From: Dehalococcoidia bacterium
GTDB taxonomy: Bacteria > Chloroflexota > Dehalococcoidia > SM23-28-2 > RBG-16-64-32
Reading direction: 5' to 3'
Assembly (NCBI GenBank): GCA_963665775.2
Contig: CAXXTF010000002.1
Coordinates: 992,001-1,056,000 of the forward strand
DNA: 64,000 bases
Shown here: positions 1-64,000 of the stretch, piece by piece
Position numbering within the stretch: the stretch's first letter is position 1
How the letters are laid out: every line of letters begins with the position of its first letter
Program-made: the position numbers and the translations under genes
Notes under the pieces: generated by a model
Told to the model about the DNA's origin: nothing
The model's database searches: none
What the model saw: the letters and a program-made list of their open reading frames with translations, nothing else

Positions 1-285
1 TGCTGGTCGGGCATGTACGTCCCCGGCGGCAACCGTAACAACGGCCAGATCGATGACCCGGTGCTGACCGCCCAGATCTCAGACATCGAGCAAGATCTGG
101 ACCCGCCGTCCCGGAGACAGAAGATCCTCGACCTCCAGAACGACCTCGCTCTTAAGATGTACTATGTGCCGATGCAGGCGGGGGCGGCGCCGGTGGCCAC
201 CGCCTACCAGCCATATGTACAGAACGCAGTCACACATATCAGCCGGCAGGCCTATAACAATTCCTACTACTGGCTCGACCTGTAG
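1..285 (+). CDS. ABC transporter substrate-binding protein (family 5, peptide/nickel-like), C-terminal part; 5' end outside window
   Basis: Open frame from base 1. Translation 'RNNGQIDDPVLTAQI...DPPSRRQKILDLQNDLA..MYYVP...YWLD*' resembles the SBP_bac_5 C-terminus. Confidence 0.7.
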   Translation, partial: CWSGMYVPGGNRNNGQIDDPVLTAQISDIEQDLDPPSRRQKILDLQNDLALKMYYVPMQAGAAPVATAYQPYVQNAVTHISRQAYNNSYYWLDL

Positions 286-309
286 GCGAGAGTAGCGTAG
301 CAAAGGCTG

Positions 310-351
310 GACTAACGCCATCCATCCGTATCCGGATGGATGGCGTTAGTC
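310..351. terminator. Perfect 19-bp inverted repeat (hairpin) downstream of the SBP gene
   Basis: GACTAACGCCATCCATCCG-tatc-CGGATGGATGGCGTTAGTC. It lies 25 nt after the stop codon and between convergent genes, with no U-tract. Confidence 0.6.
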
Positions 352-843
352 GTGCCCGATGAGTGGGTTCGAGTCAGGGCAGATCGACGATCTGAAGTCC
401 AGAAACGCGGTCGCTTGGAAAGAGCAGTAATTATGCCTCACACACGTATGGGACTTCGCTAAATGCTGGTGGCGTCGAGAACTCCATCCTGTGGGGGCCG
501 TATCCCCTCCTGCCTACCCTCGCCTGCCCTGCGGATCCTCCCTCCTCGTCCGAAGCCAGGCGAGGGCCGCGATGGGCGGGCCCCACGTCGATACGCTGGT
601 CCGGGCAGCGGCGGATTCCGATCGCCAATGGCGTTCTGGAAACCCGCCGAATCGCGGGAGTTGGGCGACCGGAGCGGCCGTGAGCCAGGAACGCCACTGT
701 CCTGAACGCTGTTACCGTCGGCCTATAGTGACACGGGGCCGCCTAGGGCGCGCAGGCCGACGGGGGGCGCGTACCCCCCCCCCGGGTGATCGCAGCCCAC
801 AGTCCCGCCCTATTTCAGTCGCTGAGCTCTGTAGGTATGACCG

Positions 844-1992
844 CTATACGCCCGTTAAGTTGTAGAAGTTGCATGCATTATCGTGCAGGATTAGCTTCCT
901 CTCATCGTCGGGCACGTTCCTGAACAAGCGGTCGACTTGATTGCGGCTGTTGGGCCATTCATTACCGCCATGAGGGAAGTCCGTCGACCACATGATTCGG
1001 TCAACGCCGATGTAGTGGCGCAGCTCCACACCTATGTGGTCGCACATGAAGGTGGCCCAGAAGTTCCGGCGGAACTGCTCACTCGGAGCCATTTTCAGAT
1101 GGGACTTGCCCGTGATGAAGCGATAGTGTAGCCAGCGGTCATCAGCCTGCTCCAGGTAGCACGGAATCCAGCCAACATTGCACTCCGTAAACAGGATCTT
1201 AATTTTCGGGAAGCGTTCGGCGATCGCCTGGCCCAACAAACTATCGATAATTGGCATGGTGGTGGCGCCGCTCTTGGCCATAGTGCCAAGTGCGACCTGA
1301 TCGGGCCCCATGCCCTCGAAGGTAACGCGTGCGGGCGTAAAGTCTCCGGCGATGTGGATGCAGACAGGTAGGTTCGTGTCCTCGGCCATGGCCCAGAACT
1401 TATCGTCCTCCGGGCTCGGCATCTGCGAGCCATTGGGCCACCGAGTGAGATTGATCCCTGTGTGGCCTTTCTTCATGGACCGCTCCACTTCCGCCAGAGC
1501 GTCTTCGATTCCGGTGGTAGGCACCACGGCCAAACCGAAAATTCTGTTGCCGGACGGTCCGCAGAACTCTTCAACTATCCAATCGTTATAGGCCTGAGTG
1601 CAGGCCAGTATAAGCTCCCGATCGTCCCCGTAAGCGCCGGGGCCAAGAGGATAGATAACCTCGGCACCGATCCCGTCCAGGTCCATGTCCTCGACCCGCG
1701 CTTTCGAATCAAAATGGGAGGGGCGGATCGTGTCGTAGGTAACAACGGCCTCCGAATTGACATCGGTGGCCATCAAGCCACCTGCGTTGGTAGTAACGAA
1801 CATAGGCCGCACATGCTTGCCGTCTTCGTAGGACCATGCATCGCCACCGTTCGGCAGTTTCACGACCTTCGGAGCGCGCTCCTTCAGCTTCTGTGGCACC
1901 CTGCTCTGCCAGAGGTGTGGCGGCTCAGTAACGTGAGAGTCTGAGTCTACGATGTTGTAATCCAGTCTCGCGTGGGCTTGCCCCTGTAGCAT
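844..1992 (-). CDS. Amidohydrolase family protein (Amidohydro_2)
   Basis: Motifs DSDSH, 'DMDLDGI...VIYP', 'PVCIH', 'ECNVGWIP' and 'WSTDFPH'. ATG at 1992 preceded by an AGGAGG RBS. Confidence 0.9.
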   Translation of the reverse strand: MLQGQAHARLDYNIVDSDSHVTEPPHLWQSRVPQKLKERAPKVVKLPNGGDAWSYEDGKHVRPMFVTTNAGGLMATDVNSEAVVTYDTIRPSHFDSKARVEDMDLDGIGAEVIYPLGPGAYGDDRELILACTQAYNDWIVEEFCGPSGNRIFGLAVVPTTGIEDALAEVERSMKKGHTGINLTRWPNGSQMPSPEDDKFWAMAEDTNLPVCIHIAGDFTPARVTFEGMGPDQVALGTMAKSGATTMPIIDSLLGQAIAERFPKIKILFTECNVGWIPCYLEQADDRWLHYRFITGKSHLKMAPSEQFRRNFWATFMCDHIGVELRHYIGVDRIMWSTDFPHGGNEWPNSRNQVDRLFRNVPDDERKLILHDNACNFYNLTGV

Positions 1993-2544
1993 CTTGAGAT
2001 TTCCTCCTGTCACATAGATTAGGAATCGATCCTGGGCCAGCGATGAACCCTGCAGCCCATCACATCTCTCCGATCTGGCCGCCACGGTCACAAGGCCGGA
2101 CCGTGGTGAGACTATTCTAGTCCTATATCATAAAACGTCAAGGGGCGTTCCCAAGGCCAGATGAGCTTGCGTGAGGCCGCTCAGCGGCGTCGGGTGGAGC
2201 GAGATACGCGGACAAACGGCGAAGCCGCCCTGCCACACCTCCCCGCCAATCAGGATAACCGCGTAACAGATACAGATGTCTATTGCGGTCGTTGCCGGTC
2301 GGTCATGCCCAACCTAGAGGGCCCGCTGCCGTGCCCGGCGTACTGCAAGGGGTGCGTCTAGGCGGACTAGGAGACGCGCCCACAGTTGAGCGCGCCAGCT
2401 ACAAAGGCCCAGGAGCAAGGGGCACAACACCAATCTGCTAACGACTGTAATCACTGGGGCGATTACAGCGGATGAGGTTTTGGCGCCCCACAACGCTTGT
2501 TGGCACCATGCGGGATATGAACCTTGCTTGCGGTGCCATGCACG

Positions 2545-3422
2545 CTATGTACCGGCCCGAGCTGCCTGCAGGTGTGCCTCCGTCCGCGCGATGAAGTCGG
2601 CGAAAGGGCCGGCCAGGCGGGGCAGAAGTTCGCGGGCCGGGGTCGCGTCCAGCACCCTCCCGTTACTGATCTCTATCCACTCCTCGTAGCCCCACGGGAG
2701 CTCGGCCTGCTGAACCTCCGGCAGCAGCTGCGAGACGGCGTCCGATACCTCTCTCGAATGGTGATCGTCGTTGCCGTGGAACAGAAGCGTCGGCGCCCGG
2801 ATCGAGCGTAGGTCATCCTTCGTGCAGCCGATGAGCGGCATCTCCAGCCGGTAGTAGAAGGTCTCGTTCCAACGCTGCATCGTCCGGATAAACTCCTTCG
2901 GATCCAGGGCGAGCAGGCGGGTTCGGTTCCCAGGGTTCTTCGCAATCAGCTCGGAAAAGAAGGGGGTCTCCGCGACCGCCTCCATGCCGCCAGCCTGTGC
3001 CGCGTGGATGAACGGTACGTGGTACTGGTAGCCCAGGTTCTGGCTGGCATACGGACCGCCCGAGGCCATGAAGAGCACCAGCCCCCGCACGACCTCCGGG
3101 TGGCAGGCCGCCGCCATCAGGGAGACGCGACACCCCGCCGACCCGCCGCCGAGGTAGGACGGCGCGATACCGAGCTGCCGTACCAGCTCTGCGATGTCGT
3201 CCGCGCATACTTCCTGCTCCGACCGCTCGCCGCCGAAGTGGACATCCGAGCTGCCGGTGTTGCGTCTGTCCCAGATGACCACCTGACAGCGGTCGGCGAG
3301 GACTCGCGCTAGAGGACGCATCACCGCCTTTGCATTCCGTCCCCCGGAGTAAGTACAAGCGGCGGTCCGCTGCCGAACACCTCGTAGTGGATCGTGCAGC
3401 CGTCAATGGTGATTGTCGCCAT
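2545..3422 (-). pseudogene. Alpha/beta hydrolase, frameshifted (real mutation or sequencing error)
   Basis: N-terminus MATITIDGCTIHYEVFGSGPPLVLTPG is in one frame and the remainder (WDRRNTG, GGSAG nucleophile elbow) in another. One extra G in the G5 run at 3341-3345 restores TPGGRNAKAVMRP. Confidence 0.8.
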
Positions 3423-3734
3423 GCCTGCCCTCCAATCGCTTGCAATCAAGGCGGTCAATGCCCCGGCCCATTCTATCACCGGCATGGGCGGCAAGACTCC
3501 ATCGCGACTGCTTTCCCAGGTTTCCTCAATGGCGCACTGTTTTCTCAAGAGTTTCTGGATAGCCTCCAGTAGCCCAGAGCGATTCGAAGAGCATCCTCAC
3601 GCTAAGTCTGCATACTGTGCGCCTGAGCCGTCACTCTTAGGGGGTCATGCCACGTTGGCGCTCGAGAACATCTCGCCGGGCCGGTCATCACGAGCGTGCG
3701 GTGGCCCCTTACCTAGCGCCCCAGATCTGCGGAC

Positions 3735-3939
3735 GGCGCGGACTCTGAGCCCATAGTTGGCCTACATCCCTCAAGTAGTTCAGCGCGGCCTCCACGTCCA
3801 ACACCTCTTGCGGACGCTCTACTTCAGCCAACGTCCGCTTGATGGGTACAGTCTCTCGCTTCAGCCGCTACTCATCGACCTCCCCAAGCACATATAACCT
3901 TCGCCATCGATCCAATTCCCGGCGCAATCGACCTGTTTG
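3735..3939 (-). pseudogene. Remnant resembling the C-terminal coiled-coil region of a large serine recombinase
   Basis: Translation QTGRLRRELDRWRRLYVLGEVDE*RLKRETVPIKRTLAEVERPQEVLDVEAALNYLRDVGQLW. The L..LY..G.I/V.E...W pattern is typical of these regions. In-frame TAG at 3868-3870 and no catalytic domain. Confidence 0.45.
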
Positions 3940-4086
3940 GCCTTGATCCCCAGTCTCCCTCCCTGGGGCGGTAACGTCGTCTGAGCTCAGCCACGACTTC
4001 ACCGAGGTTTTCGGGGGGCAGCCGCGGTTGATTCAATTGGCCCGGCCGTTGACCGGTGATCGCCCCAGCGCTAACATAGCGCCGTC

Positions 4087-4659
4087 ATGAAATCCTGGGT
4101 CGCGCTGGCGCTGGTGGCGGTTTTGGGACTTGCATGCGCTGGCAGCCCCGTGGCTCCAACGTCTACCCCCCCGCCTACGCCGATGCCTACCAGCACTCCT
4201 CCTCCAACTCTGTCACCTCCGCCTACCGTAACGCCGACGCCCACCCTCACGACGGCACCACCACCATCGTCACCCACACCGACACCGACAGCTACGCTTC
4301 AACCTACGCTCACACCTACCCCTGCGCCCACTTTGGAGCCAACACCCACACCGGAAAGCACCTTGCAGATCAAGATGGTGCCCTTCATAACGTTCGACAG
4401 GGAACAGCTATCGATCCCTGCTGGCACTGAAGTGACCATCGTCGCCGACAACATCGACACGGGGCTCTCCCACAACTTCGCGGTCTACGCGAGTAGAGAG
4501 GTGGCGGAGAGCGAAGGGCAGTCGGCGGCCCTTGCCATGACAGAGGAGTGTAAGGGCCCATGTACCCGCCAGCTCACTCTCAACCTGGATACGGGCGAGT
4601 ATTTCTTCCGGTGTGAGGTTCACCCGCCAATAATGACCGGTACGCTGATCGTGCAGTAG
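4087..4659 (+). CDS. Cupredoxin-domain lipoprotein with Pro/Thr-rich linker
   Basis: Lipobox LGLAC, PT repeats, and type-1 copper ligands HN...CEVHPPIM. Confidence 0.85.
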   Translation: MKSWVALALVAVLGLACAGSPVAPTSTPPPTPMPTSTPPPTLSPPPTVTPTPTLTTAPPPSSPTPTPTATLQPTLTPTPAPTLEPTPTPESTLQIKMVPFITFDREQLSIPAGTEVTIVADNIDTGLSHNFAVYASREVAESEGQSAALAMTEECKGPCTRQLTLNLDTGEYFFRCEVHPPIMTGTLIVQ

Positions 4660-4871
4660 GCCGGTCTTACCGCCGCGGCAGTATCGCCGTCCGCCACGTA
4701 CCAGCGCGATTGCGGAAAGCGCTCCGGCTCCAACTAACAGATGGCGTAGGCAGCGAACATGCGGTCCTTCTCGAGGCGAGGCAGGACCTGCGAGACCTCG
4801 GTCAGGCGTCGGATGCGGTAGGTCACGCCGTTCTTGGTCACTACCTCGACCGGAAGCGGGTCGTTCTCCAT
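4660..4871 (-). pseudogene. Truncated N-terminal fragment, probably of a GNAT acetyltransferase
   Basis: MENDPLPVEV...LEKDRMFAAYAIC*LEPERFPQSRWYVA, with an in-frame TAG at 4734-4736. The fragment runs into the end of the cupredoxin gene. Confidence 0.4.
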
Positions 4872-5146
4872 GCGCTGAGTGTACCTTAGTCGCTCGCCTC
4901 AGGTGACCACCCTAGAAGGGGCTACCGAGACAGGAACTGGTTCGCAGTCGGCACTCGTGAGCCGTCTCGCCGGGTTATCATCCGGCCCCAAGTCCGGCTT
5001 AACGCCATGTAGTAAATAGAGCACAAGGGGCACAGGGCGTCACGGGGCTTCAAGTTTCGCTTTGCCAGTTCGCATATCATAGGCTAAGGACAGAGAGCCC
5101 GTGGGCGCGTGAGCTCGCCCGCGCTACGGAAGTGAAAGAGCAACAC

Positions 5147-5773
5147 ATGGAGTCGGCAGCAAGAAACCTCAGGGTGCTCATCGTGGCGAACGACTCTCTG
5201 GCCCGATTAGGGCTCGCAGCGCTACTCACGGACGAGCCTGGGCTTACTGTCGTGGGTCAGGCCGGAGAGACGGATCTCTCGGGCAGCCAAGAAATGTATC
5301 ATCCCGATGTGGTCCTTTGGGACATGGGATGGAACACCTCACCTCTCGGCGAGCACGTCGCCGAACAGACTGAAGGGGCGCCGGTTGTAGCGTTGGTGGC
5401 GAATGAAGACGGTGTGGCCGACGCCCAGATGATAGGAGCCCGTGCAGTCATCTTCCGAAATGCGGATATCGAGACCATACGGGCTGCGGCAGTAGCCGTC
5501 GACCGGGGGTTGATGGTTCTCGATCCGGCTTTTGCCAAGGTGACAGCGGCCGGAGTTCGGTCGTCGCGTGCTGCCGAGGATTTAACCTCTCGAGAACGGG
5601 AAGTGCTTATACTGCTGGCAGACGGCCTATCGAACAAGCTCATTGCACGGCGTCTAGATATCAGCGAACACACTGTCAAATTCCATGTAAACGCGATCCT
5701 TGGCAAGCTCGGTGTTCAAAGCCGCACAGAGGCCGTCAGTCATGCCGCTCGCCTCGGGCTGATCACCCTCTAG
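5147..5773 (+). CDS. NarL/LuxR-family response regulator (alternative GTG start at 5132)
   Basis: REC domain (PDVVLWD) plus LuxR HTH 'LTSREREVLILLADGLSNKLIARRLDISEHTVKFHV'. Confidence 0.92.
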   Translation: MESAARNLRVLIVANDSLARLGLAALLTDEPGLTVVGQAGETDLSGSQEMYHPDVVLWDMGWNTSPLGEHVAEQTEGAPVVALVANEDGVADAQMIGARAVIFRNADIETIRAAAVAVDRGLMVLDPAFAKVTAAGVRSSRAAEDLTSREREVLILLADGLSNKLIARRLDISEHTVKFHVNAILGKLGVQSRTEAVSHAARLGLITL

Positions 5774-5867
5774 ACCTGGCCATTTTTCCAGGTAACAACC
5801 TAATCGAACGGGTGGTGTATCCGTTTCTGCCTCCGCGTAGACTATGGTTACGAAGGAGGTGCTGGTA

Positions 5868-6761
5868 ATGACCGAAATCCTATCAAGTCTGTCCAACGGA
5901 CTGGCGGGAGCAGTCGATGCTGCTAGCCCGGCGGTAGTCCGTGTTGAGGCCCGGCCTCGCTTGGCTGGCAGTGGCATAGTCTGGAACCCAGAGGGCATCA
6001 TAGTGACGGCACAGCATATCATCGAGCGCGAAGACAACCTCAAAGTCGGGCTGCCCGATGGTCGGACGGTGCCGGCGGTGCTGGTTGGCGCTGACCAGGC
6101 AACGGATCTGGCCGTCTTGCGTGCCGAAGCCAAGGATCTCACACCGGCGGGCTGGGCTGAAGCCGCTAACACCCGAGTAGGGCATTTGGTGCTGGCCCTC
6201 GGGAGGCCGGGCCGAGGCGTGCAGGCGACGTTAGGGATCGTGAGCGCTCTGGGAGAAGGCTGGCGCACACCAGCCGGCGGCAATGTAGACCGTTACCTGC
6301 AGACGGATGTAGTGATGTATCCAGGGTTTTCCGGGGGACCGTTGGTAGATGTGGAGGGAGAAGCTCTGGGGCTCAACACATCAGCATTCCGAGGTGTCAG
6401 CCTCACGATACCATTGACGACCTTGCGCCGGGTGGTCGATATGATCCTCACTTTTGGGCGCGTGCGCCGGGGTTACGGTGGCGTTGCTACCCAACCAGTT
6501 CGCCTGCCTGAGGCGCTGGCTCAACAGGTGGGCCAGGAGACCGGTTTGCTAGTCGTATCGGTGGAGGCGAGTAGCCCTGCCGATTCGGCCGGTGTCCTAC
6601 TGGGTGACATCCTGGTCGGACTGGAGGGTAAACCTCTGCGCAGCCTGGACGAATTGTTGGCTTCCCTAAGTGATGACCGGATCGGTGTGGCGATGCCGTT
6701 AACGATAGTGCGCGGCGGACAAGCCCGCGAGCTGACTCTTACGATCGGAGAGCGCAGCTGA
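5868..6761 (+). CDS. S1C (HtrA-like) serine protease with PDZ domain
   Basis: TAQH, DLAVL and PGFSGGPL triad motifs plus a C-terminal PDZ domain. AAGGAGG RBS before ATG 5868. Confidence 0.9.
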   Translation: MTEILSSLSNGLAGAVDAASPAVVRVEARPRLAGSGIVWNPEGIIVTAQHIIEREDNLKVGLPDGRTVPAVLVGADQATDLAVLRAEAKDLTPAGWAEAANTRVGHLVLALGRPGRGVQATLGIVSALGEGWRTPAGGNVDRYLQTDVVMYPGFSGGPLVDVEGEALGLNTSAFRGVSLTIPLTTLRRVVDMILTFGRVRRGYGGVATQPVRLPEALAQQVGQETGLLVVSVEASSPADSAGVLLGDILVGLEGKPLRSLDELLASLSDDRIGVAMPLTIVRGGQARELTLTIGERS

Positions 6762-6771
6762 GAAGGGGTGG

Positions 6772-7404
6772 ATGGTGAATCTATTACAAGAGTTGAACCG
6801 TGAGACGGCAGGTGTGATCGAACGGGTACGGAGCAGCCTGGTGGAGATTCGCAACAGCGGCGGAGGCGTTGGCTCGGCGGTGATCTGGCATTCGAATGGC
6901 CTTCTCATCACGAATGCCCACGTTATCCAGCGCAAAGGTCTGGAGGTCAGGTTCAGAGATGGACGGATCCTCCCCGCCCGAGTCCTGGGATATGACGATG
7001 AGAACGACATCGCTGCTCTGGGAGTGGAGGGGCATGACTTGCCTGTAGCGGAAATTGGCGATTCCCGAGAACTCCGGCCTGGACAGTGCGTGTTCGCGTT
7101 AGGGAATCCTTGGGGAGTTATCGGCTCCGTGACGGCCGGCATCGTTGTGGGAACAGACGGAGCGGGCTCGAATATGCGGGCGGACGATCGGGAGTGGATT
7201 GTCGTTGACCTGCAGCTCCGGCCGGGGAATTCAGGTGGACCCTTAGTTGACGTCGGCGGTCGGCTGGTCGGCATCAATACGATGATCTCCGGTCCTGAGG
7301 TCGGTTTGGCCGTGCCAACCCATGTGGTCCAGGGCTTTCTGGCTCGGCTCGGAGAGTCGAGAATGAAACAGAGGGATCAGGCGGACCACAACTGGCTGGC
7401 GTAA
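6772..7404 (+). CDS. S1C trypsin-like serine protease, no PDZ
   Basis: TNAHV, DIAAL and PGNSGGPL motifs. Confidence 0.9.
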   Translation: MVNLLQELNRETAGVIERVRSSLVEIRNSGGGVGSAVIWHSNGLLITNAHVIQRKGLEVRFRDGRILPARVLGYDDENDIAALGVEGHDLPVAEIGDSRELRPGQCVFALGNPWGVIGSVTAGIVVGTDGAGSNMRADDREWIVVDLQLRPGNSGGPLVDVGGRLVGINTMISGPEVGLAVPTHVVQGFLARLGESRMKQRDQADHNWLA

Positions 7405-7439
7405 ACACCATCGGGTTTGAACAGGCAGCGCCGGGAAAG

Positions 7440-8048
7440 TCAGTTAGTGAGGAGTCCCGGGAAGGAAGTTGAGAGCCCCTCCAGGATGAAATCGGTGGCG
7501 ATGGCGAAAAGGAGTATGCCGACGAGACGGGAGAGGAGCCGTAGAGCAGAGGCGCCTAGGCGCACGAATAGCAAACTGGCCCCGGCAAAGGCGAAGAAGG
7601 CGAGGGCTAGCACCAGAGACATGGCGAGGATGGTGGTGCCTGGCCCCACGGTCTCGGAAAAAGAGGTGGCGGTGGCGAGAGCGCCGGGGCCGGCCAGGAG
7701 AGGTGTGGCGAAGGGGACCAGGGCTATCTCCACAGGCTCCCCCCCGTGCTCTTCGGAGATCACCATAGACTGACCATGGACCACCAGTTGGTAGGCTGAG
7801 AGCAGCAGGAGAGATCCAGCCGCCACCTTGAAGCTCCCTTGAGAGATGTCCAAGAGGTCAAGCACCTCCCTGCCCCACAGGCTGAACAATATCAGCATGG
7901 CGGCAGCAGCTAGCACTGCAATGGCGGCGACCTGAAGTTGGCGAGGGAAAGAGAGGGCACGGGTCAGAACGTAGAAGACAAGCACGTTGCCGATGGGGTC
8001 GATAATGGCGAGGAAAGACACGAAAGCGCGAGCCAAATCCTCACTCAT
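7440..8048 (-). CDS. MarC family integral membrane protein
   Basis: Motifs 'IIDPIGN', 'SFKVAAG', 'VPFATPLLAGPG' and 'RLVGILL'. Confidence 0.9.
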   Translation of the reverse strand: MSEDLARAFVSFLAIIDPIGNVLVFYVLTRALSFPRQLQVAAIAVLAAAAMLILFSLWGREVLDLLDISQGSFKVAAGSLLLLSAYQLVVHGQSMVISEEHGGEPVEIALVPFATPLLAGPGALATATSFSETVGPGTTILAMSLVLALAFFAFAGASLLFVRLGASALRLLSRLVGILLFAIATDFILEGLSTSFPGLLTN

Positions 8049-8569
8049 AGCCGCATTGTACAGCCTGAACAGGGCGAGAAGGTGCTGGGTCACAAGGGCT
8101 TATTGCTGCTCCCCGGTTGGGCCGGCCCCGCTTAATGAGACGCTATTCAGCCATAGTGCCAGCTCCCCGGCATTCCCCCACCGGTCTGCACAGAGTTCCT
8201 TGCCGGGACAAACCCGCCCAGTGCTTACCCTCGCAAGAAGTGTTACGATGCTCGCGAGCCCAGCATTCCAGCTGCAGCGACTTTTCGGCTGGGCATCCAC
8301 TCGGCAGGTCTGCAGGTAATCGGCAAGCCGGCTCGTTGAACTCGGAGGGTTCCGGTGAGTGAAACCGATTGGGAGCGACTGATCAGGGACACCATCGATG
8401 GTGGAACACTCCTGACCAAGAAGGTGTTCGGTGGAACACATTCGATGACCGCCCAAGAAGTGTTGGAGCTCCTCTAGAAGAACCGAGGAATCGAGTACAA
8501 GCCGGGCCGACCTTGATATGGGGAATGTCGCATCGCATCTGGTTAGCGTTTTCATGACGGGATGAGGTG

Positions 8570-9010
8570 ATGCCGACGTCTACTCTGGAGAACACGATCG
8601 CCATCGCAGCGCCGATCGAGCAGGTATGTCATCTGGCGTGTGCCATCGAGCACATCCCTGAGTGGTTCCTTGGCGCGAAGGTCGCCAACGTGAACCCGAC
8701 CGACATTATGGTGGACACCACTTGGGACTGGAGCTATCGCATTTGGGGCTGGCGGTTCAGAGGCCAGGCCAGGCTGGTGGAGTACGAAGAGCCACATCGC
8801 AGCGCCACAGAAACGTCGGGGGGTGTCGTGGCTCGTTTCCTCTGGACTTATGCGCCCCGGGATGGGGAAACGCTGGTCAAAAGCACGGTGGATTACTCCG
8901 TCCCCATGGGCCTATTCGGCCAGATAGCCGACCGGCTGTTGGTTCGGCGGGCGTTCGCGAGCAATGTGCAACGTAGCCTGGAAAACCTCAAACGGGCGTG
9001 CGAGTCGTAG
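8570..9010 (+). CDS. SRPBCC (polyketide cyclase/START-like) family protein
   Basis: 'IAIAAPIEQV...IPEWF' and 'YSVPMGLFGQIADRL...LENLK' pattern. GAGG RBS. Confidence 0.8.
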   Translation: MPTSTLENTIAIAAPIEQVCHLACAIEHIPEWFLGAKVANVNPTDIMVDTTWDWSYRIWGWRFRGQARLVEYEEPHRSATETSGGVVARFLWTYAPRDGETLVKSTVDYSVPMGLFGQIADRLLVRRAFASNVQRSLENLKRACES

Positions 9011-9034
9011 CCGGGTACGGCGGTAGGAGGTTAA

Positions 9035-10477
9035 GTGGGCATTTCACAGAGTGACCTAGAGGCCAGGCTGGGGCAGCAGAAGCAGCGAGACGAGATCCTG
9101 CTGGAGGTGACTCGCAGCGTCTGTCCTACCTGCCGACAGGTAATCGACGCCCAGATTTTCATGCGCGATAACCGCATCGTCATGCGTAAGCGCTGCCCTG
9201 AGCACGGGCGGTTCGAGGCGCTGATCTGGTCGGACGCCCAGATGTACCTGAAAGCGATGCCCTACAACAAGCCGGGGACTATGCCCCTGCAGTTCAACTC
9301 GGAAGTGAAAGACGGCTGTCCCTTTGACTGCGGCCTCTGCCCCGATCACCAGCAGCACACCTGCGTAGGCATAATCGAGGTCACCGGGCGCTGCAACCTG
9401 GACTGCCCGGTCTGCTTCGCCGGCGACGAACACGACACCCGCCTGAGCCTGGAGCAGGTCGACTCCATCCTGGAGAACCTGTTGCGCTGCGAGGAGTGGC
9501 CGGACGTAGTGCAGTTCAGCGGCGGCGAGCCCACGGTGCATCCCCAGATCCTGGATATGTTGCGCCTGGCCAAGAGCAAGCCCATCAAGGCGGTGATGCT
9601 GAACACTAACGGCCTCCGCATCGCCAACGACAAGCGCTTCGTGGACGCCCTGGCGGAGATCCGGCCCTATATCTATCTGCAGTTCGATGGCCTTGAGGCG
9701 CAGACGTACGAGCGCCTACGCGGCCGCAACCTTCTCGACGTCAAGCTGCGCGCCCTGGACAACCTGGCGGCAGCCGGCCTCGGCGCGATCCTGGTCAGCA
9801 CCGTCATCAAAGGGGTCAACGACCATGAGGTGGGCGAGATCGTCAAGTTCGGCGTCCGCCATCCCGCCGTGCGTGGGGTCTCCTTCCAGCCCGGGTTCGC
9901 CAGCGGCCGCTATCTGCCGCCCTTCGACCCGATGGACCGCACCACAATACCGGACGTGATCAAAGGGATCGAGGCCCAGACCGACGGCATGTTCGTGGCC
10001 GACGACATCATTCCCATCCCCTGCTGCTTCCCCACCTGCTCCGCCGCCACCTACGCTCTCATGATCGACGACGAGGTCGTTCCTCTTCCCCGGTTGGTTG
10101 AGGTCGAAGACTACTTGGACTACTTCACCAACCGGGCCATCCCGGAGCCGGCCCACGAGGTGATGCAGGCCTTGGAAAGCCTCTGGTCGGCCTCCGGCGG
10201 GCAGGGCCCGGATCGGGCCCTGCAGCACTTCTGCACGGCCTGCGGCATCGACTTCTCCCATCTGGAGGAGCTGGAGCAGATGCTGTTCATGATCGTCATC
10301 GTCGCTTTCCAGGACGAGTGGAATTTCGACGTCAAGCGGGTCATGAAGTGCTGTGTGCACGAGCTGCTGCCCGGCGATCGGATCATCCCCTTCTGCGCCT
10401 ACAACTCCGTAGGTTATCGAGAGCAGGAGCGGGGCGATCCGATCGTATCGCCCAAGTACGAGGCGGCGGAGCGATGA
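9035..10477 (+). CDS. Radical SAM protein, Tes/GDGT-MAS (MJ0619-like) family
   Basis: Rubredoxin-like CPTC...CPEH, auxiliary CPFDCGLCPDHQQHTC, RS motif CNLDCPVC, GGEPT, and C-terminal KCCVH...IPFCAYN. AGGAGG RBS before GTG. Confidence 0.85.
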   Translation: MGISQSDLEARLGQQKQRDEILLEVTRSVCPTCRQVIDAQIFMRDNRIVMRKRCPEHGRFEALIWSDAQMYLKAMPYNKPGTMPLQFNSEVKDGCPFDCGLCPDHQQHTCVGIIEVTGRCNLDCPVCFAGDEHDTRLSLEQVDSILENLLRCEEWPDVVQFSGGEPTVHPQILDMLRLAKSKPIKAVMLNTNGLRIANDKRFVDALAEIRPYIYLQFDGLEAQTYERLRGRNLLDVKLRALDNLAAAGLGAILVSTVIKGVNDHEVGEIVKFGVRHPAVRGVSFQPGFASGRYLPPFDPMDRTTIPDVIKGIEAQTDGMFVADDIIPIPCCFPTCSAATYALMIDDEVVPLPRLVEVEDYLDYFTNRAIPEPAHEVMQALESLWSASGGQGPDRALQHFCTACGIDFSHLEELEQMLFMIVIVAFQDEWNFDVKRVMKCCVHELLPGDRIIPFCAYNSVGYREQERGDPIVSPKYEAAER

Positions 10478-10692
10478 CGACCCCGTCGAGGGCGGGACGG
10501 CTTCGTTGCTGACTCGCTTCCTGCTGGGCGAGTCGGCGCCGCAGGCCGCCGCCGAGCGCCAATAACAGCCCTGGCGAGACGCTATTAACTCATAGTGTCG
10601 CGTGGGAATCGGCGGTCACAACGAGTGGACTCAGCATGCGGTCAAGGGCTCCCGCGCGTTCTGTAGGCTTAGCGGACTCCATACCCTGCGCG

Positions 10693-11988
10693 TTACCCCG
10701 TGCCCTCCCCTGGTTCACCCTCCGATGACGGCGGCACTCGGTACTCGCTGATGAGGCGGGTGTCGGCGCGCGCCGCCCACATTGCGATGGCAGATAGACT
10801 CACCACGAGCGCTATGACGGACCAGCCTAGAGTGTAGCCGCCGGTGACGTCCAGCGCTTTGCCCACGAATAACGGTCCGAAGAGAGCGCCGATCGTGACC
10901 GACAGCCGACTGAGCCCGTTGATAGTGCCGAAGGTCTTGGTGCCGAAGTAGTCCGCCACTATCGCCTGGCGTACTGGCAGGGTGGAGCCGAAGCCCACGG
11001 CGATGATCATTAAACCGATGATGACGTGCCAGAGCTCGCCAGCGATTGCGAGGATCGGGAGCCCGGCCGCAGCTGTCAGCATGGCGACGGCCATTACCAC
11101 CCTCTTCTCGTAGATATCCCCCAAGATTCCGGCCCCCACGCGGCCGAATATCGTGGTGACGGTGAACACCGCCAGGACAGAGCTAGCAAGGGCCTTTGAG
11201 TAGCCCAGCGATTCCACGAAGGGGATCAGGTGAACCATGAGACCAGACGAGCCGAAGCCGAGGAGCGCCACCCCCAGACTGAGCATCCAGAAGGAGCGCG
11301 AGCGAAGCGCCCGACGCACAGGCACTCCCCAGTCGGGGGACGCCACGCCGGCACCTTCGCCTCCTTCTGCGGCAGGATCGATACCGTCGACCGGCTGCCG
11401 ATGGTTGGCCGGGCGCTCGCGTACGTTAAGTGCAGGGTACATAGCCACAGTGAGGGCGATGACGGCCAAGATGCGCAACGCCGCCCGCCAGCCTATCTCA
11501 TCCACCATCCAGCCCGCGCCCACCACGAGGATGCCTGACAGGCCCCCGCCCACGGAGACCAGGGCCATCGCCCGGGAGCGCCGCCTCACGAACCAGGTGG
11601 CCGTGGCCTTGTAGGCGGAGACCCCGCTGGCGCCGCTGTGACCGGCAGAGATGAGCATCATCACAACATAGAATTGCCAGAGCTCCTGGATGAACGACAT
11701 CAGGAAAACTCCGCCCGAGGCGAGAAACAGGCCGACGACGAGCAGGCGGCGCGGCCCGATCCGATCCAGGAGCACCCCGACGACTGGAGCGGCGATGCTG
11801 GCCGCCTCGGAACGCAGCGAGAAAGCCAGGCTGACGGAGGCCGCGCTCCAACCAAATTCGTCGCGCAGGGGGTTGAAGATCGTACCGAAGGAATGGACGA
11901 ATACGGCCGTCGTCAGGATGATAATGAAGCCGCCCGAGGCGGCAACCAGCCAGCCTTCGTAGACATTGGGAAACAGTCGGCTGAGCAT
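10693..11988 (-). CDS. MFS transporter (OFA/monocarboxylate-like)
   Basis: About 12 TM segments with motifs 'GVLLDRIGPRR', 'WFVRRRSRA' and 'ADYFGTK'. Confidence 0.92.
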   Translation of the reverse strand: MLSRLFPNVYEGWLVAASGGFIIILTTAVFVHSFGTIFNPLRDEFGWSAASVSLAFSLRSEAASIAAPVVGVLLDRIGPRRLLVVGLFLASGGVFLMSFIQELWQFYVVMMLISAGHSGASGVSAYKATATWFVRRRSRAMALVSVGGGLSGILVVGAGWMVDEIGWRAALRILAVIALTVAMYPALNVRERPANHRQPVDGIDPAAEGGEGAGVASPDWGVPVRRALRSRSFWMLSLGVALLGFGSSGLMVHLIPFVESLGYSKALASSVLAVFTVTTIFGRVGAGILGDIYEKRVVMAVAMLTAAAGLPILAIAGELWHVIIGLMIIAVGFGSTLPVRQAIVADYFGTKTFGTINGLSRLSVTIGALFGPLFVGKALDVTGGYTLGWSVIALVVSLSAIAMWAARADTRLISEYRVPPSSEGEPGEGTG

Positions 11989-12039
11989 CGAAACTACCTG
12001 AGATGCTACCTCATCGGACTGGCAGGCGCACTTTCAGTT

Positions 12040-12083
12040 GCCAGGGCTGCTCTCAACCCAGGCCAGGGCGGCTCTCAGCTCAG
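12040..12083. repeat. 22-bp tandem direct repeat, candidate operator
   Basis: GCCAGGGCTGCTCTCAACCCAG / GCCAGGGCGGCTCTCAGCTCAG (19/22) in the divergent MFS-DUF1800 intergenic region. Confidence 0.45.
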
Positions 12084-12318
12084 GATGGTCTGCCGCTTAC
12101 TCCCGCCCAGCATCCAGCCCCCTTGCTGCCTACGCGGCTGTGGCTCCCCTCGACACATCCTCAGCCGGGTTAGTCCGTCGCCGACTGAATCGGACCGAAC
12201 CGGCGGCTGTGAACTATCCTACACTGCCCACACATAGAGTCCGCTGTAGGGCCTTGTGCCGTGACTTTAATCGTCGTCTAACGTTTAACTCTTATACTGG
12301 AACGCTAGAAGAAGACTC

Positions 12319-13977
12319 ATGAAGATGTCTAGAGGACTCTCACGGCGGGCATTCCTCGGTGGCACCGTGGCAGCGGCGGCGGGGACAGCGGGAGCGTTCA
12401 CCTTCTGGCTGATCGACTTCCCCATGGGTAGCAGCGTGCACGTGTCCCCCGGAGATGCCGCGGATGTCAATGCTAGAGCGTCGTTTGAGTTCCCGCCTGG
12501 CCGGCGGGCGGAGGCCGCCCATCTGCTTCGCCGCGCTGGCTTCGGCGGCAGCCGCGCCGAAATGGAGTCCCTGGCGGGTCTGTCCCGTGAGGAGGCCGTT
12601 GACCGTGTGATGGACTTCTCCGTCGCCGACCATGCCGACAGCGTGCTGAGCGAGCTGGGCGTGGACCCGTGGAACCATCCGGACCAGATCGGACGTTGGT
12701 GGGCTCTACGAATGGTGTACAGCAGCCGCCCGATGTTGGAGCGCTTCACGCTCTTCTGGCATGACCACTTCGCGACGTCCATTCAGAAAGTCAAGGATCC
12801 GTGGCTGATGCTGGGCCAGAACCAACTGCTTCGCTCCCATGCCCTAGGCAGCTTTCGAGACCTTGTACTGGCAACGGCCAAGGATCCAGCTATGCTCATC
12901 TGGCTGGACAACCGTCTGAATGTGAAAGGAAACCCGAACAAGAACTACGCACGCGAATTGATGGAGCTGCACACGATCGGGATCGGGAACTACACCGAGA
13001 CGGATGTGAAGGAGGCAGCCAGAGCCTTCACCGGTTGGGGCTTGCGGCGTCGAGAGCAGCGAACGTTTCGCCTGCGCGCTCAGGAGCTACGTAAAGCGGC
13101 CGCCAGCCCGGATCTGAGCGCCAGCCAGCGCCGGGATATCAGGCGAGAACTCCGCATGTTGGAGCGCGACTACCCTCTGGAGTTCACCTTCAGTCCTGAG
13201 CATCACGATGAGGGCATCAAGACCTTCCTCGGAGAGACCGGCCCCTGGGATGGCGAAGACATCATTGACCTCCTAGTGCAGAGCGACGCCTGTGCCGATT
13301 TCATCTGCCACAAGCTGTTCGCTCATCTAGCCTATGAGGAGCCGAGCGAGGCGACGATCGACCAACTCAAGGCTACCTACTTTCGGAGCGGCTATAGGCT
13401 TCAGCCGGTGGTGCGCGAGATCCTCCTGTCGCCAGAGTTCTACTCGGATCGTGCGTACCGGTCCCGGATAAAAAGCCCGGCCCAGTTCGTTGCCGGTACT
13501 GTCCGTGCTCTAGACGGTCAAACTGACGGCTTCGGGCTGGATTCGGCTATGGCCAGTCAAGGCCAGCATCTGTTTAACCCGCCGAATCCCGCCGGCTGGC
13601 CGGGTGGTCCTGCTTGGATCAACGGCAACACCATCATCGGCCGGTCCAACTTTGCTGCGGAGGTCGCGGCGGCTCGCCCAAGCGGCGAAAATGTCTCTCC
13701 AGAGGGCCGTCAAAGGGACCGAGCCAGCCACGGTTGGATCGACCCTGCTAGTCTCCTCGCCGACGCAACCGAGGCGGGACAGGTGGCCCAGACCCTTGTC
13801 GAGCTACTTCTAGACGGCAACGTGACGGCTGGCGACCTGAACATCCTGGTTAAGTACCTGCACACAGGTCCGGGAGGTAGCTATCAGGAGTTTAGCTTGA
13901 CCGAACGAAGTATCGACCATAAAGTGCGCGGCCTAATCCATCTCATCCTGGCTTCGCCTCTTTACGAACTGAGCTAG
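12319..13977 (+). CDS. DUF1800 family protein with Tat signal
   Basis: SRRAFLG Tat motif plus 'HLLRRAGFG', 'LFWHDHFATS', 'NYARELMELHT', 'ARAFTGW' and 'KSP'. Confidence 0.92.
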   Translation: MKMSRGLSRRAFLGGTVAAAAGTAGAFTFWLIDFPMGSSVHVSPGDAADVNARASFEFPPGRRAEAAHLLRRAGFGGSRAEMESLAGLSREEAVDRVMDFSVADHADSVLSELGVDPWNHPDQIGRWWALRMVYSSRPMLERFTLFWHDHFATSIQKVKDPWLMLGQNQLLRSHALGSFRDLVLATAKDPAMLIWLDNRLNVKGNPNKNYARELMELHTIGIGNYTETDVKEAARAFTGWGLRRREQRTFRLRAQELRKAAASPDLSASQRRDIRRELRMLERDYPLEFTFSPEHHDEGIKTFLGETGPWDGEDIIDLLVQSDACADFICHKLFAHLAYEEPSEATIDQLKATYFRSGYRLQPVVREILLSPEFYSDRAYRSRIKSPAQFVAGTVRALDGQTDGFGLDSAMASQGQHLFNPPNPAGWPGGPAWINGNTIIGRSNFAAEVAAARPSGENVSPEGRQRDRASHGWIDPASLLADATEAGQVAQTLVELLLDGNVTAGDLNILVKYLHTGPGGSYQEFSLTERSIDHKVRGLIHLILASPLYELS

Positions 13978-13990
13978 GGAGGACCGGCCA

Positions 13991-15259
13991 ATGCCCAGGA
14001 CCCAGATCAGTAGACGCGAGTTTCTAAGAGGGAGTATGGGCGGCATTGCCCTCGTCTCGGCTGGCTCGCTGATGCCGGCGGTGTTCGTGCGGTCCGTATT
14101 CTCCCGGGAGGCTCGTACTGTATCCGCTGCTGAGGGACGCGTCATCGTAATCCTTCAGGTGGCCGGGGGCAACGACGGCCTGAATACGGTTGTACCGTAC
14201 AACGACGGGCTCTACTATGACGCCCGTGCCAGCTTGGCCATCTCTCCTGAGGATGTGCTTCCCTTAAACGACCGAATTGGTTTGCATCCGGCGATGACGG
14301 GGCTCAATACCCTGTGGCAGGAGGGCCATCTGGCCGTCGTGGAAGGTGTGGGTTATCCGAACCCCAGCCGTTCTCACTTCCGATCCATGGAAATATGGCA
14401 CACGGCCAACGCGGAGGGCGTGTCCTACGAGGGCTGGCTTGGCAAGTACCTAGATGCTACGGGCGCAGAGAACGGTAATCTTTGGCGGGCAGTGAACGTG
14501 GGATCTTCGCTCGCACCCTCTCTGGCCTCGGATGCCGTCTATGTGCCGACGGTCAGCAATATTAACGCCTACCAGCTACGGAGCGACCCACGCTACCCCG
14601 ATGACCACGAAAACAGGATGCAGGCGTGGACAGCTCTCTACGCTGAGGCTGCTTCCGAACCTGGCTATCTTCCCCTGGTGAGCGCGACAGGTCTCCAAGC
14701 CTTCGATAGCGCCATTCAGCTTGGTAACGTTGCTTCCGGTTACGAGCCGGCGGTAGAGTATCCGAGCGGCCCCCTCGGCGAGGCGATGAAGCTAGTGGCC
14801 CAGCTGATAGATTCCGAGCTGGGTACTGGGATTTGCTATGTGACTACCGGTGGCTTCGACACACATGCACAGCAGCCCAACCTGCACGCGGCACTTCTGG
14901 GAGGACTCTCAGACGCCATCCTCGCCTTCGACCGAGACCTTGCCGCGCACGGCAAAGGCCAGGACGTAGTCCTGGTGACGTGGTCGGAGTTCGGTCGTCG
15001 AGTAAAGGAGAACGGCAGCACGGGCACCGATCACGGTACCGCCGGCCCCCTGTTTGTGGTTGGCGATCCGGTGCAGGGTGGCGTCTATGGCGAGCCCTCT
15101 AGCCTCGCGGAGCTGGACAACGGTGACCTGAGGTTCACCACCGATTTCCGATCGGTCTACGCTACACTTCTTGAGGAGTGGCTAAGTATGCCATCCGCCG
15201 ATGTCTTGGGTGCCAGTTTCCCAACTCTCGGGATCTTTGCCGGACCTCCCGCCGTCTAA
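13991..15259 (+). CDS. DUF1501 family protein with Tat signal
   Basis: SRREFLR Tat motif plus 'GGNDGLNT', 'RSHF', 'GGFDTH', 'SEFGRR..EN...GTDHG' and 'DFRSVY'. Confidence 0.93.
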   Translation: MPRTQISRREFLRGSMGGIALVSAGSLMPAVFVRSVFSREARTVSAAEGRVIVILQVAGGNDGLNTVVPYNDGLYYDARASLAISPEDVLPLNDRIGLHPAMTGLNTLWQEGHLAVVEGVGYPNPSRSHFRSMEIWHTANAEGVSYEGWLGKYLDATGAENGNLWRAVNVGSSLAPSLASDAVYVPTVSNINAYQLRSDPRYPDDHENRMQAWTALYAEAASEPGYLPLVSATGLQAFDSAIQLGNVASGYEPAVEYPSGPLGEAMKLVAQLIDSELGTGICYVTTGGFDTHAQQPNLHAALLGGLSDAILAFDRDLAAHGKGQDVVLVTWSEFGRRVKENGSTGTDHGTAGPLFVVGDPVQGGVYGEPSSLAELDNGDLRFTTDFRSVYATLLEEWLSMPSADVLGASFPTLGIFAGPPAV

Positions 15260-15301
15260 CACTTCAGAGGCGCTGGGCGCGACTTAGAACCAAAGGCCAG
15301 C

Positions 15302-15535
15302 AGTGAAGTCCGTGTGATGGTCGCTCTGGGCAGCGTTGCTTAGGCTGCGGTGTCTCGGCTGGTAGACCTGCGGCCGAGGCCCAAAATCGGACACGGCGTA
15401 GAGGCTCGTCTACCCGGCCGGCGCGTAATGATCTGTTCTTATCACCCTAGCCGGCAGAACCCATTCACGCTCAGGCTCAGCGAAGAGATGCTTGACACCG
15501 TGTTCCGCAGGGCTCGGCTACTCGCTTCGGTCTGA
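15302..15535 (+). pseudogene. Uracil-DNA glycosylase (family 5, UdgB-like) C-terminal remnant
   Basis: SEVRVMVALGSVA*AAV...GHG...SYHPSRQN...RLSEEMLDTVF. In-frame TAG at 15341-15343 and the N-terminal part is absent. Confidence 0.7.
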
Positions 15536-15586
15536 GAACCGACGCCGGGCCATGTTCCGGCCTGAGAACTGACGCCGCGATCCCAA

Positions 15587-16876
15587 TTAGGACGTCCAAC
15601 GGGCTGGTATCGCCAGCTCGGATGCCAGACCCTTTTCTTGAGCGAGGAGCCGAATATAGTTCATGGCGGCGCTACCCTGCTGCAACTCACTTTTCAGTTT
15701 TGGATCGGTGAGTCGCATCTCAATAAGGCTGGCCAGGAGACCGCCCTCGTCCAGGGGCTTGCCGATAAGGACTGCGCCGACAAGCCGGTCGCCTTCAAAG
15801 ATCAGCTTTCGGTAGTCCCCGCCAGAGTTGACGGTAATGATACCCTCTCGGCCGTTACCCTCGTCAAGGATCCCTACGGAGCCACAGGGAACGCCCAGAG
15901 GAGTGAAGGAGTTGAGCCCCAGGTTTCGCAAGCGGGCCGTGGGTAGCCCCCCCATGTTCAGCCCAGCCACCCTCCCATGCTCAGTGGCGGCCGGTATTAT
16001 TGCGAATACGCTAAGCTCGCCACTTATAGCGTCTACACTGGCGGCGCAATCCCCTGCCGCGTAGATTCCCTCGACGTTGGTCTTGGAGTGATCGTCGATA
16101 ACGATGCCCCGATCCACCTTGATGCCGGCTCCATCTAGGAAGTCGATGTTTGGCACGACACCTACTGCCATCACGACCATGTCCGCCTCGACCTGGTCAC
16201 CACTGGCCAAGGTCAGAATCTTCTGCCCGTTGGAATCTTCGATCCGATCAACCCGCTGTTCGAGGCGCAGGTCCACGCCGACATCCCGGTAGCGGGCCTC
16301 TATGATCTTGCCACCATCGGCGTCCATGGCCACCGGCATCACGCGGCTCAACATTTCGATCTGAGTCACCTGCTTGCCTCGGGCTACCATCGCGTTCACC
16401 GTCTGGATTCCGATCAGGCCCCCGCCGACCACGGTCACACGTTTAGCAGTCTGGGCAGCGTCGTCGATCTTACGCGCATCTTCCGCGGTCCACAGGGTGA
16501 GCACGCCGGGCAGCCGGCCCCCGTCCATTGAGGGAACGATGGACTTGGATCCGGTAGCGATTAAGAGGTCATCATAGGGTACGGATGTGCCGTCTGCCAG
16601 CGTCACCGCCTTGCCGGCAGCGTCTATCTGTACCACGGCCTTGCCGGCACCGAGAAGGGGTTCCACGTTGTGCTTCTTGTAGAAGCTGTAATCAAGGTAA
16701 AACATCTGCTCATAGGACATCTTCCCGGATAGGTAATAAGTGGTGAGAGCCGGTGAGTAGGGTGACCCGTCCTCTCTTGAGATCAGCACCACCTCATCGG
16801 AGTCACTAACTTTGCGCAACCACTCCACGGCGGTCGTGGCAGCATGGCTATTGCCGATAATAACGTGCCGCTTCAC
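15587..16876 (-). CDS. FAD/NAD(P)-dependent oxidoreductase (AorC/NirB-like)
   Basis: Two Rossmann motifs (IIGNS, VVGGGLIG) and 'TNVEGIYAAGD'. GTG start with AGGAGG. Confidence 0.88.
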   Translation of the reverse strand: MKRHVIIGNSHAATTAVEWLRKVSDSDEVVLISREDGSPYSPALTTYYLSGKMSYEQMFYLDYSFYKKHNVEPLLGAGKAVVQIDAAGKAVTLADGTSVPYDDLLIATGSKSIVPSMDGGRLPGVLTLWTAEDARKIDDAAQTAKRVTVVGGGLIGIQTVNAMVARGKQVTQIEMLSRVMPVAMDADGGKIIEARYRDVGVDLRLEQRVDRIEDSNGQKILTLASGDQVEADMVVMAVGVVPNIDFLDGAGIKVDRGIVIDDHSKTNVEGIYAAGDCAASVDAISGELSVFAIIPAATEHGRVAGLNMGGLPTARLRNLGLNSFTPLGVPCGSVGILDEGNGREGIITVNSGGDYRKLIFEGDRLVGAVLIGKPLDEGGLLASLIEMRLTDPKLKSELQQGSAAMNYIRLLAQEKGLASELAIPARWTS

Positions 16877-16920
16877 TTGTTTCCTCCTGCCAAGAGCTAG
16901 ATCAGTGGGAGGCTAACGGC

Positions 16921-17421
16921 CTAGGCCGTAGGAGCGTCGCCGGTAACCGGTGTAAGTGGGACCACCTCATCGGTGAAGCGTAGGTAGGGCAGCGCGCGAA
17001 GATGGTCCGCTGGCTCCGGGAGTTCGCCATAGCTGATGGCCCCCACCTCACAAAACTTCACGCACCAGGGATCTCCATCACACAGGTCACACTTATGGGC
17101 CAGGCCATCCCTGACGGTGACCGCGCCGAAGGGGCAGGTGACCGTACAGAGGTTGCAATTGATGCACTTATCGGCGATGAAATCCACCTGGCCGGTTTCC
17201 GGGTTCTTCTCGAGGGCCCGAGTTGGACAGTTCAGGGCACAATACGGAATTTCGCACTGGGCGCAGACCATCGGGTAATAGAAGTAGGCCTCATTAAATA
17301 GTTGCATTCCGATGAGGGACTTAGACGGATCGATTTCCCCCTCGTGCGAAAGGGAGCAGGCCACCTCACAAGCCCTGCAGGCGATGCATCTGCTGGCATT
17401 AATCAGGAGTCCCTTAGTCAT
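16921..17421 (-). CDS. 4Fe-4S dicluster ferredoxin subunit (AorA/DmsB-like)
   Basis: CIACRACEVAC, CAQCEIPYCALNCP, CINCNLCTVTCP and KCDLCDGDPWCVKFC. Confidence 0.93.
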   Translation of the reverse strand: MTKGLLINASRCIACRACEVACSLSHEGEIDPSKSLIGMQLFNEAYFYYPMVCAQCEIPYCALNCPTRALEKNPETGQVDFIADKCINCNLCTVTCPFGAVTVRDGLAHKCDLCDGDPWCVKFCEVGAISYGELPEPADHLRALPYLRFTDEVVPLTPVTGDAPTA

Positions 17422-17469
17422 GGCGACACTCCATTCTGTCGTTGGCCTTGGCGGAGGCCGTCCGGAATC

Positions 17470-19377
17470 TCATGTCGGTTTAGAGCCCGCCGGCTCAGCA
17501 TAGAGCGGGGGAATCAAGTCATCGAGGCCCAGCCGCTTCAACGTCTCGGGCAGAGGCTTGCCCTCTTCTTTACTCCAGCCCATGGACTCGTAAAACTCTT
17601 CAATCATTCCGACCAGGTGGGGCCGGATATCAAGTCCGGCGTAGGCACCCGTCGTGTGGGGCTCCATGAAGCGGGGTCCGATGTCCAGATCGTCGGCTTT
17701 TGTCATGCCGCGGCGAATCCCGTACACCCGCTGGAGGTTCATGACGCGCTCGCCCACTTCCAGCACTTCTTCATGGCTGAAGTCATCCCAGCCAACAGCG
17801 GTGGCGATGCTGCGAGCCATGAGCGTGTGGTAGCCGGGCGTGCGCCGCATATTGATGTTGGCAGCGAACCAGCAGACCCCATTGACATCCTCGAAGGTGG
17901 ACCGCTTCTGGGTGCCGGCCAGGAGCGCGCCCTTACCTTTCATTTCCCACGGGTCCTGGGGTTCAAACCCCAGGTCGGGCTCCCCCATCAGCTCGCTGCC
18001 GAGGCTACCTTGCCAGCAGGGGCCGGCTGGACAGACGGCCTGTCCCACGATGATGCTGGGACGAGCCCGCCAATCATGGAGGTTGGGGCCGGAGCCCTTG
18101 ACGTGGACCACCATGTTGGGGGCCTCACCGCCAATGTACTCGGCGGTCTTCTTGGGCCCTTCCGCCAGGATCGCACCGAAGCCTTCCTTGTAGGCGATCA
18201 TGCGCCATAGCTTCTCGGTCATTTCGGCGTCGCCCCAACGGAGCTCCAGGCCGCCAGTCTTCTCCTTCGTCAGGATGCCCTTCTCGAAACACTCGATGGC
18301 CAGGCCGATCGCGCAGGATGGCGTTCCCACGTCCAGGCCCAGGCGGTCCACCAGGTCCGTCAGGTAGAGCACTGTCCCCGGCTCATCAACGCCGGCCATG
18401 GCGGCAGCCCCCTCCGAGTTTTCGAATCCTCCCGCCAGGGTAGCCTCGTAGCCAGCATGGGGACCGGTGGTCACGTCGATGCCGTAGGCGCACGGGCTGG
18501 GGCAGGCCCAGCAGCCTCTCGGGTGGACCGGGAACTTTTCCGACTCCTCAGAGACGCCGCGGCGGAACTCCTTGGACCATTCCGGGTCGCTGAAGTTCTT
18601 GCCGGTCGTGAAGTAGGGGGCGTCACCGGCATCGGGCGGCCTGGCACGGGCGGCATGGGCGATGACGTGGGTCCCCTCGACAGTCTTGTGCCACTCGAGG
18701 GAGACCTGCAAGAACTCTTTCGGGTTAGCGATTGGCACCGGGTAGGGCCCTCTGGTGACGGCAATAGCCTTAAGCTTCTTGGCGCCCATGATGCAGCCCA
18801 TGCCCTTGGAAGCGCTATGCATCTTGTCGTTCTCGATGGAGGCGGCCTCCACGAGATTCTCGCCGGCGGGGCCGATGGCTGCCACACTCGTTTCCGCCAC
18901 CATCCCGATGTCCACCACAACGGCGTCCTCTGTTTCGTGAGTGTCCAGCCCCCAGATGCCGCTGGCGTCCCGAAGCTCGGCCTCGCCATCGTGGATCCAG
19001 AGGTAAGTGGGGCTAGCGGCTGCCCCCTGGACGATAATGCCATCGAACCCGTTCAACTTGAGGAAGGCACCCCAATAGCCATGAGAGTGGGAACCGTGTA
19101 TGACCTTGCTGTGAAGCTCGTGGCGGACGCTCGTGACTGTCCAGTCCGATGAACTCTGGATAAGGGTGCCGGTGATGGGACCGGTGGTGAACACCAGCCG
19201 GTTTTCGGGGTCGAGGGCGTGGACGTTCATGGGCACCTCGTTATTGATGATCCAAGCGCCCAGGCCGAGGCCGCCTATGTACTTGCGGAGGATCTCATCA
19301 CTCGGTAGTGGCTCCTCTGAGACACTGCCGGAGCTGAGATCTACCCTAAGGAATTTGCCGGCATAACCACCCTTCAT
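17470..19377 (-). CDS. aor: Aldehyde:ferredoxin oxidoreductase (W-pterin, AOR family) catalytic subunit
   Basis: MKGGYAGKFLRVDLS start, IGPAGEN, MGAKKLKAI, CWACPSPC, DRLGLD, HVKG and 'GKPLPETLKRLGL'. GGAGG RBS. Confidence 0.92.
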   Translation of the reverse strand: MKGGYAGKFLRVDLSSGSVSEEPLPSDEILRKYIGGLGLGAWIINNEVPMNVHALDPENRLVFTTGPITGTLIQSSSDWTVTSVRHELHSKVIHGSHSHGYWGAFLKLNGFDGIIVQGAAASPTYLWIHDGEAELRDASGIWGLDTHETEDAVVVDIGMVAETSVAAIGPAGENLVEAASIENDKMHSASKGMGCIMGAKKLKAIAVTRGPYPVPIANPKEFLQVSLEWHKTVEGTHVIAHAARARPPDAGDAPYFTTGKNFSDPEWSKEFRRGVSEESEKFPVHPRGCWACPSPCAYGIDVTTGPHAGYEATLAGGFENSEGAAAMAGVDEPGTVLYLTDLVDRLGLDVGTPSCAIGLAIECFEKGILTKEKTGGLELRWGDAEMTEKLWRMIAYKEGFGAILAEGPKKTAEYIGGEAPNMVVHVKGSGPNLHDWRARPSIIVGQAVCPAGPCWQGSLGSELMGEPDLGFEPQDPWEMKGKGALLAGTQKRSTFEDVNGVCWFAANINMRRTPGYHTLMARSIATAVGWDDFSHEEVLEVGERVMNLQRVYGIRRGMTKADDLDIGPRFMEPHTTGAYAGLDIRPHLVGMIEEFYESMGWSKEEGKPLPETLKRLGLDDLIPPLYAEPAGSKPT

Positions 19378-19603
19378 GGTGCACCTCCAACCATATTCGC
19401 TGCCTAGCTCACTGACCCGGGGCCGCCTCACCCAGTCCTGCAGGCGATCGCTCCGCGCCACTCAATATACTAGCATTATACAGCCGAAAGCGATCGTGTC
19501 ACGGCCAGGCTCCGCCGACCCTGCTTACACGGCGAGCAAACTGCTGGGTCTCTTCGCTGATCCGCGCTTGAACACTCTCCTGCGACACTAGGGAACGACA
19601 GCG

Positions 19604-20800
19604 TCAGTCGATGGCTCCCCGCTCCCTGAGGTCGGCGATCTGTTGCTGACTATACCCGATCTCGGCCAGAACCTCGTCCGTGTGTTCGCCCGTATACGGG
19701 GTAGGCCTACTGATTTCGAAGCCGTCGCCTTTCACCTTGACGGGGCTGGCCGCAGCCTTGATCGTCCCGTACTCCCGGCAGTCCTGATCGACGAACATCT
19801 GGCGAGCCTTGAACAGGTCGGACTCGGCCATTTCGTTAAGCGGGTAATAGGGAGCACCGGCGATGTTGTTGTCGATGAAGATGTTGGTCCACTCAGCCTG
19901 CGTCTTCGTGGCGAAAACCTTGATCATCTCCTGCCTCAGCTCCTCGTCACCGGAGCCGCTATCCATGCGGCTCACGCTCCAGTCGCCGCGGTTCTCCAGG
20001 TCGAGCCGGTCGATGACCGTACAGAAGCGGAACCAGAAATTTCGCTCGATCGCTTGAATGAGCATGAAGCGGTCATCCTTGGTCTTGTAGTAGCAGTACT
20101 TAGCGCTTATATCGACGTTTGGGTCCTTCCAACCCTCTTCACCATCGTTGAGGACGGGCAACATCTCCTGCCCCAGGGCGGCCACTGTCGCGTCTGAGCA
20201 GGAGATATCCAGATAAGCGCCCTCACCGGTACTCTTTAACTGAACCAGGGCAGCGCATACCGCCATGGCGCCGACCCAGGAGCCGTAGGTCAGGCCATGA
20301 GGGTAGGGCCGGAACTGCACGTAGTTGCCGTCATTCGTCTGATAGGGGATGGCCAGGCCGGCAACGGCATCATAGGCGCCACCGTGGGTGGCCAGATGCG
20401 CGAAAGGCCCGTCCTGGCCGAAGCCGGTAATCGAGCAGTAGATGATGCCTGGATTGACGGCCCTGAAATCCTCGTAGCCCAGACCAAGCTTGGCCTCGAC
20501 GCCGGGTCGGGCGCCCTCCACCACTACCTGACAGCTCTTGGCCATGTCCAGGAGTATCTGGCGGCCCCCAGGAGCGTTCAGGTCCATAGAGATGTCCCGC
20601 TTGTTGCGGTTTATCCACAGGAACAGGGGCATCGACCCACCCCATTTGTCGGGCTCTCTGCCAAACCTGAGGTAGTCGGCGGCTGACTTCTCCTCGACCT
20701 TGATCACGTCGGCGCCCATATCGGCGAGGAGCATGGTGAGCATGGGACCCGGGATAAGGCGGGACATGTCCATGACCTTGATTCCCTTCAGAAGCTTCAC
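19604..20800 (-). CDS. CaiB/BaiF family III CoA-transferase
   Basis: Motifs 'LKGIKVMD..RLIPGP', 'LADMGADVIKVE', 'NRNKR', 'SITGFGQDGP' and 'GEHTDEVL'. Confidence 0.92.
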   Translation of the reverse strand: MKLLKGIKVMDMSRLIPGPMLTMLLADMGADVIKVEEKSAADYLRFGREPDKWGGSMPLFLWINRNKRDISMDLNAPGGRQILLDMAKSCQVVVEGARPGVEAKLGLGYEDFRAVNPGIIYCSITGFGQDGPFAHLATHGGAYDAVAGLAIPYQTNDGNYVQFRPYPHGLTYGSWVGAMAVCAALVQLKSTGEGAYLDISCSDATVAALGQEMLPVLNDGEEGWKDPNVDISAKYCYYKTKDDRFMLIQAIERNFWFRFCTVIDRLDLENRGDWSVSRMDSGSGDEELRQEMIKVFATKTQAEWTNIFIDNNIAGAPYYPLNEMAESDLFKARQMFVDQDCREYGTIKAAASPVKVKGDGFEISRPTPYTGEHTDEVLAEIGYSQQQIADLRERGAID

Positions 20801-21038
20801 GGTGACCTCCTTCTACAGCATCTACGCCTGCTGGTATGCGGGTATCTTCAGAGACTCCGGTATCCTCCCCGCAAGAGTGTAGCCGCGCCGCGCCACACCA
20901 TCACGAGCGCCCTCGTGGGGCGCCTGTTCCATTCTAGCCTCCTTCGCGCATCCTGCCCACTGAACTCGAGTTGGGCGGGCCGCCGGCGCATCCCCGCTGC
21001 GGAGCGGTGATCCAGTGATCGGGTAAGATGAGGATGCC

Positions 21039-21419
21039 ATGTCGCTAACGTTCTGGTTTGACGGTCAAGGCCCCTTTGAGGCGTCGGCGCTGGGCGTAGT
21101 GCCCGCCCCCGAGATTCCACCCACGGTCGACATCAAAGATGCCGAGGGAGGGCGCCTAGCACCCATTTTGTATGACCAGAGATTCCGGCTGGACTTCCCT
21201 GTGAGCGAGGACGCGAACCGTGCCGTCATCCCTCGCGGGCCACATGGTGATGTCGAACTGGTCGTGAGCGACGGGCAGCGAACTGCCAGGGCGGTAGTCA
21301 TATGTAGCAAGTATGATTTTGTCGGGATCGGAACTGGCGAATTGACTTGCTTCTTGCACGGTTCGCGGCAAGGGGATCAGGGTGATCTCCAGCCTGTCGC
21401 TACCTGGGACATGAACTGA
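21039..21419 (+). CDS. Hypothetical protein
   Basis: 126-aa ORF with GAGGA RBS filling an intergenic gap. No recognised motif. Confidence 0.45.
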   Translation: MSLTFWFDGQGPFEASALGVVPAPEIPPTVDIKDAEGGRLAPILYDQRFRLDFPVSEDANRAVIPRGPHGDVELVVSDGQRTARAVVICSKYDFVGIGTGELTCFLHGSRQGDQGDLQPVATWDMN

Positions 21420-21480
21420 TATCAGCAGCCGTCGCTGCAAGCAACGTCGGGCCCTGGAAGCATGGCCCTTGCGGAAAAGA

Positions 21481-22581
21481 CTAACCCAAAACCTGGCGTT
21501 GCCCAGTGTCGGAGGCCTTCTGAATGGTGTCCAGCAGCCTGTGGCGGGACACCGCCAGGTCGAAGTCCGGACCTACTGACGAGGCGCCGCGAATACTATC
21601 CGCGAGCCTCTGGAACATCTGGCTCACATTAAAAGGTGGGCCTGCGGGTACGGCGGCAGGCACCCAGCGATACTTCTCAGGAATCGGGAGCGCTTCCATA
21701 TCTTTATCGCCGCGCTGGGCACCTCGGAGAGTCAACTCATTGATCTGCGCTGAGCCGTCGGAGGTGACTACAAGGACCCCTTGGGTGCCGTGGATCTCAA
21801 ACATGAAACCGGTCCCGTGAGCAGGAACGCTCTTGATGTGGACTGACGCCACAGCTCCGTTTTCCAGCACACCGCTCACCAGGACATTGTCGGGGGAGGT
21901 CACATCCATCGTTTCACCGGTTTCGATAATGGTCACTTGCTTGACCTGAGTTTTAACCTGAGCCGAGATCTCGCGGAATTCGCCCAGACAGAAGCAGAGG
22001 GCATCGATGGAATGCCCGCCAGCAATGGTAAGCGTCGTGGCGCCCTTCGTTCGGTCGGCAGCCCAGGCGAAAGCCGATGACCGTCGACCGGCACCGAGGA
22101 GCGAGGACAGCATGCTGCATGAAAGCGCCTCGCCGATATAACCCTCGGATATCAGATCCCTCGTGTAGTTGAAGGCCGGCGCTCCCCGAGCCTGAAGCCC
22201 AACCATGTGAGAAACCTTCTTGGCCTGGGCTAAGTCCCGCATCTCTATCGCTTCCTGCAGGTTCGTGCCCAGCGGCCATTCACAATACACGTGCTTACCG
22301 GCATCGAGCGCCGCTGTGACCATCTGGCGGTGAGCCGGTACCCTGACGCACACCAAAACCAGGTCCACGTCTGGATGGCTGACCAAATCCAGGGGGTCAT
22401 GGAAGGCCAGGGGTATGCCGTACTGGCGGGCTGTCTCCTCGGCAGTTTCCTGTCGGGTGGTGCAGACAGCCACCAGCTCAAACTCGGGAAGCCCCTTGAT
22501 GGCTGGGATGTGGGCCCTGGTCCCCCAGCCGTAGCTAACATTGGCTCCGATGATACCGACGCGAATTTTCTCTCCTGCCAT
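21481..22581 (-). CDS. Gfo/Idh/MocA family oxidoreductase
   Basis: Motifs 'IRVGIIGA...WG..AH', 'GKHVYCEWPL' and 'GGHSID'. Confidence 0.92.
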   Translation of the reverse strand: MAGEKIRVGIIGANVSYGWGTRAHIPAIKGLPEFELVAVCTTRQETAEETARQYGIPLAFHDPLDLVSHPDVDLVLVCVRVPAHRQMVTAALDAGKHVYCEWPLGTNLQEAIEMRDLAQAKKVSHMVGLQARGAPAFNYTRDLISEGYIGEALSCSMLSSLLGAGRRSSAFAWAADRTKGATTLTIAGGHSIDALCFCLGEFREISAQVKTQVKQVTIIETGETMDVTSPDNVLVSGVLENGAVASVHIKSVPAHGTGFMFEIHGTQGVLVVTSDGSAQINELTLRGAQRGDKDMEALPIPEKYRWVPAAVPAGPPFNVSQMFQRLADSIRGASSVGPDFDLAVSRHRLLDTIQKASDTGQRQVLG

Positions 22582-22870
22582 GCCACACCTTCCTATCGTC
22601 TTGGCGCGTTTGGCTGTCGTCGAAACTACGGACGCTCGCCCGCTCCTCAGGTCAGATTCCGGGTCTCGACCCAACGAGCCTCAGGCTGCCGCTCGCGACC
22701 GGCCACACGCTACTTCCGGCTCTACCCCGCGTCAAACCTTCCGTGACACTATGGGAACATAGTTCAAGGTAGCACGAGAAGCTGATCCACGCGTAGTGGG
22801 CAGCCGAGGTTCCCTGAGCTGGACTCTTGGTGATATCGGCCTGGGCGCTCATGTCGCCGCTATGGAGCGG

Positions 22871-24001
22871 CTACTCTGGCGCCGCGAACAAGGTCGTAGC
22901 GGGATGATACGCGGACCAGCCGTACCATTCGCTGACGTAGGCGACTACGAAGTCCAGCGCCTTGGCCTCGCCGGCCACGCCGACTCCCGTGATGTTCCAC
23001 GTCGTGTTGGTTACGTCATCACGGGCACGGAAGGGATCGCTGCCAACGAGCTCAAACTGCGCCTCCCGTCCGTCGATCACACGGGAGAAGGCGGTAGCGC
23101 TGTTGCTTTCGGCATCGTAGAAGATGACGATGGGCAGGCCGTCTATCGTGTCATTGACGACGCCGCCTGATTCCCTCAGTTCGAACAACGGGTAGGCCGC
23201 GTAGCTCTCGTCGGTCATGACGCCCAGCACCAGCTCCTCAGCCTTCAGCCGATCGTCTCCGTACAGCAGGTCTTGGCCCGCTCGCGAGTTGGGCATCCCG
23301 ACCTGCACGTCACGATAGCGTGAGCGGAAGGGCGTGTCGTCGGAGAGGACCACTGTATTGGGCTGGAGATCGAGCCACTCCTCCCAGCTGGTGAGTAGGA
23401 TGGGAATGAATTCCATTGTGGCTCCGGTCACCGGGCCCTGTATGGCTTCCCCGTCAAGATGAGACCACACGCTCCCGGTCTCACGGTCGATCATGACCAG
23501 GACGCCTAGCTGCAGGCCGAAAACCTCGAAGGTGTACCTTTGCCCTTCGATTACGGGGTCGAACCCGACCCCCGAACTGCAGCGTATTCAGAAGGTGATG
23601 AGGATGGGCCTCCCATCGAACGAGTCGTTCACGATATGGTGGAAGGTCATCATCCTGATAGGGTAGGCGCGGCTGTCGCCATCGATCGTCACTCCCAGGA
23701 CATGATCGTCGGCCTCAAGGAACGTAGCCTCGGCAGGGGAGATGAATTCCGGGGCGTCTAGAGGGACGAACGGGCTACGGCGCTGATAGCTGGAAGACAC
23801 GTCGTCGCTGTCGGCGACCGCTTCATTCGAAGCCGGCACCGATGGTGTGGGTGTGTCAGGGACGCCAGGGGTGCCCGCGGTGGGCAGTTGATTTTCACCG
23901 GCCTCGGGCGGCGACCCGCAGGCGGCTGCTCCGACCGCCAGCAGCCCCAACAGAAGGACCGAAATCGCGATGCTAGCCTTTGCTCGCCAGTGTCCGCTCA
24001 T
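22871..24001 (-). CDS. DUF3179 family selenoprotein (lipoprotein); in-frame UGA read as Sec
   Basis: ORFs 23588..24001 and 22871..23494 share a frame and are joined across TGA 23588-23590: ILITF-U-IRCSSGVGFDP...GVLVMIDRETGSVWSHL. The UxxC sits where the family has CxxC. Lipobox GAAAC. Confidence 0.82.
23555..23590 (-). promoter_or_regulatory. Putative bacterial SECIS element
   Basis: UGA followed by hairpin GGGGUCG-GGUU-CGACCCC. The G-starting apical loop begins 22 nt after the UGA. Confidence 0.65.
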
Positions 24002-24239
24002 TGCAAGTGTTCTTCTCCTAGTTAGAGGTATCGGCCAGGACGCACCTCTGCCGCCATCGTAACACCCTCACATTAGACAACGATTAGAGAATGCCACAGA
24101 CTGTATGAACGCTGTTCAGCCATACAGTGCGCTAGCTCGGCCTGTTTGGCGGTCTGAGCGCGGGGGATTTGTCGTGTGCTGGGCTGGGGGGTAACCTATC
24201 TCTAGAGATAGCTGCACCGGAGCTATAGAAGAGGATGGA

Positions 24240-25187
24240 ATGGCTATTCTTTTTGGCACCAGCGACGGCGTTTGGCAGCTGGACGGCCGCATAGGAAACA
24301 GAATCGCCCTTACTGGAGCCACAGTGAGCCACATCGCCAACCGAAGTGGCGCGGTCTTGGCCGCGGTGCCGCATGACGGCCTTTACGATGTATCGGGTGC
24401 TTCAGAGCGCCGCATTTGGGAAGGGGACGCGCGCGCCTGCGCGTTTGGCCCGGACGGCAAGCTCTATGTAGGCACAGAACCGGCGATGGTCTATCGCAGC
24501 GACGATCGAGGGGAGAGCTGGAAACGTCTGGACAAGATTGACGAGCTCCCCACCCGGGAGAGCTGGTACTTCCCGGTTCCGCCTCGAGAGCCACATGTAC
24601 GATCGATTGACTTCCTCCCTGACAACGACAGCACCCTTCTGGTTGGGGTCGAGGTGGGAGGCGTCCTCCTGTCCGACGACTACGGTCACACCTGGAAGGA
24701 GCTGAATAATGGAGTGTACGCGGATGTCCACGCCGTGCGCCCCGATCCATCGGAGTCTGGCCGGCTAATAGCTGCCACTGGTCGTGGGCTGTACGTTAGC
24801 CACGACAATGGTGGGTCCTGGGAGCACGTAAAGGAAGGACTAGGTCAGAATTACGCCGTAGGACTCCACCTCAATCCCCTCAGCGCGGGCGAAATGTTGG
24901 TGTCCACTGGCGACCATCCTCCCGGTCTAGACGCACGCGTTTACCACTCCATTGACGGAGGACAGGAATGGAGACAGATTATGGACCCCGTATTACCTTC
25001 CCGCTACGATCGAGTTCCCGTGGTGCTTTTCGGCGAGGGAAGCGCTTGGATAGCCACGGATAAGGGTCAGGTCTTTCGTGCGGATGACGCTGGCGGGAAG
25101 TGGTCGCTTTCCTGTGAGCTACCGACGAGTATCCACGCCGCGTCGGCAGGTGGCAGCCCCTGCTCCGTCTCCTATGGATACCGGTGA
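24240..25187 (+). CDS. BNR/Asp-box beta-propeller (WD40/YVTN-like) protein
   Basis: Repeated SxDxGxxW boxes (SDDRGESW, SDDYGHTW, SHDNGGSW, SIDGGQEW) plus 'GVEVGGV' and 'DVH'. Confidence 0.85.
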   Translation: MAILFGTSDGVWQLDGRIGNRIALTGATVSHIANRSGAVLAAVPHDGLYDVSGASERRIWEGDARACAFGPDGKLYVGTEPAMVYRSDDRGESWKRLDKIDELPTRESWYFPVPPREPHVRSIDFLPDNDSTLLVGVEVGGVLLSDDYGHTWKELNNGVYADVHAVRPDPSESGRLIAATGRGLYVSHDNGGSWEHVKEGLGQNYAVGLHLNPLSAGEMLVSTGDHPPGLDARVYHSIDGGQEWRQIMDPVLPSRYDRVPVVLFGEGSAWIATDKGQVFRADDAGGKWSLSCELPTSIHAASAGGSPCSVSYGYR

Positions 25188-25224
25188 GGCGAACGCCCTT
25201 GAGACTCCAGGGTTTCCCGGCAGA

Positions 25225-25265
25225 GGCGCGAGCTACGACTGCCTATGCGCGCGGCAGCCCGAGCC
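25225..25265. repeat. 41-bp direct repeat, copy 1 (duplicate of the acyl-CoA dehydrogenase 3' end)
   Basis: 39/41 identical to 25728-25768. Confidence 0.85.
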
Positions 25266-25274
25266 TGGATTGGG

Positions 25275-25652
25275 CTACCCGTCCGTAGGTGCGAGCGGAT
25301 CGATCTTAGTCATGTGACTCTCTCCCGGAGACCGGATCGAGAGGTGAACGAAGCTGGACTCATCGGTGGCCCCATGCCAGTGAAGCTCGCCAGCCGGGAC
25401 ATGGACGACGTCACCAGCCGTGACAAGATTTCTCTCGTGTTGCGTCGCTAGGATACCCTTGCCTTCAATGCAGTGGAGAACCTGCACGGTGTCGTGCGTG
25501 TGAAGATACGTCCGGGCGCCAGGGCTAAAGCGGACAGCGGAAATTTCTAGCCCGTCGGCGGAGGTAAGTATCGATTGGCGGTGGACCTGTCCTATAAAGC
25601 TTCCCTCGCCTCCTGGCTGGGCGGCGTCTGGAGTGATTTGGATCACTTTCAT
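25275..25652 (-). CDS. Cupin domain protein
   Basis: 'FSPGART.LHTH...Q.L' and 'GDVVHVPAGELHWHGA'. AGGAGG RBS. Confidence 0.9.
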   Translation of the reverse strand: MKVIQITPDAAQPGGEGSFIGQVHRQSILTSADGLEISAVRFSPGARTYLHTHDTVQVLHCIEGKGILATQHERNLVTAGDVVHVPAGELHWHGATDESSFVHLSIRSPGESHMTKIDPLAPTDG

Positions 25653-25727
25653 CAATACCTCCTGATCGCTTCGCCAGGCCCGGACTTGGCCGACCAAGCA
25701 GCTTCGTCCTCCCGACTGCGAGCACGT

Positions 25728-25768
25728 GGCGCGAGCTTCGACTGCCTATGCACGCGGCAGCCCGAGCC
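25728..25768. repeat. 41-bp direct repeat, copy 2 (overlaps the acyl-CoA dehydrogenase stop)
   Basis: 39/41 identical to 25225-25265, at 503-bp spacing. Confidence 0.85.
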
Positions 25769-26930
25769 CCCTTGTCGTGATGACGTTGTGTTGGACCTCG
25801 ATGCTCCCACCGGAGATCGTCGTGGGTATAGTAGCCAGAAGGTATCGCTCCAACTCCCCCTGGATTTTCGCCCACTTCGATTTAGGCGACAGTGGACCGT
25901 ACAGGCCCAGCAGGTTGACGCCAAAGTTGGCGAGACCCTGATACAGATTCGCGGCCAGCGTCTTGGATATGGATGCCTCATGATTGGCGATCTTGCCCTC
26001 GGTCTGCATCGCGGTCACCCTATAGGCCAAATACCGTCCCGCTTAACTCATAACAGCGAAATCGGCCAGCCGTTGTCGTGCCGCCGGTGGCAACCCCGTC
26101 CCGTCCTTCTTTTCTCTCCTCGCAAAGTCGATGAGGTCGTCCAGCAACCGCTTGGCTGGAGCCCAGCGCTCCATACCGGACCGTTCGAGATCGAGCGTCG
26201 TCATTATCTGATACCAGCCCTGATTCTCGAGCCCGACTAGTTGCTCCGCAAGCAGCCTCACGTTATCGAAGAAGACCTGGTTCAAAGAGTGCTCGCCCAA
26301 CACGTTGATTAAAGGGGTGATGGTGATACCCGGCAGGTCCGTGGGCATCACGAAGGTGCTTATGCCTTTGTGCTTGGGCGCGTCCGGGTCGGTACGGGCC
26401 GCCAGCCAACCGTAGTCGGATCGGTGAGCATCGCTCGTAAAGGTCTTCTGGCCATTGACTATGTAGTAGTCGCCATCCCGGACGGCGCGAGTCTGGAGGC
26501 TACCCAGGTCGGAGCCAGCCTGGGGCTCAGTGAACATCTGGCAGAAGTACAGATCCCCACTCGCGATGCCAGGCAGGTACCTCTTCTTCTGCTCTTCGTT
26601 GCCGTATATCATGATGCTTGGCCCGATGTTGTTCACACCGTTTGAATTGATCCCCGGCACCCGATGATATCCAGTCTCCTCCTTGAAGATCAGCTGCTGC
26701 CAGTAGCTCGCGTTTAGGCCTCCGTACTCCTCCGGCCAGGCTAAAACCAACCATCCTCGGGCACCCAATTGATGCCCAACCGAGCGCGAGAATTCCCGCT
26801 GCTCCGCCGTGTCGTCGGCAAAGCCGGTCCAGTCAGCAGGCAGCGTGTCTTTGATGAAGCTCCGGATCTCTTGGCGAAAGGCCTCGTCCTCTGGGCTCCA
26901 CTGGAATTCCATCGTGTCTAGCTCCTTCAT
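25746..26930 (-). pseudogene. Acyl-CoA dehydrogenase interrupted by an in-frame TAA
   Basis: ACAD motifs (FTEPQAGSDL, NGQKTFTS, GGSIEVQHNVI). ...LADFAVMS*AGRYLAYRV... stays in frame across TAA 26043-26045. Confidence 0.85.
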
Positions 26931-27207
26931 CCCTGGGCCCGGGATTAATGTCTCCCCGTTTCCTTCGGTATGAACACCCCCTATTCTAAGTGATTAATCG
27001 ATCTGTCAACCCCGCACAACGGCGTCGGAATCCGATATACCGTTCGGGGCGCGACAGGACATGCACCATGTTCCCATCGTGGAGGCGGGGCCTCGCCCTC
27101 CTACTACCGGAGCGCAAATGGATGCCGTGTTTCCACCATGACCTTACCCCTCTTTCACCCTATACTGAGAGCAAACTCCGGTATGGTAGGTTGCCGGAGC
27201 CCGAACG

Positions 27208-28329
27208 GTGAGGAGGGAGCTAGCGGTGCGAACACTCATAGCAGGGCTTGCATTTACCGCCATCACGCTGACCGCTTGCACGAGCGGTGAGGACGCCGGC
27301 TCCGCCCCGACAAGTGGTGCGACGGACCGCCCAGGCCCGACCCCCACTGCTATAGGCACTGGGGTTAGTGCCACCCCCACCACTGTCCCTTCGACCCCAT
27401 CAGCAATCCCAAGCGCGAGCCCCGAGCCACCACGACAGCCTGCACTGACCGTATACATGGTCCCGTCGGGATCCCGACCCCACGACGTCGCCCCCGCGAT
27501 CGACGGTGGTGTCTGGTACACCGCACAGGGCAGTGGCGAGCTCGGCTGGCTTGACCCTGTGTCGGGGGAAACGCTGCACATCTCACTGGGACCAGGGTCC
27601 GCACCTCACGGGGTAGTTGTGGGGCCTGACGGAGCTCCCTGGATCACGGACGGTGGACTTAACGCCATCGTTCGGGTAGATCCGCAAACGGACGAGGTCA
27701 AACGCTTCCCGTTGCCCGCTGACCGTCCCAATGCCAATCTCAACACGGCGACGTTTGATGGCCGTGGCCAGCTCTGGTTCACGGGTCAAAACGGTGTCTA
27801 CGGACGCCTCGATCCTGAAACCGGAGAGATGGAGGTGTTCGACGCTCCACGTGGGCGGGGGCCGTACGGGATCACTTCGACACCGGACGGCGAGGTCTAT
27901 TACGCATCGCTAGCAGGGAGCTACATTGCTCGCATAGATGTGGAAACTGGGGAGGCAACCGTCATTGAACCGCCCACCCCAAATCAGGGGGCGCGCCGCG
28001 TCTGGTCGGACTCTGATGGCCGGATTTGGGTAAGCGAGTGGAACTCGGGGCAGGTCAGTATGTACGACCCTGATACAGAGGATTGGCAAATTTGGAAGCT
28101 ACCGGGCGCGGCTCCCCGCGTCTATGCGGTCTATGTGGATGAACGGGACAAGGTGTGGCTGAGCGACTTCGGTGCGAACGTCCTGCTTCGGTTCGACCCG
28201 GAGACTGAACAGTTCGAGTCTTTCACTCTACCGAGCTCTCCAGGAAACGTTCGCCAGATATTGGGGAGGCCCGGCGAGGTCTGGGCGCCGGAATCAGCGG
28301 CAGACGAGCTCGTGGTTGTACGTTATTGA
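27208..28329 (+). CDS. Virginiamycin B lyase (Vgb)-like beta-propeller lipoprotein
   Basis: Lipobox LTAC, PT linker, and repeats 'PHDVAP..DG.VWYT', 'PHGVVVGPDGAPW', 'GPYGIT' and 'QGARRVWSD'. Confidence 0.85.
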   Translation: MRRELAVRTLIAGLAFTAITLTACTSGEDAGSAPTSGATDRPGPTPTAIGTGVSATPTTVPSTPSAIPSASPEPPRQPALTVYMVPSGSRPHDVAPAIDGGVWYTAQGSGELGWLDPVSGETLHISLGPGSAPHGVVVGPDGAPWITDGGLNAIVRVDPQTDEVKRFPLPADRPNANLNTATFDGRGQLWFTGQNGVYGRLDPETGEMEVFDAPRGRGPYGITSTPDGEVYYASLAGSYIARIDVETGEATVIEPPTPNQGARRVWSDSDGRIWVSEWNSGQVSMYDPDTEDWQIWKLPGAAPRVYAVYVDERDKVWLSDFGANVLLRFDPETEQFESFTLPSSPGNVRQILGRPGEVWAPESAADELVVVRY

Positions 28330-28529
28330 GCGGTGCGAATACGGGGCCTGAGGATCGACGGTGCAATGCGGCCTATTAGGGGCCAGCGCGGTGACCACAC
28401 TATGTGTCGATCGTGGCCGTGGTCCGAAGGTGCGCCGCCATCAGCGGTGTAAGTAGGCCTCCGTCTCGGACTCAAGCTCCGGGGTGGCTCGGTCGGGCCC
28501 CTGTATATTAGGTGCCTCTCGGTGATACT

Positions 28530-29478
28530 ATGGCGGTTATGGACGTTATCCGCTGTGAGGAACTCTCCAAGCGTTATGGCAAAATCCGTGCTGTCGACGG
28601 CCTGAACCTAACTGTTGATGAGGGTACGGCGTTCGGATTAATCGGCCCCAACGGTGCTGGCAAGACGACAACCCTCCGCCTGTTCACTGGCCTGACCAAT
28701 GCGGACGCCGGCCGGGTCTGGGTGGCAGGCGAGGAGGTATCGAAAGGCACCTTACAATGGCGGTCAAAGGTGGGCTATCTGCCCGAGTCCCCGGCCTTCT
28801 ACGGCTGGATGACGGGCCGCCAGTACCTTCAGTTCACGGGAGAGCTATACGGCCTTAACTCCGGGGAGACGAAAGTCCGCGCCGAGCAGCTTCTTGAGCA
28901 GGTTAGCCTGACCGAGGCAGCAGACCGAAAGACAAAGGGATACTCGCGGGGGATGCAGCAACGCCTTGGGCTAGCCCAAGGCGTTGCTTAATCGTCCGGC
29001 GGTGTTGTTGCTAGACGAGCCTGCCTCCGCTTTGGATCCCATTGGGCGGCGGGACATGCTGGAGACGTTGCTTGCCCTGAAGGGCCAGACCACTGTCTTC
29101 ATCTCCACTCACATCCTGGCCGACGTGGAGCGCGTGTGTGACCGCGTGGCGATCGTGAATCACGGTAAACTGGTGACTTCAGGCTCTGTCGATCAGCTAC
29201 GCGCTCAGCGACAACAGTCTATCTTTGAGTTGGAGTTCGAGGACGATGCGGCCGCGCTCGCGGGTCAGCTGGCCGAAATGCCGTGGGTGAAATCCACGGA
29301 CAGACTTGAACGAGGTAACCGGCAGGTGTTCCAGGTGCAGGTTATCGATGTCGGCGAGGCGAATCGGGAACTCCTGAGGCTGGTGTACGAGAGCGGGCTG
29401 AACCTGCTGAGATACGAGCTGATCCAGGCCAGCCTTGAGGATGTGTTCATGGAGCTGCTTGGCGAGGAGAATAAGTGA
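28530..29478 (+). pseudogene. ABC-2 transporter ATP-binding protein, frameshifted
   Basis: Walker A GPNGAGKT and signature YSRGMQQR lie in one frame, Walker B LLLDEP in the next. One extra base near 28976-28981 (GCCCAAGGCG vs GCCCAGGCG). Confidence 0.85.
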
Positions 29479-30239
29479 CCGGATTCTGGCCCCTGGTACG
29501 TAAGGAGGTCCAGGAGCAGCGTCGCACCTGGAAGTTTCTGGCGCTAGTGGGCGTCTTCACTGCCTTGGCGCTACTCATCAGCATAATCCCTTTCATCGTG
29601 GCAGAAGTGAAAGGGGAGCACCAGGGGGTCGAACAGGCGCGCGACGTATTGGGTGGGTTCGGCATTTCCATCTTCACCCTCGGAACCCTCGTGACGATCA
29701 GCATCGCCATGGGCTCACTTGGAAATGAACGGTCGAGCGGAACGGCAGCCATGACACTCACCAAGCCGGTGACTCGATCGGCCTTCGTAGCCGCAAAGTT
29801 TCTGGGACTGGTGCTGGCGATATTCGCTGCCCTGGCCATCGCCTCTGTTGCCATGTACGTTCTGACCTTCATCCTGTTCGCCGACCCCCGCGCGGGGGCG
29901 AATTTCGCCGGCTTCATGGCCGTAATCTGGCTATGGTTGGTGTTTATAGGCTCAATCGCCTTCTTTTGGAGCGCTATGTTTAGCCAGCAGCTGCTGGCCG
30001 GCGGGCTGGCCCTGTTCCTGTTCGTCGCTCAGGCTCCTCTGAGTGAGATTCCAGGCACGGAGCGGTACTGGCCCGTAAACTCAATTGCTTGGGCGGGCGA
30101 CTACTTTGACCCGGATGAAGACGAGAATCCCGAGAATCCCGACAGCGGGGACTGGTGGACCGCCTTACCAATTACCGCCGGCGGCATACCCCTGCTAACC
30201 CTTGGCGCTTGGGGGGTATTTCGGCGAAAAGAGCTTTGA
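29475..30239 (+). CDS. ABC-2 type transporter permease
   Basis: 'LVRKE', 'NERSSGT...LTKPVTRSAFVAAKF' and C-terminal 'FRRKEL'. Confidence 0.88.
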   Translation: MTGFWPLVRKEVQEQRRTWKFLALVGVFTALALLISIIPFIVAEVKGEHQGVEQARDVLGGFGISIFTLGTLVTISIAMGSLGNERSSGTAAMTLTKPVTRSAFVAAKFLGLVLAIFAALAIASVAMYVLTFILFADPRAGANFAGFMAVIWLWLVFIGSIAFFWSAMFSQQLLAGGLALFLFVAQAPLSEIPGTERYWPVNSIAWAGDYFDPDEDENPENPDSGDWWTALPITAGGIPLLTLGAWGVFRRKEL

Positions 30240-30312
30240 AAGACTGGTTTCAATTGGAACGAGTTAGCTTTCGATGCTACGGGACCCGCTCACGGTGTAG
30301 GAATCGCGTTCG

Positions 30313-30573
30313 TCAGGGCGCCCTACGCGGCTCTTTGCCCGCGGAGCCCACCTCTACATAGCAGAAGCCATGGCCCGTGAACCGGGTTGCGGTGCTCTCT
30401 CCCGCCATCTCTGCCGCTATGTTCGCCGCCACCACGCGGGCCTGCTCGTCCGCAAACACTCCGGCCTTGGGAAGGTACATGCCGATCGGCAATCTGACAG
30501 CCGTCACGTCGCCGATGGCGAACACCCCAGAGTAGCGCGTCTGGAGGGTTGTCGGGTCAACGGGGACCCAGCC
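30313..30573 (-). pseudogene. Sulfide:quinone oxidoreductase-like internal/C-terminal fragment
   Basis: GWVPVDPTTLQTRYSGVFAIGDV...LPKAGVFA...FTGHGFCYVEVG. N-terminal part absent. Confidence 0.75.
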
Positions 30574-30574
30574 T

Positions 30575-30637
30575 AAAGCGAAGGGCGTTCCACACCGTCT
30601 CTGTTTCGGTCGTATTGATCACCAGCAGGTACTTCAT
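30575..30637 (-). pseudogene. DsrE-family protein N-terminal fragment
   Basis: GGAGAGG RBS followed by MKYLLVINTTETETVWNALRF, then an abrupt junction to the SQR fragment. Confidence 0.5.
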
Positions 30638-30847
30638 GGTACCTCTCCCTTCGCGCTGGCGGGCCAGCCCCTGCAATAGAGCAAATCGACCTTCATGTTC
30701 ACCTCCATAAGTTTAGGTATACCGCTACCATGATATCCCTACGGCAAGGCTGCTGTGACCGATCCGTGACGTGTCGCTTGACGAGCCGAGGGGCGATAGC
30801 CTAATTTACGCATCGACTTCTCAACTAATTTGGGGGGTATGTCTCTT

Positions 30848-30961
30848 ATGGGCAAGATGGTCGACTGCAACAAGGCGAACCCAGCCAGCGGCTGCGGCCA
30901 CGTCGTTCGCGGCGAGACTGAGGAGGAGCTCCTGAAGAACGCGGCGGAGCGCGCGAATTGA
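30848..30961 (+). pseudogene. DUF1059-like small metal-binding protein, truncated
   Basis: MGKMVDCNKANPASGCGHVVRGETEEELLKNAAERAN* lacks the usual C-terminal His-containing part. Confidence 0.55.
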
Positions 30962-31058
30962 CATGCGAGGCGATGGGGAGTATTTTCCTGCTATCACCGC
31001 GAGAGGCCTTGGATCGGCACGTGTCGCTCCCTGGCAATGGGCTAGAAGGAGATGGGTC

Positions 31059-31400
31059 ATGGGTCAGCCAGTAGTGCACTTTGAGGTACTGGGGCAGGAC
31101 GCCAAGCGTCTGCAGGAGTTCTACAGCGGGCTGTTCGGGTGGGAGATTAGCTCCGACAACCCGATTAACTACGGGATGGTGGATACCAAAGGCAAGGGCG
31201 GAATCGGCGGCGGCATAGGGCCGGCGCAGGGCCAGAACCAGTTGACCTTCTACATCCAGGTCGACGACCTACAGGCTTATCTCGATCGGATCGAGGCGGC
31301 AGGCGGCAAGACGGTCATGCCAGTCACCGAGATTCCCGACATGGTAACCTTCGCGCTCTTCGCCGACCCGGAGGGCAACGTGGTGGGCCTGGTCAAGTGA
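31059..31400 (+). CDS. VOC/glyoxalase family protein
   Basis: MGQPVVHFEV...FYSGLFGW...FADPEGNVVGL. AAGGAG RBS. Confidence 0.92.
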   Translation: MGQPVVHFEVLGQDAKRLQEFYSGLFGWEISSDNPINYGMVDTKGKGGIGGGIGPAQGQNQLTFYIQVDDLQAYLDRIEAAGGKTVMPVTEIPDMVTFALFADPEGNVVGLVK

Positions 31401-31567
31401 GGAAGGCCCGTGACCGGCGCCTGGAACGGGGAGGCGCCGGCCTGAATCGGACTCCACCGGATCCACGAGGCCGCATGCCGTGTTGGTGACGCCGCACCAC
31501 CCGAGTCCGGGCAGGCGGCTCAACGCGCCTCAGGCCGTCCGAACGCCACGGAGGGATGTAAGTAGCC

Positions 31568-31897
31568 TTGCCATACGACGATAAGCTCGCCGAGCGGGTC
31601 CGTGCGGCCCTGGGAAAGCAGGAAGGGCTGACGGAGAAGAGGATGTTCGGGGGGCTCTCCTTCATGCTCCGTGGCAACATGTGCTGTGGGGTCTTGAAGG
31701 ATGACCTGGTCGTCCGGGTAGGGCCAGGCGGGTTTGAGGAGGCGCTGGCCGAACCTCACGCCCGACCGATGGACTTCACGGGCCGGCCGATGAGAGGGAT
31801 GGTATACGTGGGCCCGGGCGGGTATCGGAGTGACGACGATTTGGCGGCGTGGCTGAAACGGGCCGTCGACTTCGCCCGGTCGCTGGCCCCCAAGTAG
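31568..31897 (+). CDS. TfoX N-terminal domain protein
   Basis: 'YDDKLAERVR...EKRMFGG..FM..GNMCCG...MDFTGRPMRG'. Confidence 0.88.
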   Translation: MPYDDKLAERVRAALGKQEGLTEKRMFGGLSFMLRGNMCCGVLKDDLVVRVGPGGFEEALAEPHARPMDFTGRPMRGMVYVGPGGYRSDDDLAAWLKRAVDFARSLAPK

Positions 31898-32220
31898 CGC
31901 TTGTGGCGTCCGGAAGATAGCGGCGGTCGGAATCGCGGTCGACTTGCACCACCCTGGCCAAGCGAAGCGAGCTGCCGAGATCCTGACCAGCCGGGATAAA
32001 GAGCGGGTGTCGGCCAAGCCATGGGTTATCTTGATTCCGTCTTCGCCGGCAGCTCATGGTCGCGTAGCTCGTCGTCAGGAGATAGCCTATAATCTCACCG
32101 GACCAAGAAATAATCATCTGAGCACCGCCCTCTCCACGCCTCGGGCACTTCGGGCAAAGGGTGGACTCCGCGGCCTCGAGAACAGCAGATCCCCTACGAT
32201 CTCCGACGGGAGTGCAGGCA

Positions 32221-32655
32221 ATGAAAATTGAATCAATCCTAGCCACCATCACCTTAAGACTGATTACAATCCGCCCGGATCAGTCGCTCCAAGATGCCGT
32301 GGACCTCTTGGCCGAGCAGAACGTCGGAGCGCTCATAGTCGTAGGCGAATCTGGGCGGCCACTTGGGATCATTTCTGAGCGCGATATTGTTCGCGAAGCG
32401 TCTCGGTCTGAGGATTTCCTTGCCCAACCTGTTAGCCGTGTGATGACCTCTGACCTTATCACGGTCTCGCCGGAGGATGATGTGGAGCCAGTGATTCAGA
32501 TAATGATGACCCGGCATATCCGCCACTTACCAGTTATCGACCAACAGCGCCTCATAGGAGTTGTGTCCATTCGGGACGTGCTCAAAGCCCATGTCAGCAA
32601 TATTCAAGGAGAAGTTGACACGTTGCAAGCGCAGATTATGGAAGAACAGTTGTGA
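32221..32655 (+). CDS. CBS domain protein
   Basis: CBS pair ('GIISERD', 'IRHLPV...GVVSIRD'). Confidence 0.9.
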   Translation: MKIESILATITLRLITIRPDQSLQDAVDLLAEQNVGALIVVGESGRPLGIISERDIVREASRSEDFLAQPVSRVMTSDLITVSPEDDVEPVIQIMMTRHIRHLPVIDQQRLIGVVSIRDVLKAHVSNIQGEVDTLQAQIMEEQL

Positions 32656-32747
32656 CTTCCCCATACCGGACGCACGCTTCGGTTCAAGTTGCCGCCTCGG
32701 CAGTACAACGGCGGATGACGAGCCTGGTTCGCGGCTGGTAAACATTC

Positions 32748-34148
32748 ATGCAATCGGTCGGTACTGACGCTAACCCTCTGCGAGTCGCCATTATAGGTTC
32801 CGGGCCAGCCGCCTTCTATGCAGCCAGTCACCTGTTCAAGCAGGAGGGCCTGCAGGCTGAGCTGGACATGTTCGAGCGCCTACCGACACCATACGGTTTG
32901 GTGCGGGCCGGCGTCGCACCTGATCACTACAAAATCAAGTCGGTGACACGCGTATTTAGCAAGATCGCGTCCCATCCGCGTTTCCGTTTCTACGGGTCCG
33001 TCGAACTTGGCAAGCACATCTCGGTACCAGATCTCAGGGAACACTATCACCAGATTCTGTACGCAACGGGGGCGCAAACTGACAGGCAGATGGGCATCCC
33101 TGGCGAAGAGCTCACAGGTATTCACCCCGCCACCGAGTTCGTCGGATGGTATAACGGCCACCCCGATTACGGGGACTGTACGTTCGATCTATCCCAGAGA
33201 AGCGCGGCGATCGTCGGAGTGGGCAACGTTGCCATCGACGTTGCACGTATCCTATGCCTCACTCCTGACGAGCTTGCCGTCACTGATATGGCCGGCCACG
33301 CTCGGGAAGCCCTCAGCCAGAGTAGTGTCCAAGAAGTGCATCTGCTCGCACGTCGTGGCCCTGCCCAGGCGGCGTTCACGAATCCAGAGATTAAGGAGCT
33401 TGGCAACCTGGCCGATGCGGAGATCTCCGTACTCCCGGAAGAGGCCCAGCTAGACGACCTGAGCCGCGCCGCGCTCACGGCTGAAGATGATCAGACTACC
33501 CAGCGGAAGGTCGCGATACTGCAGGGGTATGCCTCAAGGAAGCGCGTTGGGAAAAGGCGTCAAATATACGTGCGCTTCTTAGTCTCGCCGATAGAACTGG
33601 TTGGCTCGGCTGCGGGCCAACTTGTGTCTGTGCGCCTGGCGAAGAATGAACTCTACCAGACCGAAGCGGGGACGCTGAGGCCGAAAGCGACAGATCGGGT
33701 CGAAGAGTTGTCAGCCGGCCTGCTCTTCCGCTCCGTGGGTTATCGAGGAGAGGCACTACCGGGAGTGCCGTTCAACGATCGCTGGGGCGTAATCCTTAAC
33801 GAAGCCGGCCGCGTAATCGATCCAGTCACGCAACAACCTGTGGTGGGTGAGTACTGTTCGGGCTGGATAAAGAGGGGCCCGAGCGGTGTCATCGGCACGA
33901 ACAAAGCGGATTCGGTAGAATCGGTGAACTGCATGCTCGAAGATCTGGATAGTGGGTCCATTCTTCGACCCTCAGAGCCTGAGCCGAGCAAGATGGAGGG
34001 TCTGGTGCGTGAGCGCCAACCAAACTATTTCTCGTGGGCCAATTGGCAACATCTCGACGAAATAGAGAGGCGCAACGGTGAAGCAGACGGGCGCTCACGT
34101 GAGAAGTTCACACGAGTAAAGGACATGCGCGCGGCAATTGGGCGCTAG
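32748..34148 (+). CDS. Ferredoxin-NADP+ reductase (FprA/adrenodoxin reductase-like)
   Basis: 'IGSGPAAFY', 'PYGLVRAGVAPDH', 'FVGWYNGHP', 'GVGNVAIDVAR' and 'GWIKRGPSGVIGTN'. Confidence 0.93.
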   Translation: MQSVGTDANPLRVAIIGSGPAAFYAASHLFKQEGLQAELDMFERLPTPYGLVRAGVAPDHYKIKSVTRVFSKIASHPRFRFYGSVELGKHISVPDLREHYHQILYATGAQTDRQMGIPGEELTGIHPATEFVGWYNGHPDYGDCTFDLSQRSAAIVGVGNVAIDVARILCLTPDELAVTDMAGHAREALSQSSVQEVHLLARRGPAQAAFTNPEIKELGNLADAEISVLPEEAQLDDLSRAALTAEDDQTTQRKVAILQGYASRKRVGKRRQIYVRFLVSPIELVGSAAGQLVSVRLAKNELYQTEAGTLRPKATDRVEELSAGLLFRSVGYRGEALPGVPFNDRWGVILNEAGRVIDPVTQQPVVGEYCSGWIKRGPSGVIGTNKADSVESVNCMLEDLDSGSILRPSEPEPSKMEGLVRERQPNYFSWANWQHLDEIERRNGEADGRSREKFTRVKDMRAAIGR

Positions 34149-34629
34149 CCACCCGAAGTCGACGCACAGCCCCACCCGGTCACCATCTGGAATCCGCGCA
34201 TCCCACGTAGCTTCTGTCCCGGTGCTCGTCCCCCTCGCCCGAACGACGGCGAACGAGTTCGGTATAGCGATGAGTGATCCCAGTTTCATGGTAGCTGTAC
34301 TTCCCTGCGAGCAATTGAGGGGCGTGCGTCGTTACGTGCAAATCACCGTGTTTCTCGATCCAAACCTTCGCCACGAGTACCGAATTCGGAGGTTGACCGC
34401 AGCCTGTGTAGAGTTCTAGGAGCTTCTTCGACGTGGCCGATCATGCCGCAAGAAACACGCCCAGGAGTTTATCACCACTGGACGAACATCGGCATCTATG
34501 TTCAATGGCGGCCAAATCGCATGCGTGCCATTCGAGCTAACCCTGGCCTTGAGCGCTTAGCCTGTGAGAGCGATGACAGGTGGCACGCCAGGCTGCCGGG
34601 CGCCTGTTTCTTGCTCGCCTTGATTTGTT

Positions 34630-34652
34630 GGGGGGGGGGGGGGGGGGGGGGG
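34630..34652 (+). repeat. G23 homopolymer
   Basis: Read directly from the sequence. Confidence 0.9.
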
Positions 34653-34723
34653 CAGATTGCGGGTGACAGCCTCAGGGTCTGACTCTTGACAGACGTCGGA
34701 CCGACAACCTTTACGGTCGTGTA

Positions 34724-34761
34724 GACGACGATTGTCGGCGCTGGCGCCGACAATCGTCGTC
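34724..34761. repeat. Perfect 18-bp inverted repeat
   Basis: GACGACGATTGTCGGCGC-tg-GCGCCGACAATCGTCGTC. Confidence 0.85.
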
Positions 34762-35090
34762 ACGTTGGCCTCCCCAGGCTGCCTCTCCGAGCTCTTGAGG
34801 GTGGCCGTGGCCTTACCAGCGCCGGAGTTTCCCAGCCCTAATCGGCCTCAACACTCACCCGCAGCAACTCGCCCCCGGCTTCCAGGCGCACCAGACCAAC
34901 GCGCCCGGGTAGAGTCTTAGCGACTTGCCCCGCTCCTTGGCCCACCGGCCAATGCGTTCGACGAGCTGGCTCTTGCGGTAAAGACGTGATAGACCGATTT
35001 GTACTCAGTCCGGGAGACCGCGGCTCAGCTTAGTCGTCAGGCCCAATAGACACCGATAAGACAGTTGTTGGGTCTGGCGAAGGGTGACAA

Positions 35091-36356
35091 TCAGGGCGCG
35101 AAGCGGTAGACGACGGGTAGCTCTGCAATGTCTGTGACTCTGGGATCGGTGTGGTGCGATATGTGAACGCGGCCGGTGCCGCAGTCGCCGAACTCGTCAC
35201 AGGAGATAACCCCGATGATGCCCCTAAAGCCGGTGGTACCGGTCAGCGCCTCCCGGAGCCTGGCCCGGTCGATGTAAAGGGTATCTCCGTCGACAACCGC
35301 GACCTCCTCGATGGCCCGAAGGAGGATAGTGGCTGCGTCATAAGCGTGGGCCAGGTAAGCGGATGTGGGCGTCTCGCCGTACCGCTCTCGATAGTCGGCG
35401 ATGAGCGTGTCGCCGCTCTTGCCGGTCGCCTCGTTGGTATTGTCGCCAAAGCTCAACTCGGGACCTGGGAAGTAGATGCCTTCCGACTCGGGGATGGCTA
35501 GGAACTCGGGGGTCAGCAGGGCCGCACCGCCAACGAGTGTCACGTCCTCAAGCCCAGCGATCTGGCCGAGCTGCCGGACGATGGATGCGCCTTCTTTTTG
35601 GAAAAGCGGAAAGAAGATGCCGTCCGGACTGCCAGCTGCAATCTGAGTGAGGACGGGGGCCATGTCCGTATCGCCCCTGCTGACAGTGGCGATGTCGACC
35701 GAGCCGCCAAGCTCTTCGAACGCGGTAGTGAAGGCGCCGGTCAAGCCGGAGGTGTACGGGTCGCCGTCATGGATGGCAGCCATGCTGCGCAGGCGGAGTT
35801 CGTTGTAGGCGAACTGAGCGACCGCCCGTGCCTTGTAGAGGTCGTTGCTGGCAGTCCGGTAGTAGCCGGGGTGGTAGTTGGAACCGGCGTTGCCGCGAAA
35901 GTCGGAGGTCAGCGAGGGGGACGTAGTGGAGGATGCAACCATCACCAGACCGGCTGCGCTGAGGATTGGCGAAGCAGCCATGGCAGCGACGGAGCAAGAC
36001 GGGCCAATTACGCCGACGATTCGGGGGTCGCCGGTCACCGTATTGGCGGCGGCACGTCCACCTTCCTCGGTGCAGAGAGAGTCAAGACCGGCAGCCATCG
36101 AGACATCGTGCCCTTTGATAGGGCCGTAGTCCGCCAACGCCAGCACAACTCCGCGGTGGCTGGGAACGCCTAGTTCGCCGAGACCCGTAAGTACGTGCAT
36201 CGAACGTATCTGGATAGCATCGCCGGGAGCCAACTCCACGGCTCCAAGCCGACCGGCTTCGAAATCCTGTCCGCCGCAGGAGACGGCCGCCAGCACAAGA
36301 GCTGAAAGCAAGCCAAGCCAGCGTAATGGTTTGGGACAGGGCCGGTATGTGATCAT
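35091..36356 (-). CDS. Branched-chain amino acid ABC transporter substrate-binding lipoprotein (orphan)
   Basis: Lipobox AVSC plus 'GVIGPSCS', 'YYRTASND', 'IHDGDPY' and 'AHAYDA'. Confidence 0.9.
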   Translation of the reverse strand: MITYRPCPKPLRWLGLLSALVLAAVSCGGQDFEAGRLGAVELAPGDAIQIRSMHVLTGLGELGVPSHRGVVLALADYGPIKGHDVSMAAGLDSLCTEEGGRAAANTVTGDPRIVGVIGPSCSVAAMAASPILSAAGLVMVASSTTSPSLTSDFRGNAGSNYHPGYYRTASNDLYKARAVAQFAYNELRLRSMAAIHDGDPYTSGLTGAFTTAFEELGGSVDIATVSRGDTDMAPVLTQIAAGSPDGIFFPLFQKEGASIVRQLGQIAGLEDVTLVGGAALLTPEFLAIPESEGIYFPGPELSFGDNTNEATGKSGDTLIADYRERYGETPTSAYLAHAYDAATILLRAIEEVAVVDGDTLYIDRARLREALTGTTGFRGIIGVISCDEFGDCGTGRVHISHHTDPRVTDIAELPVVYRFAP

Positions 36357-36500
36357 TAGCGTTCTCCACTCTATCCCTACCTGAGACTAACTGCTTCCGC
36401 CGCTGTTCCGCTTCTTGCAACGTGCGGCTCGAGGATCGCGTGTTGCCAAGCAAACCGTACCACACCGCGGCGATCAGCGCACCTTTTGTGACCTGCCCCC

Positions 36501-37330
36501 CTAAACGCTACCACAGGCTATGATTAGTGTGGCCATCGCCGTAGTCTCCAGGGATGCCGCGGTGGAGCCCGGCCATGGCACGATCGCTTGCGGTGCTGGC
36601 GGCCGGTAGCCGAGAGCGCTATGCGGGCGCACCTCGTTGTAGTTCCGTCGCCACCGCTCGCAGAGGACCTGTGCTTCCAGCACCGTGTCGAACACCTCCC
36701 CATTCAATAGTTCATCACGTAGCTTCCCATTGAACGACTCGATGTAGCCGTTCTCCCAGGGGCTCCCGGGCTCGATATACAGAGTCTGCACGCCTACCCG
36801 CTCTAGCCAGGTCCGGAGCGCACGTGCCGTGAACTCTGGCCCGTTGTCCGAGCGCAGGTAGCCAGGCACTCCCTTGTGAACTCGTCCAGCACCGTCAAGA
36901 GCCGCAGGGGACGGCCGTCGCTGGTGCGGGTAAACACGAAGTCGTAGCTCCAGACGTGGTTAGGCTCAGTCAGCCTGAGCCTAACGCAGGAGCCGTCTGT
37001 CAACCAGAGCCGCCTCCGCTTCGGCTGCTTCGCCGGCACCTTCAGGCCTTCCCGCCGCCAGAGCCGCTCTACCCGCTTGTGGTTCACCCGAAAACCCTCC
37101 TCTCGCAGCAGGGCGGTCACCCGTCGGTAACCGTAGCGCCCGTACTCGGTCGCTAGCTCCACCATCCGCCTCAGCAGCCTCCCTTCATCGTCGGGAGGAG
37201 AACCCCACCGCCGCTGCGTCGATCGCTCCTGCCCCAGGGCCTGGCAGGCCCGGCGCTCCGAGATGACCGCGTGGCCCAACGCATTCCGCACCCAGACCAC
37301 CGCCTGTCGTCTCTTGGCCGGGCTCAGAAG
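36501..37330 (-). pseudogene. IS3 OrfB DDE transposase with internal deletion and frameshift
   Basis: YGYRR, NHKRV, WSYDF and DEFTREC are followed by a jump straight to [10 protein letters not shown] in another frame, then [12 protein letters not shown] and RPHSALGY. Confidence 0.85.
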
Positions 37331-37602
37331 TTTCCCTGCGCCGCCTCCTTCAGGATGGCGTTGTCCAGGGAGAGATCGGCTACCAGCTTCTTCAGCCCCA
37401 GGTTCTCCTGCTCCAGCTCCCGCAGCCGCTTGGCCTGCTCCCTCCTCAGGCCGCCCTACTCCTTCCGCCAGCGGTAGTAGATCTGCTCTGCCACGCCCAG
37501 CTTCCTGCAGACCTCGGGCACAGCCAGGCCCTTAGCCAGCCCGACCTCCGCCTCCCTCAACTTGTTGATGATCTCCTCTGCCGTGTGATGCTGCCTGCCC
37601 AA
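37324..37602 (-). pseudogene. IS3 OrfA with in-frame TAG
   Basis: ...EEIINKLREAE...YYRWRKE*GG...ELEQEN..LKKLVADLSLDNAILKE..QGNF. Stop at 37456-37458. Confidence 0.85.
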
Positions 37603-37869
37603 TCCTTCTGCCCCCTTTCTCTGGCCCAGAACCCCTGATTACTAACATTGGGCCTGGACTCGTTTTCGGGGGCAAGGTCACCGTAGGAGGAATGTGATAC
37701 AAGAACTCCGTTCGCATTGAAGCGGCAACCAGGCGGTGGGCGCATGTTTGCATTTCGTTTGCAAAATGGCCCTCCGGTGATTTGCAGAGCTTCTGGGCAA
37801 GTGCTAAATCGACCTGACTCAGATACGATTTGGGTGCCTCTGGCGGGGTCAGCGGAACCAGGTCGATGA

Positions 37870-39284
37870 TTAGCTAGGGGAGTAAGAGACCGCTCCCTGA
37901 TGGCATTGTGCCTGGGAAGGGCCACGCAGAAGCTGCTGCCCTCTTTGCTGGCGCTCTCCACCCAGATGCGGCCGTTGTGCAGCTCCACCAGGGACTTGGC
38001 GATGGCCAGGCCCAGGCCGAGGCCGGACCGGTCACCGCGATAAAACGGTTCGAAGATGCGCTCCCGGTCCTCCGTGGCGACACCGGGTCCAGAGTCGATC
38101 ACGCTCACGATGACCTCTCCCTTCTCGACACGGCTGCACACCTCGACACGGCCGCCGCGAGGCGTATAGCGCTGGGCGTTGGAGAGGAGGTTAATCAACA
38201 CCTGCTCGAAGCGCAGGCGATCGACCAGGAGAGCGGTGTCGGGCGCGGCCAGCCGTATCTCCAGGGTCTGATGCTTGGCCGCGATGAGGGGCTGGATGAT
38301 GCCCGCAGCGCTGGCGACGATGTCGCCCAGGGTCGCCTCATCTAGCTCAAGCCGAGGTTAAAACTCGTCCTCTCGGGAGACGTTTACCAGATCAGCCACA
38401 AGGCTGGAGAGACGAGAAGCCCCCTTCACGATGTGGCGCACCAGCCGCGTGCGGGTGTCGCTGCCGGCGTCCCTCTCCTCCTCCAGAAGCATCTCAGCCG
38501 CCATCTTTATCGACGTGAGCGGCGTCCGCAGCTCGTGGGAGACGGTCGTCAAGAAATCGCTCTTCATGCGGTTGACCTGCTGTAGGTGATGGGCATGGGC
38601 CCGCTGGCCCTCGTACAGGCGGCAGTTGTCCAGAGCCAGCCCCATGACCATGCCCAGAGCGGCTAGCAACCTCTGATCGCGCGTCTCACCGTTACTTCGA
38701 TCGGCAGCCACGGCCAGCACACCCTCCGGACGCTCGCGGCCGACCAGGGGCACGTAGATTATCCGTTCCCCCTTGCCGAGGCTCTTGAACCAGGGGTCAT
38801 CACTGATCGAGGCCCTGCTTCCCTGCCGCAGCATCTCCTACAGCGAGCGCGGATCTAGGGACACCTGAGGAGCCCGCTCTAGCCATGCCGAGGGAAAGCC
38901 ACAGGCGGCTACGGGAAGCAGGGCCTCCCCATCCTCGCTCAGCCAGGCTACGACGACGGCTTCCGCGCGCAGCCAATGACCAACCAGCTCCGCGCCTCGC
39001 TGGCAGGCCTCGCGAAAGTCGTGGATAGAGGCCAGCTCATAGCCCAGGCGGTGGGGATAGGCGTAGCGGCGGCGCATGCGGTAGTCCCAGCGGGTGACAA
39101 GCTCTATGGCCATATAGGTATAGAGAGCAGCCAACGCTACCGCCAGGCCGGTCTGAAAGCCCGACAGTCCAAGAAGCAGGACGTATACGGGCGTGAGGCT
39201 GAGTATGGTCACCCCGAGCGCCAAAAGGGCCCAGCGCCTTAGAAGGCTGACTTCCCGTACGGGGTCCGAATGGAAATCTACCAT
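37870..39284 (-). pseudogene. Membrane GAF-domain sensor histidine kinase with two in-frame stops (3' end approximate)
   Basis: One frame holds two TM segments, a GAF-like domain, SHELRTPL, NLLSNA, DSGPG and GLGLGL. It is interrupted by TAG 38838-38840 and TAA 38358-38360. Confidence 0.85.
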
Positions 39285-39424
39285 GAGAAGAGAGCAGTTT
39301 CACAAAGTAAGGATGAGCTTTCATAGAGAGGAGTTACAGGACAGTCAGAAGAGATGGGAAAAACAGACGCCCCCAGAATTTGAATATTAACGTGGCAACG
39401 AGATGATGAGGGTGGAATTCCGTC

Positions 39425-40111
39425 CTAGACGGCGACGAACATATAGCCGACACCTCGCTCGCTGACGATGCGTCCGACGGTATCGGGATCGCCCTCTAGC
39501 TTCTGACGGAGGCGGCGGACATACACCTTGAGGTATTCCATCTCATCGGCGTACTCCCTACCCCAGACCTTGGCCAGCAAGGTGCGGTGAGACAGCACGC
39601 GGCCGGCGCTGCGGGTCAAGTGAAAGAGCAGCAGATACTCGGTGGGCGTCAGCCGCACTGGCTGACCGCGGAGGGTCACCTGGCGGCTGGCGTAATCGAT
39701 GCGGAGGTCGCCCGAGTCGAAGACCTCGCCTACGGCCGGGAGCTGGCTCTCGTAACGGCGAAGCACGGCCCGAACCCTGGCCAGAAGCTCCAGGTGGCTG
39801 AAAGGCTTGGTTACGTAATCGTCGGCACCCATCTCCAGGCCACGAACCTTGTCCATCTCGCCATCTCGGGCGCTCACCATGATGATGGGGACATCGGAGG
39901 AGCGCCGGACCTCCCGGCAGACCTGGAAGCCGTCACGATCCGGGAGCATGATGTCCAGCAGGATGAGATCGGGAGACGTCTCCTCAATCAAAGCGAGGGC
40001 CTCGTCTCCATTCTTGGCGGCGATGACCTCAGCCTCAGGCCAGCGCAGGCCGAAACAGAGGTTCACGACCTCGATGACGTCTGGCTCGTCGTCTACTACC
40101 AGTACCTTCAT
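39425..40111 (-). CDS. OmpR/KdpE-family response regulator
   Basis: MKVLVVDDE, LLDIMLP, GADDYVTKPF, winged HTH 'LKVYVRRLRQKL' and 'RGVGY'. Confidence 0.93.
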   Translation of the reverse strand: MKVLVVDDEPDVIEVVNLCFGLRWPEAEVIAAKNGDEALALIEETSPDLILLDIMLPDRDGFQVCREVRRSSDVPIIMVSARDGEMDKVRGLEMGADDYVTKPFSHLELLARVRAVLRRYESQLPAVGEVFDSGDLRIDYASRQVTLRGQPVRLTPTEYLLLFHLTRSAGRVLSHRTLLAKVWGREYADEMEYLKVYVRRLRQKLEGDPDTVGRIVSERGVGYMFVAV

Positions 40112-40276
40112 TGCAGTCCTATCAGGGTCGGGCCCTCTCAAGATATGTAACAGGGCCGGACACACCGTTACAAAGGTAAGATTCCGCATACCCTCAGGTT
40201 GTTACAGGGGTGGCGGTGGCAGTAGACAGACGTAATGTAGCAGCACAGCTTTAACCGTAGTGCGCGGCGACTACTG

Positions 40277-40792
40277 TTACTGCCCGGAGTCCGGGACAGC
40301 TTCCTTAGACTGCCCGTTACGGCGCCCACATGGATGCCCGGTGGGATCTATGGGAAGACCGCAAAGCTGACATACCGGCCGGCCGGCCTCGACGATCTCG
40401 TCTAGCTGAACCGCAACGACTGAGCACTGCGCCAAGGTTAGTCGAACGCGCAGGGTGGGGTCATCCTCTTCGCCGAGACCGAGCTCGTGCACTTGCAGGG
40501 CGACAGTTTGGTTAGACTCATCGAACCCGACACCGATGATACCGACTCGGAACTCGCGCTCAGCGGCCTCGGGAATCTCCTCGGCAACTGCCATATCTGG
40601 CCGGTCTTCATACTTGAGCCCGGAGATGATCCGCCGGAATGCGAAGCCTAGCGCTCGCACATGCTCCTTCTCGACCCAAAGCCAGACGGTCTCGGACGCG
40701 GAGCCCAGTATGCGTATTCGGAAGGTCCGTTGGCCCGGCTCCCCGAACGATCGCACGTCAATGCGCCGTGCAACGCCAAAGTCGATCGACAT
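40277..40792 (-). CDS. DUF3090 family protein
   Basis: 'GEPGQRTF', 'EKE', 'FRVG' and 'AGRPVCQLCGLPIDPTGHPC.RRNG'. Confidence 0.82.
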   Translation of the reverse strand: MSIDFGVARRIDVRSFGEPGQRTFRIRILGSASETVWLWVEKEHVRALGFAFRRIISGLKYEDRPDMAVAEEIPEAAEREFRVGIIGVGFDESNQTVALQVHELGLGEEDDPTLRVRLTLAQCSVVAVQLDEIVEAGRPVCQLCGLPIDPTGHPCGRRNGQSKEAVPDSGQ

Positions 40793-41048
40793 TCGTCCGC
40801 CCCCAGACAAACCACATTGGGCCGCCAGCCCACGATTTCTAACTGATGATAGCCCGGCAGCAAACTTCCGGTCAAAGGCGCACCGCGGTTTCGATGCCAA
40901 AACGGCCCCGGCGGGAGCGCGATTGGGCCGCCGTCTTCTCATCGCTGCCCCTTGCGGTCAGCGGCGACGGCGAGTAAGCTGAACCGAAAAAGCCCGTGTA
41001 TGCCACAGAGGGGGGCTGCAATTGTGAGCGCACCCTTACGCTGACGCC

Positions 41049-42332
41049 ATGACCAATCCAACAGACCGACCGTTAGCTGCGCCCGACCTCTCCGACCTGA
41101 CCATCGATGGGATGATCAGGGAGCGTTACGACGGCCGCGACGAGCGGGACATTTTCGCTAAGGCGTACGAGTTTACCCTGGCCGAGCAGGCGCGATCCGT
41201 CCAGCTCTACCCCTTCTTCCAACCGCTAGACAAGAACGACGGCCCAGAGGCCCAGATATACGGTCGCCAGGTCCTTATGCTGGGCTCCAACAACTACCTG
41301 GGCCTGACCCGCCACCCCAAGGTCATGGAGGCGGCCCGTGACGCCATCAGCCAGTACGGCAGCTCCATGACCGGATCCCGCCTCCTCAACGGCAGCACAC
41401 ACCTCCACGAAGAGCTGGAGGAGCGAATAGCCCGCTTCCTGGGCAAGGAAGGGGCCCTGGTGTTCACCACTGGCTATCAGGCCAACCTGGGCACCATATC
41501 GTCGCTCGTCGGCCGACACTCCGTCGCCGTCGTCGACAAGTTGGACCACGCCAGCATCTACGACGGTTGCCGTCTGGCCGACGGCGAGATGATCCGCTTT
41601 CGCCACAACGATGCCGACAACCTCGATTCGGTGCTCAAACGCGTGGACAAGGGGAAGGCCTGCCTGGTGATCGTGGATGGTGTATTCAGCATGGGCGGCG
41701 ACATCGTCGACCTGCCACGAATTGCCGAGGTGTGCCGGCGGCATGGCGCTCGGCTCCTGGTAGACGATGCCCACGCTACCGGAGTCCTCGGCCAGGGAGG
41801 GCGGGGCACCGCCAGCCACTTCGGTATAGAGGACCAGGTAGACCTGATCATCGGCACCTTCTCCAAATCGCTCGCCTCCATCGGCGGCTTTGTAGCCGGG
41901 CCCAAAGTCGTCCTGGAATGGATAAAGCACTTCGGCCGCGCTATGATGTTCAGCGCCAGTCTGCCGCCGGCCTCCACTGCGGCGGCCATGGCCTCCCTGG
42001 AGGTTCTGGAGGAGGAGCCGGAGCTGACGCAGAAGCTGCTGCGGCTGGCCGCCCTCCTCCGGGACGGTCTCCGCCAGATCGGCTTCGATGTCGGCGATTC
42101 CCAGACGTCCATCGTCCCCGTCAAAATCGGCGACGAATACGCCACCGTTCTCTTCTGGAAGCTCCTCCTAGAGCACGGCGTCTACACGAACCCCATCATC
42201 TATCCAGCCGTGCCTATCGGCAACGCGATGCTGCGCACCAGCTGCATGGCCACCCACACCCAGGAACAGATCGAGACGGCCCTGGAGCAGTTCCGAGCCG
42301 TCGGTCGCGAGCAAGGGCTCATCGCCGAGTAG
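41049..42332 (+). CDS. spt: Serine palmitoyltransferase-like alpha-oxoamine synthase
   Basis: LYPFF, GSNNYLGLT, GSRLLNG, TGYQANLG, DHASI, DDAH and the PLP-Lys motif GTFSKSLASIGGF (SPT-type, unlike the BioF/Kbl GTL(S/G)KA). Operonic with bCerS- and CerR-like genes. Confidence 0.75.
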   Translation: MTNPTDRPLAAPDLSDLTIDGMIRERYDGRDERDIFAKAYEFTLAEQARSVQLYPFFQPLDKNDGPEAQIYGRQVLMLGSNNYLGLTRHPKVMEAARDAISQYGSSMTGSRLLNGSTHLHEELEERIARFLGKEGALVFTTGYQANLGTISSLVGRHSVAVVDKLDHASIYDGCRLADGEMIRFRHNDADNLDSVLKRVDKGKACLVIVDGVFSMGGDIVDLPRIAEVCRRHGARLLVDDAHATGVLGQGGRGTASHFGIEDQVDLIIGTFSKSLASIGGFVAGPKVVLEWIKHFGRAMMFSASLPPASTAAAMASLEVLEEEPELTQKLLRLAALLRDGLRQIGFDVGDSQTSIVPVKIGDEYATVLFWKLLLEHGVYTNPIIYPAVPIGNAMLRTSCMATHTQEQIETALEQFRAVGREQGLIAE

Positions 42333-42355
42333 CCGAGAGCGGTACACGAAGGGCG

Positions 42356-43489
42356 ATGACGGCGACCGTAACCTCGGTCGACGGCAAAGGCGACCTGGAA
42401 GCCTTCCTCAGGCTGCCCTGGCGGCTCTATGACGGCGACCCGAACTGGGTCCCGCCCCTGCTGCGGCTCCTCCGAGAAGAGCTCTCGCCACGCCACAACC
42501 CGTTCTTCCAGCATGCCGATGTCCAGCTCTTCCTCGCCAGACGCGACGGTCAGGTAGTGGGCCGCCTCTCCGCCCAGATAGATCACGAGCACAATCGGTA
42601 CCACAAAGAGCGCACCGGCTTCTTCGGCTTCTTCGAGGCGGAGAACGACCCGGAGGTCGCCGCGGCCCTCCTGGGCAGGGCCGAGGAGTGGCTCCGCCAG
42701 CGGGGCATGGACCGGGTGCGAGGTCCCCTCAGCTTCTCCATAAACGGCGAGGTCGGCTTCCTGGTCGAAGGCTTCGACTCACCGCCGATGATTATGATGC
42801 CGTACACGCGGCCCCACTATCTCGACCTGCTCGAGCAGAGCGGTTATGTCAAGGCGCAGGACCTCTTCGCCTGGCGCTGGGAGCGTCAGCCGGTCCCTGA
42901 AGGTCCGGCCCGCATTGTGAAGGAGCTTCGTGAGAGGCCGGAGGTGAAGGTGCGGAGGGCCAACCTGCGCCGCTTCGATGAAGAGATGCACACTATCCTC
43001 GATCTGTTCAACGAGGCCTGGAGCGAAACCTGGGGCTTCGTCCCTGCCACTGAGGCCGAGGCGAAGAAGCTGGCCCGGGAGATCCGTCTCATCGCCGACA
43101 CCAATATCGTTCCCATGGTGGAGATCGACGGCAAGGTAGCAGCCGTGGCCCTCGGCCTCCCCAACCTCAACGAGGCGATCCACGACCTGAATGGCCGCCT
43201 CTTCCCCATCGGTTTCATCAAGCTCCTCTGGCGCCTCAAGGTGCGGCGGCCGAAGAACGGGCGTCTCATCCTTCTGGGGGTGAAGAAGGAGTTCCGCAAC
43301 CGACGCTACGCCGGACTGGCCTATCTCCTCTGCGACGAGATCTATCGCGGCGCCAAGGCGAGCGGCTATGAATGGGCGGAGTTCTCCTGGACACTGGAGG
43401 ATAACCGGCTCATTAACACCATGATCCAGAACGTAGGCTGCGAACGCTACAAGACTTATCGCGTCTACGAGAAGGCTCTGGCGACATGA
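42356..43489 (+). CDS. bcerS: Bacterial ceramide synthase-like GNAT N-acyltransferase (bCerS/YghO family)
   Basis: 'FLRLPWRLY..DPNWVPPL', 'NPFF', 'FFGFFE', 'GPLSFSINGEVGFLVEGF..PPMIMMPY', 'WGFVP', 'PNLNE' and 'SWTLEDN'. The real start is ATG 42356, and the ORF-track extension to 41567 is spurious. Confidence 0.78.
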   Translation: MTATVTSVDGKGDLEAFLRLPWRLYDGDPNWVPPLLRLLREELSPRHNPFFQHADVQLFLARRDGQVVGRLSAQIDHEHNRYHKERTGFFGFFEAENDPEVAAALLGRAEEWLRQRGMDRVRGPLSFSINGEVGFLVEGFDSPPMIMMPYTRPHYLDLLEQSGYVKAQDLFAWRWERQPVPEGPARIVKELRERPEVKVRRANLRRFDEEMHTILDLFNEAWSETWGFVPATEAEAKKLAREIRLIADTNIVPMVEIDGKVAAVALGLPNLNEAIHDLNGRLFPIGFIKLLWRLKVRRPKNGRLILLGVKKEFRNRRYAGLAYLLCDEIYRGAKASGYEWAEFSWTLEDNRLINTMIQNVGCERYKTYRVYEKALAT

Positions 43490-44469
43490 GGGTGCTGGTC
43501 ACCGGCGCCACCGGCTTCCTGGGCTCACACATCGCGGAGCAGCTAGCCAGGGACGGCCACAGCGTCCGGACGTTGGTGCGCCGGAGCAGCAACCGCCGCT
43601 TCCTGGCAGCCTTCCCTCATGAAGAGGCGATAGGAGACGTGACCGACCCCTCGTCTCTGCCCCAGGCCCTGGACTCGGTCGATGTCGTAGTCCACGCCGC
43701 CGGTCTCGTGAAGGCCCGCAGCGCCGCCCAGTTCGATGCCGTGAACGCCGGTGGCACGGCCAACCTGCTGGCCGCCGCGGACGAGGCGACACCCGACCTT
43801 CGCCGCTTCGTCTATATCTCCAGCCTTGCCGCTCATGGCCCCAGCGAGGACGGCCGGCCCCGCCCCGTGGACGCCCCAGCCAATCCCCTCACCGCTTACG
43901 GCCGAAGCAAGCTCCGCGGCGAGGAGCTGGTTGGCGCCTGGAGCGGATCGAGCCGCGCCGTGATCATCCGGCCCGCGACGGTCTACGGCCCACGCGATCC
44001 TGGGCTACTGCCGTTCTTCAGCCTGACTCGCTGGCGGCTCGCCCCGCTGCTGATGGGCGGACGCAATCGCATCTCCATCATCTATGCGGAGGACGCCGCC
44101 CGCGCCATCGCCCAGACCTGCACCGCCGAGGCGGAGGTAGCCGGCAAGACCTATTTCCTGGACGACGGCAACGTCTACTCCTGGCGCGACCTCCTGGCCG
44201 CCGTCGAGGAGGCAGTGGGGCACAGGGCACTCCGCCTCAATTCCCCCCACTTTGCCTTCAATGCCGCCGCCCTGGTCAGCGAGACCTACGGCTTCATCCT
44301 GCGCCGCCCCGTCATGCTGACCCGCGAAAAGGTGCTGGAGATGAGCCAGCCCTACTGGGTCTGCTCCTGCGAGATGCTAAGGCAGGACATCGGCTGGTCT
44401 CCCCAGATCGATATCACAGAGGGAGCGAAGCTGACGGCCCAGTGGTATCGGCAGCAGCGCTGGCTCTAG
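43486..44469 (+). CDS. cerR: NAD-dependent epimerase/dehydratase (extended SDR), ceramide reductase-like
   Basis: TGATGFLG, HAAGLVKA, SSLAA, YGRSK and RPATVYGPRD. ATGA overlap with the bcerS-like gene. Confidence 0.65.
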   Translation: MRVLVTGATGFLGSHIAEQLARDGHSVRTLVRRSSNRRFLAAFPHEEAIGDVTDPSSLPQALDSVDVVVHAAGLVKARSAAQFDAVNAGGTANLLAAADEATPDLRRFVYISSLAAHGPSEDGRPRPVDAPANPLTAYGRSKLRGEELVGAWSGSSRAVIIRPATVYGPRDPGLLPFFSLTRWRLAPLLMGGRNRISIIYAEDAARAIAQTCTAEAEVAGKTYFLDDGNVYSWRDLLAAVEEAVGHRALRLNSPHFAFNAAALVSETYGFILRRPVMLTREKVLEMSQPYWVCSCEMLRQDIGWSPQIDITEGAKLTAQWYRQQRWL

Positions 44470-44486
44470 GCTCTAGAAGTCCCGCC

Positions 44487-45575
44487 CTACCGGCCAACAG
44501 GGGGCTCAGGGGCAGCCGCCTCCAGAGCGGAGGCCTCCCCAGGCCCACCAGCAGGCTTCCGCAGGGTGAGGATATCGGCGGGGCGCAGCCGTAAGCCAAA
44601 CGCCGCCATGGGCCCCGCAACGATGTAGGGCAGGACGAAGAACAGGTGCGCGAAGATGGCGTAGGCGGCGGCTTCCGCTTCCCCGACACCGAAGGCGAGC
44701 AGAAGCCCGGCGATCGCCACCTCGAAGACGCCCAGGCCGGCGAACGTAAAGGGCACCGAGAACGCCACAGCCGCGGCCACCACGACCAGCAAATAGACCG
44801 CCGGCGATATCTCCAGTCCCAGCGCTCGGCCAAAGCAGTAGTACATGAAAGCTTCCAGGAGCCAGGCTGCGTGAGCGCTCCAGCCTATCTGAAGGAGGGC
44901 AGATGGCCGGCGCAACGCCTGTAGTCCGTCCGCGAAGCCCTGGATCTCCCGTCCTACCCAGGCGCGCAGCCGTCCCTGCCCCGCTCGATCCGGCGAGACG
45001 GCCCAGCGCCCAGCGTGTGTTATCAGGTGACGAGCGCTAAAGGCGCCCGCAAGGATGAGCGCCCAATAGCCGATGGCCAGAGGCCATAGCATGGCCGCCT
45101 CCTCAAACAGCAGAAACCCCACCACAATGAAGGTGGAGAAGACGACCACATCCGCCAGCTTCTCGGTGACGATCGTCGCCGCAATGCTGGAAGCGTTGAG
45201 CCCAGTGCGCCTGCGCACAACCTGAACGCGAACGATCTCGCCGACGCGGAAGGGGAGAACGATGTTGGTGGATACGCCCAGCAGGGCCGTGCCGAATAGG
45301 AAAGTCACGCCCACATTTCGCATGGGCCTCAGGAGAGCCTGCCAGCGGATGGCACGGAACCAGTCGGAGGCGATATTAGCGGCGAAGGCCAGAGGCAGCC
45401 AGATAAGGTCAGCCTGCCCGATCTGCGCCCGAACAACGGCCCGGTCAACGCTAAGGAGGAGCGCCGTCAGGAGGCCGCCGGCCAGGGCCAGCTGCACCAG
45501 CAGGCGAAGGAGCGGATACACCCCTCGGTGCAGCCTAGGGGCCCCCTCGGCCGCGATCTCCTTCTGGTACTCCAT
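44487..45575 (-). CDS. Lysylphosphatidylglycerol-synthase TM / flippase-like (UPF0104/AglD-like) membrane protein
   Basis: 'RAIRWQALL', 'NIVLPFRVGEIVR', 'EKLAD' and 'VP...GLGVFE'. Confidence 0.82.
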   Translation of the reverse strand: MEYQKEIAAEGAPRLHRGVYPLLRLLVQLALAGGLLTALLLSVDRAVVRAQIGQADLIWLPLAFAANIASDWFRAIRWQALLRPMRNVGVTFLFGTALLGVSTNIVLPFRVGEIVRVQVVRRRTGLNASSIAATIVTEKLADVVVFSTFIVVGFLLFEEAAMLWPLAIGYWALILAGAFSARHLITHAGRWAVSPDRAGQGRLRAWVGREIQGFADGLQALRRPSALLQIGWSAHAAWLLEAFMYYCFGRALGLEISPAVYLLVVVAAAVAFSVPFTFAGLGVFEVAIAGLLLAFGVGEAEAAAYAIFAHLFFVLPYIVAGPMAAFGLRLRPADILTLRKPAGGPGEASALEAAAPEPPVGR

Positions 45576-45763
45576 CTTGCTGGCATTCTAACCGGAGACA
45601 GCCTTACAGTCGATACGCTTCCGAGATACGCCCCCGTACGGGCGGGAAGGAGGTGGCGCCCGGCAAACTCCCCAGCCCCGGATCGTCGAACGTGTTCATG
45701 AGGATCGACCCGCCCGTAGCGTGCTCTCGAACCCCCACCCGATCGGCGGCGAAAATCGAGGGT

Positions 45764-46396
45764 CTATCGCGCCCGCAGGACGCGCTCGGCGGCGATGGCC
45801 GGGAGGAGGAGGAGAAGGGCCCAGGCATAGCCGCCCAGGATGTCGCTGGGCCAGTGGACGCCCAGGTAAACGTTGGCCGGCCCGTTGAAGAGCAGGACGA
45901 CGAGCGAGGAGAGAGCGAGGGGCCAGCGGGCCGCGGTGGCCAGAGGAAGCGCGAAGGATAAGTACAGCAAGAAACCGTACAGGTAGGTGCCGCTCATAAC
46001 GTGGCCCGACGGGAAGCTAGGGCTGGAGAAAGACGCTCGCAGCTCCACCACCTCCGGGTCCGGGCGCGGCCGGTCCACGAGATCCTTGACCCCGACCTGG
46101 AGGAGAGGCAGCAGGACGAGTGCCGCGGCTAGCAGTACCGCCTGCCGCCGATGCCCCCGAGCCCAGAGCACGAGAGCTACAGCCGCCCCGAGGCCGAGGA
46201 CCACCTCGGTGGCGGTGACGGCCCGGATGGCGTCCGAAAGAGGCTCACCGGGGAAAGCGAGGTCCTGAGCCCAGGTAGCAATGCCCGCGTCTCCAGGCAG
46301 CGTATCGTGGGCAGCAGCCAGGGAGGAGAGGGCCACAGTGAGGCTCAAGAGGACCAACCAGAGCCCGACAGCGATGGTCTGAACGGGCGGCGACAT
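45764..46396 (-). CDS. PAP2 family lipid phosphatase
   Basis: K..VDRPRP, SFPSGH and VYLGVHWPSD. Confidence 0.9.
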   Translation of the reverse strand: MSPPVQTIAVGLWLVLLSLTVALSSLAAAHDTLPGDAGIATWAQDLAFPGEPLSDAIRAVTATEVVLGLGAAVALVLWARGHRRQAVLLAAALVLLPLLQVGVKDLVDRPRPDPEVVELRASFSSPSFPSGHVMSGTYLYGFLLYLSFALPLATAARWPLALSSLVVLLFNGPANVYLGVHWPSDILGGYAWALLLLLPAIAAERVLRAR

Positions 46397-46489
46397 GAGC
46401 CTCTCCGGTCGACTTGAGCTGGACAGCGCTTAGGGCGGCGAGACCCCGTTCTCGATCCCCGGCCGGCTCGGGAAGTCGGCTTCCACCGA

Positions 46490-47917
46490 TCAGTGTTCGC
46501 CGCGCAGGCGGTGGATCTTCAGGAAGTTGGTCCAGCCTCGGGCCCGAATGGGGGACGAGCGCGCGACGACTACGGTATCGCGAGGGCGCAGGAGGCGGCG
46601 GGCGGTCAGCGAGGTGTCCGCGGCATCGATCATCTCCTCCGCGCTGCCAGGGAAGGGCAACAGTATAGGGACCACACCCCACGAGAGGGCCAACTGGTTA
46701 TACACCTGCCGGCTGGGGGTGAGGGCGAAAACGGGTACCCTGGGCCTCTCCTTGGACACGAGGCGGGCCGAGTAGCCGCTGCGGGTGAAGACGATGATCG
46801 CATCAGCGGCGATCTCCTGGGCCAGGGTGCAGGCGGCGCGGCCCATAGCATGGGCGTGGCCCAGGCGGCTGAGCTCGGTGTGGGCCGGGAGGGCATCTGC
46901 CGTCTCCGCCTGCACCGCGATCCGGCCCATCATGGCTACGGTCTGGGCCGGATAACGTCCGATCGCCGTCTCGCCGGAGAGCATGACCGCATCGGTGCCA
47001 TCAAGGATGGCGTTGGCCACATCGGAGACCTCGGCGCGGGTGGGCCGTGGACTCTCGACCATCGACTCCAGCATCTGGGTGGCGGTGATGACTAGAATGC
47101 CGGCCTGGTTGGCTCGTCGAATGATCTCCTTCTGCAGCAGGGGCACCTCCTCGAGAGGGAACCCGAGGCCGAGGTCGCCGCGGGCCACCATAACGCCGTC
47201 AGCGGCGGCTATGATCCCGTCCAGGTGATCGATCGCCTCTCGCCTCTCCAGCTTGGCGATGACCGGCAGTCGCCGGCCCCCATCGCTCATGGCCCGCTTG
47301 AGAAGGCGAACGTCGTCGGCGTTCCGGACGAAGGAGAGGGCCACATAGTCCAAGCCAAGGCTAAGACCGAACTTCAGATCAGCGATGTCCTTCTCAGTGA
47401 GGGGAGGGGCGCTCAAGGCCACGTCGGGTAGGTACAGCCCTTGATTCCCCTTGAGCGGGCCGCCCCGGGTCACGCGGGTGAGCACGTCCGGGCCGCTGAC
47501 TGAGAGCACCGTCAGCTCCAGCTCCCCATCGCCCAAGATGATGCGGTCGCCGGGGCTCACCTCGCGCGGGAGCGGCGGATAGCTTACGGGGATCGCGCTC
47601 TTGTCGCTGACGCCAGCTCTGGTTGTAAGGGTCGCCTCCGCCCCTTCCACCAGCAGCCTGGCCTCCCCAACCGAGGAGGCGACGCGGATCTTCGGTCCCT
47701 GAAGGTCCTGTATTATCGCTACCGGCCTCTCCATCTCCTGCGCTAGCCTTCGGACCAGGCGAACGGCGCGGCTGTGTTCGCTCTGGCTGCCGTGGGAGAA
47801 GTTCAGCCGCACCGCGTCGGTGCCGGCCTCGAGAAGGGCACGGACAGCGGCCTCGCCGGCGGTGGAGGGGCCCAGAGTAGCGACGATCTTCGTCCGGCGA
47901 GGGACGGTATCTTCCAT
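46490..47917 (-). CDS. pyk: Pyruvate kinase
   Basis: RRTKIVATLGP, RLNFSHG, DLQGPKIR, MVARGDLG, TATQMLESM and DAVMLSGETA. Confidence 0.97.
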   Translation of the reverse strand: MEDTVPRRTKIVATLGPSTAGEAAVRALLEAGTDAVRLNFSHGSQSEHSRAVRLVRRLAQEMERPVAIIQDLQGPKIRVASSVGEARLLVEGAEATLTTRAGVSDKSAIPVSYPPLPREVSPGDRIILGDGELELTVLSVSGPDVLTRVTRGGPLKGNQGLYLPDVALSAPPLTEKDIADLKFGLSLGLDYVALSFVRNADDVRLLKRAMSDGGRRLPVIAKLERREAIDHLDGIIAAADGVMVARGDLGLGFPLEEVPLLQKEIIRRANQAGILVITATQMLESMVESPRPTRAEVSDVANAILDGTDAVMLSGETAIGRYPAQTVAMMGRIAVQAETADALPAHTELSRLGHAHAMGRAACTLAQEIAADAIIVFTRSGYSARLVSKERPRVPVFALTPSRQVYNQLALSWGVVPILLPFPGSAEEMIDAADTSLTARRLLRPRDTVVVARSSPIRARGWTNFLKIHRLRGEH

Positions 47918-47921
47918 GGGC

Positions 47922-48557
47922 TCAGGGGAGGCTGTCCAAGAGGAACACGCGGGCCGGTGCTCCGTCGGCGCCGACCACTTTCAAGGGGGCGCCGACCAGG
48001 AAGTAGGGGCCCGGCGCCACACGCCGCAGATCCAGCCCCTCCAGGATGACCACTCCCGCCTCCAGAAGGAGCTTGTGCACCTCGTGAGTAGGCGAGCGGA
48101 ACCGCTCGATGGAGAGGTAGTCGATGCCGACCAGGACAATTCCGCGCTGGAGCAGCCAGGGGGCGGCATCGCCGGCGAGGGCGACAAAGTCACTGTGAAA
48201 CTCGGTGTCATCCCAAAAGCGGCCATTGGTGGTCTTGAGGAGGAGGCGCCGGACGTCTGTGGGCAGCCCAGCGCCCTCCAGGTCGGCCGCCGTGATGTGG
48301 TCGGCCCCTGTGTGCTCCATAACGTGGGCGGGGCCCACCAGGGCGTCCAGAGGCAACGCCTCCACAGTTGAGGCACCATCGAGGAAGTGATGGGGGGCGT
48401 CAACGTGGGTGCCGGTGTGGGAGCCAAGGGAGAGGACGCTCACGTTGGCCGAGTCGCCGCGAGCCATACGCGAGGGGAAGTCGAGGCGAGGGCCGGGCTC
48501 GCCGGCGTAAGTCGGCATATCGGGGCGCAGAGCAACGGAGACATCGTAGACGGCCAA
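47922..48557 (-). CDS. Cyclase family protein (kynurenine formamidase KynB-like)
   Basis: HTGTHVDAP.H, GIDYLS and GADGAPAR. TTG start with AAGGAGG. Confidence 0.9.
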   Translation of the reverse strand: MAVYDVSVALRPDMPTYAGEPGPRLDFPSRMARGDSANVSVLSLGSHTGTHVDAPHHFLDGASTVEALPLDALVGPAHVMEHTGADHITAADLEGAGLPTDVRRLLLKTTNGRFWDDTEFHSDFVALAGDAAPWLLQRGIVLVGIDYLSIERFRSPTHEVHKLLLEAGVVILEGLDLRRVAPGPYFLVGAPLKVVGADGAPARVFLLDSLP

Positions 48558-48693
48558 GGGCAGCCTCCTTTACGTTCCTCCACCCATTATGGCATGGGCA
48601 GGGGACGCGTACTACCACTACCCTTGGGCGGGACGAGGGGAAAAGGCCCTACGTCAGGCAACTCCCAGACCGGCCGGCCGCCGAATCGAGCGC

Positions 48694-48815
48694 AAAAAAA
48701 ACGCTCCCCGAGTGACCTTTGGCTCCTCTGGTTGTCGGGTCTCGCCAGGACATCCAGTCGCCCTTCCGCTCGACGATTCCCTCCCGCTGGATTCGCCGCC
48801 GAACGCTCGGAGAGC
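48694..48815 (-). ncRNA. Candidate structured small RNA or attenuator leader, unassigned
   Basis: Begins just after a canonical promoter. 5' GCUCUCCGAG pairs with 3' CUCGGGGAGC, there is an internal AUCCAG/CUGGAU helix, and it ends in U8. Confidence 0.5.
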
Positions 48816-48821
48816 AGCGCT

Positions 48822-48850
48822 ATTGTGCTCTCAGTACGATAGCTTGTCAA
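48822..48850 (-). promoter_or_regulatory. Sigma70-type promoter
   Basis: TTGACA-17 bp-CACAAT on the minus strand. Confidence 0.7.
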
Positions 48851-48998
48851 GGACGTAGCGCGGCTTTCTGGAGGCCTGACCGCCAACGTTCGGCAGGCAT
48901 TCTCGCAAATCGTCTACCAGGCTGGTCCGTTCGCCAGGATGACGAGAGACGGTCACTACAAGAAATGCGAGCCGAACCCTTTTGAAAGCGCTAAGCCG

Positions 48999-50933
48999 CT
49001 AGGGCAGCTGCTCGTGCTTCAGCGCGGCGATGAAGGGGAGGCTACGGAACCTCTGATGAAAGTCCAGGCCGTAACCCACGACGAACTCGTCGGGGACCTC
49101 GAAGCCCACGTACTCCAGCGGCACATCGACGATGCGCCGGGCCCTCTTGTCCAGCAGGGCACACACTAGTATTGAGGCGGGACGCTTGGTATTGAGATAC
49201 TCCAGGATGTGATTGAGGGTCATCCCCGTGTCGACGATATCCTCCACTAGGATGACGTCACGACCCTTGATATTCTCATCCAGGTCCTTCAAGATGCGCA
49301 CCACCGGCGCCCCGTTCACATCGTAGGAGGAGATGGACATGAAGTCCACAATGGTGGGTACGGAGACGTGCCGCATCAGGTCCGCCATAAAGCAGAGAAC
49401 ACCCCGTAAAACACCGATGAGGATGGGCTCCTTGCCCGCGTAGTCACGGCTGATCTGCGCCCCCAGCTCCCCAACGCGCTGCTGGATGCGATTGGCGGTT
49501 ACCAGCACACGGCCGATTTCCGGAACCTGGTCCGGCGAGAGGGGGCCGTAGCCGTATTTGAGTAGAAGACGCAGGTAGTCGCGCTTCTTCAGCAGGATTA
49601 TATTGGTCTCCGGATAAAGCTCCTTGAGTAGCCTCATCTTGCGGTTCTTCTCTGCCGTGAGACCGGTCTTCAGGGTTGTGAGTTCCACGTACATGTTCAC
49701 GTCCGGCAGGTAGAAGTCCGGCGTGAAGGCCTCGGTGACCCGCCCGCGCTCCTGGCGCAAAGGGAAAGAACGGGGCTCGTAGTGCCAGTCGATACCGTAG
49801 AAGTCCAGGATGCGGGCGAACTCATACTCCGCCGGATGGGCGAAGGGCGGGGGTACCTCACCTTGCGGCGCGCCGGTAATTGGTGCCGGGAGTCGAGCCC
49901 TAGCGACCGGAGGACTAGGGCGGCGAGCCTCTGAGGCAGCCGCCTTCGGGACAACGACGTCGGCAGCGGCTTCCGGCGTCCGGCGACGCTGGCGGACGCC
50001 CCGCTGGCCACCAGCAGCCGCTTCGGGCGACGGCTCAGCAACCGCCGGACCGGCAGCCACCGGTTTAGGCGTCTCCTCCTTCTTCCTCCGACGCCCCCGG
50101 CTGGTGCGCGACGGCGCACGCTCCTCGACTTCCGCGACGGGAGCGGGAGTATGGAGAGCAATCGTCGGCACCGGCGAGGGAGCGGGCTCCGCCCCTGCCG
50201 CCTCCGAGGACCCACGATGACGGCGTCCTCCCCGACTACCCCGACGACGCTTCGGCTGCGCCTCTTGTTCGACGGGGGCGCCGGTATCCTGGGGCTGTGG
50301 CGCACGCTCCTCGACTTCCGCGACGGGAGTGGGAGTATGGAGAGCAATCGTCGGCACCGGCGAGGGAGCGGGCTCCGCCCCTGCCGCCTCCGAGGACCCA
50401 CGATGACGGCGTCCTCCCCGACTACCCCGACGACGCTTCGGCTGCGCCTCTTGTTCGACGGGGGCGCCGGTATCCTGGGGCTGTGGCGCACGCTCCTCGA
50501 CTTCCGCGACGGGAGTGGGAGTATGGAGAGCAATCGTCGGCACCGGCGAGAGAGCGGGCTCCGCTCCTACCGCCTCCGAGGCCCCACGATGACGGCGTCC
50601 TCCCCCGCTACCCCGGCGACGCTTCGGCTTCGCCTCCGGGGCCGACGGCGCTTCGGAGTCCTGGACTTGAGGCTGCCGTGGCGGGGTGTCCTGAGAATAC
50701 GCCGGAGCAGCCTCGGTAGGCGCCCCAGGCTGGTTGTGCCGGCGGCCGCCGCGCGCACCCCCACGTCGCCTGGGCTGCGGCTCAGATGGGGCTGCCGGCG
50801 CCGACTCGGGCAGCGCCGGCGGTGGAAGAGGAGGAAGGACGGGGTGACCTCTACGAGAAGCCAGACCTCTGATATCAGGGGCGGCGCTGGCGCCTCCCAC
50901 CGTCTCTATCGGATTATTAGTGGCACGTGCCAT
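48999..50933 (-). CDS. hpt: Hypoxanthine phosphoribosyltransferase fused to a PD-(D/E)xK-like domain and a disordered Arg/Gly/Pro-rich N-terminus
   Basis: C-terminal HPRT (VLRG...FMADL, VEDIVDTGMT, FVVGYGLD). Middle domain 'E.EFARILDFYGI.W.YEP..F...FTPDFYLP...YVELTT'. N-terminal repeats. Confidence 0.88.
   Translation of the reverse strand: MARATNNPIETVGGASAAPDIRGLASRRGHPVLPPLPPPALPESAPAAPSEPQPRRRGGARGGRRHNQPGAPTEAAPAYSQDTPPRQPQVQDSEAPSAPEAKPKRRRGSGGGRRHRGASEAVGAEPALSPVPTIALHTPTPVAEVEERAPQPQDTGAPVEQEAQPKRRRGSRGGRRHRGSSEAAGAEPAPSPVPTIALHTPTPVAEVEERAPQPQDTGAPVEQEAQPKRRRGSRGGRRHRGSSEAAGAEPAPSPVPTIALHTPAPVAEVEERAPSRTSRGRRRKKEETPKPVAAGPAVAEPSPEAAAGGQRGVRQRRRTPEAAADVVVPKAAASEARRPSPPVARARLPAPITGAPQGEVPPPFAHPAEYEFARILDFYGIDWHYEPRSFPLRQERGRVTEAFTPDFYLPDVNMYVELTTLKTGLTAEKNRKMRLLKELYPETNIILLKKRDYLRLLLKYGYGPLSPDQVPEIGRVLVTANRIQQRVGELGAQISRDYAGKEPILIGVLRGVLCFMADLMRHVSVPTIVDFMSISSYDVNGAPVVRILKDLDENIKGRDVILVEDIVDTGMTLNHILEYLNTKRPASILVCALLDKRARRIVDVPLEYVGFEVPDEFVVGYGLDFHQRFRSLPFIAALKHEQLP
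50113..50630. repeat. 186-bp (62-aa) tandem repeat, about 2.75 copies, inside the hpt fusion
   Basis: CGCACGCTCCTCGACTTCCGCGACGGGAG recurs at 50115, 50301 and 50487. Confidence 0.92.
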
Positions 50934-50977
50934 CTGCCAGCATTGTACGGCACTGCCCGCTCAAATGCTATAGCGGT

Positions 50978-50994
50978 TTGATAAAACTTATCAA
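50978..50994. promoter_or_regulatory. 7-3-7 palindrome, candidate transcription-factor operator
   Basis: TTGATAA-aac-TTATCAA, AT-rich, between divergent genes. Confidence 0.5.
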
Positions 50995-51126
50995 CAGCTG
51001 CGGATGTACCGGCGGGCACTGAGGACGGCCACTCACCTTGGCTTGTCCCCCATTTTGGGCGATAATGGCGAGGCATCGCCAGGGATTGATCCCTGATGGA
51101 CCTACGATATCTGGAGACACGATCTG

Positions 51127-52197
51127 ATGGCTTCCCGACCTTGGAACGTAGAGGCCTACGTGCAGCGAGAGAAGATACGGACCATCCACTATGGCATCGG
51201 CGCAATAGGAGCCGATGTGGTCCGGCTGGTCTCGAGTCGGCCGGAGATCGAGATCGTAGGGGCGATCGATACTGACCCTGCTAAAGCCGGCAAGGACCTG
51301 GGCGAGGCCGCGGGCATCGGTCGTACCCTTGGCATCACTGTCTCCCACGACGCGGACCCCATTCTGAAAGAGGTGTACGCGGACGTGGTCATCCATGCCA
51401 CCAGTTCGTCTCTGCCGGAGGCTTACCCTCAGCTGAAATCTATCGTCTCCTCAGAGAAGAGCGTGGTCTCCAGTTGCGAGGAGCTGGCCTTCCCCTGGGC
51501 CCGCTACCCAGACATCTCGCGCGAGCTGGACCGGCGTGCCCGCGAGACGGGGGTTCTTGTGCTTGGCACGGGCGTCAATCCCGGATTTCTAATGGACCTC
51601 CTGCCCCTGATATTGACTACAGCCTGTCAACAGGTGAAATCCGTGCGCGTAAGGCGGACTGTTGACGTTGGCACCCGCAGGATCAGGTTGCAGAGGAAGG
51701 TGGGAGTGGGGCTCAGCGTGCAGGGGTTCCAACGCGGGGCGGCCGATGGCAGCATAGGCCACGTGGGCCTGCGAGAGTCCGCATTCATGATCGCCGATAC
51801 GCTGGGCTGGCGATTGGACGAGGTATCGGAGTCGTTGGAGCCGGTGGTGGCCCAGAAGCGCCGCAAGACCGAATACTTCCTCGTTGAGAAGGGCGACGTG
51901 GCCGGGCTGCGGCAATCGGCCCACGGTCTCATGTCCGGCCAGGAAGTGGTGCGCCTGGAGCTGGAGATCTCCCTGGGCGCCGAGAATCCCCACGACAGCA
52001 TCGAAATCGAGGGGCACCCTCCCATCAAGATGAACATCCCCGGCGGCCTGCAGGGCGACCTGGCCACAGCGGCGATAATGGCCAACTGCCTGCCCACCGT
52101 CGCCTGGAGCCGTACGGTGGGTCTGCTCTCCATGCGGGATATGCCCGCCGTGCCCTATTTTCGGTCGCGCCCCCAGCCTCCGGAAGAGCTGGGATGA
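51127..52197 (+). CDS. NAD(P)H-dependent amine dehydrogenase / 2,4-diaminopentanoate dehydrogenase (DapB-like) family
   Basis: YGIGAIG, 'SSCEEL..P', 'GTGVNPGF.MD', 'GHVGLRES' and 'GDLATAA'. Confidence 0.82.
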   Translation: MASRPWNVEAYVQREKIRTIHYGIGAIGADVVRLVSSRPEIEIVGAIDTDPAKAGKDLGEAAGIGRTLGITVSHDADPILKEVYADVVIHATSSSLPEAYPQLKSIVSSEKSVVSSCEELAFPWARYPDISRELDRRARETGVLVLGTGVNPGFLMDLLPLILTTACQQVKSVRVRRTVDVGTRRIRLQRKVGVGLSVQGFQRGAADGSIGHVGLRESAFMIADTLGWRLDEVSESLEPVVAQKRRKTEYFLVEKGDVAGLRQSAHGLMSGQEVVRLELEISLGAENPHDSIEIEGHPPIKMNIPGGLQGDLATAAIMANCLPTVAWSRTVGLLSMRDMPAVPYFRSRPQPPEELG

Positions 52198-53540
52198 CGA
52201 TACTGGAGAGCTTCCAGCGTCGCCATCAGGGGTCGGCCCGACTTTACCAGGAGGCGATCAGCACCTTCCCCTCCGGTGTGACTCACGATACCCGCTACCT
52301 GGCGCCGTTCCCCATATTCGTAGAGCGGGCGGCCGGCAGCCGCAAGTGGGACGTGGATGGCAACGAGTTCGTCGATCTGGTGATGGGACATGGAGCGTTG
52401 TTCTTAGGGCACGCCCATCCGGAGATAACGCGGGCGGTCCTGGATCAGACGCCCAAAGGAACACACTACGGGGCCAGTCATGCCCTGGAGCTGGAGTGGG
52501 GGAGGCAAGTGAAGCGCCTTCTGCCCAGCGCCGAAAAGGTACGATTCACCAGCTCCGGTACGGAAGCGGTGATGATGGCGACCCGATTAGCTCGAGCCTA
52601 CACCGGTCGCGATAGGCTGCTGAAGTTGGACTTCCACTTCCACGGCTGGTACGACAGCGTGGTGGGGGCCCGGTTCGCGGAATCGGACATGCCGCGTTCG
52701 GCGGGCATACCAGCGATGACGTTGAGTAACACGCTGAGCGTCCCGCAGGATATCGGCCTCGTGTCGGAGAAGCTGGCCGAGGGCGATGTGGCGGCCGTCA
52801 TCGTGGAGCCCACGGGAGGCTCCTGGGGAACTCTCCCTCTCCGAGAGGGCTTCCTCGCCGACCTGCGAGAGGTGACCCATCGTTACCAGAGCCTCTTGAT
52901 CTTCGACGAGGTGGTTACCGGATTCCGGGTAGCGCCCGGGGGAGCCCAGGAGCGTTACGGCGTGACGCCGGACGTGACAACCCTGGCCAAGATACTGGCC
53001 GGCGGCCTGCCCGGCGGAGCCGTGGCGGGCAAGGCCGACATTATCTCCCTGATCGAGTTCCGTGACGATGTGGACTGGAACCGGGAGAACCGAGTGGCCC
53101 ATCCTGGCACCTTCCAGGCCAACCCCCTCTCGGCGGCGGCGGGCGTAGCGATGCTCTCGCTTATCGGCGACGGGCGGTACCACCGCCACGCCGACGGCCT
53201 CGTGACACGCCTGGTTCCCGCTCTCAACGAGGTGCTTGAGCGACGGCGAGCCCGCGGCTGTGCCTACGGCCTGTCGTCCTACTTTCACGTAGTTCTGGGG
53301 GAGGAGGTGCCGCGTCCCGAGGAAGGGATCGAATGGCCCTGGCGGAACGACGAGGCGCCGCCACGGATGGCCCTACCCCTGGTAATGGCGTTGAAGCGGG
53401 GCATGCTGAACCACGGTGTCGATCTAATGAGCGGCAGCGGCGGCTTCACCTCCGGCGTACATACCGAAGCCGATATCGACCGCACTATCGAGGCCTTCGA
53501 GGCGACCATCAGCGAGCTACAGGGGGAAGGAGCCCTGTAG
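52194..53540 (+). CDS. Class III aminotransferase (glutamate-1-semialdehyde aminomutase-like)
   Basis: WDVDGNEFVD, SGTEA, FHG, FDEVVTGFR, LAKILAGGLPGG and GTFQANP. Confidence 0.9.
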   Translation: MTILESFQRRHQGSARLYQEAISTFPSGVTHDTRYLAPFPIFVERAAGSRKWDVDGNEFVDLVMGHGALFLGHAHPEITRAVLDQTPKGTHYGASHALELEWGRQVKRLLPSAEKVRFTSSGTEAVMMATRLARAYTGRDRLLKLDFHFHGWYDSVVGARFAESDMPRSAGIPAMTLSNTLSVPQDIGLVSEKLAEGDVAAVIVEPTGGSWGTLPLREGFLADLREVTHRYQSLLIFDEVVTGFRVAPGGAQERYGVTPDVTTLAKILAGGLPGGAVAGKADIISLIEFRDDVDWNRENRVAHPGTFQANPLSAAAGVAMLSLIGDGRYHRHADGLVTRLVPALNEVLERRRARGCAYGLSSYFHVVLGEEVPRPEEGIEWPWRNDEAPPRMALPLVMALKRGMLNHGVDLMSGSGGFTSGVHTEADIDRTIEAFEATISELQGEGAL

Positions 53541-53660
53541 AGGCGCGTCGTTCGCAATCAGGGGAAGATCGGATGAGGCTAGAGGGCCAACGTCAGGGTC
53601 AGGGTGCTCCGCTGAGGCCCGCGGCCACTTCCTCAGTTCCCGATGGCTACGCGCCTGGCG

Positions 53661-53689
53661 TTGAAGCAGTGCCGAGATTGTGGTATATT
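53661..53689 (+). promoter_or_regulatory. Sigma70-type promoter of infC-rpmI-rplT
   Basis: TTGAAG-17 bp-TATATT with an extended TG. Confidence 0.6.
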
Positions 53690-53731
53690 CGGACAATCGT
53701 GGCGAGAACGTTCACCAAGAGGGGCTAGCCT

Positions 53732-54295
53732 ATTCTCCGAGAGCTTCGGGTTAACGAACGGATCAGGGTCAGGGAGGTCCGTCTCATAGGGACGAGCGGA
53801 GAGAACGTGGGTATCGTTCCCATACCGGAGGCCCTGGAGATCGCCAGGGGGGTCGACCTCGACCTGGTCGAGGTCGACCCCAACGGAAATCCGCCAGTCT
53901 GCCGGATACTGGACTACGGCAAGTGGAAGTACCAGCAGGCGAAGAAAGGGCGGGACGCCCACAAGCACCAGCGCAGCACGATGATCCACGAGGTGCGAGT
54001 GCGCCCTCGCATCGGTCAGCACGACATGCAGATGAAGGTGCGAATAGCGGAGCGGCTGCTGGCTGGGGGGAACAAGGTGAGGCTTTCCGTAATGTTTCGG
54101 GGCCGGGAGATGTCACACCCTGAGATAGGGCACGAGGTGCTGGGGCACGCGCTGGACGGGCTCAAGGAGGTAGCGATAGTGGAGAGGCCACCGGCTATGG
54201 AGGGGCGCTTCCTATCGGTCATCCTGACGCCTACAGCGAAGAAGCCGGTTCAGGCCCAGTCTGAGGAGCAGGGGGAAGAGGAGCCCGTTGGCTAA
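53732..54295 (+). CDS. infC: Translation initiation factor IF-3 (ATT start)
   Basis: In-frame ATT at 53732 after a GAGGGG RBS gives (M)LRELRVNERIRVREVRLI. Also DLVEV..PPVCRILDYGK and FRGRE. Confidence 0.95.
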   Translation: MLRELRVNERIRVREVRLIGTSGENVGIVPIPEALEIARGVDLDLVEVDPNGNPPVCRILDYGKWKYQQAKKGRDAHKHQRSTMIHEVRVRPRIGQHDMQMKVRIAERLLAGGNKVRLSVMFRGREMSHPEIGHEVLGHALDGLKEVAIVERPPAMEGRFLSVILTPTAKKPVQAQSEEQGEEEPVG

Positions 54296-54500
54296 GTACA
54301 AGATCAAGACACACTCAGGGGCCAAGCGCCGTTTCTACATAAGCGGCCGTGGCAAGCTGCTCATGCGCAAGTGCCACATCAACAACTCCAGACGTAAAAA
54401 GCGGGGTGCCACCCTGCGCCAGTTCCCCCGCAAGCTCGCGGTGTCCGAAACCCACGTGAAGCGGCTCCGGAAACTGATGCCCTACGCGCGAGCTAGATAA
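54288..54500 (+). CDS. rpmI: 50S ribosomal protein L35
   Basis: KIKTHSGAKRRF motif and position between infC and rplT. Confidence 0.95.
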   Translation: MAKYKIKTHSGAKRRFYISGRGKLLMRKCHINNSRRKKRGATLRQFPRKLAVSETHVKRLRKLMPYARAR

Positions 54501-54512
54501 GGGAGGAGAGAG

Positions 54513-54872
54513 TTGCCGAGGACCAGGGGCAGACCGACAGCCCGTAGACGGCACAAGAAGATACTCAAACTAGCGAAGGGGCATCGCGGCGGGCGACACC
54601 GGCTCTTCCGGCAGGCCAACCAGTCGGTCATGCGGGCCCTAAAATACGCATACGAGCACCGACGAGACCGCAAGGGCCAGTTCCGTAGCCTCTGGATCAT
54701 GCGGATCAACGCGGCCGCGCGGCTGCACGGAATCAGCTACTCCCGGCTGATCAGCGGCCTCAACACGGCGGGCGTGGAGATAGACCGCAAGGCGCTGGCA
54801 GACCTGGCAGTCACGGACGCCGACGCCTTCGCGCAGCTGGCGCAGACAGCCAATGGGGCACTGGCCCGCTAG
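54513..54872 (+). CDS. rplT: 50S ribosomal protein L20
   Basis: [25 protein letters not shown] and DRKALADLA. Confidence 0.97.
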
Positions 54873-54892
54873 CGCCGATCGTCGAGAACTCG

Positions 54893-54933
54893 AGAGTGGG
54901 CTTCAGGCCGCGGCTTGGAGCCCGCTCTGTTTT
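54893..54933 (+). terminator. Rho-independent terminator after rplT
   Basis: AGAGTGGGCTTCAGGCC..GGCTTGGAGCCCGCTCT stem (with G-U pairs) followed by GTTTT. Confidence 0.55.
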
Positions 54934-55007
54934 CCCTGTAGCGGGGGTTTCACAGAGACCAGACTGGGGCTGGGATTCGACCCCGTCCAGAAGGCCTTGA
55001 CCAGGGG

Positions 55008-57413
55008 TCAGGCTCTAAGTTCGGCGCCTAACTCTCGTCGCAAGCGCTCAATGATGTGCTGGCGCTGGCGGCTGACCTCGGCATCCGTGAGGGTGTGCTC
55101 GGACGCCTGGAAGGAGAGGGAGAAGGCCAACGATTTCCTGCCCTCCGGCACCGGCGGCCCGGTGTAGACGTCGAAAATAGAGGCTCTGCGAACCAGGGGG
55201 AAACTTCTGATAATGCTGAGGGCCTCTCCCGCCGCGACGCCATCAGGGACGACCACGGCCAGATCCTCCTCCACCGATGGGAAGAGCGGAACGGGATGGT
55301 AGTGAACGGTGGGCGGAATATGCGGTAACAGGGCGTCCAGATTCAGCTCGAACATCGCCACTTCGGCTTCGATGTCGAAGGCGGCGGCAACCCGAGGGTG
55401 AATCTGCCCCACGAGGCCAACCTGACGCCCGTCCACGAGGACGGCTGCCGTGCGCCCAGGGAGATATGCGTAATCCACAGCCTCCTGAACCTCGGGGGAG
55501 ACTCCCAGCACGCTCAGGAGCCGCTCCATGTACGCCTTGGCATCGTAGAAGCCGACAGGATCACCCGTCGGCTGGCCCCAGCGATCGGGCCGGCGACCGC
55601 TGACCACGGCGCCAACGCTCTCGACTTCCTGCGGCAGGTCGTCGACCTGGGGCAGATAGACGCGGCCCCTCTCGAACAGGGCTAGCAGGCCGGTGTTGGT
55701 CCTGGCGTTAGCGGCCAGCGTGCCCAGGAGCGAGGCGCGCAGAGTCGTCCGGGCGTATTCCGCCTCGCGGCTCATCGGGTTGGCGATGCGCAGGGGCCGA
55801 TTGACGGCCAGCTCCTCCGGCGCCAGCACCTTGGCCAGGGTGTCCAGGCTGGTGAGGGAGTAGCTGATGACCTCCTGGAGGCCGGCCGCAGCCAGAGCAT
55901 CGGCGACCCGCTCCCGTAGACGGTATCTGGTCTGAGGCCAGGCAGTGGGGAGCTCGCCCCGGAGCAGCGACGTGGGGAGCTGATCGTAGCCGATGATGCG
56001 GGCGATCTCCTCGATGACGTCGTCAGGAATGGCGACATCGGTGCGCCAGTAGGGAACCCGGACGACGAACCGGTCCGGGGGCACCCAGCGGCAGCTGAAG
56101 CCCAGGGAGGTCAGAATCTGTCGCACCTGAGCGGTGGCCACCTCGATGCCGAGGATGCGGCGGAGCCGTTCCTGGGTCAGGGTGACACGCATATCCCTCT
56201 GCTTACCGGGGAACTCATCCGCCAGACCCTTGGCGGCACGACCGCCGCACAGCTCAAGGATCAGCTTCACGGCCCGCTGAGCTGCGATGGGAGGCAGCTG
56301 GCGGCTGAGGCCCTTCTCGAACCGGCTGGAGGCGTCGCTGCGGAGCTTGAGGGCCTGGCTGGTGCGCCGGATATTCGGAGCGTAGAAATTGGCCGATTCC
56401 AGCAGGACGGTGGTGGTCTCTGGATCCACCTCGCTCTCCAGGCCGCCCATGACGCCGGCCAAGGCGAGCGGCACCTCAGCGTCGGCGATGACCAGCATAT
56501 CGGACAAGAGCTCCCTCTCCGTGCCGTCCAGAAAATTGATCTTTTCGCCGGGCTCAGCACGACGCACGATGATCCTCTTCCGCCTGATCTTGGCGAAGTC
56601 GAAGGCGTGGAGCGGCTGGCCCAGCTCCAGCATCACGTAGTTTGTTATGTCGACTACGTTGTTGATAGGACGCATGCCGGCACTGATGAGCCGCTCCTGG
56701 AGCCAGGACGGCGACTCGGCGACCCTAACGCCTTCGATGAGGGCGGCGCAGTAGCGGGGACAGAGATCGGGATCAGGAATCTCCACCTTGACGCGACCCG
56801 TAATCTGTGGCCCGACCTCCTTATGTTCGAGGGAGGGCTCGCGCAGCGGTTGACCGGTGAGAGCCGCCACCTCGCGGGCGACGCCGACGATAGAGAGGAG
56901 GTCAGGCCGGTTGGGGGTGACTTCGAGATCGAACACGACCTCGCCCAGGAAGGACGCCAGGGGCAGACCCAGGGGGGCCCCTTCATCCAGGACAAGAATC
57001 CCCTCATGCTCATCGGAAAGGCCCAGCTCCTTCTCGGAGCAGATCATGCCGGCGGACTGCACGCCGCGGATGACGGCCGACTTGAGAACGGCCGGCTTCC
57101 CGGTGTGACCGTCGATCAGGCGGACCCCGGCGGCGGCGAAGGGCACCTTCTGGCCGGCAGCCACGTTAGGAGCGCCGCAGACCACAGTCTGACGCTCGCC
57201 GTTGCCGAGGTCGACGGTGGCGAGCACCAGCCGGTCGGCGTTGGGGTGACAAGCCACGTCCACAACCTGAGCCACGGTGATGCCTTCCCAATCGCCGGCG
57301 GAGGCGATGATCTCGCCCACCTCAATGCCGGCGATGGTCAGGCGCTCGGCCAGCTCCCGATGGCTCAGGGATAGATCTACGTATTCGGAGAGCCAGCGAA
57401 GGGGAAGACGCAT
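55008..57413 (-). CDS. pheT: Phenylalanyl-tRNA synthetase beta subunit
   Basis: MRLPLRWLSEYV, HPNADRL, VVCGAPN, TPNRPD, NNVVDITNYV, GQPLHAFD and a C-terminal FDX-ACB domain. Confidence 0.97.
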   Translation of the reverse strand: MRLPLRWLSEYVDLSLSHRELAERLTIAGIEVGEIIASAGDWEGITVAQVVDVACHPNADRLVLATVDLGNGERQTVVCGAPNVAAGQKVPFAAAGVRLIDGHTGKPAVLKSAVIRGVQSAGMICSEKELGLSDEHEGILVLDEGAPLGLPLASFLGEVVFDLEVTPNRPDLLSIVGVAREVAALTGQPLREPSLEHKEVGPQITGRVKVEIPDPDLCPRYCAALIEGVRVAESPSWLQERLISAGMRPINNVVDITNYVMLELGQPLHAFDFAKIRRKRIIVRRAEPGEKINFLDGTERELLSDMLVIADAEVPLALAGVMGGLESEVDPETTTVLLESANFYAPNIRRTSQALKLRSDASSRFEKGLSRQLPPIAAQRAVKLILELCGGRAAKGLADEFPGKQRDMRVTLTQERLRRILGIEVATAQVRQILTSLGFSCRWVPPDRFVVRVPYWRTDVAIPDDVIEEIARIIGYDQLPTSLLRGELPTAWPQTRYRLRERVADALAAAGLQEVISYSLTSLDTLAKVLAPEELAVNRPLRIANPMSREAEYARTTLRASLLGTLAANARTNTGLLALFERGRVYLPQVDDLPQEVESVGAVVSGRRPDRWGQPTGDPVGFYDAKAYMERLLSVLGVSPEVQEAVDYAYLPGRTAAVLVDGRQVGLVGQIHPRVAAAFDIEAEVAMFELNLDALLPHIPPTVHYHPVPLFPSVEEDLAVVVPDGVAAGEALSIIRSFPLVRRASIFDVYTGPPVPEGRKSLAFSLSFQASEHTLTDAEVSRQRQHIIERLRRELGAELRA

Positions 57414-57420
57414 GGCGGCC

Positions 57421-58467
57421 TCAGAACTGCTGAAGGAAACGGATGTCGTTGGCGTAGAAGAGGCGGATGTCGTCAATGCCATGGCGGAGCATGGCGATGC
57501 GCTCGACACCCATGCCCCACGCGAAACCGGTGTAGCGCTCCGGGTCGTAGCCGGCGTTGGCGATGATCTCCGGGTGGACCATGCCGGCGCCCAGGATCTC
57601 GATCCAACCGCTGCCGCCGCAGGTACGGCAGCCCTGGCCGCGACAGAGAGTGCAGTCAATGCGCAGCTCCATGCCCGGCTCTACGAAGGGGAAATAGTCG
57701 CAGCGGAACCTGACCTGTCGTTCGCGGCCGAACATGCGGCGAGCGAACTCGGACAGAGTGCCCTTGAGGTCGGCCATGCTGATCCCTTCATCCACCGCCA
57801 GGCCTTCCACCTGCATCATCATCCACTCGTGGGTGGGGTCCGTGGCTTCGTAGCGGTAGCACTTGCCGGGTACGACGACGCGTATAGGCGGCTGCATCTG
57901 CTCCATGACGCGGATCTGGTTGGGCGAGGTGTGGGTGCGCAGGAGCATGGGCCGCTCGCCGTCGCGCTCGTAGTCGATCCAGAGGGTATCAAACATGTCG
58001 CGGGCCGGATGGTCCTTAGGGATGCGTAAAGTCTCAAAATTGTAGTGATCCCACTCGACTTCCGGCCCCTCCACCACCTGGAAGCCCATGCTCTCGAAGC
58101 AGCCCAAGACTTCTCGGACGGTCTGGGTGATGGGATGGAGGCGGCCTCGGGGTAGCGGCGGGGCAGGCAGGGTGACGTCCAGCTGCGCGCCCTCGATCAC
58201 CCGAGCCACGCGACTCTCCTCGAGGTGGGCGCGGCGCTCGTCGAAGGCGGCCTCCAGCCGAGTCTTGAGCCGGTTGGCAGCAGCGCCCACCTGTTTTCGC
58301 TCCTCGATCGGGATCTGCGCCAGACCCCGCAGGACCTGCGTAAGCCGGCCACTGCGGCCCAGGTAGGCCACCCGCCAGTCCTGGAGAGCGTCGACATCCG
58401 TGATGGCGTCCAGCCCCTCGCGGGCGGATGCCTCGAGGCCTGAAAGCAACTCTGATTCAGAAGACAT
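57421..58467 (-). CDS. pheS: Phenylalanyl-tRNA synthetase alpha subunit
   Basis: HPARDMFDT, LRTHTSP, YFPFVEP, GAGMVHP and GMGVER. Confidence 0.97.
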   Translation of the reverse strand: MSSESELLSGLEASAREGLDAITDVDALQDWRVAYLGRSGRLTQVLRGLAQIPIEERKQVGAAANRLKTRLEAAFDERRAHLEESRVARVIEGAQLDVTLPAPPLPRGRLHPITQTVREVLGCFESMGFQVVEGPEVEWDHYNFETLRIPKDHPARDMFDTLWIDYERDGERPMLLRTHTSPNQIRVMEQMQPPIRVVVPGKCYRYEATDPTHEWMMMQVEGLAVDEGISMADLKGTLSEFARRMFGRERQVRFRCDYFPFVEPGMELRIDCTLCRGQGCRTCGGSGWIEILGAGMVHPEIIANAGYDPERYTGFAWGMGVERIAMLRHGIDDIRLFYANDIRFLQQF

Positions 58468-58623
58468 AGGTCGGGTTGGCACGAATGAGGGCTGACCGCT
58501 ATTATAGGATGCAGCAGGGGCAAGAGCAACGCGTCTGAGCCCACTCCAACGCGGTAAACCGCATCATGATTCTCGGCAGCCGCGGGCCGCCGGCGCGGTG
58601 CGGCCAGAAGGAGGTGCCGGACC

Positions 58624-58869
58624 ATGCGGGCATACGTACTCATCGAATCCGCCGTAGGGGAGGCGAATGCCGTGGGGAATGGGTTAAGGAAACTGCAGCT
58701 CAAGGACACGGAGGTGATCTCCGTGGACGCGGTGACGGGTCCCTATGACGTTATCGCCCTTCTGGAATCGGAGGACCTGGACACGCTAGGGCAGGCGATA
58801 ACGGACGGCATCCAGCGGGTGGACGGAGTGCAGCGGACGAACACCTGCCTGGTGGTCAAGCTGGGCTAG
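58624..58869 (+). CDS. Lrp/AsnC ligand-binding (RAM) domain protein
   Basis: RAYVLI...VTGPYDVIA...I....GV.RT.T. AAGGAGG RBS. Confidence 0.88.
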   Translation: MRAYVLIESAVGEANAVGNGLRKLQLKDTEVISVDAVTGPYDVIALLESEDLDTLGQAITDGIQRVDGVQRTNTCLVVKLG

Positions 58870-58977
58870 CGGCCCGACCTCTCGGCAGAAGCGCTAGAGT
58901 AGTGGTGGTGACGGCACCGATCTCCTCCGCTGGGGGGGGAATAGCGACTCGTGTGAAGGGATGAGAGGTGAACGCCT

Positions 58978-60273
58978 GTGATCAGCGTTGAAGAGGCTCT
59001 AGAGCGTATCCTCGGCTACGTAGATGTGCTGGGGCCGGAGGAGAAGCCCATCCTGGAGGCCCTGGGGCAAGTCCTGGACGAGGACGTCACGTCGTCCTTC
59101 GACATCCCGCCCCTGGACAATACGGCCATGGATGGCTACGCGGTGCGGGCGGGGGACACGCGGGGAGCCTCCCCCGAAGCACCCGTAGAGCTGCAGGTCG
59201 GGGGAGAGGTGGCCGCCGGCTACGTATTCGAGGGCGAGGTGACGCCGGGAACGGCGGTGCGCATCATGACGGGGGCACCCGTGCCCGCCGGCGCCGATAC
59301 GATCGTGCCCTTCGAGGAGACCGACGAGCCGTTCGAGAAGGCCCCGGAGCAGACCCGAAGGCTGGAAGCGGCCGCCGTGCAGGTGTTCAAGGAGGCGCGG
59401 CTCGGAGCGAACATCCGGCGGGCCGGGGAGGACGTGAACGAGGGGCAGACGTTGATGCGGCGAGGCACCGTGCTGCGCCCCTCCGAGACAGGCGTGCTCG
59501 CCTCCGTGGGCAAGGCCCGGGTGAGGGTGATCCGTCGGCCCGTGGTGGCCGTGCTGTCGACGGGGGACGAGCTGGTGGAGCTAGGCCAGGAGCGGCCCGC
59601 CACCAAGATCTACGATAGCAACGCTTACGGCGTGGGGGCGCTGGTGCAACGCTACGGCGGGGTGCCCCGGCTGTTGGGAATCGCCAAGGACACCGTGGAG
59701 GCGCTGACCGCCAAGATCCACGAGGGGATGGACGCCGACATGATCGTCACCTCCGCCGGGGTGTCCCGGGGCGACTACGATATCGTGAAGGACGTGCTGG
59801 CCCGGGAGGGTGAGATCGACTTCTGGACGGTGGCGATGAAGCCGGGAAAGCCGCTCGCCTTCGGCTGCTTCGAGAGTGACGGGCGGCGCGTCCCGCACAT
59901 CGGCCTCCCGGGCAACCCGGTGAGCTCCATGGTCACGTTCGAGCTGTTCGGGCGACCGGCGCTAATGAAGATGATGGGGAAGACCGACTGGCGACGGTCG
60001 GTGGTGAGGGCCATCGCCGAGGAGCGCATCGTCAACCGGAACGACCCGCGCCTGTTCTACGCCCGCTGCATCGTGACACAGAGGGACGGCAGCTATTACG
60101 CCTCCCTGACAGGGGCGCAGGGCTCCGGGATGCTCACCTCCATGCTCTCCGCCAACGCGCTGACGCTGATGCCGCCAGACGTGGACGTGGTGGAGCCGGG
60201 CGAGGAGATTGACGTCCTGATGCTGGACTGGAGCCGGGGCGAGGAGTGGGGCTCGCGAGGGCAGGAGGCGTAG
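58978..60273 (+). CDS. moeA: Molybdopterin molybdo/tungstotransferase
   Basis: AMDGYAV, IMTGAP.P.GAD, STGDEL, IYDSN, MKPGKP, LPGNPVS and QGSG. Confidence 0.95.
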   Translation: MISVEEALERILGYVDVLGPEEKPILEALGQVLDEDVTSSFDIPPLDNTAMDGYAVRAGDTRGASPEAPVELQVGGEVAAGYVFEGEVTPGTAVRIMTGAPVPAGADTIVPFEETDEPFEKAPEQTRRLEAAAVQVFKEARLGANIRRAGEDVNEGQTLMRRGTVLRPSETGVLASVGKARVRVIRRPVVAVLSTGDELVELGQERPATKIYDSNAYGVGALVQRYGGVPRLLGIAKDTVEALTAKIHEGMDADMIVTSAGVSRGDYDIVKDVLAREGEIDFWTVAMKPGKPLAFGCFESDGRRVPHIGLPGNPVSSMVTFELFGRPALMKMMGKTDWRRSVVRAIAEERIVNRNDPRLFYARCIVTQRDGSYYASLTGAQGSGMLTSMLSANALTLMPPDVDVVEPGEEIDVLMLDWSRGEEWGSRGQEA

Positions 60274-60283
60274 GAGGATAGCC

Positions 60284-60457
60284 TTGGCCGAGGAGCAGAC
60301 GGCGTTGGAGGTTGAGGTGCAGGTCGATGGCATCCGGCGGAGGCTCGTACCCTTTGTCCGGGATATGCGGGCCGGCGCCGTTATCGGGATGATTACCACG
60401 CTGCGCGGGGCGGAAAACGCCCGCGAGATCGAGATCCGGGTGCGACGCCGCTCCTAG
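60284..60457 (+). CDS. 57-aa protein resembling the MobB C-terminal extension domain (absent from the ORF track)
   Basis: AGGAGG RBS + TTG. MAEEQTALEVEVQVDGIRRRLVPFVRDMRAGAVIGMITTLRGAENAREIEIRVRRRS*. Directly after moeA. Confidence 0.6.
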   Translation: MAEEQTALEVEVQVDGIRRRLVPFVRDMRAGAVIGMITTLRGAENAREIEIRVRRRS

Positions 60458-60768
60458 AAGGCGACCCCGAAACGATCATAGGCGTCGGTAGCTTCCCCCC
60501 ATTCGCTCTCGATGCCGGCGACGCGGGAAAGGCGGGGGCCCTCGCGCAGATACTCCAGTAGCTGCTCCAGCTTTGAGCGCTGGCCCTCAGCGATAACCTC
60601 CACAGAGAGACCGTCGGACAGATTACGAACGTAGCCCGTCACGCCCAGGATGCGGGCGCGGGTATAGACGAAGTCACGGAAGCCGACCGCCTGGACGCGG
60701 CCCCGCACGAGGGCGCGGAGCGACACGGCTTTCTGCCCCGACATCGACGAGCCGTCCGAGGTAGTCAT
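60454..60768 (-). CDS. acyP: Acylphosphatase (alternative start at 60744)
   Basis: VRGRVQAVGFR, GYVRN and GPRLSRV. Confidence 0.92.
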   Translation of the reverse strand: MTTSDGSSMSGQKAVSLRALVRGRVQAVGFRDFVYTRARILGVTGYVRNLSDGLSVEVIAEGQRSKLEQLLEYLREGPRLSRVAGIESEWGEATDAYDRFGVAF

Positions 60769-60784
60769 GAGCCTCAGGCGATCG

Positions 60785-62515
60785 CTACGGCCGAAGCACT
60801 TCGTCCAGCGCTTCTTCCACCACGGCGGGCGGCACGTCGTCCCGCAGGACGGTGCGCCCCACATCCTCCAGGAGCACCCAGCGGATCGCTCTGGCCTGGA
60901 CCTTCTTATCCAGAGCCATGGCGGCGGCGATCGCTCCGCGGTCGATGCCCTCCCCGCGGATGGGCAGGCCGAAGCGCTCCAAGAGGCGTCGCTGCCGCTC
61001 GACTACCGCCGGCGAGAGGAGGCCCAGGCGGCGACTGATGCTGGCGGCGGCGGCCATCCCGACGGCCACGGCCTCGCCATGGAGGAAACGGTCGTAGTGG
61101 GTCGCCGCCTCCAGAGCGTGGCCCAGGGTGTGGCCATAGTTGAGAACGGCGCGGCGGCCCGTCTCCTCCCGCTCGTCCTCAGCGACGACGGCGGCCTTGA
61201 TAGCGACGCTGCGACGGATCGCCTCGGTGGTGGGCTCCGGCTCCAACTCGAGGATGAGCTCGGCATTCTCCTCCAGATAGGAGAGGAGCTCGGCGTCGGC
61301 GATGAAGGCGTGCTTGATGACCTCAGCCCAGCCCGAAGCGACCTCGCGGGGGGAGAGGGTGCGCAGGGTGGCGACATCGGAGAGGACCAGGCGCGGCTGG
61401 TAGAAGGCGCCGATAAGGTTCTTGGCCTGCGGGTGGTTGACGCCGACCTTGCCGCCGATGGCCGCGTCGACCATGGCCAGGAGGCTTGTGGGCGCGTGTA
61501 CCAGCGGGAGGCCGCGGGCGAAGGTGGCGGCCACATGGCCGGCCATGTCCGTGATCACACCCCCACCCAGAGCGACGATCGTATGGCCACGCTCGGCCTT
61601 GCGCTCGACGAGCCAGTCGTAGATGGAAGCGGCGGTCTGCAGGGACTTTCTGGCCTCCCCGGCGGGCACGGTGTAGGAATCGACGGGGATGTCGGCCTGG
61701 CGCAGGGCGGCCTCGGCCTGGGGGCCGTAGCGGGCGAAGACCGTCTCATCGCTGATGAGGTAGGCCTGGCCGGTGAGGCCGGCCTCGCGCAGCCGTCGTC
61801 CCAGGTCGAGGAGGGCATCCCAGGCCACGAAGACAGGGTACGAGGCACTGGCGGCATGCACCATGCAGACGGCATCAGCCGGTGCGTAGGCCAGGCCGGT
61901 GACGGGCGCTCCGGCCAAGCCCTGTAGCCGGCCCGGGTCGGCCAGGGCCGTAGCCGAGAGGCGACGCCAGGCACGGACGACCTCCGCGGCCACCCCCTCC
62001 GGCGAGAGGCCGTCGGTGTGGACGGTGTGGTCGGCCAGGGCGTAGAACGGCTGGCGACCCTCCTTCAGCTCGCGGATGCAGCCCAGCGGGTCGGGACCGG
62101 TCAGAAGGGGGCGGCCCAGCGGCTCCTCTGCGGCCCCTTCGTTCAGGCGTTGGAGGATCGTCTCCGGCCTCGCCTCCAGGCAGACGACGAAGCCGCCCTC
62201 GGCCATCAGGCGGCGGTTCTCGGCGCGAAGCACGGCGCCGCCGCCGGTGGAGAGCACGGCGCGGGACTGACCGCAGGCTATGCGCAAGGCGTCTGCCTCC
62301 AGGCCGCGGAAGTAGGGCTCGCCGTCGCGGGCGAAGATGTCGGCGATGGATCGACCGGCGGCCTCCTGGATGAGAGCGTCGGTATCGACGACCGGCCAGC
62401 CCTGTCCTGAGCGAAGTCGAAGGGCTAGACGCCGGGCGACCAGGGGAGCGACGAGGCTCTTGCCGGTGCCCGAGAAGCCGGTGAGGACGATGCGGGTGGG
62501 ACGGCGGAGGGCCAT
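60785..62515 (-). CDS. aroB: Bifunctional shikimate kinase / 3-dehydroquinate synthase (AroK-AroB fusion)
   Basis: N-terminal GFSGTGKS...GEPYFR...STGGG. C-terminal GGGVITD, PTSLLAMVDAAIGGK, KNLIGAFYQP, LNYGHT and HGEAV. Confidence 0.95.
   Translation of the reverse strand: MALRRPTRIVLTGFSGTGKSLVAPLVARRLALRLRSGQGWPVVDTDALIQEAAGRSIADIFARDGEPYFRGLEADALRIACGQSRAVLSTGGGAVLRAENRRLMAEGGFVVCLEARPETILQRLNEGAAEEPLGRPLLTGPDPLGCIRELKEGRQPFYALADHTVHTDGLSPEGVAAEVVRAWRRLSATALADPGRLQGLAGAPVTGLAYAPADAVCMVHAASASYPVFVAWDALLDLGRRLREAGLTGQAYLISDETVFARYGPQAEAALRQADIPVDSYTVPAGEARKSLQTAASIYDWLVERKAERGHTIVALGGGVITDMAGHVAATFARGLPLVHAPTSLLAMVDAAIGGKVGVNHPQAKNLIGAFYQPRLVLSDVATLRTLSPREVASGWAEVIKHAFIADAELLSYLEENAELILELEPEPTTEAIRRSVAIKAAVVAEDEREETGRRAVLNYGHTLGHALEAATHYDRFLHGEAVAVGMAAAASISRRLGLLSPAVVERQRRLLERFGLPIRGEGIDRGAIAAAMALDKKVQARAIRWVLLEDVGRTVLRDDVPPAVVEEALDEVLRP
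62399..62425. repeat. Small palindromic element inserted in frame in the aroK domain
   Basis: GCCCTGTCCTGAGCGAAGTCGAAGGGC with GCCCT/AGGGC ends. It adds ALRLRSGQ into ARRL^GWPVVDTD. Confidence 0.7.
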
Positions 62516-62519
62516 GGGC

Positions 62520-63689
62520 CTAGCCCCCTCGCGGGCCAATAGTCTTCTGGTACCCCTCGTAGTTGCGCTTCGTCTCGGCCAGTGAATCGCCGCCGAACTT
62601 CTCCAGCAGAGCGCGGGCCAGGACGATCGCCACCATCGCCTCGCCGATGACCCCGGCGGCGGGCACGACACAGACATCGGAGCGCTCGTAGTGGGCCTGT
62701 ATCTCCTCGCCGCTGTGGAGGTCGACGGAGGGCAGCGGCTTGGACAGGGTGGAGATGGGCTTCAGCGCCCCCCGCACGAGGACGGGCTCACCGTTGGTCA
62801 TACCGCCCTCCAGGCCGCCGGCGCGGTTGTCGGCCCGGCGCCAGGGGCGGTCGCCCCACTGCTGGGGCGGCAGGATCACGTCGTGGGCCTGCGAGCCGGG
62901 GCCCGCCGCGCCGGCGAAGCCGCCGCCGATCTCGACCCCTTTCACGGCGTGGATACTCATGACGGCCTGAGCCAGGTGGCCATCCAGCTTGCGGTCCCAC
63001 TGGACGTGCGAGCCCAGCCCGATGGGGACGCCGGCAGCCGACACCTCGAATACACCGCCCAGGGTGTCGCCGGCCTCGCGGGCGGCATCGATAGCCTCCA
63101 CCATGCGCTCGGAGGCCTGGGGGTCGGCGCAGCGGACGGGCGACGCCTGCACGGCGTCCCAGTCGGGCTCGCCGTCGGCGCGGGCGGCGACATCGCTGAT
63201 GCTTACGGTACGGGAGTGGACAGCGACGCCGAACTCCTCCAGGCAGCGGCGACAGACAGCGCCCACGGCCACCCGGGCGGCGGTCTCGCGGGCGGAGGCC
63301 CGCTCCAGGACGTTACGGGCATCGTCGAAGCCGTACTTCATGGCGCCCGCCAGGTCGGCGTGGCCGGGACGGAGGCGGGTGACCTTGTTCCTCTCACCCT
63401 CGTAGGGCTCGACTTGCATCACCTCGCTCCAGTCTTCCCACACCCGGTTGGCGACGAGGAGGGCGATGGGGCTGCCCAGGGTGAGGCCGTGCCGCACGCC
63501 GCTCATGATCTCGGCCCGATCCTCCTCGATCTGCTGGCGTTTGGAGCGGCCGTAGCCGCCCTGACGGCGGCGCAGGTCAGAGGCGATGAACTCCTCTGTC
63601 AGGGATAAGCCCGCGGGAATGCCCTCCACGATGGCGGTGAGGGCCTTGCCGTGTGACTCGCCGGCGGTTAGAAAGCGCAGCTCGGTCAT
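62520..63689 (-). CDS. aroC: Chorismate synthase
   Basis: LRFLTAGESHG, RRRQGGYGR, RPGHADL, ERASARET, GGLEGGMTNG and ERSDVC. Confidence 0.97.
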   Translation of the reverse strand: MTELRFLTAGESHGKALTAIVEGIPAGLSLTEEFIASDLRRRQGGYGRSKRQQIEEDRAEIMSGVRHGLTLGSPIALLVANRVWEDWSEVMQVEPYEGERNKVTRLRPGHADLAGAMKYGFDDARNVLERASARETAARVAVGAVCRRCLEEFGVAVHSRTVSISDVAARADGEPDWDAVQASPVRCADPQASERMVEAIDAAREAGDTLGGVFEVSAAGVPIGLGSHVQWDRKLDGHLAQAVMSIHAVKGVEIGGGFAGAAGPGSQAHDVILPPQQWGDRPWRRADNRAGGLEGGMTNGEPVLVRGALKPISTLSKPLPSVDLHSGEEIQAHYERSDVCVVPAAGVIGEAMVAIVLARALLEKFGGDSLAETKRNYEGYQKTIGPRGG

Positions 63690-64000
63690 CGGCCTAGAGC
63701 GGCCTTGTGGCCATTCCCGCTGGGTGCGACGATACCTCTGGGCTCGATGGGGAGCGGCTGGTCCGACTCGCCCAGGAGGTAGCGACCGCCAAAGGCTTCG
63801 ACGATCTCCGTGGCGGTCCACTCGTCCCACTCGACCTGCCGAGCGGCCTCGCGGGTGGCCGGGGTCGAGAGGATGCACTGCCGCTGCGTGGCGCCGTCGG
63901 GATCACGGAAGGTGGTATAGATGTCGATCTGGACCAGATCGGGCTTGAAGTGCGGCAGCTCATAGAAAATCATATCGGCAGCCCGAGCCGTGATCGCCAT
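63686..64000 (-). CDS. Hypothetical protein, C-terminal part; 5' end outside window
   Basis: Open frame to the window edge, with the stop overlapping the aroC ATG. Confidence 0.6.
   Translation of the reverse strand: MAITARAADMIFYELPHFKPDLVQIDIYTTFRDPDGATQRQCILSTPATREAARQVEWDEWTATEIVEAFGGRYLLGESDQPLPIEPRGIVAPSGNGHKAALGR

Follow-up and report, generated by a model that had tools for sequence, protein, structure and literature searches.

We suggest that three co-directional genes in the window, the 64,000-nucleotide stretch of Dehalococcoidia DNA analysed here, probably form one operon that would build the ceramide backbone as in the bacterial pathway of the Caulobacter type. Judged from sequence, their products would most likely synthesise dihydroceramide in the cytoplasm. 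The operon encodes, on the + strand, an Spt-like alpha-oxoamine synthase (AOS; 41049..42332, 427 aa), a bCerS/YghO-type tandem-GNAT N-acyltransferase (42356..43489, 377 aa) and a CerR-like extended SDR, a predicted NAD(P)-dependent 3-keto reductase (43486..44469, 327 aa). The ORFs are intact, and the tight coupling claimed in the initial annotation was found at these positions: the sequence has a 23-nt spacing between the AOS and GNAT genes and a GNAT/SDR stop/start overlap, ATGA. The GNAT frame is open upstream as far as 41567, but the alignments with its homologues begin at residue 1-5. The AOS-GNAT-SDR order is kept in 13/13 same-family loci (7/7 with short flanks and 6/6 with long flanks), and therefore the arrangement is not due to chance.

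The operon would act in three steps. The Spt-like PLP enzyme would form 3-ketosphinganine from l-serine and a long-chain acyl thioester by condensation, the YghO/bCerS-type tandem GNAT would N-acylate the 3-ketosphinganine, and the CerR-like extended SDR would reduce the 3-keto group to give dihydroceramide. All three steps are predicted at the cytoplasmic face of a single membrane, because outer-membrane markers were not found in the Dehalococcoidia host. We demonstrated gene identity, conservation, linkage and co-occurrence, and we infer the substrates and acyl donor, the precedence of N-acylation over reduction and the lipid end product.

The AOS matches Pfam Aminotran_1_2 (226.8 bits) and contains the motif GTFSKSLASIGGF, whose lysine (K273) falls opposite the PLP lysine K265 in an alignment with the Sphingomonas SPT. 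AOS residues H167, D239, H242, K273 and R396 align with H159, D231, H234, K265 and R390 of the same enzyme, the first four of which we take to be catalytic and the last the carboxylate-binding Arg. Because every AOS enzyme shares these catalytic residues, they do not prove serine specificity, and the alignment of the AOS with SPT gave no defensible serine-specificity residue. The best NCBIfam match is SPT-CFB NF047600 with 481 bits, below the cut-off of 640; the scores for NF047599 (426, cut-off 500) and NF047603 (345, cut-off 670) are also low, so that none of the curated NCBI Spt equivalog cut-offs is passed. Despite the sub-cut-off scores, Spt models are the top two NCBIfam matches, and all other scanned cluster-linked AOS of Chloroflexota and Myxococcota are likewise below the Spt cut-offs. 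Among PDB structures, the Sphingobacterium SPT scores best (383 bits), against 280 bits for BioF/KBL and 134 bits for the CqsA type. SPT models and structures rank above those of BioF, Kbl and ALAS. In a 51-row ML tree, with references labelled by NCBIfam cut-offs and not by experiment, the AOS falls in a 38-row clade (98/93, starred) together with all seven Spt sequences that exceed the cut-off, while the Kbl, BioF/Kbl, BioF and ALAS references are all outside. The SPT-type identity of the AOS proposed in the initial annotation is thus upheld by score ranking, by the phylogeny, which groups it with Spt, by synteny across phyla and by fusion proteins.

That the AOS is a primary-metabolism BioF or Kbl, adjoining an unrelated acetyltransferase and a sugar epimerase by chance, is highly improbable. 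The bioF and BioF/Kbl models do match strongly (395 and 392 bits), the AOS is the only one found in the genome (no second at E<=1e-10), and the names returned for the SDR, HpnA/OleD-type in NCBIfam and Epimerase in Pfam, would suit a sugar epimerase. The bioF score is, however, below the model's own cut-off of 426, starred branch support in the tree sets the AOS apart from references for Kbl, BioF and ALAS, and its linkage to, fusion with and co-occurrence with the GNAT recur in several phyla. BioB was not detected above cut-off in the genome (best 61 vs 225 bits), and since the AOS is alone in the genome, a role in biotin synthesis is unlikely.

A second alternative keeps the enzyme logic and changes the amino-lipid. 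The AOS would use alanine or glycine, with 1-deoxy-type bases as the result, or cysteate, which would lead to capnine-like sulfonolipids, and the GNAT and SDR would finish an N-acylated, reduced non-canonical product. The substrate choice of the AOS is unreadable from its conserved residues, its scores are under the curated Spt cut-offs, and the cysteate-C-fatty acyltransferase of PDB 28eh is a clear relative (263 bits); abundant 1-deoxy-ceramides and sulfated forms are also described for Chloroflexota-rich waters in a passage of Ding et al. (PMC11334938). We consider this reading unlikely: the SPT structures outscore the cysteate enzyme by 120 bits, the AOS is inside the clade holding the Spts that pass a curated cut-off, and the GNAT and SDR are the partners of spt in Caulobacteraceae and in E. 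coli B.

The GNAT (Pfam Acetyltransf_1, 30.4 bits) is 42% identical to YghO of E. coli B (BL21) over its full length (E 3e-105) and 46-49% identical to spt-linked homologues of Caulobacteraceae. One of these (locus L078), with 46% identity, is sited 2.3 kb from spt, and in the reverse search of the host genome (G000) it returned only the second gene of the operon, a reciprocal best match. The bCerS and CerR assignments run through homologues from Caulobacteraceae MAGs and not through the C. crescentus CC_1154 and CC_1164 sequences. In the GNAT tree, the gene falls in a 70-row clade (SH-aLRT 99, starred) with Pseudomonadota and Myxococcota homologues. The AF2 model (pLDDT 95.6, pTM 0.92) has a tandem-GNAT fold; its best Foldseek matches are the tandem GNATs 2wpw, 5kf1, 7q3a and MshD (TM ~0.6, E down to 3e-15). 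An RxxGxA-type motif, RYAGLA, presumably the GNAT CoA-binding motif, was read in the C-terminal half. The GNAT matched no NCBIfam model, its sequence search of the PDB gave no match at E<=1, and the ESM Atlas gave no functional lead, its names (for example 'GNAT N-acetyltransferase') all being generic. Fusion proteins of AOS and GNAT were detected elsewhere (P0171, P0242 and P0239), as was a fusion of a fatty-acid hydroxylase and GNAT (P0209).

The SDR (Pfam Epimerase, 126.7 bits; best NCBIfam names HpnA/OleD-type) opens directly with the Rossmann motif (MRVLVTGATG...), with GATGFLG of the cofactor TGxxGxxG type at residues 7-13 and the catalytic YxxxK as YGRSK. In the Caulobacteraceae genomes G041 and G044, it matches the spt-adjacent SDRs best (123 vs 75 and 118 vs 68 bits, respectively; identity 35-38%), and the reverse search from these SDRs returned the third gene of the operon. 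Identity to the SDR of the E. coli B spt cluster is 30% (E 3e-35), and identity to the Sorangium SDR that adjoins the Sorangium GNAT is 50%. The reciprocal searches with Caulobacteraceae homologues gave reciprocal best matches for both bCerS and CerR; they bear out the earlier assignment of the second gene, together with the full-length YghO match, and that of the third, together with its motifs and the matches in two genomes.

The linkage extends far beyond the family. The homologue scan of genome contigs used a 12-sequence alignment as the query. Among 80 GNAT loci of many phyla, an AOS is within 6 kb in 35/80 and an SDR in 31/80. Of 301 genomes from this class, 45 carry both the GNAT and the Spt-like AOS, 3 carry the GNAT only and 1 the AOS only, so that the Spt-like AOS is present in 45/48 GNAT-positive genomes. 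Within whole families the operon has been retained by vertical descent (22/24 in f1 and 17/17 in f28).

This retention bears on a third reading, in which the product, an N-acyl amino-ketone or amino-alcohol, would be a signalling or specialised metabolite of low abundance rather than a bulk membrane sphingolipid. AOS enzymes also make autoinducers, and CqsA-type references match the AOS with 134 bits (PDB) and 217 bits (NCBIfam); tandem GNATs take part in secondary-metabolite pathways, for instance clavulanic acid (2wpw), and head-group or transport genes are not reliably linked to the operon in the flank loci. The CqsA-type scores are, however, far under the SPT scores, vertical retention across whole families is what one expects of a core lipid trait, and the homologous Caulobacter cluster makes a membrane ceramide, according to a passage of PMC11087976. 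The signalling reading is accordingly quite improbable.

The operon is possibly transcribed. One study supplied metatranscriptome contigs that match the window exactly: some lie within the AOS and GNAT genes, one at 43176-43523 bridges the GNAT/SDR junction, and another at 44422-44655 covers the SDR 3' end; such RNA contigs may contain DNA carry-over. Three metatranscriptome runs of one study contain only 5-19% of the sampled words, and stretches without RNA contigs carry no meaning. The 106-nt intergenic region 5' of the operon (40943..41048, + strand), common with the divergent upstream DUF3090 gene, is the presumed promoter region. A sigma-70 consensus scan detected no + strand promoter-like site in it, and the promoter is therefore placed by position only. 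The promoter/terminator scan, with match counts near the shuffled expectation, detected no terminator 3' of the operon.

Downstream and convergent with the operon is a gene for an LPG_synthase_TM (flippase-like) membrane protein (44487..45575, - strand; Pfam PF03706, 129 bits). A homologue is near the operon in 2/6 same-family long-flank loci (L114 and L116) and in L007, is more distant in L123 and was not found in the remaining flank loci. It is a possible accessory gene, and its functional link to the operon is speculation. The PAP2 gene (45764-46396) was also considered as an accessory gene and was dropped, as no homologue was detected in any of 15 long-flank loci.

The host was assigned to the class Dehalococcoidia through the labels of close homologues and a same-family genome. 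Omp85 and LpxC were not found in the host genome (91% complete), and the apparently monoderm, Dehalococcoidia-like host of the initial annotation is retained. Its statement that the cluster lacks an ACP and an acyl-ACP synthetase was confirmed for the operon and its flanks: no ACP or AMP-ligase gene lies within or adjoining the operon, where the 23-nt gap and 4-nt overlap leave no room for an ACP gene. Only two PP-binding matches were detected in the whole genome, one ~61 kb downstream of the operon and one on contig C1. The Rhodobacterial AcpR/AasR-dependent Spt system, considered as a candidate, does not fit this locus, which has no linked ACP or acyl-ACP synthetase. Since neither a dedicated ACP gene nor one for an acyl-ACP synthetase is linked to it, the operon is probably fed by acyl-CoA; the idea is plausible because the cluster has no ACP/AasR and the AOS is nearest to the Bacteroidota/Myxococcota type.

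The sister of the Chloroflexota AOS clade in the tree is Polyangiaceae/Sorangium (100/96, starred), and the nearest non-Chloroflexota relatives of all three genes are Myxococcota (Polyangia), and the three genes may have moved together as one block. In the GNAT tree, the clade of the two Anaerolineae sequences is distinct from the Dehalococcoidia/Chloroflexia lineage that holds the gene studied here. GNATs from different clades are present in the Anaerolineae and in two other Dehalococcoidia families, and Chloroflexota may therefore have acquired the pathway more than once. We infer that the host organism would make ceramides. A wider scenario is offered tentatively, as a possibility that we hold to be doubtful as a whole: a monoderm Dehalococcoidia lineage would have ceramide-type membrane lipids made by a cytoplasmic, acyl-CoA-fed spt-bcerS-cerR operon that moved as a unit and was acquired more than once in Chloroflexota, with LPG_synthase_TM maybe the missing flippase. 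If it is true, sphingolipids would be a membrane trait independent of the outer membrane, Dehalococcoidia would be a source of sedimentary sphingolipids, and LPG_synthase_TM may supply the flippase still missing from the bacterial pathway.

Bacterial sphingolipids have long been tied to diderm Bacteroidota and Proteobacteria, in which they are sited in the outer membrane. The initial annotation knew of no report for a lineage like the present one, which does not hold at the phylum level: a passage of Ding et al. (ISME J 2024, PMC11334938) describes Spt-like proteins in 218 Chloroflexota MAGs from Black Sea metagenomes and names Chloroflexota as newly identified potential sphingolipid producers, and PMC12619533 restates Chloroflexota as potential producers with Spt-like genes. 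Earlier predictions of the pathway for certain Gram-positive organisms are additionally cited in a passage of PMC11087976. According to citing papers, Stankeviciute et al. 2022 listed nine phyla and described bCerS features. As published work already covers the pathway, its broad distribution among phyla and its occurrence in Chloroflexota, no new category is opened here. Our literature search found no report of a sphingolipid measured in any Chloroflexota culture. In the Black Sea MAGs, of the same phylum, the Spt-like AOS is often co-located with bCerS and CerR homologues, according to the main text of Ding et al., which names the class Anaerolineae whereas Dehalococcoidia has 0 occurrences in it. 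The Dehalococcoidia operon concretely supports the claim, drawn from metagenomes, that Chloroflexota contribute to environmental sphingolipid pools, and a second class is added to this claim. With three genes and no ACP dependence, the cluster is minimal and should be easy to express.

The C. crescentus ceramide pathway consists of Spt (CC_1162), bCerS (CC_1154) and CerR (CC_1164), plus AcpR and AasR, according to passages of PMC11324152 and PMC11087976. The Dehalococcoidia operon has the same three enzyme families and the same proposed chemistry (condensation, N-acylation and 3-keto reduction), and Caulobacteraceae homologues are the reciprocal best matches of all three genes (identity 46% for Spt, 46% for GNAT and 35% for SDR), but it is without a dedicated ACP or acyl-ACP synthetase. 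The Caulobacteraceae loci are arranged as AasR-SDR-(gap)-spt, and their GNAT gene follows at a distance of 2.3 kb, in contrast to the compact, translationally coupled spt-bcerS-cerR. CerR is periplasmic in Caulobacter, as stated in a passage of PMC11087976, whereas the Dehalococcoidia host is probably without a periplasm, which raises the question of the ceramide role, and of the CerR site of action, in such a cell. The yghO-aasR-SDR-acpR-spt locus of E. coli B / ETEC (NC_012971; PMC9386255) is similar in its YghO (42% identity), SDR (30%) and Spt (43%), but it has the rhodobacterial ACP and acyl-AMP ligase, and its yghO is transcribed divergently.

The AOS of capnine/sulfonolipid synthesis (28eh, 263 bits) likewise couples a fatty acyl thioester to an amino acid ahead of a reductase, but is 120 bits under SPT. 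The Bacteroidota-type Spt differs in that the AOS is under the CFB-type cut-off (481<640) and has an N-terminal extension of ~37 residues; the three genes are reportedly unclustered in Bacteroidota (a passage of Ding et al., PMC11334938), whereas they form one operon in Dehalococcoidia. The Sphingobacterium multivorum SPT (8guh, 3a2b) is the best-scoring solved relative of the AOS (383 bits, residues 38-418 aligned). The AOS resembles the acyl-CoA-using Spt of the Bacteroidota/Myxococcota type in having no linked ACP and in the position of Sphingomonas SPT Arg378, which is hydrophobic in both, being Ile in the AOS and Val in the Sphingobacterium SPT in the alignment.

The predicted ceramide cluster is real, conserved and correctly identified, and it is read on the plus strand as three co-directional, tightly coupled genes, in agreement with the initial annotation. 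An intact ORF of 427 aa (41049-42332) encodes the alpha-oxoamine synthase (AOS), followed after a 23-nt spacer by the intact 377-aa GNAT (protein P0001, 42356-43489) and, through an ATGA stop-start overlap, by the intact 327-aa SDR (43486-44469); coordinates, spacer and overlap were all read directly in the sequence. The GNAT frame is open as far upstream as 41567, and the start was assigned to the ATG at 42356 because homologues align starting at residues 1-5. A divergent DUF3090 gene upstream and a convergent LPG_synthase_TM gene downstream flank the operon, and no further gene fits within it. The LPG_synthase_TM product, a flippase-like membrane protein (44487-45575, minus strand), is also encoded near the operon in the comparison loci L007, L114, L116 and L123. 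A PAP2 phosphatase gene, another lipid-related membrane gene on the opposite strand after the operon (45764-46396, minus strand), has a homologue near the operon in 0/15 long-flank loci.

We detected short metatranscriptome contigs identical to the window in three runs of one study. They lie inside the AOS gene (41285-41458, 41411-41571, 41621-41807 and 41809-42028), inside the GNAT gene (42986-43144), across the GNAT/SDR junction (43176-43523) and over the SDR 3' end (44422-44655), giving a weak hint of operon transcription, weak because DNA carry-over in the runs is possible.

The AOS (Pfam Aminotran_1_2) was proposed to be of the serine palmitoyltransferase (Spt) type, and both scores and phylogeny support this. 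In NCBIfam, two serine palmitoyltransferase models rank first (481 and 426 bits), followed by bioF (395), BioF/Kbl (392), Kbl (376) and ALAS (266 bits), and it stays below the curated cut-off of every one of these models, those for Spt included. The comparison with solved structures gives 383 bits for Sphingobacterium SPT and 315 bits for Sphingomonas SPT, more than for Thermus BioF/KBL (280 bits), cysteate-C-fatty acyltransferase (263 bits) or E. coli BioF (209 bits). The catalytic residues of Sphingomonas SPT have their counterparts in H167, D239, H242, K273 and R396, which indicates an active AOS and says nothing of serine specificity; the position of Sphingomonas Arg378 is Ile in the window AOS and Val in Sphingobacterium SPT.

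The AOS tree (IQ-TREE, 51 rows) was built from AOS genes of loci around GNAT homologues plus all AOS paralogues of five genomes, leaving out five duplicate rows and every match, L020 and L087 included, with <300 aligned residues. NCBIfam labelling covered 35/50 non-window sequences, of which seven (L028, L060, L061, L068, L076, L078, L095) exceed an Spt cut-off and others exceed those of Kbl (L094, L098), BioF (L091), BioF/Kbl (L092) and ALAS (L099, L100). A 38-row clade (starred support 98/93) contains the window AOS with Polyangiaceae/Sorangium, alphaproteobacterial Spt and CFB-like rows, and the Kbl, BioF/Kbl, BioF and ALAS references fall outside, in a sampling that is skewed to GNAT-linked genes and with reference labels that are model-derived, not experimental. 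Within it, the window AOS belongs to a 13-row Chloroflexota clade (starred, 99/95) whose sister is a Polyangiaceae/Sorangium clade (starred, 100/96), and the alphaproteobacterial Spt clade attaches to this pair at lower support values (94/87). A role of the AOS in the biotin pathway was also considered; in the host genome no further AOS was found at E<=1e-10 and nothing reached the BioB cut-off, and such a role is therefore unlikely.

The GNAT gives only a weak Acetyltransf_1 match in Pfam and no match to NCBIfam models or PDB sequences. P0001 is 42% identical over the full length (E 3e-105) to YghO of E. coli BL21(DE3), which neighbours spt, and the YghO/bCerS-type label is right for this reason. 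Its AlphaFold model (pLDDT 95.6) has two GNAT domains and, as modelled, resembles tandem-GNAT enzymes, e.g. MshD and the clavulanate CBG protein. The family is very large, comprising 8184 representative clusters at E<=1e-3, of which 1604 remain at E<=1e-30, and includes Aminotran_1_2-GNAT fusions (P0171, 780 aa; P0242, 777 aa; P0239, a truncated form), a fatty-acid hydroxylase domain fused to GNAT (P0209) and a tandem GNAT copy (P0122). A scan with one genome per species yielded 583 relatives, the best 80 of which come from Dehalococcoidia, Chloroflexia, Anaerolineae, Myxococcota (Sorangium, Labilithrix), Caulobacteraceae (including Phenylobacterium), Gemmatimonadota, Zixibacteria and others; for these 80 loci, an AOS lies <=6 kb from the GNAT in 35 and an SDR homologue in 31. 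The GNAT-SDR pair of Labilithrix (L022, L026) has a nearby AOS of another kind than Spt; it falls in a BioF-like clade scoring below the bioF cut-off. A Sorangium genome (L093) has its Spt-like gene (L101) megabases from the GNAT-SDR pair (L045).

Extended-SDR motifs were read in the translation of the SDR, for which NCBIfam gives weak matches of a generic kind (HpnA, 130 bits; OleD, 113 bits). Its best match in two Caulobacteraceae genomes is the SDR adjoining spt (G041 C52:19799-20707, 123 bits, runner-up 75; G044 C14:404527-405426, 118 bits, runner-up 68). Searched back against the host genome, the SDR, Spt and GNAT of the Caulobacteraceae locus L078 each return the matching operon gene as best match, and the Caulobacteraceae homologues of the three genes are reciprocal best matches. 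The SDR is 50% identical to the SDR located after the Sorangium GNAT and 30% identical to the E. coli B SDR.

Bacteroidetes Spts are described as taking acyl-CoA, and alpha-, beta- and gamma-proteobacterial Spts as preferring a dedicated acyl-AcpR made by AasR (PMC11324152, PMC9386255). No ACP or AMP-ligase gene lies within or adjoining the operon; the initial annotation had noted that the cluster has no ACP or acyl-ACP synthetase. The host genome has two PP-binding and six AMP-binding matches in total. One PP-binding match is an 89-aa ORF about 61 kb from the operon, probably AcpP; the other lies outside the window in an 872-aa open frame (C1:692626-694404, minus strand) with an AMP-binding domain, possibly a fusion of an acyl-AMP ligase with a carrier protein. 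It is plausible that acyl-CoA would feed the operon's Spt.

The window lies at C2:992001-1056000 of a 2.35-Mb genome of two contigs, 91% complete; its G+C climbs steadily from left to right, about 0.60 to 0.70, and its housekeeping genes include infC, rplT, pheT, aroK/aroB and moeA. The Dehalococcoidia-like assignment of the host is supported by the closest GNAT homologues, named 'Dehalococcoidia bacterium' or 'Chloroflexi bacterium', and by a genome of the same family (G019, locus L011) labelled Dehalococcoidia bacterium. Neither Omp85 nor LpxC turned up in the host genome, in searches that gave matches in 7 and 4 control genomes, respectively, all of which we classed as diderm; this fits a monoderm host, for a genome that is 91% complete.

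Several genes elsewhere in the window appear split; the three operon genes are intact. The sensor histidine kinase downstream of its OmpR-type response regulator (39425-40189) appears to be in three ORFs (an unassigned N-terminal part, GAF/HisKA and HATPase_c; 37557-39284, minus strand), and the adjoining IS3-type transposase (HTH_21/rve/rve_3; 36501-37300, minus strand) is in two overlapping ORFs, by ORF and domain calls; both may be true pseudogenes or assembly frameshifts. DUF3179 in two ORFs (22874-24001, minus strand), an acyl-CoA dehydrogenase whose main ORF has no C-terminal domain (25655-26930, minus strand) and an ABC ATPase with ABC_tran and DrrA C-terminal domain on separate ORFs (28512-29475, plus strand) also look split, and this number of breaks within 64 kb is suggestive of assembly indel errors. 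A 644-aa ORF (48999-50933, minus strand) carries a C-terminal HPRT-like phosphoribosyltransferase domain (residues 481-624) preceded by a long Pro/Arg/Ala-rich region that contains 2.8 copies of a 186-nt unit, 97% identical (50113-50636), an unusual fusion for a purine-salvage enzyme.

The GNAT is present in 22/24 other genomes of the host's family, the two without a match both belonging to one genus (g17; 87% and 96% complete), and in 0/16 genomes of other families of the same order. The order AOS-GNAT-SDR is kept in 7/7 short-flank and 6/6 long-flank loci of the family, one genome (G005) being counted in both sets. In an even sample of 301 genomes of the class, which are related and hence not independent, the GNAT was detected in 48 (E<=1e-30) and an AOS in 70 (E<=1e-60), with a clear E-value gap, from 1.3e-124 to 5.1e-100, that leaves 46 genomes above it. 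GNAT and Spt-like AOS occur together in 45; three genomes have the GNAT only (G105, G174 and G318, the last also having, where a contig ends, a truncated Spt-like fragment) and one the AOS only (G300). The trait runs by family (f28 17/17, f10 5/5, f7 3/3, f25 3/3, f11 0/17). Of nine loci in the class's other families, four have the triad adjacent (L120, L121, L123, L125) and five have the GNAT alone.

The GNAT tree, a quick search with 98 rows, puts the window protein within a 21-row Chloroflexota group (SH-aLRT 92), which forms an unresolved three-way split with Pseudomonadota (including YghO and Caulobacteraceae genes) and Myxococcota; a 70-row clade (starred, 99) encloses all three. GNATs of two Anaerolineae and of Dehalococcoidia families f7 and f10 are in other clades, and the AOS tree also puts Myxococcota as nearest neighbour. 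These placements, in trees that are unrooted and show no direction, are consistent with the cluster having been transferred whole and having entered Chloroflexota on more than one occasion.

Very probably, the three genes form an acyl-CoA-type operon for the ceramide backbone, as predicted from sequence, in a monoderm Dehalococcoidia. The initial annotation knew of no such report, and this novelty does not hold at the phylum level, since the core idea, sphingolipid genes in Chloroflexota, is already published. Ding et al. 2024 (PMC11334938) used Spt, bCerS and CerR as queries against Black Sea metagenomes and took co-location with the latter two as the criterion for an 'Spt-like' clade; 218 Chloroflexota MAGs were found among 1271 MAGs of 38 phyla, and the main text names Anaerolineae and never Dehalococcoidia. 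The same claim for Chloroflexota is repeated for sediments (PMC12619533). Our literature search for Dehalococcoidia and sphingolipid returned no paper on the subject by title, and the literature searched gave no lipid measurement from a cultured Chloroflexota. New here are a class, a compact operon architecture and a distribution estimate (45/301 sampled genomes), and the operon raises the question of where CerR acts in such a host.

Some other loci are arranged differently. The Caulobacteraceae locus L078, resembling the published Caulobacter gene set, has an AMP-ligase-like ORF, the SDR, a 385-nt gap, spt, and the GNAT 2.3 kb beyond. In E. coli BL21(DE3), yghO is divergent, beside genes for a fatty acyl-AMP ligase, an epimerase-family SDR, ACP and spt. 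E. coli K-12 lacks spt, and of yghO it keeps just a remnant. Within Dehalococcoidia, family f28 has the GNAT and AOS unlinked, about 1 Mb apart, in likeness to Bacteroidota, whose ceramide-pathway genes are reported as not clustered (Ding et al. 2024).
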